Below are positions 1 through 24,000 of a stretch of DNA of 24,000 nt, piece by piece. The translations under genes were made by a program, and so were the position numbers. The notes beneath the pieces are model-generated. The model saw nothing but the letters and a program-made list of their open reading frames with translations. It did not search any database and was not told the origin of the DNA. This DNA comes from Prochlorococcus sp. AG-402-G22 (GTDB lineage Bacteria > Cyanobacteriota > Cyanobacteriia > PCC-6307 > Cyanobiaceae), in contig QCHV01000008.1 in assembly GCA_003217035.1 (NCBI GenBank), positions 43,513 to 67,512 of the forward strand, given 5' to 3'. Within the stretch, counting starts at the first letter, position 1. Each line of letters starts with the position of its first letter.

Positions 1-124
1 ATTTAGGGTGAACCAAGTTTTTCACTATATTACAAACACTTTCAATAATAAAGATAACTAGGGTGTTGAAAACATGAGAACATCATTGCTTTTGTGAGAG
101 AATTGAAAGAATTAATAGAATTTA

Positions 125-1303
125 ATGAATATAAATGATGTCTCCTGGGAAGCAGAGTTGGACTTAAAGCTTGTAGAAAGCTCATTTAACAAAGCAATTG
201 AAAGCAAAAAATTATTTAGATATCAATTTAAGAATGCACCTAGTTTCGTAAATCTTTTCGAGAAGGAAATACGAGATTATGTAGGCACGGATTTTGCTCT
301 AGGAGTATCTTCGGCTACCAGTGCTATTTTTCTGGCTTTAAAAGCTACAGGAGTTACCTCTAGTTCTAAAGTTTTAATTCCTGCATTTACTTTTACTGCA
401 GTGCCTAGTGCTGTGATGCAATGTGGCGCAGAGCCCGTTTTGGTAGACATTACTGAAAATTATGTAATTGATTTTGATGATCTTGAAGCAAAGATTATTT
501 CTTCTGGAGCTAAATACCTCCTCCTCTCTCATATGCGAGGACATGTTTGCAACATGGATAAAGTAATTAGTATTTGCAAACAATATTCAATCTCATTGAT
601 AGAAGATGCAGCTCATGCTCTTGGTGTCAAATGGAAAGACAAACATGCAGGTACATTTGGATTGGCTGGAATTTATTCACTACAATCATACAAAATAATA
701 AACGCTGGAGAAGGTGGTGTTCTAGTCACTGAAGATCCGAACATTTTTTGGAAATCAGTTTTCATGTCTGGATCCTATGAAAATAACTATTTACTTCACT
801 CCTCTGAGCAACTAGATATTGCGAGCCAATATAAGAATAAATTACCTGTATTTAACCTTAGAATGAGTAATATAACCGCTTCTATTGCGACTCCACAGGT
901 TGAATGTATAGAGTCTACAATTAAAAAACTAAATGATAATTACAATCAACTTATAATCTTATTATCGAATAATAAGTCTATATCTTTCGTGCCTGAAAGT
1001 GATAGTATTAGACCCGTAAGAGACTCCATTCAAATTAGGATCTTAATAGATGAAGCTAAGCGATCCAAGCTTCACTCTAAATTAAACAGCTTTAAAATAC
1101 CAATAAGTTATTTTGGAGGTCTTAATAACACCAATGCTCGTTTGTACAAAAATTGGCAATTTATTAATACTAATAAGTATCCTCTTCAAAACACTGTAAG
1201 GAATCTATCTGAAGTATTTGACTTACGTTTGCCTATTCACTTTACACCAGAAATTATTGAAATAATAGCAAAAGAATTGCTGAAAATAATTGATGGCATT
1301 TAA
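125..1303 (+). CDS. DegT/DnrJ/EryC1/StrS-family PLP-dependent (sugar) aminotransferase
   Basis: 392-aa ORF. Contains 'DAAHALG' and 'SLQSYKIINAGEGG' (S-x-x-x-K...GEGG PLP-lysine region), both typical of this family. The antisense ORF 374..583 is a shadow. Confidence 0.8.
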   Translation: MNINDVSWEAELDLKLVESSFNKAIESKKLFRYQFKNAPSFVNLFEKEIRDYVGTDFALGVSSATSAIFLALKATGVTSSSKVLIPAFTFTAVPSAVMQCGAEPVLVDITENYVIDFDDLEAKIISSGAKYLLLSHMRGHVCNMDKVISICKQYSISLIEDAAHALGVKWKDKHAGTFGLAGIYSLQSYKIINAGEGGVLVTEDPNIFWKSVFMSGSYENNYLLHSSEQLDIASQYKNKLPVFNLRMSNITASIATPQVECIESTIKKLNDNYNQLIILLSNNKSISFVPESDSIRPVRDSIQIRILIDEAKRSKLHSKLNSFKIPISYFGGLNNTNARLYKNWQFINTNKYPLQNTVRNLSEVFDLRLPIHFTPEIIEIIAKELLKIIDGI

Positions 1304-1552
1304 TACTAAGTTTTACCAAATTATCTTGTCCTTAACGATAAAATAACATTATATTTTTTAGAGAACTTGACTAAAGAATCATAGTCTAAAGAGTTAATCG
1401 ACTTATTCAATGCTATTGATGGTTGATATTATTTTTAGCTAGATTAAAGTCATTCCAAAGTGAATATGAGTGTTCTGCGACCATTTTCGCTCAGCTTGCT
1501 ATTGCAAATATCCTTAAAACTGTAATTATTAAATTAACAGTTGTCTTTATTT

Positions 1553-1741
1553 ATGGAACAATTAACTAAAAGTTGGAACGAATTGAGTGAAGACAACCAA
1601 CTGCTTATCAAGAAATGTTCCGCAGCGGGCCTTGGACTTTACATCATTCTTTTGGCTGTTCATGACTTGCTACCATATCTGTTGATTGCAGCTAGTGGTC
1701 TTTTCTTGTTTAAATTGACGAGAGAAAAATTAGAAAACTAA
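1553..1741 (+). CDS. small membrane protein, unknown function
   Basis: The ORF-track entry starts at TTG 1541. An in-frame ATG at 1553 gives MEQLTKSW... with one long hydrophobic stretch (AAGLGLYIILLAVHDLLPYLLIAASGLFLF). Confidence 0.4.
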   Translation: MEQLTKSWNELSEDNQLLIKKCSAAGLGLYIILLAVHDLLPYLLIAASGLFLFKLTREKLEN

Positions 1742-1767
1742 GCTTCACAAACAATACTATTGCATCC

Positions 1768-1974
1768 ATGGGATATCAATTGCTTGGACCAACCGAACCT
1801 ATTGGCATACTTATTTTGTTAATAGGGTTTTTTTTTACAGGAATGATTCTATTTATTTTCTACAATGTTAATCAAAATTCCGATTCGATAGCTGATCAAA
1901 AAGCGAAAGAGTTTGCAAAACTAAAGCAAGAGGAAAAAATAGCGAGTCTTTATCCAAAGAAAAAGCGACAATAG
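1768..1974 (+). CDS. small single-TM protein with Lys-rich tail, unknown function
   Basis: 68-aa ORF with a hydrophobic helix (IGILILLIGFFFTGMILFIF) followed by a charged C-terminus. Confidence 0.45.
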   Translation: MGYQLLGPTEPIGILILLIGFFFTGMILFIFYNVNQNSDSIADQKAKEFAKLKQEEKIASLYPKKKRQ

Positions 1975-2070
1975 TACTCCATTACCCTTTGCAACCCTAA
2001 GTATTATGCTCAAGCGTATTGGCAAGCAGAATCTGTTAATAGATTATTTAGTTTGAGTACTAACCTTTAG

Positions 2071-2274
2071 TTAGACTTTTGCGGACGATTTCTTGCCATC
2101 TTTTAAAAACTTTCTATATGTCTTGTCATTCCAGTAGCAGTCTTCGTAAAAGCTGAAAATGGACATCGCAACTCCAGCAAAAAGAAAAGCTCCGATCACA
2201 AGGATGAAGTGAAGAATGTTATCGGAGGGCTTCCAGACTGCTGAGAGTTGGGTCAGAAAGAAAAAATAATTCAT
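2071..2274 (-). CDS. small membrane protein, unknown function
   Basis: 67-aa ORF with ATG start, one TM segment (HFILVIGAFLFAGVAMSIFSF) and a basic tail. Confidence 0.45.
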   Translation of the reverse strand: MNYFFFLTQLSAVWKPSDNILHFILVIGAFLFAGVAMSIFSFYEDCYWNDKTYRKFLKDGKKSSAKV

Positions 2275-2668
2275 ACCTATAGCCTGGCTTCTTCGTAGAG
2301 CAAAAACAAACTGAAAGAAATACTCAAAAAATATTGTCAGAAAGATCTATCGCACCTCTCTAGCCGCTTGAACACTCTGATTTGAGGTCGTTTTATGTTA
2401 CGTGTCTTCTGCGTACTTAGCTCCCTAGGTTTAGTGTTTGCAGCCTCTGCCTCCTTGTTTTTTTGCTGTAGCAGCTTTTGGCCCGTTTTTTCTTGATTGC
2501 CTTTTTAGGTGCTGCTTTCTTGGTAACCATGCCGTTGCGTGTTCGGGGAGAAAGAGGCAAGGCTCAATTCTCAAAATTCATGCTCGTCGGTTAACCTTCT
2601 CTAACTACATCTACCAGGCTTTGGCTACTTACCTGAAGTGGTCGATTGTAGTTAGACGCAGCCTTGAC

Positions 2669-2860
2669 TTATGTAAGATGCATGTTCGATTGCTTGCCAC
2701 CATGCTTTCCTCCGCAGCGTCTTGCCATTGCTATTAATGACTCTTTTTCTAGGTTTACGAAATAGCTACTTAAGAATCGGTATGCATCCAACTTTTCTTT
2801 TGCTGAACAGCCTTTGCATACCTTGTCTGAGATTAGAGTAAGGAGGTCAAAATTATTCAT
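2669..2860 (-). CDS. hypothetical protein, second gene of an ATGA-overlapped pair
   Basis: 63-aa ORF. Its ATG (2860..2858) overlaps the TGA (2859..2857) of the upstream ORF, read directly from 'tcat' at 2857-2860. Confidence 0.45.
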   Translation of the reverse strand: MNNFDLLTLISDKVCKGCSAKEKLDAYRFLSSYFVNLEKESLIAMARRCGGKHGGKQSNMHLT

Positions 2861-3102
2861 ACAGGATCTCCGAATTGATGGTTGATCTGCTCCCAGTCAT
2901 GCCCTACAAGTTCATTCCAGGTCTCATTGGCTAAATTGAGAGGAACCCTTGTCCGTTCAATAAATTCGCTTGGAGTACCTGAAGAAGACGCAACCCATTT
3001 GTCCATGTAGAAGTACGGAACCCTTTGGTCTGACAGAGAATCTTTGTGGAAAAGGATCAAGCGTTTCTCTTTAGGATTTACCAACCATCCCTCTGGTGTC
3101 AT
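2857..3102 (-). CDS. hypothetical protein (picocyanobacterial-type small soluble protein)
   Basis: 81-aa ORF with ATG start. A perfect TTGACA lies upstream. The composition is protein-like (MTPEGWLVNPKEKRLILF...). Confidence 0.55.
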   Translation of the reverse strand: MTPEGWLVNPKEKRLILFHKDSLSDQRVPYFYMDKWVASSSGTPSEFIERTRVPLNLANETWNELVGHDWEQINHQFGDPV

Positions 3103-3122
3103 AAAAAAATATCAGTACATAT

Positions 3123-3152
3123 GTATTAGCGGTAATGGTTGAGGTTTGTCAA
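3123..3152 (-). promoter_or_regulatory. putative sigma70-type promoter for the 3102..2669 gene pair
   Basis: On the minus strand, TTGACA (3152..3147) is followed by an 18-nt spacer and TAATAC (3128..3123), about 20 nt before the ATG at 3102. Confidence 0.35.
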
Positions 3153-3268
3153 TGCCCATAGCTGTCGATCACGATCTACTTATCTATTCGATGCAAAGCT
3201 TTGACGTGTAGTCTATTTCTTCTTACCAGCTTAGCTTCAAGTGAGTTGATGACTTGGATTTGTAAGAG

Positions 3269-3895
3269 CTAAAAGCGTGTATATATCACTGTTAAGTTGT
3301 TGGCTGGCATTTTAATTACTTCTTCAAACTTAAATCTATGAGTTTTAGCAATTTCATTTACATCTTCTATGTTTCGTACTCCCCAGGATTGATTGCTATC
3401 TCTTAGAGACTTATCGAATACTTCATTGCTTTTAGCTGTGTGCACACCACTTATTTTGAATGGTCCATAAAGAATTAACTGAAAGCCTTTGCTTAGATAT
3501 TTTTCGCCTCCAGTAAACAATGCTTTTGTGCAATTCCAGTGAGATATGTGGAGCATGTTTATGCATACTATTCCACAAAGTTGAGAACTTTCCTTTTCAG
3601 GTAGAGGCCACTTTTTTTGTTCTACATCTAAGTCAAGAGGGGGAGGCATCTTTTTTTCTAAACCTTCGTAGTCAATCCAGGCAGCAATACTTTTTCGGTA
3701 TGCGCTATTAGGGTCACTTGCTTGCCAGATTATTCCAGGTAAGAGTTTCTGGAAAGCAACACCATGTTCTCCACTACCACTTGCAATTTCAAGTAAGCAA
3801 CCTTGTTCAGGAAGGTATTCCTTTAGAACTTCTCCAATCGCATTGCGATTTCGTTTTGTTGCCGGAAAAAACAAACGTTTGTCAGGTGTCTTCAT
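3269..3895 (-). CDS. DUF938-family class I SAM-dependent methyltransferase
   Basis: 208 aa. 'PATKRNRNAIGEVLKEYLP', 'LLEIASGSGEHG' (SAM motif I), 'LYGPF' and C-terminal 'MPANNL' match the DUF938 pattern as I remember it. Antisense ORFs 3520..3711 and 3718..3915 are shadows. Confidence 0.75.
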   Translation of the reverse strand: MKTPDKRLFFPATKRNRNAIGEVLKEYLPEQGCLLEIASGSGEHGVAFQKLLPGIIWQASDPNSAYRKSIAAWIDYEGLEKKMPPPLDLDVEQKKWPLPEKESSQLCGIVCINMLHISHWNCTKALFTGGEKYLSKGFQLILYGPFKISGVHTAKSNEVFDKSLRDSNQSWGVRNIEDVNEIAKTHRFKFEEVIKMPANNLTVIYTRF

Positions 3896-3975
3896 TGAAT
3901 TTATATTTTCCGTAAAATTGATCTCAGCAGTTCTATTGGCTATTTTGGCATTTACCGAATTTATTTTATTGTCCC

Positions 3976-4161
3976 CTAGTCAGGAAAACATTTGTTAGTG
4001 GGTTGTAATGACTTAAACCCAGAGGTTTCACTAAAGAAAAGTCCTGTACTTGCATATAGTTGGCAATTTGCATGAACTTGTTTCAATGGCTGACTAAAAA
4101 AGGATATAGGTGTGGCTAAAGACAATATCAGAATAAAAATTTTTGGTCGCATGTCTCGCAC
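3976..4161 (-). CDS. small secreted or membrane-anchored protein, unknown function
   Basis: The ORF-track start is a GTG at 4161, which is the last G of a G9 run. An in-frame ATG at 4152 gives MRPKIFILILSLATPISFFS..., a signal-peptide-like N-terminus. Confidence 0.4.
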   Translation of the reverse strand: MRDMRPKIFILILSLATPISFFSQPLKQVHANCQLYASTGLFFSETSGFKSLQPTNKCFPD

Positions 4162-4169
4162 CCCCCCCC
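4161..4169. repeat. C9/G9 homopolymer tract
   Basis: Nine consecutive C on the + strand, counted directly. It sits between the stop of 4190..4531 and the start of 3976..4161. Confidence 0.9.
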
Positions 4170-4189
4170 ATGTGTAAGTTGTTTTTTTA

Positions 4190-4531
4190 TTAATTGGCTG
4201 GTATGAATTTTGGCGGGATTAAGTTGCGAATTTGATGGGCAACTCTTTTGCAGGAAGTATCTTTTTTTAGATGAGGCTCATCACTCCTAATCTCAATTGA
4301 ACATTGCCTAAGAGCTTTATCTTTCCAGGAAATTAAAACCTTTACCTTTGAGTCTGGCTTACCAAGTCTTAGATCTTTTTCAGCAAAAACTTGAGAGTGA
4401 TTACTGAATTCATTAAGAACTTGTAGGCCTGCTTCTTCAAGTAAGCTTTTGAAGCTGCCTGTTAGGCAATCATTTTCGACTTCACTTAGGTAGTGGAAAT
4501 AAGCCATTAAAATTTTATTGGACTTTGCCAA
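4190..4531 (-). CDS. hypothetical protein
   Basis: 113-aa ORF from TTG 4531. An in-frame ATG at 4507 (MAYFHYLSEVEN...) is the more likely start. No family recognised. Confidence 0.5.
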   Translation of the reverse strand: MAKSNKILMAYFHYLSEVENDCLTGSFKSLLEEAGLQVLNEFSNHSQVFAEKDLRLGKPDSKVKVLISWKDKALRQCSIEIRSDEPHLKKDTSCKRVAHQIRNLIPPKFIPAN

Positions 4532-4761
4532 TTAGTTATGATTAATGCATTTATACCCATTTAAGGGTATTCCCCTGCATTACTTATAGTTAGTTTGCTG
4601 GCTCTTTGCCGGTTTCTTAACGCCTTCTAAAGAAATAATGAAAAAAAGTGATTTTTGATATGTATAAATGTTCTTATGAAATGTTTTGGAGTTTATGGAC
4701 TTTGCCTGAAGATCGTTTCACGCCCTTAGCTTAGGTATTCTATTTGAGTTTTAAACTTAGA

Positions 4762-5427
4762 TTACCAAGGAAGGATTTCTCCATTTGAATGCCAGAAAGA
4801 ACCTGAATTTTCAATAGTAAGTGAATCTATTCTAGAAAGAAGACCAGTAACAGATTCTTTGGTTGATATCCCACTTTTTGTAAAAGATGTCATTTGAGTG
4901 CTAACTAAACCAGGATGCAAAATTGCTATAGAAATCCCATGACTTCTTAAATCAAGTGATAAAGACTTGCCAGCCATGCAAAGGGCGACTTTTGACATTC
5001 TGTATCCATATGATCCTCCTGAAGTGTTGTCATCAATCGATCCCATTCTGCTAGTCATAAGAACCACTTTTGAGCCAGCACGAAGATTATTTAGAAATGC
5101 ATGAACAAAACATAAAGGACTCAAGGCATTGACTTGAAATTGGCGCAAAACACTTTCCGGATCCAAGTTAGATAAGGAGTTGAATTCGGCAATTCCTGCA
5201 TTTTGAATTAAGACGTCTATTTTTAGCCCATTTAACTTTTCTCTAAGACTTATAACTGATTCACCAGATGTCACGTCCACGCCTGGCTCTACTCTGACAT
5301 CAAGCTTGTCTAATTCAGGCGAAGAAGATCTACATGTAGCTATAACATCATGTCCTTTAGCTTTCAATTGCCTACAATATTCAAGCCCTATTCCACGATT
5401 GGAACCAGTAATTAGATAAGTTGCCAA
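4762..5427 (-). CDS. short-chain dehydrogenase/reductase (SDR)
   Basis: 'ITGSNRGIG' (TGxxxGxG NAD(P) motif), 'NAG' and 'YRMSKVAL' (YxxxK catalytic motif). The TTG start comes directly after an in-frame stop, and the N-terminus is full length for an SDR. Confidence 0.85.
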   Translation of the reverse strand: MATYLITGSNRGIGLEYCRQLKAKGHDVIATCRSSSPELDKLDVRVEPGVDVTSGESVISLREKLNGLKIDVLIQNAGIAEFNSLSNLDPESVLRQFQVNALSPLCFVHAFLNNLRAGSKVVLMTSRMGSIDDNTSGGSYGYRMSKVALCMAGKSLSLDLRSHGISIAILHPGLVSTQMTSFTKSGISTKESVTGLLSRIDSLTIENSGSFWHSNGEILPW

Positions 5428-5499
5428 TTATTTATTAGTAACTTGCTAAATTATATGCCTACAACAACGAATCCAGAATTAGTTCGCTGAGCTTTGATA

Positions 5500-5673
5500 A
5501 TGAAATTTACTATTATTAGACATGACGGCATACATGACACAATAACCAACCAAGAGTTTGATCATTATGATGATGCGTACGATTTATTAGAAGAGATCTA
5601 TGCAGACTTATGCTGCTCAGATGCAGATTATGAGGACCGCCCATATTATGAAATAGTTGAGATACAAGATTAA
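5500..5673 (+). CDS. small acidic protein, unknown function (below ORF-track cutoff)
   Basis: Hand translation gives MKFTIIRHDGIHDTITNQEFDHYDDAYDLLEEIYADLCCSDADYEDRPYYEIVEIQD* (57 aa), with ATG start and TAA stop. Confidence 0.4.
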   Translation: MKFTIIRHDGIHDTITNQEFDHYDDAYDLLEEIYADLCCSDADYEDRPYYEIVEIQD

Positions 5674-5736
5674 TACCACCTGTGAATTTATATTTATAAG
5701 GATTTGACTAGGATTTCTAGCAACAGCTAATTTTTA

Positions 5737-6618
5737 ATGTCTGAAAACTCATTTGGGTTTGTTGGTTTGGGAGCCTTGGGTTTACCTATAGCTGCAAATT
5801 TGCTTAGGGCAGGCCACTCTCTTAAAGTTTATGCAAGAAAATTTGAACAGTCGAAATTTAACAAATTAAAAGCAGCCAAGTTTTGCAAAAGTGCTGAGGA
5901 GGCTGCGATAGACAGTAATGTTTTTTTTATTTGTGTCAGTGACGACAAAGCAGTTGAAGAAGTTCTTTTTAGCTCAGAGGGAGCATATAAGAGTCTTGAG
6001 AAAGGCTCCATTGTCATAGACTTATCAACTATTAGTCCATCCAAGGCTAGAAGCATTTCCAAAAGACTTGCTGAAAAAAACATCGAATATTGCGATGCTC
6101 CTGTTTCAGGAGGGACTGAGGGTGCAGAAGAAGGAACATTGACAATGTTTTTAGGGTGTAATATTCAAACAATTGAGAGAGTGCGAAAAGTTATTAAATC
6201 AATAGCAAGCAATATTTATTGTTTTGGGAAGGTTGGTAAAGGACAAGAGGTTAAAGCAATCAACCAAATACTTGTAGCAGGAAGTTATATGGCAGTAGCA
6301 GAAGCAATCTCTTTAGGAGAAGCCTTGGAATTACCAATGGATATTGTTATAGAAGCACTTCAGAAAGGAGCTGCTAGCTCATGGGCTTTAACACATAGAT
6401 CTAAAGCCATGCTTGAAGACAATTATCCATTAGGTTTTAAATTAGCTCTTCATCATAAAGATTTATCCATTGCACTTAATACAGCTGAAGAAACTGGCCT
6501 TACTCTTCCAATTACAAAAAAGGTTAGAGAGATTGAGAAAAGCCTTATTCGCAAGGGATATGGAGATCATGATGTATCTGTAATTAAACGCTTCCTTTTG
6601 GAACGATGTAATGACTAG
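5737..6618 (+). CDS. NAD(P)-dependent 3-hydroxyisobutyrate / 6-phosphogluconate dehydrogenase-like oxidoreductase
   Basis: N-terminal 'GFVGLGALGLPIAANL' Rossmann GxGxxG motif, 'DAPVSGG' and a C-terminal helical domain typical of the HIBADH family. Antisense ORF 5829..6083 is a shadow. Confidence 0.85.
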   Translation: MSENSFGFVGLGALGLPIAANLLRAGHSLKVYARKFEQSKFNKLKAAKFCKSAEEAAIDSNVFFICVSDDKAVEEVLFSSEGAYKSLEKGSIVIDLSTISPSKARSISKRLAEKNIEYCDAPVSGGTEGAEEGTLTMFLGCNIQTIERVRKVIKSIASNIYCFGKVGKGQEVKAINQILVAGSYMAVAEAISLGEALELPMDIVIEALQKGAASSWALTHRSKAMLEDNYPLGFKLALHHKDLSIALNTAEETGLTLPITKKVREIEKSLIRKGYGDHDVSVIKRFLLERCND

Positions 6619-6735
6619 AATCTATTTTACATTAGACAAATTAACCTTTTGGTATTTATCATCGAAACATAATTAATGTTAGCTTACTCTTTAAATATTC
6701 TTTGATAATTACAATAGTATTTATAACCAAGCCCT

Positions 6736-7140
6736 ATGACAAGAATTAATTTAATAACTCCTCTAGAGTTGTCTGATCAACATTTAATTGCAGAGTATAG
6801 AGAGATTTTTATGGTTGGATCTGCTTTACAAAGGTCAATGAGATCTACTAATTGGAATAACATAAAGAATAGTATCCCTAAAGAATTCACCCTGAATAAG
6901 GGTCATGTAAAGTTCTTTTATAACAAAGGAAAGTATTTGCACAAAAGATACTTAGAAATAGTATCGGAAATGAAGAGAAGAGGAATGAGTCCTAATCCTC
7001 AAAGAAAATTTAAAAAAGAACAATGGCCTGAATATATGTATAATGATTGGCAGCCTAACAATAGAGATATTCAAATTATAAAAGAAAGAATACGTCAGAA
7101 AATATTAAAAAAACCTCATTGGTATAGGTGGTCAAATTAA
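6736..7140 (+). CDS. pyrimidine dimer DNA glycosylase (T4 endonuclease V family)
   Basis: The N-terminus MTRINLITPLELSDQHLIAEYREI aligns without gaps to T4 EndoV [24 protein letters not shown]. 'GHVKFFY' and 'HWYRW' correspond to GHVTFFY and TWYKY. Confidence 0.9.
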   Translation: MTRINLITPLELSDQHLIAEYREIFMVGSALQRSMRSTNWNNIKNSIPKEFTLNKGHVKFFYNKGKYLHKRYLEIVSEMKRRGMSPNPQRKFKKEQWPEYMYNDWQPNNRDIQIIKERIRQKILKKPHWYRWSN

Positions 7141-7244
7141 GATCATTCAGTGTCAATTGAACTTACTTTTAGCGCTTAGATTCAACTTAGGGAATAAATG
7201 TCAAGGTAATATATGTTTGCAGTGCCCTCAAGCTTGAAATTTAT

Positions 7245-7787
7245 ATGTATATAAAGAGCCAAAGAGGTTGCAAACTTTTCATAGGAAACTACCCCTCCTT
7301 TAATTATGATGCTAGTGGCGGTGGAGGACACGCCTCTTGCTTTACGTCTCAAAATAGTAGCCTTGTTAGAGTTCATTTTGACCCTGATAAATTTTCTATC
7401 CCTCCTTTGTCATGGCGCACTGCACGATTCCTAGGACTCCCTTTGTTACCCTGCTTGATTATTCGGATGCGCATGGAGAAATTAGGTGGATATATAAATA
7501 AAGTAAATGGAGAAGTTTCACTTGATTTTGTCGCAAAGTTCTTTTTTAAAATATGGCCAATATATTCTTTCCCAGCTTTGATTGTTTCAACGAACTTGAT
7601 TACAGGGAAACTGGCTACTGATATAAATAACCTACAAGGCATGCCTATTAATAAGAAAGGTAGGTCGAAATTGGTAGGCTCTGCTCTTATCCAACCAACT
7701 TCAAATAAATTACTTAACGCGTTTCTTGGATTACCTAATAAAGCTATTGCTGTCCTGGAATGTGAATTCAAGGACATTGATTTTTGA
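7245..7787 (+). CDS. hypothetical protein
   Basis: 180-aa ORF. A 134-aa antisense ORF (7373..7777) covers the same DNA. The + frame reads as more protein-like (FIGNYPSFNYDASGGGG..., ...AVLECEFKDIDF). The strand choice is tentative. Confidence 0.5.
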   Translation: MYIKSQRGCKLFIGNYPSFNYDASGGGGHASCFTSQNSSLVRVHFDPDKFSIPPLSWRTARFLGLPLLPCLIIRMRMEKLGGYINKVNGEVSLDFVAKFFFKIWPIYSFPALIVSTNLITGKLATDINNLQGMPINKKGRSKLVGSALIQPTSNKLLNAFLGLPNKAIAVLECEFKDIDF

Positions 7788-7789
7788 GA

Positions 7790-8035
7790 TTATGAATAAA
7801 AGAGAATCACCATGCCTTTTTTTGAGTAATGAGACTCTCTTTCTTCTCTACTAAGGTCTAAACCAACTTCAAGTCCTTCCTTTAAGGCATCTTCATATGA
7901 TGTCGTTGAGAAACTTGTTTCGTGGTTTTTGCATAAGGCTGCTATTCCAATTGGAGTTACATGCCACAGGAATTTTGTGGTTTGGCCTATAGCAGGCTCT
8001 TTAAGAGAATCTTCTAATAATTCTTGATTGGACAT
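7790..8035 (-). CDS. hypothetical protein
   Basis: 81-aa ORF with ATG start, convergent with 7245..7787. No family recognised. Confidence 0.45.
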   Translation of the reverse strand: MSNQELLEDSLKEPAIGQTTKFLWHVTPIGIAALCKNHETSFSTTSYEDALKEGLEVGLDLSREERESHYSKKGMVILFYS

Positions 8036-8175
8036 CTAATTGAAAAATTCTTTTTAATAGCTTCGCAAGGATTTGATAAAAGTGAGACTATTACTTTGCT
8101 TTCAGAACAATTGAACTAATACACTTATGAAATAAAGCTCATTGTCAAAAACAATCAAAGAAAACCATAAAGGAT

Positions 8176-9483
8176 TTACCCCCCTAGGCCGAAGAAAGAA
8201 TTGGCGATAAAGAGTAGGCTAAATACAATGAGAAAAACCAAGCCGATTTTTGATAGTAACGTCATAAAAGAGCCATAACGGTACTTACTTTGAACCAGTG
8301 GGCTATTTAGAGTATCCATTGCCATCCAAGCAAATATAGGAGCAGTTAAAAAACTTCCTGTCATTGCACTGAAAACAAAGTCTTTAACTCCAATACCTCC
8401 AGATTTTGCAATTAATAGCGCACTTAAGGCAGTGAAAATGTGAATTACAACCCAAATTTGCAAACGTTTGTTCTCTGAGCTTGATGATGATTGATCGTTG
8501 CCTCTTTTTAAGAGAAGGCCTTGAGAAGCTGAAATACTTCTTGGATATGCATCTAAGCAGGTGAGTGTTGTGCTAAACATTGCAGCAAAGGCCGAAGGAA
8601 CAATTATCCATTTAGACCAACCACCCATAGCTTCTGTATAAAGTCGAATAAGGTTTTGAGCGAATGAAACCCCACTACCAGAAAGCATTCCTTCGCCAGT
8701 ACCATACATAGTAAAAGCGCCCAAAATCACAAAGAAAATAGCAGTAATTACAGTGATTAAATACCCGAGATTAAAGTCAAACTCTGCTTCTTTTAAATTT
8801 GGTTTGTAATTAATATCTTTTGATCTAGAGAACATCCACAGAGATGGCCATACACATAATTCAACTGGTCCTGGCATCCACCCCATTAATGGAATCAAAA
8901 AAGATAAATTAGTCAATGTCCATGGGCTTGGGTCACTATTTATCCAACTGCTACCAACATCTCCTAACGGACCACGAGTTATTAAAGATATTACGGCTAT
9001 ACCAGTAAATAATGTCAGTAATGTTACTAGTACTTTTGAGATCCGATCCAGAGCTCGATATTGACCTAGCAAGAGAATTAACCCACTAACAACTAATATT
9101 CCAATAGATAAATCCATAGGAGGGAAGGAAGAAAAAATAGGAATATTTTTTAGTAAGAGACCAGTTACAAAGCTAACTGCAGCAATAGTGAATGTGCCTG
9201 TGATTAAACTTACGACCAAGTAAATAGGCAAGTAAAAACGGTTTCGAGCTTTAAACCCTTCTAATAGGGAGAGGCCTGTTGCAGAAGTAAAACGAGTGCC
9301 AATAAGCAAGAATGGATATTTGAATAAATTCGTAAGTAATATCAGAAATATCAAGGCAAATCCAAACTTTGCACCTGCAGTTGTTGACGACATTAAATGT
9401 GAACCGCCTATACAAGCTCCTGCCAATAAAATTCCAGGCCCTAAACTTTTTTGAATTCCTTTCCTAGAGAGTTCCATCGTCAA
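8176..9483 (-). CDS. Nramp-fold (MntH-like) membrane transporter, divergent metal site
   Basis: 435 aa with many TM segments. 'GPGILLAGACIGGSHLMSSTTAGAKFGF' aligns without gaps to E. coli MntH '[28 protein letters not shown]'. 'LMGWMPGPV' corresponds to 'GATIMPHV'. The start is TTG 9483 or ATG 9477. Confidence 0.75.
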   Translation of the reverse strand: MTMELSRKGIQKSLGPGILLAGACIGGSHLMSSTTAGAKFGFALIFLILLTNLFKYPFLLIGTRFTSATGLSLLEGFKARNRFYLPIYLVVSLITGTFTIAAVSFVTGLLLKNIPIFSSFPPMDLSIGILVVSGLILLLGQYRALDRISKVLVTLLTLFTGIAVISLITRGPLGDVGSSWINSDPSPWTLTNLSFLIPLMGWMPGPVELCVWPSLWMFSRSKDINYKPNLKEAEFDFNLGYLITVITAIFFVILGAFTMYGTGEGMLSGSGVSFAQNLIRLYTEAMGGWSKWIIVPSAFAAMFSTTLTCLDAYPRSISASQGLLLKRGNDQSSSSSENKRLQIWVVIHIFTALSALLIAKSGGIGVKDFVFSAMTGSFLTAPIFAWMAMDTLNSPLVQSKYRYGSFMTLLSKIGLVFLIVFSLLFIANSFFGLGG

Positions 9484-9654
9484 ATAACGGTTTAGATTAT
9501 CTTGATCAAGGGAACTCTATTTGTGTAAAAGAAATAACAAAAATAGATGATATTAAAAATTAAGAGAGGTTCTAATTCCAATAATTAATTGGGAATCTCG
9601 AAAAATTGATATGGATTTCATGTTTTATACACTTAGCAATTGATTGAATGTTTA

Positions 9655-9744
9655 TTCCAATTAAAAGAATCCTCAGGAAAGTGTTGAAATACTATTAATA
9701 TCTGTTTCCTTTATTTCACTATAAGTTTTCCAATTAAAAAAGAT
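9655..9744. repeat. direct repeat TTCCAATTAAAA(AA)GA(A/T) in the transporter upstream region
   Basis: 'ttccaattaaaagaa' at 9655-9669 and 'ttccaattaaaaaagat' at 9728-9744. A related 'attccaataattaattgggaat' imperfect palindrome lies at 9566-9587. Confidence 0.4.
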
Positions 9745-9765
9745 CTAAATAATTAAAGTTAAACA

Positions 9766-9864
9766 CTAAAGTAGACTTATTAAGTTTCCTGTAATAACAA
9801 ATGAAAGCCACATAAAAGCTACAAGAGATATTACAAAGAATAGTATTTGATCATATGTACCCAT
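9766..9864 (-). CDS. 32-aa single-TM miniprotein downstream of the PsbF-like ORF (below ORF-track cutoff)
   Basis: Hand translation gives MGTYDQILFFVISLVAFMWLSFVITGNLISLL*. The ATG lies 15 nt after the stop of 9880..10179 on the same strand. Confidence 0.35.
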   Translation of the reverse strand: MGTYDQILFFVISLVAFMWLSFVITGNLISLL

Positions 9865-9879
9865 TTGAATTACTTACTT

Positions 9880-10179
9880 TTAAACCACACCTCTACGAAT
9901 AAATTGCATAGCAAAAATAGCTCCTAGAAAAAAAACAGTGGGTATTCCAAGAAGATTCACTGCCAGAGTTCTAACAGTAAAGACTGGATAACCTTCTGAA
10001 GGTCTTCCAGAAGTTGGGACAACAGCTGTATCTTCCCAATTTTGATAGTTTTCTAGGCTTGGAAACCCAGGCAGTGTCTGATTGTCCCACTTAAGAACTT
10101 CCCATTTGCTAAGCCAAAAAACTGTTGACAAGGCGGAAATGATTACAGGAGCAAGTACGATTAGGGTCTTCAATAGCAT
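9880..10179 (-). CDS. PsbF-like (cytochrome b559 beta-like) two-TM protein lacking the heme-ligand His
   Basis: C-terminal '[33 protein letters not shown]' aligns with canonical PsbF '[33 protein letters not shown]' (recalled), about 24/33 identical. There is an extra N-terminal hydrophobic helix ([22 protein letters not shown]). Confidence 0.7.
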
Positions 10180-10375
10180 TTCAAGAAAGGCCTACTAAAT
10201 ATCTAATATTTATTTAGCATCATTATGAAATCAGAAGGCAATCATTTCTGAGTCCCTGATGTATAAATCAATACCTGGTAATCCCTTATTCTTTATTGTG
10301 TAGTAAATGATTTAGCAGATGAAATCTTTATCTAGCAAGCGGTGTAAAAAAAGGCAATATTCCTTGCTTTAAATT

Positions 10376-10492
10376 TTATTCAAGTCTTTTACTTTGCTTT
10401 ACAAAGAAAGTTATTATTAGCCCTAATGCAACTAGCGGCATAGTGTTTTTTATTCCAGTAGTTAAAACTAAGAACATTGCTTGAACGGTCAA
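10376..10492 (-). CDS. 38-aa (or 33-aa) hydrophobic miniprotein (below ORF-track cutoff)
   Basis: GGAGG (10502..10498) is followed by 5 nt and TTG (10492). An in-frame ATG lies at 10477. Translation: (M)TVQAMFLVLTTGIKNTMPLVALGLIITFFVKQSKRLE*. Confidence 0.35.
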   Translation of the reverse strand: MTVQAMFLVLTTGIKNTMPLVALGLIITFFVKQSKRLE

Positions 10493-10534
10493 ATCAACCT
10501 CCTATTTATGAGAGCTCATTAGTTGAATGTAATT

Positions 10535-11125
10535 TCATCCAAAGGGCTTTACTCCCATTAATGGACTAACAAATAAGAATTCCATAACAGTTCCTGTTAT
10601 GGCCATTGGTAGAACCCATACGGTTAAAAAGCGAGCACCAAAAAACCTTATAGACTTTGAGTTTTCAAAAGCATCTTTAGTTGCTGTATAAATTGTTGCT
10701 GATTTTTTAACAGAATATTCAGTGTCTCGGTAAGGCCTCACAGGATTTAAAGAGCGAATAGAACCTGTCGCCCTTGTAATAGCAACAAAAGGCAAGGCCC
10801 ATATGGCCATAAAACGAGGACCAAGCCAATATCTAGGATGAGGAAAGGCATACTCCTCAGTTGTTTTTTGTTTAGGGAAAGCCTCCTCTATAGCTGTAAA
10901 AACTTTCTCAAATTGATTGACATCTGCTGCTTCTAGTGAAGAGTTTATGCTTATTGCTTCGCGCCTTTCCTCTGTAGCCGTATTTGATTGATTAATAGTT
11001 TCCTTTTCTGAAGCATCTTCCACTTCAGTAAAACTATCTGTATTAAAGGCTGCTTCTACAGGCGAGGAAATTTCCAGGTCATCGGTTTTTTCAATCTTGG
11101 GCGCCTCATCTTTTCTATTTTCCAT
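10535..11125 (-). CDS. membrane protein with acidic N-terminal half and an internally duplicated hydrophobic motif
   Basis: 196 aa. 'GPRFMAIWALPFVAIT' and 'GARFLTVWVLPMAIT' are two copies of the same motif. The N-terminal ~110 aa are rich in E/D/T/S. Confidence 0.55.
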   Translation of the reverse strand: MENRKDEAPKIEKTDDLEISSPVEAAFNTDSFTEVEDASEKETINQSNTATEERREAISINSSLEAADVNQFEKVFTAIEEAFPKQKTTEEYAFPHPRYWLGPRFMAIWALPFVAITRATGSIRSLNPVRPYRDTEYSVKKSATIYTATKDAFENSKSIRFFGARFLTVWVLPMAITGTVMEFLFVSPLMGVKPFG

Positions 11126-11309
11126 ATTTAACTAAAAAACACAACCTAGTGTCATTTCACGCCCTGAAGCATACTTATGTTTCTTTCTTAAGTATCAATG
11201 AGCTCAACATGAAGTTAAAGTTTAAACTCTGCTTAGTTTGATTTGTATTTACTCAAATAAGACTCTAGACAGATTAAGATCTGATTGTATTAGTGAACTA
11301 TATCTAATG

Positions 11310-11421
11310 TAAATTTAAATATTAATATAAAGTTGTTAAATTTATATTAATATGAAATAATTAATTATAGAGATTTGGAGTTCAATAGATTCATTATTAA
11401 TATATATATACTAATTAATAT
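11310..11421. repeat. cluster of four ATTAATAT cores (two as perfect ATATTAATAT palindromes) in a divergent intergenic region
   Basis: Exact ATTAATAT at 11321, 11346, 11396 and 11414. The longer direct repeat 'aaatttaaatattaatataaag' versus 'aaatttatattaatatgaaa' has 25-bp spacing. Confidence 0.5.
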
Positions 11422-11496
11422 TGGTACCGACTCCATATTATCTTTGTTTTGTTGTCACTAAGCTCTTGTAAATTAGATAACAGTTATTTTAGAAAG

Positions 11497-11522
11497 GCAG
11501 ATAGATCTGCTAACTTTATATA
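11497..11522 (+). promoter_or_regulatory. palindrome GCAGAT-AG-ATCTGC next to a TATATA -10-like box upstream of gpx
   Basis: 'gcagatagatctgc' at 11497-11510 has 6-bp perfect inverted arms. 'tatata' is at 11517-11522. The gpx ATG is at 11539. Confidence 0.3.
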
Positions 11523-11538
11523 GCAACTCTGCCTTATT

Positions 11539-12018
11539 ATGAAAGTCAACGTTACCAAAACAGTAGTTGAGAACTCAGCTGGTCAAAATAAGACCCTAGG
11601 AGAATACTCAGGTAAAGTATTGCTAATAGTTAATGTTGCCAGTCAATGTGGCAACACTCCACAATATGAAGGATTGCAAGATCTAGAAGATAAATACAAA
11701 TCGAGAGGTTTTTGCGTGCTTGGCTTCCCTTGTAATGATTTTGGCTCACAAGAGCCAGGTTCATTGGCAGAAATCAAAGCATTTTGCTCGTCAAAATTTG
11801 GAGCAAAATTTGAGATTTTCAGCAAAGTGCATGCAAAAGGAAATACCACTGAACCTTACACAACTCTCAACAAAGCAGAACCCGCCGGTGATGTTAGTTG
11901 GAATTTTGAGAAGTTTTTAATAAATAAGAACGGAGATGTTGTTGCTCGATTTCAACCTGCTGTCCATCCTACTAATAGAGATTTAATAGATGCTATTGAG
12001 AAGGCTTTGGATTCTTAA
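11539..12018 (+). CDS. gpx: glutathione peroxidase (Cys-type)
   Basis: 'LIVNVASQCGNTPQY' (active-site Cys), 'LGFPCNDFGSQEPG' and 'WNFEKFLI' are the three GPx signature blocks. ORFs 11643..11849(-) and 11720..11920(+) are shadows. Confidence 0.9.
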   Translation: MKVNVTKTVVENSAGQNKTLGEYSGKVLLIVNVASQCGNTPQYEGLQDLEDKYKSRGFCVLGFPCNDFGSQEPGSLAEIKAFCSSKFGAKFEIFSKVHAKGNTTEPYTTLNKAEPAGDVSWNFEKFLINKNGDVVARFQPAVHPTNRDLIDAIEKALDS

Positions 12019-12251
12019 TGACAAGACAGAAGTTTATATTTAGCCTATCAGAAATTTTAAATAATCTATTTATACCTATGAAGTCTCCCCCCCTTAAGTT
12101 TATATTAAGCCATTTTTATCACTGTCTTGTGTATCTTTATCTAGCCTTGAAGGCCACTGGTGGAATGATTCTCGATTTTTCTAGCGATGAGGATCAGCAG
12201 AATACGTTCAAACCCTACACACTTCGCAATATTATGTGTTACAGTTCTTAA
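12018..12251 (+). CDS. questionable hypothetical ORF overlapping the gpx stop (TAATG)
   Basis: 77-aa ORF with odd composition and no family recognised. It is kept only because of the stop/start overlap with gpx. Confidence 0.25.
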   Translation: MTRQKFIFSLSEILNNLFIPMKSPPLKFILSHFYHCLVYLYLALKATGGMILDFSSDEDQQNTFKPYTLRNIMCYSS

Positions 12252-12571
12252 TGACACGTTAAGTGTTGATTTCTGCTTGAAGTAAGGCTTGCTTATTATC
12301 AATCCGTATTCAAATTGGTTTTTAAAACACTTAAAAGATTATTTAAGGCCTCTTTATCTGGATATCAATCTTCTTTTGTCTTTCATTAACTACTTAACTT
12401 AAACAATCATTTTATTCTAATGGAATTAAACCCTTTTAAGCCTTTGAAGCAGTTTTTTCAGAAGTTAGGAAAAAGAGCAGCTTAAATATTCTTGTTAAGC
12501 CTTCTTGCTAAAGTGATTTGGCAGAATAATCGTTGCTTATATAAATTCATTGTGTTTCAGGAATATCTTAA

Positions 12572-13084
12572 TTAACGCCCTTTATTGCACTTAATCACTC
12601 TTTCTCCAAAGCTTAGATTTCTCTCGTCGGAGAGGGCTAATTCTTTTACGCATTCATTTACGTTGTATGTCCACTTTGCAATAGGAGCCAACATAGAAAC
12701 ACCTATTACCAAAGCTATTGTGCTTATTGCTGAAAGGGATGTATGGATAATTTTCCTAGGTGTGAGTTTCTTTTCTTCCTCTCTTATCTTCCTCTCTCTA
12801 TCTTCAGCCCGCTTCTCAGCTGCTATCTTTGCTGACTCCGTTGCATTTCTTTCTTCTATCATCCTTGCTCTTTCGTCAGCCCTTTGTTTTTGAGATCTAA
12901 TATTCGCTTCTTTTTTTGCTTCTGCTTGGCGCCTTTGAACCTCGCTCAAATATTTCCCTCCAAGGGCAATACCAAGTGCAACCGGAGCTATGATTATTTT
13001 TTGAATGAATGGCAAGGACTCCCTTACTTCTTTTAATAAGGGTTTGACTTCCTCAGAGAATTTATTTTGATCTTCATTCATCAT
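12572..13084 (-). CDS. membrane protein with a long charged coiled-coil-like linker between two TM segments
   Basis: 170 aa. TM (IIIAPVALGIALGG), then a K/E/R/A-rich stretch (RRQAEAKKEANIRSQKQRADERARMIEERN...EEEKK), then a second TM (SLSAISTIALVIGVSMLAPIA). Antisense ORF 12585..12893 is a shadow. Confidence 0.55.
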   Translation of the reverse strand: MMNEDQNKFSEEVKPLLKEVRESLPFIQKIIIAPVALGIALGGKYLSEVQRRQAEAKKEANIRSQKQRADERARMIEERNATESAKIAAEKRAEDRERKIREEEKKLTPRKIIHTSLSAISTIALVIGVSMLAPIAKWTYNVNECVKELALSDERNLSFGERVIKCNKGR

Positions 13085-13429
13085 CTTGGCTTTGACTCCT
13101 AACTCTAATCTGAGCCCTTTTTACGAGGATAACCACCTAAAAAACATAAAAAATGACAAAATAAATAGCTGTTAATCTCCTTCAGTCTTCGCCTATTAGC
13201 CGTATATGGAAAATCAGAAGGAGTGATTCATTCACCGACACAGGAAATTTGATTTCATTCATGGCTTTTGAGTAATTATCACAGATAGCGCCTAAGGCTG
13301 TTAGCCGATAAAACTTGTTAAGAAGTTAAGTCTTAAAATGTTTCATAGTATCTTCTTGCAAATCCTTTTGACTTTGCTTGGTTTGACTTTGATCTTGCGA
13401 TTTTCTAAGTAAATTTGGGATTTCTTATT

Positions 13430-13579
13430 ATGCAGCCTACAAATGAGAGCACAGATCCAACCAAGAAACATCTAGAGGATCTCGACGAGGCTCAAGATCA
13501 GAGGCTTGAGAATATGTTTGAAGAGCTTGAACAATGTAATATTGAGCGATTATCAGTAATAGATTCTAGAGACAATTGA
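13430..13579 (+). CDS. 49-aa acidic miniprotein (below ORF-track cutoff)
   Basis: Hand translation gives MQPTNESTDPTKKHLEDLDEAQDQRLENMFEELEQCNIERLSVIDSRDN*. Confidence 0.3.
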   Translation: MQPTNESTDPTKKHLEDLDEAQDQRLENMFEELEQCNIERLSVIDSRDN

Positions 13580-13734
13580 TTGATAATTATTCTAGAGATT
13601 TTTGTAAATTAATTTCGAAAGTGATATTTTAAGTTTTATTCTTTATGTATATTTAATATGAAATCTCTAATTTTGACTTGCAGATCAAAACCTGATTTTT
13701 TTTATTATGATAATCTCATCCTAGTTGTTTATTT

Positions 13735-13920
13735 ATGTCTCTAAAAGATTATGAAGGCTTCATTCGAAAGGTCGATCAATTAAATAGATTAATTGATTTT
13801 TTAGATGCCAATCCAAAGCTTAAACAAGAGCTGATAAAGTGTAGTCAACATGATCAAGTTGTTTCCCTTGCCAAGGCTTGGGGTTTTGAAATAGGTAAAA
13901 GATGGGGTGAGACTTGCTAA
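13735..13920 (+). CDS. Nif11-domain miniprotein
   Basis: 61 aa. 'MSLKDYEGFIRKV...NPKLKQELIKCSQHDQVVSLAKAWGFEI' follows the Nif11 N-terminal domain pattern (M-x-x-x-x-L-x-x-F...L...L...V-x-x-A-x-x-x-G-F-x-I). Confidence 0.7.
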   Translation: MSLKDYEGFIRKVDQLNRLIDFLDANPKLKQELIKCSQHDQVVSLAKAWGFEIGKRWGETC

Positions 13921-13968
13921 GCCATTCTTACTTTCTAAAACATCATGTTTAATTAAATGATTATTTAA

Positions 13969-14127
13969 ATGTCTAATTACTTTATTGTACTCGGATTATT
14001 ATTCTTCATAATTAGCTCATATTTTTGGAAGGACTGGGCTTCAGGTTTGGTAGGTTTTATTTATGGTTCTTTTATTTATATTATTATTATATTTATTCTT
14101 AAAATCATTAGCAAAACTACAAGATAG
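13969..14127 (+). CDS. 52-aa two-TM miniprotein (below ORF-track cutoff)
   Basis: Hand translation gives MSNYFIVLGLLFFIISSYFWKDWASGLVGFIYGSFIYIIIIFILKIISKTTR*. Confidence 0.35.
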   Translation: MSNYFIVLGLLFFIISSYFWKDWASGLVGFIYGSFIYIIIIFILKIISKTTR

Positions 14128-14174
14128 TATATCATTTTAAATAATTTAATTTTTCTGTGTCTAGGATAGATAAA

Positions 14175-15350
14175 TTATTTTTTAGTTACAGTTATACATG
14201 AAGCTGATTGATCAGCTTTTTTTCTGGCTTCCTCAATTGACTTGCCTTTAGCAAGAGATACGCCCATCCTCCTGCCTTTTTTGCAGTTAGGTTTCCCAAA
14301 CAATAGTACTTTAGTCCCTTTCTTTTCTAAAGAACTTTCCACACCTGTATAAGCAACATCACTAAGTTTTTCTTGAGCTAAAATCACTCTGCTAGCTGAT
14401 GGACTTTCAATTGTTATTTCTGGTATAGGAATACCTAGAATTGCTCGAAGATGCAGTTCAAATTCGTTTAAATTCTGACTAATAATAGTAACTAGACCAG
14501 TGTCATGCGGGCGAGGAGATAATTCTGAAAAAACAACCTTGTCTTTTGTTATGAAAAACTCAACACCAAAAATACCTACACCTCCTAGAGCTTCAGTGAC
14601 TAGTTTTGCCATTGATTTAGCTTGAATTAATTGATCTTCTCTCAGTTCTGCTGGTTGCCAGCTTGTTTGATAATCTCCATCTGTTTGCTCATGGCCAATA
14701 GGTGGGCAAAACAATGTAGAACCATCTTTTTGGCGAATTGTTAGCAAAGTAATCTCGAGATCAAATTTTATAAACTCTTCAATAATTACCTGTTGTGATG
14801 TTCCTCTTGATTCTTCCATTGCGATAACCCAGGCTTTATCAAGATCTTGTGCTGTTTTTACTAAGGATTGACCTTTCCCTGAAGAGCTCATTACTGGCTT
14901 AACTAAAAGAGGGAAACCAAGTGGTCGTGATACTTCTTTTAGCTCACTCCTGCTAGAAGCATAAGCAAAGTTTGCTGTTTGAAGCCCTAATTGATTACTA
15001 GCCAAGTTCCTTATTTTGTCTCTATTCATAGTGATTTCAGTAGCTCTTGCAGTTGGTATTACAGTAATCCCTTCATTCTCTATTTCAGCTAAAGCATCTA
15101 CAGCTAGCGCTTCTATCTCTGGGATAACAGCATCTGGCTTGTGTTTACGAATAACTTCTTTAAGAGCCATTGAATTTGTCATGTCCAAAACTTCTGAAAT
15201 ATCAGCAGTTTGCATTGCAGGAGCATTTGAATATCTATCGCAGGCAATGATTCTGCAACCTAGTCTTTGTGCTGCTATTGCCACTTCTTTCCCCAGCTCT
15301 CCACTACCTAATAGCATCAATGTTTTTGGAAACATTTTCATCAAAATCAA
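14175..15350 (-). CDS. purT: formate-dependent phosphoribosylglycinamide formyltransferase (GAR transformylase 2)
   Basis: 'MLLGSGELGKEVAIAAQRLG', 'VKPVMSSSGKGQS', 'DGDYQTSWQP' and 'FSELSPRPHDTGLVT' are collinear with E. coli PurT. The true start may be one of the downstream Met codons in MILMKMFPKTLM. Antisense ORF 15016..15354 is a shadow. Confidence 0.93.
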   Translation of the reverse strand: MILMKMFPKTLMLLGSGELGKEVAIAAQRLGCRIIACDRYSNAPAMQTADISEVLDMTNSMALKEVIRKHKPDAVIPEIEALAVDALAEIENEGITVIPTARATEITMNRDKIRNLASNQLGLQTANFAYASSRSELKEVSRPLGFPLLVKPVMSSSGKGQSLVKTAQDLDKAWVIAMEESRGTSQQVIIEEFIKFDLEITLLTIRQKDGSTLFCPPIGHEQTDGDYQTSWQPAELREDQLIQAKSMAKLVTEALGGVGIFGVEFFITKDKVVFSELSPRPHDTGLVTIISQNLNEFELHLRAILGIPIPEITIESPSASRVILAQEKLSDVAYTGVESSLEKKGTKVLLFGKPNCKKGRRMGVSLAKGKSIEEARKKADQSASCITVTKK

Positions 15351-15415
15351 TTAATTACCCTTTTATGCTCCCATGATTAAAAAGAGCTAGAACATAGTTT
15401 ATAGATTGCTTATTT

Positions 15416-15589
15416 ATGATTAAACTTTTTTCGATTGCTCTAGGCCTTAACCCACTGGAGTTGGGAGTGATTTTATTTGCTGGCTTTGGTTTTGTAGTAA
15501 TGTTTGCGATTAGTTCAGCTAAAGGTGGATATCAGGACCTGATTAAAACTACTTTGAAAAATGATGAGATGGCCAGAAAAAGGAAATAA
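15416..15589 (+). CDS. 57-aa single-TM miniprotein (below ORF-track cutoff)
   Basis: Hand translation gives MIKLFSIALGLNPLELGVILFAGFGFVVMFAISSAKGGYQDLIKTTLKNDEMARKRK*. Confidence 0.4.
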   Translation: MIKLFSIALGLNPLELGVILFAGFGFVVMFAISSAKGGYQDLIKTTLKNDEMARKRK

Positions 15590-15670
15590 GCCATTCACTA
15601 ATGATCCATTCCAAGACTGACTTTGGATGCATCTGATGAATTATCAAATTAAATCCAAGTTTAATACTTA

Positions 15671-15874
15671 TTAGCTAAAGAGCTTTTGTAATTGCTTAAC
15701 AATAAAGACAAGTCCTATCGTCATAAAAACAAACGTGAAAAGAGTCTTTAGCAAGAAAGTTAGTAGTACAAACCCTGAAACAACCAAAAAAACGTAAATT
15801 GCATTTGGAAAAATCTGCTTAGCCTCGGTACCGTCTTCACTACTTACTGGAATTATTTCAGGTTCAATTGCCAA
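15671..15874 (-). CDS. small two-TM membrane protein
   Basis: 67-aa ORF with two hydrophobic stretches (IYVFLVVSGFVLLTFLL and FTFVFMTIGLVFIV). Confidence 0.45.
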   Translation of the reverse strand: MAIEPEIIPVSSEDGTEAKQIFPNAIYVFLVVSGFVLLTFLLKTLFTFVFMTIGLVFIVKQLQKLFS

Positions 15875-16072
15875 TGAATTAACAAAAATGAAGAATTTTA
15901 CGATAATTCAAATTGAATAGAAGGCCAATCAATAAGCACTATAGTCAATCATTCTTAAAAATATCTTTATATTCGACCTATTCCCCCGCTTGAAAATTGA
16001 CTCTTATCCTTAGGGAAGGGTGTGCCTTTTTCATTGCTGCCACTGTTGTTATTAGTATTTAAAAAAGCTCGT

Positions 16073-16078
16073 TATAAT
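16073..16078 (+). promoter_or_regulatory. consensus TATAAT -10 box upstream of the outer-membrane protein gene
   Basis: 'tataat' lies at 16073-16078, 25 nt before the GTG start at 16103. No convincing -35 was seen. Confidence 0.35.
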
Positions 16079-16102
16079 TTATGTTAGTGAATACTTTTTT
16101 AA

Positions 16103-16759
16103 GTGAACTTTAAGACTTCGTTTTTAGCTGCTTCTTTGGCATTGGGTTCTTTAGGTTCCCCTGCATTGGCTGATGCCTACTATGGCGACCTTTCTGAAGA
16201 TATTGGCGAAAGTCAATCAGCTGATTCTTCTGGTTTGTATATGTCAATTGGAGTAGGTGCTTCTACTACTAATGATGTAAAACACAGCTCACTTAACCAC
16301 ACTACTTCTGGTAATTGGACTGGAGAGACAGGTATAGGCTATAGATTTAACAAGAACTTTAGGCTTGAAGGCTCATATGCTTTTAACCATTTTCAAGTTG
16401 ACAATTCAAACTTGATTGAAGACGTATCTGTCCATTCAAAGCTTGTAACTGCGTATTATGATTTTACAAGTGAAAGCAATTGGGTTCCTTACGTTGGCTT
16501 TGGTCTTGGAAGTAGCGTAGTTGTTACTGATGCTAGTTATGACGGGGTTGAGGGTACTGGAATCAAGCAAGTAAAACTTGGTGTTACCCATGACACATCA
16601 TCAAATATTGATTTATTTGGAGAAATTGTTTGGCAGTCTCTAGACGAAGTTAATGTCGCTAGAGATAACACAGCTACTAGAAATGGTAATGACGATACAG
16701 TTAATATGGATAGTTTTGATCAGTGGAAAGCCCTAGTAGGTTTGAGATACTCATTCTAA
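16103..16759 (+). CDS. outer-membrane beta-barrel protein (OmpA-like / opacity-family barrel)
   Basis: GTG start. Signal peptide MNFKTSFLAASLALGSLGSPALA|DA. Alternating-hydrophobicity strands (GIGYRF, LEGSYAF, LVTAYYDF, YVGFGLG). C-terminal 'LVGLRYSF' ends in the aromatic residue typical of OMPs. Confidence 0.7.
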   Translation: MNFKTSFLAASLALGSLGSPALADAYYGDLSEDIGESQSADSSGLYMSIGVGASTTNDVKHSSLNHTTSGNWTGETGIGYRFNKNFRLEGSYAFNHFQVDNSNLIEDVSVHSKLVTAYYDFTSESNWVPYVGFGLGSSVVVTDASYDGVEGTGIKQVKLGVTHDTSSNIDLFGEIVWQSLDEVNVARDNTATRNGNDDTVNMDSFDQWKALVGLRYSF

Positions 16760-16798
16760 AGTTAAAGAATAAGGTAATAAAAACATCTATTTAGAATT

Positions 16799-16833
16799 AA
16801 ACTCCCATGTTTTCAATAACTGGGAGTTTTTTA
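16799..16833 (+). terminator. rho-independent terminator after the OMP gene
   Basis: Stem 'aaactccca' (16799-16807) pairs with 'tgggagttt' (16821-16829) around a 13-nt loop and runs into a T tract (ttttttatt). Confidence 0.6.
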
Positions 16834-17162
16834 TTGATTTAAGTTTTCTCAAAGTTGTAACTATTTTCAGGACAATTTGATTTGATATTACAAAAATCAC
16901 CCTAGGTAAAAAGTGATGAAAAAACCAAGACCCCAATCACTGGGAACCTAATATAATGATCACTCTTATTTATTTAGGTGTAGAGCAGATTACTCAAACT
17001 CTATAAATATAGGCATTGAAGTTCATTGAGAGAAGCATCTAATACTCATAGGGTGGATTTAAGCTTTAGATTTAAATCAAGCCAAAAAATAAGAACTATA
17101 GCCTTGACCTTTTGTGGGACCTTCCCCGAAAAATTATAATAAATTCACTTTTAAGACTGTAA

Positions 17163-17339
17163 TTAGCTTCTTCTATTCCGTCTTCTTTGCTGAAGCTTTC
17201 TTTTATATTTCTCGACTGGAGTCTCATGATGGCGAAGTCTTTTTAATTCGCCGAAAATTCCGGCTTTTGATACTTGGCGTTTGAACCTCCGAAGTGCTGA
17301 TTCAATGCCTTCGTTTTCACCAACAGTTACTTGAGTCAA
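17163..17339 (-). CDS. rpsU: 30S ribosomal protein S21
   Basis: Absent from the ORF track (58 aa, TTG start). Hand translation gives (M)[57 protein letters not shown], the cyanobacterial S21 sequence pattern. Confidence 0.9.
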
Positions 17340-17412
17340 AAAAATATCCTAGTAAGCTAACAACTTAACACTTGGCTGAAAACAATTCATATAGATAATC
17401 AAAAGAAGGTAA

Positions 17413-17802
17413 TCAAAAGCAACGTGTGAATTGAACTCCTTCATGCTTTCGAAAGCTAATGCTCCAAAGGCTTTTGCATAAAGAGTTTAAATTCGAGATC
17501 AATTCTTTGTGATTTCCTTTAGCAATCCATTCCACTTTTATTTTTGGTAGTTCTTCTTGCATTGCTTGAAGAGGTATTTCTAAAAGCAGGAAGCTTTCTT
17601 TTCCGGCCACTTGTTTTATGAGACCTTTCTCACTTCTCTCCATAACTCTTAGAAGCAACTCCAAAGATGCTTCTTTGCCATTTTCGCCAGGCCCATATTG
17701 AGAATTTAAAGGCTTGTTAAGGGACTTACCACCTAATGGCATATGCCTTTTGCCTTCTTGCTCAATTAAGCCAATGCATACCAAGTATGAAGTATCTTCC
17801 AT
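17413..17802 (-). CDS. hypothetical protein
   Basis: 129-aa ORF with ATG start, 73 nt upstream of rpsU on the same strand and divergent from the Nif11 gene. No family recognised. Confidence 0.5.
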   Translation of the reverse strand: MEDTSYLVCIGLIEQEGKRHMPLGGKSLNKPLNSQYGPGENGKEASLELLLRVMERSEKGLIKQVAGKESFLLLEIPLQAMQEELPKIKVEWIAKGNHKELISNLNSLCKSLWSISFRKHEGVQFTRCF

Positions 17803-17874
17803 GGATATGATTGATGTAAATCATATTTAGCATTGATTCGATTAATTATTTTGAAATTAATTTAAATTAGACAT

Positions 17875-18090
17875 ATGGCATTAAAAGACCTCAAGGCTTT
17901 CCTCAAAACAATTGATTCCGATCCTTCTCTAAAGGAGAAAGTTTTGAATTCAGCAACTGCCGATGATATTGCGCAGATAGCGCTAGGGCTAGGCTACGAA
18001 TTTTCAGGGGATGAGTTGTTAAGGCTCTCGGGTAAGAAAGTAGGAAGAGTTACTGTTAGAAAGAATGATATCCCAGGAGAATATAATTAG
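17875..18090 (+). CDS. Nif11-domain miniprotein
   Basis: 'MALKDLKAFLKTIDSDPSLKEKVLNSATADDIAQIALGLGYEFSGDEL' is a textbook Nif11 N-terminal domain, followed by a 20-aa basic tail. Confidence 0.75.
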   Translation: MALKDLKAFLKTIDSDPSLKEKVLNSATADDIAQIALGLGYEFSGDELLRLSGKKVGRVTVRKNDIPGEYN

Positions 18091-18214
18091 TTTTAAAAGA
18101 AATTTCAGGAAATCATTTAATTTGATTTTTGTTGACTATGCTATTAGGCAAACACTTTAAATTGTATATAATTACATTTAGGTATTTCACAATTATTTCT
18201 TAGGGAATCTCTAA

Positions 18215-18892
18215 ATGGCCTTAAAGGAAAAATCTAAAAAAATTTATCAGGGTAAAGATTGCACTACAGAATTCAGAGATGCCTATGAAAATCGTTATAC
18301 ATGGGAACCTGACTTCTCTGGATATAAAGGTGAGTTTAGATTTTCTTCTGAAGATAAATCTTATGAGGGCTCATTTGTTTTAGGGGAAGATAAGAAACCT
18401 CAACTGTATAATTTGAATGATAGTCAAGTAAAGAGTTTAGTTGCTTCCCAATTATTCGAAGTAGCAATCCATAGAGTAAGAAGACCTTTTGAAACTGTGC
18501 ATAGTCAAAATACTTTTACTTATGGTGATATAGATGAAATAGGAGCTGAAGTGATAGTTGGAGGGAAAAATATAGGTGACAAATATCGTATTAAAGATAA
18601 TGTTGTTAGCATGGTTTATCGTCATATTCACGGAAGCTTGATCCGTATATATACTCAGGAAACCATTAATACTGGAAGGGGTTACCTAAGTAATATTTAT
18701 ACAAGTCAATATCTAGATCCTAAAACAAAGAAAGAGTTGGGTCCTAAGAAGAAATTCCATGATCAATTCGAGCCTCTCTATAAAGGAGGCCCATGGGTTC
18801 TAATTAGTAGAAGTATTGAAAAGGAAATATCGTCTGAACAGAATCTATTAATAGAGAAGTACTCCTTTTTTAATTTATATGAAATAAATTAA
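18215..18892 (+). CDS. conserved hypothetical protein (tentatively DUF3386-like)
   Basis: 225-aa soluble ORF. 'FRDAYENRYTWEPDFSGYKG' resembles a cyanobacterial/plastid-lineage DUF that I recall only loosely. Confidence 0.55.
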   Translation: MALKEKSKKIYQGKDCTTEFRDAYENRYTWEPDFSGYKGEFRFSSEDKSYEGSFVLGEDKKPQLYNLNDSQVKSLVASQLFEVAIHRVRRPFETVHSQNTFTYGDIDEIGAEVIVGGKNIGDKYRIKDNVVSMVYRHIHGSLIRIYTQETINTGRGYLSNIYTSQYLDPKTKKELGPKKKFHDQFEPLYKGGPWVLISRSIEKEISSEQNLLIEKYSFFNLYEIN

Positions 18893-18931
18893 TGCTAAGT
18901 TGATAAAGTAATTAATAGGTCTTAGTTTTTC

Positions 18932-19207
18932 ATGTCAAAAGAAGAGCTTACTTCAGATGTAAGTAAAAGGATTTGTTCTCATATGAATCTTGATCACAAG
19001 CAAACATTAAGAGCATTTGCAGAATTCTATGGAGGATTTAAAGATGCAAAGGATGTAAGTATGATTGAAATAAATACTAAGCTAATAAAATTAGAAGTTG
19101 ACGCACATCTTATAGAAATATCTTTTGACCATGAACTTACTGATAGTCAAGATGCCCATCAAACCATAGTATCAATGAGTAAGTCTTTACCAAAAAGACT
19201 GTCCTAA
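18932..19207 (+). CDS. DUF2470-domain protein (HugZ C-terminal / GluTR-binding-protein-like)
   Basis: The 'ICSHMNLDHKQTLRAFAEFYGG' H-M-N-x-D-H motif and the ~90-aa size fit DUF2470. Confidence 0.65.
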   Translation: MSKEELTSDVSKRICSHMNLDHKQTLRAFAEFYGGFKDAKDVSMIEINTKLIKLEVDAHLIEISFDHELTDSQDAHQTIVSMSKSLPKRLS

Positions 19208-19236
19208 CTTCTTTCTCTTTTGATAATATAAGAAGT
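19207..19236. terminator. weak AT-rich hairpin between convergent genes
   Basis: 'acttctt' (19207-19213) pairs with 'aagaagt' (19230-19236), a 7-bp perfect inverted repeat with a 16-nt loop, followed by T-rich sequence. Confidence 0.3.
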
Positions 19237-19295
19237 GTATTTCTTGTTTGGTTAGTTGTTGTAGTCCATCATAAAAACCTCTTTAAACGTATAAT

Positions 19296-20255
19296 TTATT
19301 TACTTTGGAATGGATTACTGGGCATCTTTTCCTGACACTCTTCTTTAAGTCGATCTAATTCACTTACTTCTTCTTCCCCCAGGTCCCAATCACTTGCAAG
19401 TGCAGCATCTTTTGCTTGTGATGGATTCCTTATTCCTGGTATAGGATTTGTTCCATGCGCTCGACACCAATTTAGGGCGACTTGAGCCTGAGAAGAACAC
19501 CTTTCAGCTGCGATTTTGCTTAATGCTCCTCTTAATTTTTTTGAAGGTGCTAATAACCTCTTTGTAATTCTATTTCTTAAGAATGTTTTGTTTAGTTTTG
19601 ATGTTTCTGGAGGGATGCTAAGTACCCCAAAGGCTAAAGGACTATACGCAATGATTTCAATGTCTAGCTCTTGGCAAACAGTTTGAATTTGTTTAGATTT
19701 TATTGAATTTGGAGATAATAAGGAAAACTGAATTTGCAAACTCTTTAAATGAACGCCCCTTTTTGAGAGTCTTTTGTAAAACCAAATTAATCTTTTAGGC
19801 CCCATATTAGAAACTCCCACTTCTTTAACTAGTCCCTCTTGCACAAGATCACCAAGACCATCTATTAGTTGAACTTCCTGCCAAGGCGCATATCTTTTAG
19901 TGCTCCAATGTAATTGAACCCTCTTAAGGTTGCCTCTAAGTCTTTCTTTGCTTTTTTGAAAAGCATGTCTAAACCCATTCCTGCCAACTCTCCATGGATA
20001 TGGGGCTAATTTTGTTGCAATAGTTAGTTTCTTTTTAGTTAATGGAGGGAGCTTTTGGGTGAATTGACCAAGTAATTGCTCACTTCGTCCATTTAGGTGT
20101 CCTATCCCATATGAATCGGCTGTATCTATAAAATTCAACCCCCTGCTTACAGCCTCATTAAAGGATGCTTCTAGAATTTCATCCTCTTTTTCAGGGTCAT
20201 AGCCCCATAGGAATTTATTTCCCCATGCCCATGTGCCAAAGCCAATAAAAGTCAA
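19296..20255 (-). CDS. aldo/keto reductase
   Basis: 'GFGTWAWGN', 'FIDTADSYG', 'LQLHW', 'VGVSN' and 'IAYSPLAFG' are AKR blocks. The TTG start is directly preceded by an in-frame TAA and a 7-codon ATG-led mini-frame (see findings). Confidence 0.85.
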   Translation of the reverse strand: MTFIGFGTWAWGNKFLWGYDPEKEDEILEASFNEAVSRGLNFIDTADSYGIGHLNGRSEQLLGQFTQKLPPLTKKKLTIATKLAPYPWRVGRNGFRHAFQKSKERLRGNLKRVQLHWSTKRYAPWQEVQLIDGLGDLVQEGLVKEVGVSNMGPKRLIWFYKRLSKRGVHLKSLQIQFSLLSPNSIKSKQIQTVCQELDIEIIAYSPLAFGVLSIPPETSKLNKTFLRNRITKRLLAPSKKLRGALSKIAAERCSSQAQVALNWCRAHGTNPIPGIRNPSQAKDAALASDWDLGEEEVSELDRLKEECQEKMPSNPFQSK

Positions 20256-20384
20256 TTAACAGAACTTTCTTTCACTCATGATAGCTATATTCAATTTGAT
20301 TAAGAGAGACTTGGAGTAAATCTTATTTTGCTTAGTTCAGTAAACTCATTGCAATAAATATAATCCCAATTCTTTAATGTTCTA

Positions 20385-21125
20385 ATGACTTTAAAAGCAA
20401 CCTATTTTGGATCAAGCGGTTGGCTTATTGAATTTGGAGGCTTTCGGGTTTTAGTTGACCCTTGGCTTACTGGCGACCTTTCTTTTTTGCCTGGGAAGTG
20501 GTTCTTTCATGGTCGTTTAAATAAAGAGTTCCAATTGCCTGAAAAAATAAACCTTTTACTTCTTACTCAGGGATTACCTGATCATTCGCACCCAGCTTCT
20601 CTTAAGCTTCTTTCTAGTTCAATAGAAGTAGTTGCATCTTTCTCGGCTGGATCTGTTGCAAAGAAAATCGGATTTCAGAAAATTAATAAAATCAAGCCAG
20701 GAGATAACTTGGAATTTGGTCATTTAAAGATAGAGGCGACTAGAGGCGCACCTGTACCTAACGTTGAAAATGGTTATATATTAAGTCATCCTGAAGGTTC
20801 ACTATATCTTGAACCTCATGGTTTCTTTGATGAAAGTTTAGCGACTAGAAAACTTGATGCAGTTATTACACCTGTATTGGATATAAGATTACCCTTGGCA
20901 GGAAGAATTATTAAGGGAAAAGCTGCACTTTCACAATTAATTGAGAAGTTTACCCCTAGGACTGTACTCGCTAGTACTACTGGAGGCGACTCAACTTTTT
21001 CAGGTTTTCTTAACAGTTTAATGAAAGTTGAAGGGTCTATTAACCAAGCAAGAGACTCTGTAAGTAAAGATGTATCTTTTATAGAGCCTATACCAGGTGA
21101 AACCTATTTAATTAATACAAATTAA
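20385..21125 (+). CDS. metallo-beta-lactamase-fold hydrolase-like protein
   Basis: 'ATYFGSSGWLIEFGGFRVLVDPW' and 'LLLTQGLPDHSHP' resemble the MBL-fold beta-sandwich start and a degenerate HxHxDH region. Confidence 0.6.
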   Translation: MTLKATYFGSSGWLIEFGGFRVLVDPWLTGDLSFLPGKWFFHGRLNKEFQLPEKINLLLLTQGLPDHSHPASLKLLSSSIEVVASFSAGSVAKKIGFQKINKIKPGDNLEFGHLKIEATRGAPVPNVENGYILSHPEGSLYLEPHGFFDESLATRKLDAVITPVLDIRLPLAGRIIKGKAALSQLIEKFTPRTVLASTTGGDSTFSGFLNSLMKVEGSINQARDSVSKDVSFIEPIPGETYLINTN

Positions 21126-21197
21126 CTAAGTTCCTAGAGTAATTACTTACTTCTAAAGTATAGAATTAACCCTTTAATTTAGTTCTTCTTTTTACTC

Positions 21198-21425
21198 TTA
21201 CTTCTTAAACTCGTACCCTATAAATGTTCCAAGCTTAGAATCTTTATAGCCATTTGCGGCTGCATTTGGATTGTCTTTGTTATGTGACCTAGCTGCTAAA
21301 ATTATCATTCCAAAAGGAATTAAAATCAAGAAGAAAAATAAATGAACTAAGTACATATCTCCTGGTATCCCATCTGGGTATTCAGGAAAGAAAAGTAAGG
21401 TCATCAAGGTGAGATTGATATCCAT
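21198..21425 (-). CDS. small membrane protein
   Basis: 75-aa ORF with hydrophobic segments (LTLMTLLFF and LVHLFFFLILIPFGMIILAA). Confidence 0.45.
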   Translation of the reverse strand: MDINLTLMTLLFFPEYPDGIPGDMYLVHLFFFLILIPFGMIILAARSHNKDNPNAAANGYKDSKLGTFIGYEFKK

Positions 21426-21724
21426 ATAAAAAAAATGCTTTATCTATTATTATCGCATACCTTTCCTTGTAGGAGCGATAGCCCTTGCATAAGATTGCTT
21501 TGGTTTAATCTAAAGAAATAAAATTTCGAAGTTGATTTTATGATCTCTTGATGCTTACAAGAATTTCTTTTAGAACTAAACTTCAATAAATTGAGGAACG
21601 AATTGTATAGTTGTTAGTATTGACGCTCTGCGTGGTTACATAAGTACATTGATCTGATAAATAATAATACATTTGAGTACCACTTCTTTGAGAGAATCAG
21701 TTTATAAATTACTTAAAGATACAA

Positions 21725-21856
21725 ATGTCAGCAGAACAAATTCAGTACCTGAGTGAAACTATCTCTGCTCACCCCCCAGTAATAATAGCCACTCTCTGTG
21801 TATTCATGTACATCAGAGGGAGATTCTTATATTCAGAAGGTGTCAACAAGTCATAA
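21725..21856 (+). CDS. 43-aa single-TM miniprotein (below ORF-track cutoff)
   Basis: Hand translation gives MSAEQIQYLSETISAHPPVIIATLCVFMYIRGRFLYSEGVNKS*. Confidence 0.3.
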   Translation: MSAEQIQYLSETISAHPPVIIATLCVFMYIRGRFLYSEGVNKS

Positions 21857-21895
21857 AAACCTTAATTTACTTTTTAATCCAATTTCAGTATTTAA

Positions 21896-22249
21896 ATGGA
21901 AACTTTCAAATTTCTTCTATTTGGCATTAGTGGTTTAAGTATGATCTTTTGGGTGGCTGTAATTGCCATGTGGCACACTTATATGTTCCCAAGATTTTTT
22001 AGAGAAGATTATGAGAAAAAGCCTGACGCAGGACAATATCTCTCAAGTCAAGCGATTAGTGATTCTGGACTTTTTAATAGAGGAAAGTATTCAAGTCAAT
22101 CATTTGTTATTGCTGATTTTAACCCTGTAGAAAATGGCTATGGAGTTAACAGACTTTATACAACAATGCTTCTCAGCCTAGGTTTTATGAGCTTTCTTTT
22201 AATTACTTATGGGTTGCACAGTGGGTTTGCTTTATATGGAATCTCTTAG
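21896..22249 (+). CDS. membrane protein, unknown function
   Basis: 117-aa ORF with an N-terminal TM (FLLFGISGLSMIFWVAVIAMW) and a C-terminal TM (TMLLSLGFMSFLLITYGL). Confidence 0.5.
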   Translation: METFKFLLFGISGLSMIFWVAVIAMWHTYMFPRFFREDYEKKPDAGQYLSSQAISDSGLFNRGKYSSQSFVIADFNPVENGYGVNRLYTTMLLSLGFMSFLLITYGLHSGFALYGIS

Positions 22250-22313
22250 ATAAGCTTTGAATTTAAGGTAATAAACAATTTTTTGAAACTAATTCATTGA
22301 AATTTATAGATAT

Positions 22314-22541
22314 TTATTTCCCTTGTGAAATTGCTCTGTGGAAGAAATCGCACAATCCTTCATCTGTTAAATCTGGTATGGTCCAGATTTCATCTTGATC
22401 AAAAGACTCTTCTGTTAACCATTCTTTGAATTCTGACTCAAGAGAAGCTTTATCTTCTTGTTTAAGAGTAGATAGCCTCAGACGAACGAAGTCTCGAATG
22501 ACCCTGTAGCCTTCGTCCAAATTTTCTTTTGGATACACCAT
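22314..22541 (-). CDS. small acidic soluble protein, unknown function
   Basis: 75-aa ORF with ATG start and a coherent helical, acidic composition. Confidence 0.5.
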   Translation of the reverse strand: MVYPKENLDEGYRVIRDFVRLRLSTLKQEDKASLESEFKEWLTEESFDQDEIWTIPDLTDEGLCDFFHRAISQGK

Positions 22542-22785
22542 GCTTTAAGGATTTCTTTATATTCTACACGTGTCTGTTGCCGTGAACCCTTTTGTGATTT
22601 TTAAATTGACTTTGCAACCCTTGCTTTTAGGCGATTGAACTATTTTTAAGTTGATCTTCCTGTGTGCTTAAAAAATAAATTGGTTTTTCAAGCATAGTCA
22701 GGCAATCAGGCCTTTAATACTATTCGAATCTTTATCTTTACCTTGCTTACTCAGTGAGTTGATTTATTGCAGTGTCTGCAAAGGT

Positions 22786-22926
22786 TTAGTTTTCAGACCC
22801 TATATAGACCGGTTGCATCATTCCACCACCTTCATCGTCGTCATCCTCGTTGTCCACAAAAAACACGAACACTATTGCCAACGCTGCCAATGAATAAGAT
22901 AGAGCTAGAGTCTGTAATTCGTTCAA
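22786..22926 (-). CDS. possible 46-aa single-TM protein with poly-acidic tail (TTG start)
   Basis: Hand translation gives (M)NELQTLALSYSLAALAIVFVFFVDNEDDDDEGGGMMQPVYIGSEN*. It explains the His/Arg-rich antisense track ORF 22767..22964 as a shadow. The non-ATG start keeps confidence low. Confidence 0.25.
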   Translation of the reverse strand: MNELQTLALSYSLAALAIVFVFFVDNEDDDDEGGGMMQPVYIGSEN

Positions 22927-23102
22927 CAGTTAATTTAAAAATTCTTGAGATTATACTTGATTGATGCTTCTAATAGTTGGGTTGTTTATTTTTTAAAATT
23001 TTTGTTTACATTTTTAGTTTTATTATCTTTTGATTGATTTGATAGAAAAGGGCTTATTGCTTGGTTTTAAGGATTTAAGCATCTAATTTATAAACCTTTT
23101 TT

Positions 23103-23468
23103 CTAACCTATTTGCTTATCACTTTCCTCCTTTAATAATCTTTTATATATTCCTTCTATTCGCTGTCTGTTAACTCCCAGGTCAGAAGCTCCATATCTAG
23201 ATGCAGATCTTATTTGAATAATACCTTTTGCCCCTCCTTTCCTTAATTTTAATATTTCCAAATCGTCTGGAAAACGAAATATTAGGCTTCTACATACTCC
23301 ATGCCAATAGTTTTCATCTTGTTCCAAGATCGTAGTTCTTGGTATACACGATGCTATTTCTATTAATTGATTAAATTTCTTGTTTACGTCTTTGAATTCC
23401 CATTCTTGAAATTCACAATTGGTCTGACTCATGCATTTAGTCAGACCAACATTTTTTTGTGAAGACAT
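23103..23468 (-). CDS. DUF1499-family protein
   Basis: 'IRSASRYGASDLGVNRQRIEGIYKRL' matches the conserved R-S-x-S-R-x-G-x-S-D-x-G-x-N-R-x-R motif of DUF1499 as I recall it. An N-terminal C-x-x-x-x-N-C region is also present. Confidence 0.7.
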   Translation of the reverse strand: MSSQKNVGLTKCMSQTNCEFQEWEFKDVNKKFNQLIEIASCIPRTTILEQDENYWHGVCRSLIFRFPDDLEILKLRKGGAKGIIQIRSASRYGASDLGVNRQRIEGIYKRLLKEESDKQIG

Positions 23469-23510
23469 TTCTTTAGTGTTTTGTTATAGCTATATCCATA
23501 ACTTATTATT

Positions 23511-23630
23511 TTAGAAGAATCCTGGGACTATCCATCCAAAAATAGTGTAATTAATTATTGCAGCAAACAATCCAATCATGGCCAGTCTGCCATTGGTTGC
23601 CTCTGCATTTTTCCAATAATTATTATTCAT
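23511..23630 (-). CDS. hli: high-light-inducible protein (HLIP / one-helix CAB-like)
   Basis: MNNNYWKNAEATNGRLAMIGLFAAIINYTIFGWIVPGFF* carries the E-x-x-N-G-R-x-A-M-x-G motif. The longer track version (to 23705) would overlap the upstream hli and is rejected. The ATG shares its A with the upstream TGA (TGATG). Confidence 0.85.
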   Translation of the reverse strand: MNNNYWKNAEATNGRLAMIGLFAAIINYTIFGWIVPGFF

Positions 23631-23830
23631 CAGAAAATACCTGGAATGATTTGCCCAGTTGCCAAATAAGCGCCTATCAGGGCTATAAATCCAATCATGG
23701 CCCACCTTCCATTAGCCTTTTCTGCTTCTTCAATGTATGTTGAATAGTTTTCAATAAGTTCTGGCTTCGCTTCCACTGGAAAGACGTTTTGGCGATCGCC
23801 TGATTCGGTTGTTATTTGAGAAGAGGTCAT
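23630..23830 (-). CDS. hli: high-light-inducible protein with extended N-terminus
   Basis: 'EEAEKANGRWAMIGFIALIGAYLATGQIIPGIF' is an HLIP chlorophyll-binding helix, preceded by a 35-aa N-terminal extension. Confidence 0.85.
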   Translation of the reverse strand: MTSSQITTESGDRQNVFPVEAKPELIENYSTYIEEAEKANGRWAMIGFIALIGAYLATGQIIPGIF

Positions 23831-23843
23831 ATGATTAAAAAGG

Positions 23844-23951
23844 TTAGAAGATTCCTGGAATAATTTGTCCGGTAGTTACGTAGGCGCCAAATGCTGCAAC
23901 AAAGCCAATCATTGCTGCCCAGCCGTTGAACTTTTCTGCTTCAGGGGTCAT
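23844..23951 (-). CDS. hli: high-light-inducible protein (35 aa, absent from ORF track)
   Basis: Hand translation gives MTPEAEKFNGWAAMIGFVAAFGAYVTTGQIIPGIF*, the E-x-F-N-G-W-A-A-M-x-G-F form common in multicopy Prochlorococcus hli genes. Confidence 0.85.
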   Translation of the reverse strand: MTPEAEKFNGWAAMIGFVAAFGAYVTTGQIIPGIF

Positions 23952-23968
23952 TGTTAAGTAGGATTTAC

Positions 23969-23986
23969 TATGTAAAGCAATGTAAC
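23969..23986 (-). promoter_or_regulatory. HLR1 element (RpaB-type high-light regulatory direct repeat)
   Basis: The minus strand reads GTTACATT-GC-TTTACATA. This is two exact matches to (G/T)TTACA(T/A)(T/A) separated by 2 nt, ending 17 nt upstream of the hli ATG at 23951. Confidence 0.6.
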
Positions 23987-24000
23987 ACATTTCATTAAGT

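What the first reader, a model, noticed from the sequence alone, without database searches (positions are those of the whole stretch)
9766..10179. PsbF-derived two-TM protein without the heme-ligating histidine, followed by a 32-aa TM mini-ORF
- **Similarity:** the C-terminal 35 residues of ORF 9880..10179 ([35 protein letters not shown]) are unmistakably cytochrome b559 beta (PsbF: [33 protein letters not shown]), about 24/33 identical by my hand alignment to the recalled sequence.
- **Lost ligand:** the His that ligates the b559 heme (WLAVH) is Asn here (TLAVN), and the preceding Trp is Thr.
- **Architecture:** about 65 extra N-terminal residues include a second hydrophobic helix, so this is a 2-TM protein rather than a 40-45-aa single helix.
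- **Context:** it is not in a psbEFLJ arrangement. It sits in a run of minus-strand membrane ORFs, and a 32-aa TM ORF starts 15 nt after its stop, which loosely recalls psbF-psbL/J spacing.
- **Interpretation:** a heme-less PsbF paralog could compete with PsbF during PSII assembly or repair, or act as a scaffold. I do not know of a characterised example.
Basis: partly seen in the sequence, partly recalled or inferred. Interest (0 to 1): 0.72.

Follow-up and report, generated by a model that had tools for sequence, protein, structure and literature searches.

The report
Heme-less PsbF paralog gene cassette
This Prochlorococcus gene encodes a strongly conserved copy of the photosystem II subunit PsbF that has lost its heme-binding histidine, gained a second membrane helix and travels with a mostly unannotated 32-residue membrane peptide; databases name the family, but I found no study of its function.

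Summary
ORF 9880..10179 (-) encodes a 99-aa protein whose C-terminal helix is PsbF with Asn where the heme-ligating His should be. A 32-aa one-helix ORF starts 15 nt after its stop.

It is not new as a sequence family. It passes NCBIfam NF002717, "cytochrome b559 subunit beta, long form", and the SS120 ortholog has been called "PsbF-like protein". I found no functional study.

What I add:
- **Ligand loss.** The ligand position is never His: 204/204 long forms in hand have Asn, against 133/133 His in canonical PsbF. Among 75 species-level loci the count is 74 Asn and 1 Leu.
- **Where the helices differ.** The consistent differences are His->Asn, Trp->Thr one turn away, and a conservative Ile->Val.
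- **Selection.** Purifying selection is strong (pN/pS 0.10), with no sign of gene conversion.
- **Extra paralog.** MIT9312 has psbEFLJ and the long form about 805 kb apart.
- **Mini-ORF.** It is a real, conserved gene (56/75 loci; pN/pS 0.29) but is unrelated to PsbL or PsbJ.
- **Partner gene.** A second uncharacterised membrane protein (window 10535..11125) is linked in 59/75 loci and is co-regulated in MIT9312.

Best reading, which is an inference: a heme-free structural mimic of PsbF acting with these small partners at or near photosystem II. The family's database name, "cytochrome", is probably wrong.

The parts
9880..10179 (-). PsbF-like protein ('cytochrome b559 subunit beta, long form'), 99 aa: N-terminal helix, about 40-aa acidic/aromatic linker, PsbF-type helix.
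   Evidence: - ORF listed.
- NCBIfam NF002717 scores 163 bits (cut-off 153) over residues 1-99.
- 120 homologs.
- HL orthologs have pN/pS 0.10 in frame, against 1.4 and 3.4 out of frame.
10105..10176 (-). N-terminal transmembrane helix (residues 2-25), absent from canonical PsbF.
   Evidence: - AF2 helix at residues 2-25.
- Invariant V8, P11, W22 and W26 in alignment A1.
- pN/pS 0.14.
- HL strains carry a standalone paralog of this module, which matches NF002717 positions 1-39 at E 1.4e-6.
9892..9993 (-). PsbF-homologous segment (residues 63-96), including the transmembrane helix.
   Evidence: - Pfam PF00283 covers residues 63-86 and TIGR01333 covers 62-96.
- It aligns to PsbF chains in the PDB.
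- The majority residue is the same as in picocyanobacterial PsbF at 26 of 31 core positions. The consistent differences are at positions 3, 8 and 12.
- pN/pS 0.055.
9955..9957 (-). Asn75 codon (aat), at the position of the heme-ligating His of PsbF.
   Evidence: - Sequence read and alignment.
- Invariant in A1.
- 204/204 long forms have Asn, against 133/133 canonical PsbF with His.
- 74 Asn and 1 Leu among 75 species-level loci.
9766..9864 (-). Conserved single-helix micro-protein gene (32 aa), starting 15 nt after the psbF-like stop.
   Evidence: - Homologs lie directly downstream in low-light Prochlorococcus at +5 to +22 nt, apart from one locus (L011) where the first ATG of the reading frame overlaps the stop.
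- In marine Synechococcus they lie at +3 or +5 nt, or overlap the stop by 4 nt.
- In HL Prochlorococcus they follow one extra ORF.
- Present in 56/75 loci.
- pN/pS 0.29 in frame, against 0.77 and 1.71 out of frame. Variable columns by codon position are 15/7/26.
- Called as a gene in only 2 of the contexts I viewed.
- No Pfam, NCBIfam or PDB relative.
10535..11125 (-). Linked partner gene: 196-aa uncharacterised membrane protein with a disordered acidic N-terminus and two 'RF-x3-W-[VA]-[LF]-P' hydrophobic helices.
   Evidence: - A homolog lies within 4 kb of the psbF-like gene in 59/75 loci, in varying order and orientation.
- 172 database clusters; every source-provided name in the 120 listed reads 'hypothetical/uncharacterized protein' from Prochlorococcus, and none has a Pfam domain.
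- In MIT9312 it is PMT9312_1175, down-regulated together with PsbF-like PMT9312_1176.
- The AF2 model is of low confidence (pLDDT 61), with helices at 103-125 and 164-190.

Best explanation
**What is shown**
- The gene encodes a functional, strongly constrained member of the 'PsbF-like / b559-beta long form' family. The family is found in marine picocyanobacteria.
- Compared with the PsbF helix, the consistent changes are at the His ligand (now Asn), at the Trp one helical turn before it (now Thr), and a conservative Ile->Val.
- The protein therefore cannot supply the axial His ligand that PsbF supplies.
- It is an additional paralog encoded away from psbEFLJ.
- It is the first gene of a small cassette. 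A conserved 31-38-aa single-helix peptide follows it. In Prochlorococcus an uncharacterised membrane protein with two hydrophobic helices is also linked, and HL strains add a standalone copy of the N-terminal helix.

**What is inferred**
- The protein is a heme-free structural mimic of PsbF.
- Its unchanged helix surfaces still dock onto PsbF's usual neighbours, the PsbE/D2 side of photosystem II or its early assembly intermediates.
- The former heme pocket has become a small, polar Thr/Asn/Gly face. That face packs directly against another helix: its own N-terminal helix, the mini-peptide or the partner protein.
- The complex would act as an auxiliary or alternative PSII module for assembly, repair or photoprotection. 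It would not act as a redox cofactor carrier.
For: - **Identity.** NF002717 is passed at full length, and there are 120 homologs with the same architecture.
- **Loss of the ligand.** 204/204 long forms have Asn against 133/133 His in canonical PsbF. The protein has no His or Cys.
- **Differences confined to one face.** The consistent discriminators are positions 3 (V/I), 8 (T/W) and 12 (N/H) of the 31-residue core. Positions 8 and 12 are i and i+4, so they lie on the same helix face.
- **Selection, not conversion.** pS between canonical psbF and the long form is 0.6-1.0, while pN is 0.12-0.22. The PsbF core of HL long forms has pN/pS 0.055.
- **Extra paralog.** MIT9312 has psbE/F/L/J at about 286 kb and PsbF-like at 1.09 Mb. 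SS120 proteomics quantified canonical PsbF, PsbE and PsbL, and SS120 also encodes AAQ00538.1 'PsbF-like'.
- **Cassette.** The mini-ORF is present in 56/75 loci and shows a coding signature. It overlaps the stop codon in some Synechococcus. The partner gene is linked in 59/75 loci despite rearrangements.
- **Expression.** PsbF-like and the partner fall together, along with PSII genes, in MIT9312.
- **Plausibility of a heme-free b559 scaffold.** T. elongatus His-ligand mutants assemble normal amounts of active PSII with apo-b559. Over-dosing psbEFLJ rescues Synechocystis ligand mutants (PMC4709441; PMC9297868).
- **From my own knowledge, not tested here.** Asn and other small polar residues within membrane helices promote helix-helix association.
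Against: - No physical evidence places the protein in or near PSII. No solved structure contains it, and I found no proteomic detection.
- Its partners have no recognisable relation to any PSII subunit.
- Genomic context apart from the cassette differs between clades and never includes PSII genes.
- In Synechocystis, replacing the PsbF His with other residues abolishes PSII accumulation. A His-less beta subunit in the PsbF site could therefore be harmful rather than useful.
- One divergent copy has Leu rather than Asn (L080), so a specific Asn-mediated contact is not universal.
- 9 of 75 loci, including the HNLC-clade loci, have neither partner within 4 kb.
- Structure models are of modest to low confidence, and I could not model complexes.
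Confidence: 0.5

Rival explanations
1. The cassette encodes an independent small membrane complex that has nothing to do with PSII. The PsbF helix was co-opted as a self-associating module, with Asn and Thr replacing the heme as the 'glue'. It would form a homodimer, or pair with the mini-peptide or the partner protein.
For: - The cassette partners are unrelated to PSII subunits.
- The cassette is never next to PSII genes.
- Translational coupling with the mini-ORF suggests a fixed-stoichiometry partner of its own.
- From my own knowledge, not tested here: isolated PsbF has been reported to form beta-beta dimers in vitro.
Against: - After saturating synonymous divergence, the helix still keeps the PsbF majority residue at 26 of 31 positions. 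That is hard to explain if the PsbF environment had been abandoned.
- The transcript falls together with PSII genes in MIT9312.
Confidence: 0.22
2. Iron-sparing isoform: under iron scarcity the long form replaces PsbF in working PSII. This removes the b559 heme and lowers the cell's iron quota.
For: - The heme ligand is lost in every copy.
- PSII with apo-b559 is active in T. elongatus.
- Metal-related genes lie nearby in some loci: Nramp in the window, Fur and an ABC-3 transporter in SS120, flavodoxin and a Pcb/IsiA-type gene in L005/L006.
- The family is confined to iron-poor open-ocean picocyanobacteria.
Against: - The metal-related neighbours differ from locus to locus and could be coincidence.
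- The gene is expressed in standard cultures and follows PSII genes.
- A simple substitute would need neither an extra helix nor dedicated partner proteins.
- Iron-depleted (HNLC) clades show nothing special beyond lacking the partners nearby.
- I found no iron-response data.
Confidence: 0.1
3. The protein still helps bind a tetrapyrrole, but a different one or in a different way. One option is a five-coordinate heme held only by the PsbE His. Another is a chlorophyll ligated by the Asn.
For: - The Arg that contacts the heme propionate in PsbF (Arg19 beta in T. elongatus) is invariant in the long form (R70).
- The substituted residue is almost always Asn rather than a random residue.
- From my own knowledge: Asn is a known chlorophyll ligand in light-harvesting proteins.
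Against: - The Trp next to the heme is also lost in most copies.
- One copy has Leu at the ligand position.
- The Arg also sits at the membrane interface, where positive residues are kept for topology.
- There is no direct test.
Confidence: 0.07
4. A decaying psbF duplicate, or a sequencing or assembly artefact, with a chance downstream ORF.
For: Scores against the generic b559 models are marginal (31.3 bits against a cut-off of 30; 62.2 against 61.15).
Against: - pN/pS is 0.10 over the whole gene, with out-of-frame controls above 1.
- The gene is intact in 75 species-level genomes.
- The mini-ORF shows a coding signature.
- Transcripts were detected.
Confidence: 0.01

Closest known systems
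Cytochrome b559 beta subunit (PsbF) of photosystem II
   Same: - The C-terminal helix is homologous, with 25/33 identities to a solved PsbF.
- The majority residue matches picocyanobacterial PsbF at 26/31 core positions.
- The interface Arg and the C-terminal AMQFIRR motif are kept.
   Different: - No axial His (Asn instead), and Trp->Thr one turn away.
- 99 aa with an extra N-terminal helix and linker, against 44-49 aa with one helix.
- Not in psbEFLJ.
- It has its own downstream micro-protein instead of PsbL/PsbJ.
NCBIfam NF002717 / NF002720 'cytochrome b559 subunit beta, long form'; UniRef 'PsbF-like protein' (AAQ00538.1, P. marinus SS120; PMT9312_1176 in MIT9312)
   Same: - This is the family the window protein belongs to. 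The full-length match is above the cut-off.
- It is 67 % identical to the SS120 protein.
   Different: - Nothing in architecture.
- The database name implies a cytochrome, which the sequence contradicts.
- I found no paper on its function. 'PsbF-like' occurs in only two held papers, and only one of them concerns this family.
Engineered apo-cytochrome b559 (His-ligand mutants of PsbE/PsbF)
   Same: - A b559 subunit without its axial His.
- In T. elongatus such mutants still assemble active PSII (PMC4709441).
- In Synechocystis they do so if psbEFLJ is amplified (PMC9297868).
   Different: - Those are laboratory point mutants of the single-helix subunit in its operon.
- This is a natural, ancient, separately encoded paralog with extra parts. 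It coexists with an intact PsbF.
PsbF2 of Synechococcus sp. PCC 7335
   Same: A second psbF-type gene encoded outside psbEFLJ (PMC8689208).
   Different: PsbF2 is short, 75 % identical to PsbF1, keeps the heme His and sits in the normal b559 site of far-red PSII.

Membership tests
Cytochrome b559 beta subunit (PsbF; Pfam PF00283, TIGR01333) | Sequence match above the curated thresholds | tested here: met
   PF00283 scores 31.3 bits (cut-off 30) and TIGR01333 scores 62.2 (cut-off 61.15). Both are marginal and cover only residues 62-96.
Cytochrome b559 beta subunit (PsbF; Pfam PF00283, TIGR01333) | Axial His ligand to the b559 heme (His22/24 beta; PMC4709441) | tested here: not met
   Asn75 occupies the aligned position. 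204/204 long forms have Asn, against 133/133 His in canonical PsbF. The protein has no His at all.
Cytochrome b559 beta subunit (PsbF; Pfam PF00283, TIGR01333) | Single-helix protein of about 40-50 aa | tested here: not met
   The protein is 99 aa, with helices at residues 2-25 and 66-94. Canonical picocyanobacterial PsbF is 44-49 aa.
Cytochrome b559 beta subunit (PsbF; Pfam PF00283, TIGR01333) | Encoded in the psbE-psbF-psbL-psbJ operon | tested here: not met
   The window has no psbE, psbL or psbJ. Canonical operons were seen elsewhere. In MIT9312 the two loci are about 805 kb apart.
Cytochrome b559 beta subunit (PsbF; Pfam PF00283, TIGR01333) | Binds heme with PsbE and is a stoichiometric PSII subunit | not testable with these tools
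   This needs biochemistry or a structure of picocyanobacterial PSII. No solved structure contains the long form.
PsbF-like / 'b559 beta, long form' (NCBIfam NF002717) | Full-length match above the curated cut-off | tested here: met
   163 bits (cut-off 153), residues 1-99 on model positions 1-95 of 97.
PsbF-like / 'b559 beta, long form' (NCBIfam NF002717) | N-terminal helix with its conserved residues, plus a PsbF helix with a non-His residue (Asn) at the ligand position | tested here: met
   V8, P11, W22, W26, N44, R70 and N75 are invariant in alignment A1, and the window protein carries them all.
PsbF-like / 'b559 beta, long form' (NCBIfam NF002717) | Followed by the conserved single-helix micro-protein gene (a feature defined in this study) | tested here: met
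   The window mini-ORF lies at +15 nt. It is 56 % identical to the SS120 one in alignment A3. Homologs are present in 56/75 loci.
PsbL / PsbJ (for the mini-ORF) | Sequence or profile similarity to PF02419 / PF01788 or to picocyanobacterial PsbL/PsbJ | tested here: not met
   hmmscan finds no PsbL or PsbJ match at E up to 10. hhalign probability is 0.1 % against PsbL and against PsbJ.
PsbF2-type duplicate (Synechococcus PCC 7335) | Short form that keeps the heme His | tested here: not met
   The paper states that both PsbF1 and PsbF2 contain the conserved His. The window protein does not.

The most novel reading that the evidence does not exclude
The cassette (PsbF-like protein, micro-peptide, 'RF-W-LP' membrane protein, and in HL strains a free N-terminal-helix paralog) encodes a previously unrecognised heme-free, b559-like module specific to marine picocyanobacteria. 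It would bind PsbE/D2 in place of, or alongside, PsbF. That would create an alternative PSII assembly or repair intermediate, or a heme-less PSII isoform, that alters photoprotection or iron demand in the ocean's most abundant phototrophs.
Probability: 0.3. Interest if true: 0.8.

Novelty: new member of a known kind. Interest (0 to 1): 0.5.

Why it matters
- **An open question.** The role of cytochrome b559 in photosystem II is still debated. Here nature has kept, under very strong selection, a version of its beta subunit with the heme ligand removed. It occurs across Prochlorococcus and marine Synechococcus, organisms that carry out a large share of ocean photosynthesis.
- **What knowing the function would tell us.** It would show which roles of b559 are structural and which are redox. 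It might also reveal a PSII assembly, repair or iron-economy device specific to open-ocean cyanobacteria.
- **Practical point 1.** Databases call the family a "cytochrome", and truncated gene calls are labelled as ordinary PsbF. This can mislead gene counts and metabolic or iron-quota inferences.
- **Practical point 2.** A conserved micro-protein gene next to it is missing from most of the annotations I viewed.

Tried and rejected
- **Partner protein as a degenerate b559 helix.** Rejected. hhalign probability is 0.07 %, and a profile search found no PDB relative.
- **Mini-ORF or N-terminal helix related to PsbE, F, L or J.** Rejected. hhalign probabilities are 3.3 % or less. There are no Pfam or NCBIfam hits and no PDB hit.
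- **Gene conversion with psbF explains the similarity.** Rejected. Synonymous sites are saturated, with pS 0.6-1.0.
- **Cyanophage-borne gene.** Rejected. tblastn found no match in 50,697 phage records. The single IMG/VR hit covers only the canonical helix.
- **The 38-aa ORF (10376..10492) and the 29-aa ORF (9492..9581) belong to the cassette.** Rejected. They are not conserved in other loci.
- **P0460 as a canonical PsbF of Synechococcus MIT S1220.** It is a truncated call of the long form.
- **Same-assembly proof through contig look-ups.** The rows shown never overlapped. The MIT9312 supplementary table settled the point instead.
- **PsbF2 of PCC 7335 as the same thing.** Rejected. It keeps the His and is the short form.
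- **Fold search with the long-form model.** No hits. The partner-protein model was too poor to search (pLDDT 61, pTM 0.23).
- **Promoter and terminator scan.** Promoter-like sites are no commoner than chance. The terminator-like sites fall inside coding sequence or outside the cassette.
- **Rfam and tRNA scans.** Nothing found.
- **Metatranscriptome supplement.** Not held.
- **Locus tags PMT9312_1175/1176.** They appear in no other held paper.
Full report

Yes. On the minus strand there is a 99-aa ATG-initiated ORF at 9880..10179. Fifteen nucleotides after its stop, a 32-aa ATG-initiated ORF runs from 9864 to 9766.

Residues 58-96 of the 99-aa protein align to PsbF chains from many solved photosystem II structures at E about 1e-11. 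From the Tyr of YPVFT I count 25/33 identities to chain 9t5u_F. Where PsbF has ...RWLAVH..., this protein has ...RTLAVN.... Asn75 is the codon aat at 9955..9957. The protein contains no His and no Cys.

Pfam PF00283 (31.3 bits, cut-off 30) and TIGR01333 (62.2, cut-off 61.15) are only just passed, and they cover only the C-terminal third. AlphaFold2, run on a 28-sequence alignment, gives a modest model (mean pLDDT 66). It shows two long helices, residues 2-25 and 66-94, joined by a low-confidence linker.

**2. It belongs to a family that databases already name.**

The protein passes NCBIfam NF002717, "cytochrome b559 subunit beta, long form", at full length (163 bits against a cut-off of 153).

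A search of 5.8 billion proteins returned 120 clusters with the same architecture. A 100 % identical NCBI entry lies on a 69.6-kb contig. The named relatives are all Prochlorococcus. They include AAQ00538.1 of P. marinus SS120, which UniRef calls "PsbF-like protein".

A scan of one genome per species found 75 long-form loci. Seventy are Prochlorococcus, four are marine Synechococcus, and one divergent copy lies on a contig binned as "Blastopirellula", which is probably mis-binned. All weaker hits were ordinary psbF of other cyanobacteria. Phage and viral collections have none.

The window is AT-rich (about 35 % G+C). Its closest relatives are low-light-type strains such as MIT 0603 and SS120. 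It most likely comes from an uncultured low-light Prochlorococcus.

In the held literature "PsbF-like" appears in only two papers. One is about an orchid. The other merely lists the MIT9312 gene among down-regulated PSII genes. I found no functional study, and no solved structure contains the protein.

**3. The loss of the heme ligand is a fixed, selected trait.**

All 28 diverse members in alignment A1 have Asn at the ligand position. All 133 canonical picocyanobacterial PsbF sequences have His. Among the 75 species-level loci the position is Asn in 74, Leu in one (L080) and never His.

Over the 31-residue helix core, the two families have the same majority residue at 26 positions.
- The consistent differences are position 12 (Asn against His), position 8 (Thr against Trp, although 18 long forms keep Trp) and a conservative Val/Ile at position 3.
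- Positions 25 and 26 differ in majority residue, but their residue sets overlap.
- Positions 8 and 12 are one helical turn apart, so they lie on the same face, the face that carries the heme ligand.

This similarity is not due to recent gene conversion. Synonymous differences between canonical psbF and the long-form helix are essentially saturated (pS 0.6-1.0), while pN is only 0.12-0.22.

Among 32 HL orthologs, pN/pS is 0.10 for the whole gene. By segment it is 0.14 for the N-terminal helix, 0.14 for the linker and 0.055 for the PsbF core. Out-of-frame controls give 1.4 and 3.4. Two HL strains differ at 64 % of synonymous sites in the core and at no non-synonymous site.

**4. It is an extra paralog, not the cell's psbF.**

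The supplementary gene table of PMC6517427 lists both loci for Prochlorococcus MIT9312.
- ycf48-psbE-psbF (147 nt)-psbL-psbJ are PMT9312_0298-0302, at about 286 kb.
- "PsbF-like protein" PMT9312_1176 (297 nt) is at 1,091,505.

SS120 encodes AAQ00538.1, and a proteomics study of that strain quantified canonical PSBF_PROMA, PSBE_PROMA and PSBL_PROMA. Canonical rubA-ycf48-psbE-psbF-psbL-psbJ loci were recovered for marine Synechococcus and Prochlorococcus.

I could not check the window's own genome, because only this contig is available. The window itself contains no psbE, psbL or psbJ.

**5. The mini-ORF is a real, conserved and mostly unannotated gene.**

A homologous 31-38-aa single-helix peptide follows the long form in most lineages.
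- In low-light Prochlorococcus it lies at +5 to +22 nt, apart from one locus (L011) where the first ATG of the reading frame overlaps the stop. The SS120 version is MKAIDQVLFFIVSITAFSWLSIVLTGNLLTYLMS.
- In marine Synechococcus it lies at +3 or +5 nt, or overlaps the stop codon by 4 nt (ATGA). That arrangement suggests translational coupling.
- In HL Prochlorococcus it follows one intervening ORF (MIPIEQYLFFAVSLYAFFYLSITIVSTLISFS).

It is present in 56 of 75 loci. Across 40 distinct HL alleles, pN/pS is 0.29 in frame, against 0.77 and 1.71 in the other frames. Variable columns by codon position are 15/7/26.

It is absent from the gene calls shown for SS120, the MIT 0603-type genome and an HL genome. 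It was called as a 36-aa gene in two Synechococcus metagenome contigs.

It has no Pfam, NCBIfam or PDB relative. It shows no profile similarity to PsbE, F, L or J (0.6 % or less). The resemblance to psbF-psbL/J is therefore positional only.

**6.

(a) *The 196-aa ORF immediately upstream on the same strand (10535..11125).* It has homologs within 4 kb of the long form in 59 of 75 loci. Their positions and orientations vary.
- Upstream in the window, L007 and L011.
- Convergent in SS120.
- Downstream in HL and other clades.

Linkage that survives such rearrangement argues for a functional tie.

The protein has a variable acidic N-terminus and a conserved core of about 110 aa. The core contains two hydrophobic "RF-x3-W-[VA]-[LF]-P" helices. 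The family comprises 172 database clusters. Every source-provided name in the 120 listed reads "hypothetical/uncharacterized protein" from Prochlorococcus, and none has a Pfam domain.

In MIT9312 it is PMT9312_1175. It fell together with PsbF-like in the same treatment (log2 fold changes -2.05 and -1.25).

In the MIT 0603-type genome the partner lies elsewhere. There it is again divergent from a glutathione peroxidase, as in the window. The linkage is therefore strong but not absolute.

(b) *A 61-codon ORF in HL strains, between the long form and the mini-ORF.* It is a standalone paralog of the long form's N-terminal helix. It matches NF002717 positions 1-39 at E 1.4e-6. Its pN/pS is 0.28, against about 1.0 and 1.4 out of frame. 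It is present in 47/75 loci.

Nine loci, including the HNLC-clade loci, have neither the mini-ORF nor the partner nearby.

**7. How it most likely works.**

*Shown.* The protein cannot provide the axial His that defines b559 beta. Its PsbF-type helix is otherwise preserved under very strong selection. It is expressed. It comes with dedicated small membrane partners.

*Background from the literature.*
- Each b559 subunit supplies one His to the heme.
- Replacing either His in Synechocystis abolishes PSII accumulation.
- T. elongatus ligand mutants nevertheless assemble normal levels of active PSII with apo-b559.
- Amplifying psbEFLJ rescues the Synechocystis mutants (PMC4709441; PMC9297868).
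- A heme-free alpha/beta-type pair can therefore serve as a structural unit.

*Inferred.* Because the consistent changes lie on the heme-ligand face, the remaining surfaces probably still contact what PsbF contacts: PsbE and the D2 side of PSII, or its earliest assembly module. The former heme face, now Thr/Asn/Gly, probably packs directly against another helix. I give this "heme-free PsbF mimic acting at PSII" model about 0.5.

*Rivals.*
- A PSII-independent small complex that reuses the helix as an association module (0.22).
- An iron-sparing PSII isoform (0.10). The metal-related neighbours are suggestive: Nramp here, Fur and ABC-3 in SS120, and flavodoxin with a Pcb-type gene in L005/L006. 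They are inconsistent from locus to locus, and I found no iron-response data.
- Retained binding of a different tetrapyrrole (0.07).
- Decay or artefact (0.01), which the selection analysis refutes.

**8. Comparison with known things, and novelty.**

The protein resembles PsbF in sequence. It fails three of PsbF's defining features that I could test: the His ligand, the single-helix size and the operon context. It should therefore not be filed as cytochrome b559 beta, despite the database name.

It is a clear member of the catalogued but uncharacterised "long form / PsbF-like" family. I therefore rate it as a new member of a known kind. PsbF2 of Synechococcus PCC 7335 is a different case, because it is short and keeps its His.

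As far as I could find, three things have not been described:
- the family-wide loss of the ligand;
- the confinement of the consistent changes to the ligand face of the helix;
- the conserved cassette with an overlooked micro-protein and a second orphan membrane protein.

Annotation is also misleading in places. Truncated calls of the long form are labelled as ordinary "cytochrome b559 subunit beta" (P0460 and P0060).

**9. Verdict.**

The finding is real and correctly described. It concerns a named but unstudied family rather than an unknown one. Interest is moderate (0.5): a PSII specialist would find a universally conserved heme-less PsbF paralog with its own partners worth an experiment. 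Function remains inference, and the sequence family itself is not new.

Noticed in passing
L022, L028-L063, L066-L076 (e.g. L052 4310..4492); not present in the window: HL Prochlorococcus carry an extra 61-codon ORF between the psbF-like gene and the mini-ORF. It is a standalone paralog of the long form's N-terminal helix (NF002717 positions 1-39, E 1.4e-6; pN/pS 0.28). This suggests that the N-terminal module can work as a separate polypeptide.
   Followed up: partly
P0460 (Synechococcus sp. MIT S1220), P0060 (Prochlorococcus sp. MIT 0601), P0164, P0197: Truncated or full-length long forms are named 'cytochrome b559 subunit beta', 'PsbF' or 'photosystem II cytochrome b559 subunit beta' by their sources, although they have Asn at the ligand position. 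This is an annotation trap when counting psbF genes.
   Followed up: yes
L080 about 3990..4290 (contig NZVR01000027.1, binned as Blastopirellula sp.): A divergent long form (46 % identity) has Leu instead of Asn at the ligand position (...RTLAILALGIP...). The contig is probably a mis-binned picocyanobacterial fragment. No mini-ORF or partner gene lies nearby.
   Followed up: partly
P0397, P0428, P0498 (metagenome-only, 45 aa): A few short-form PsbF sequences from metagenomes have Leu or Pro where the heme His should be (for example WLSILALG). They may be sequencing errors or rare natural ligand-less short forms. I did not examine them further.
   Followed up: no
window 11539..12018 (+) and 10535..11125 (-); L088 3994..4473 and 5001..5669: The partner membrane-protein gene is divergently paired with a glutathione peroxidase gene, both in the window and in the MIT 0603-type genome. 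In the latter the psbF-like gene lies elsewhere.
   Followed up: partly
window 18215..18892 (+) and 18932..19207 (+): Adjacent DUF3386 and DUF2470 genes. DUF2470 was recently described as a dimeric heme-binding domain in cyanobacteria (abstract of PMC11014987, seen). DUF3386 also lies near the psbF-like gene in L005/L006.
   Followed up: no
window 8176..9483 (-): A 435-aa Nramp-type divalent-metal transporter with a TTG start lies about 280 nt downstream of the mini-ORF on the same strand (Pfam 34 bits against 29.8; NCBIfam Nramp_1 64 against 50). It is not next to the cassette in any other locus I examined.
   Followed up: partly
window 6736..7140 (+); L001 8775..9218: A pyrimidine-dimer DNA glycosylase gene lies 2.5-2.7 kb beyond the cassette, in the same relative orientation, in both the window and SS120. 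This is a remnant of local synteny.
   Followed up: no
L064, L065, L077, L078, L113-L122: In marine Synechococcus the long form and mini-ORF pair has its own conserved context. An alpha/beta-hydrolase gene lies upstream on the opposite strand. A 198-aa pentapeptide-repeat protein with a hydrophobic N-terminal segment lies about 560 nt downstream on the same strand.
   Followed up: no
window 7245..7787 (+) and 7373..7777 (-): Two long ORFs (180 aa and 134 aa) overlap on opposite strands. I scanned only the 180-aa one, and it has no Pfam or NCBIfam match. Which of them is a real gene, if either, was not resolved.
   Followed up: no
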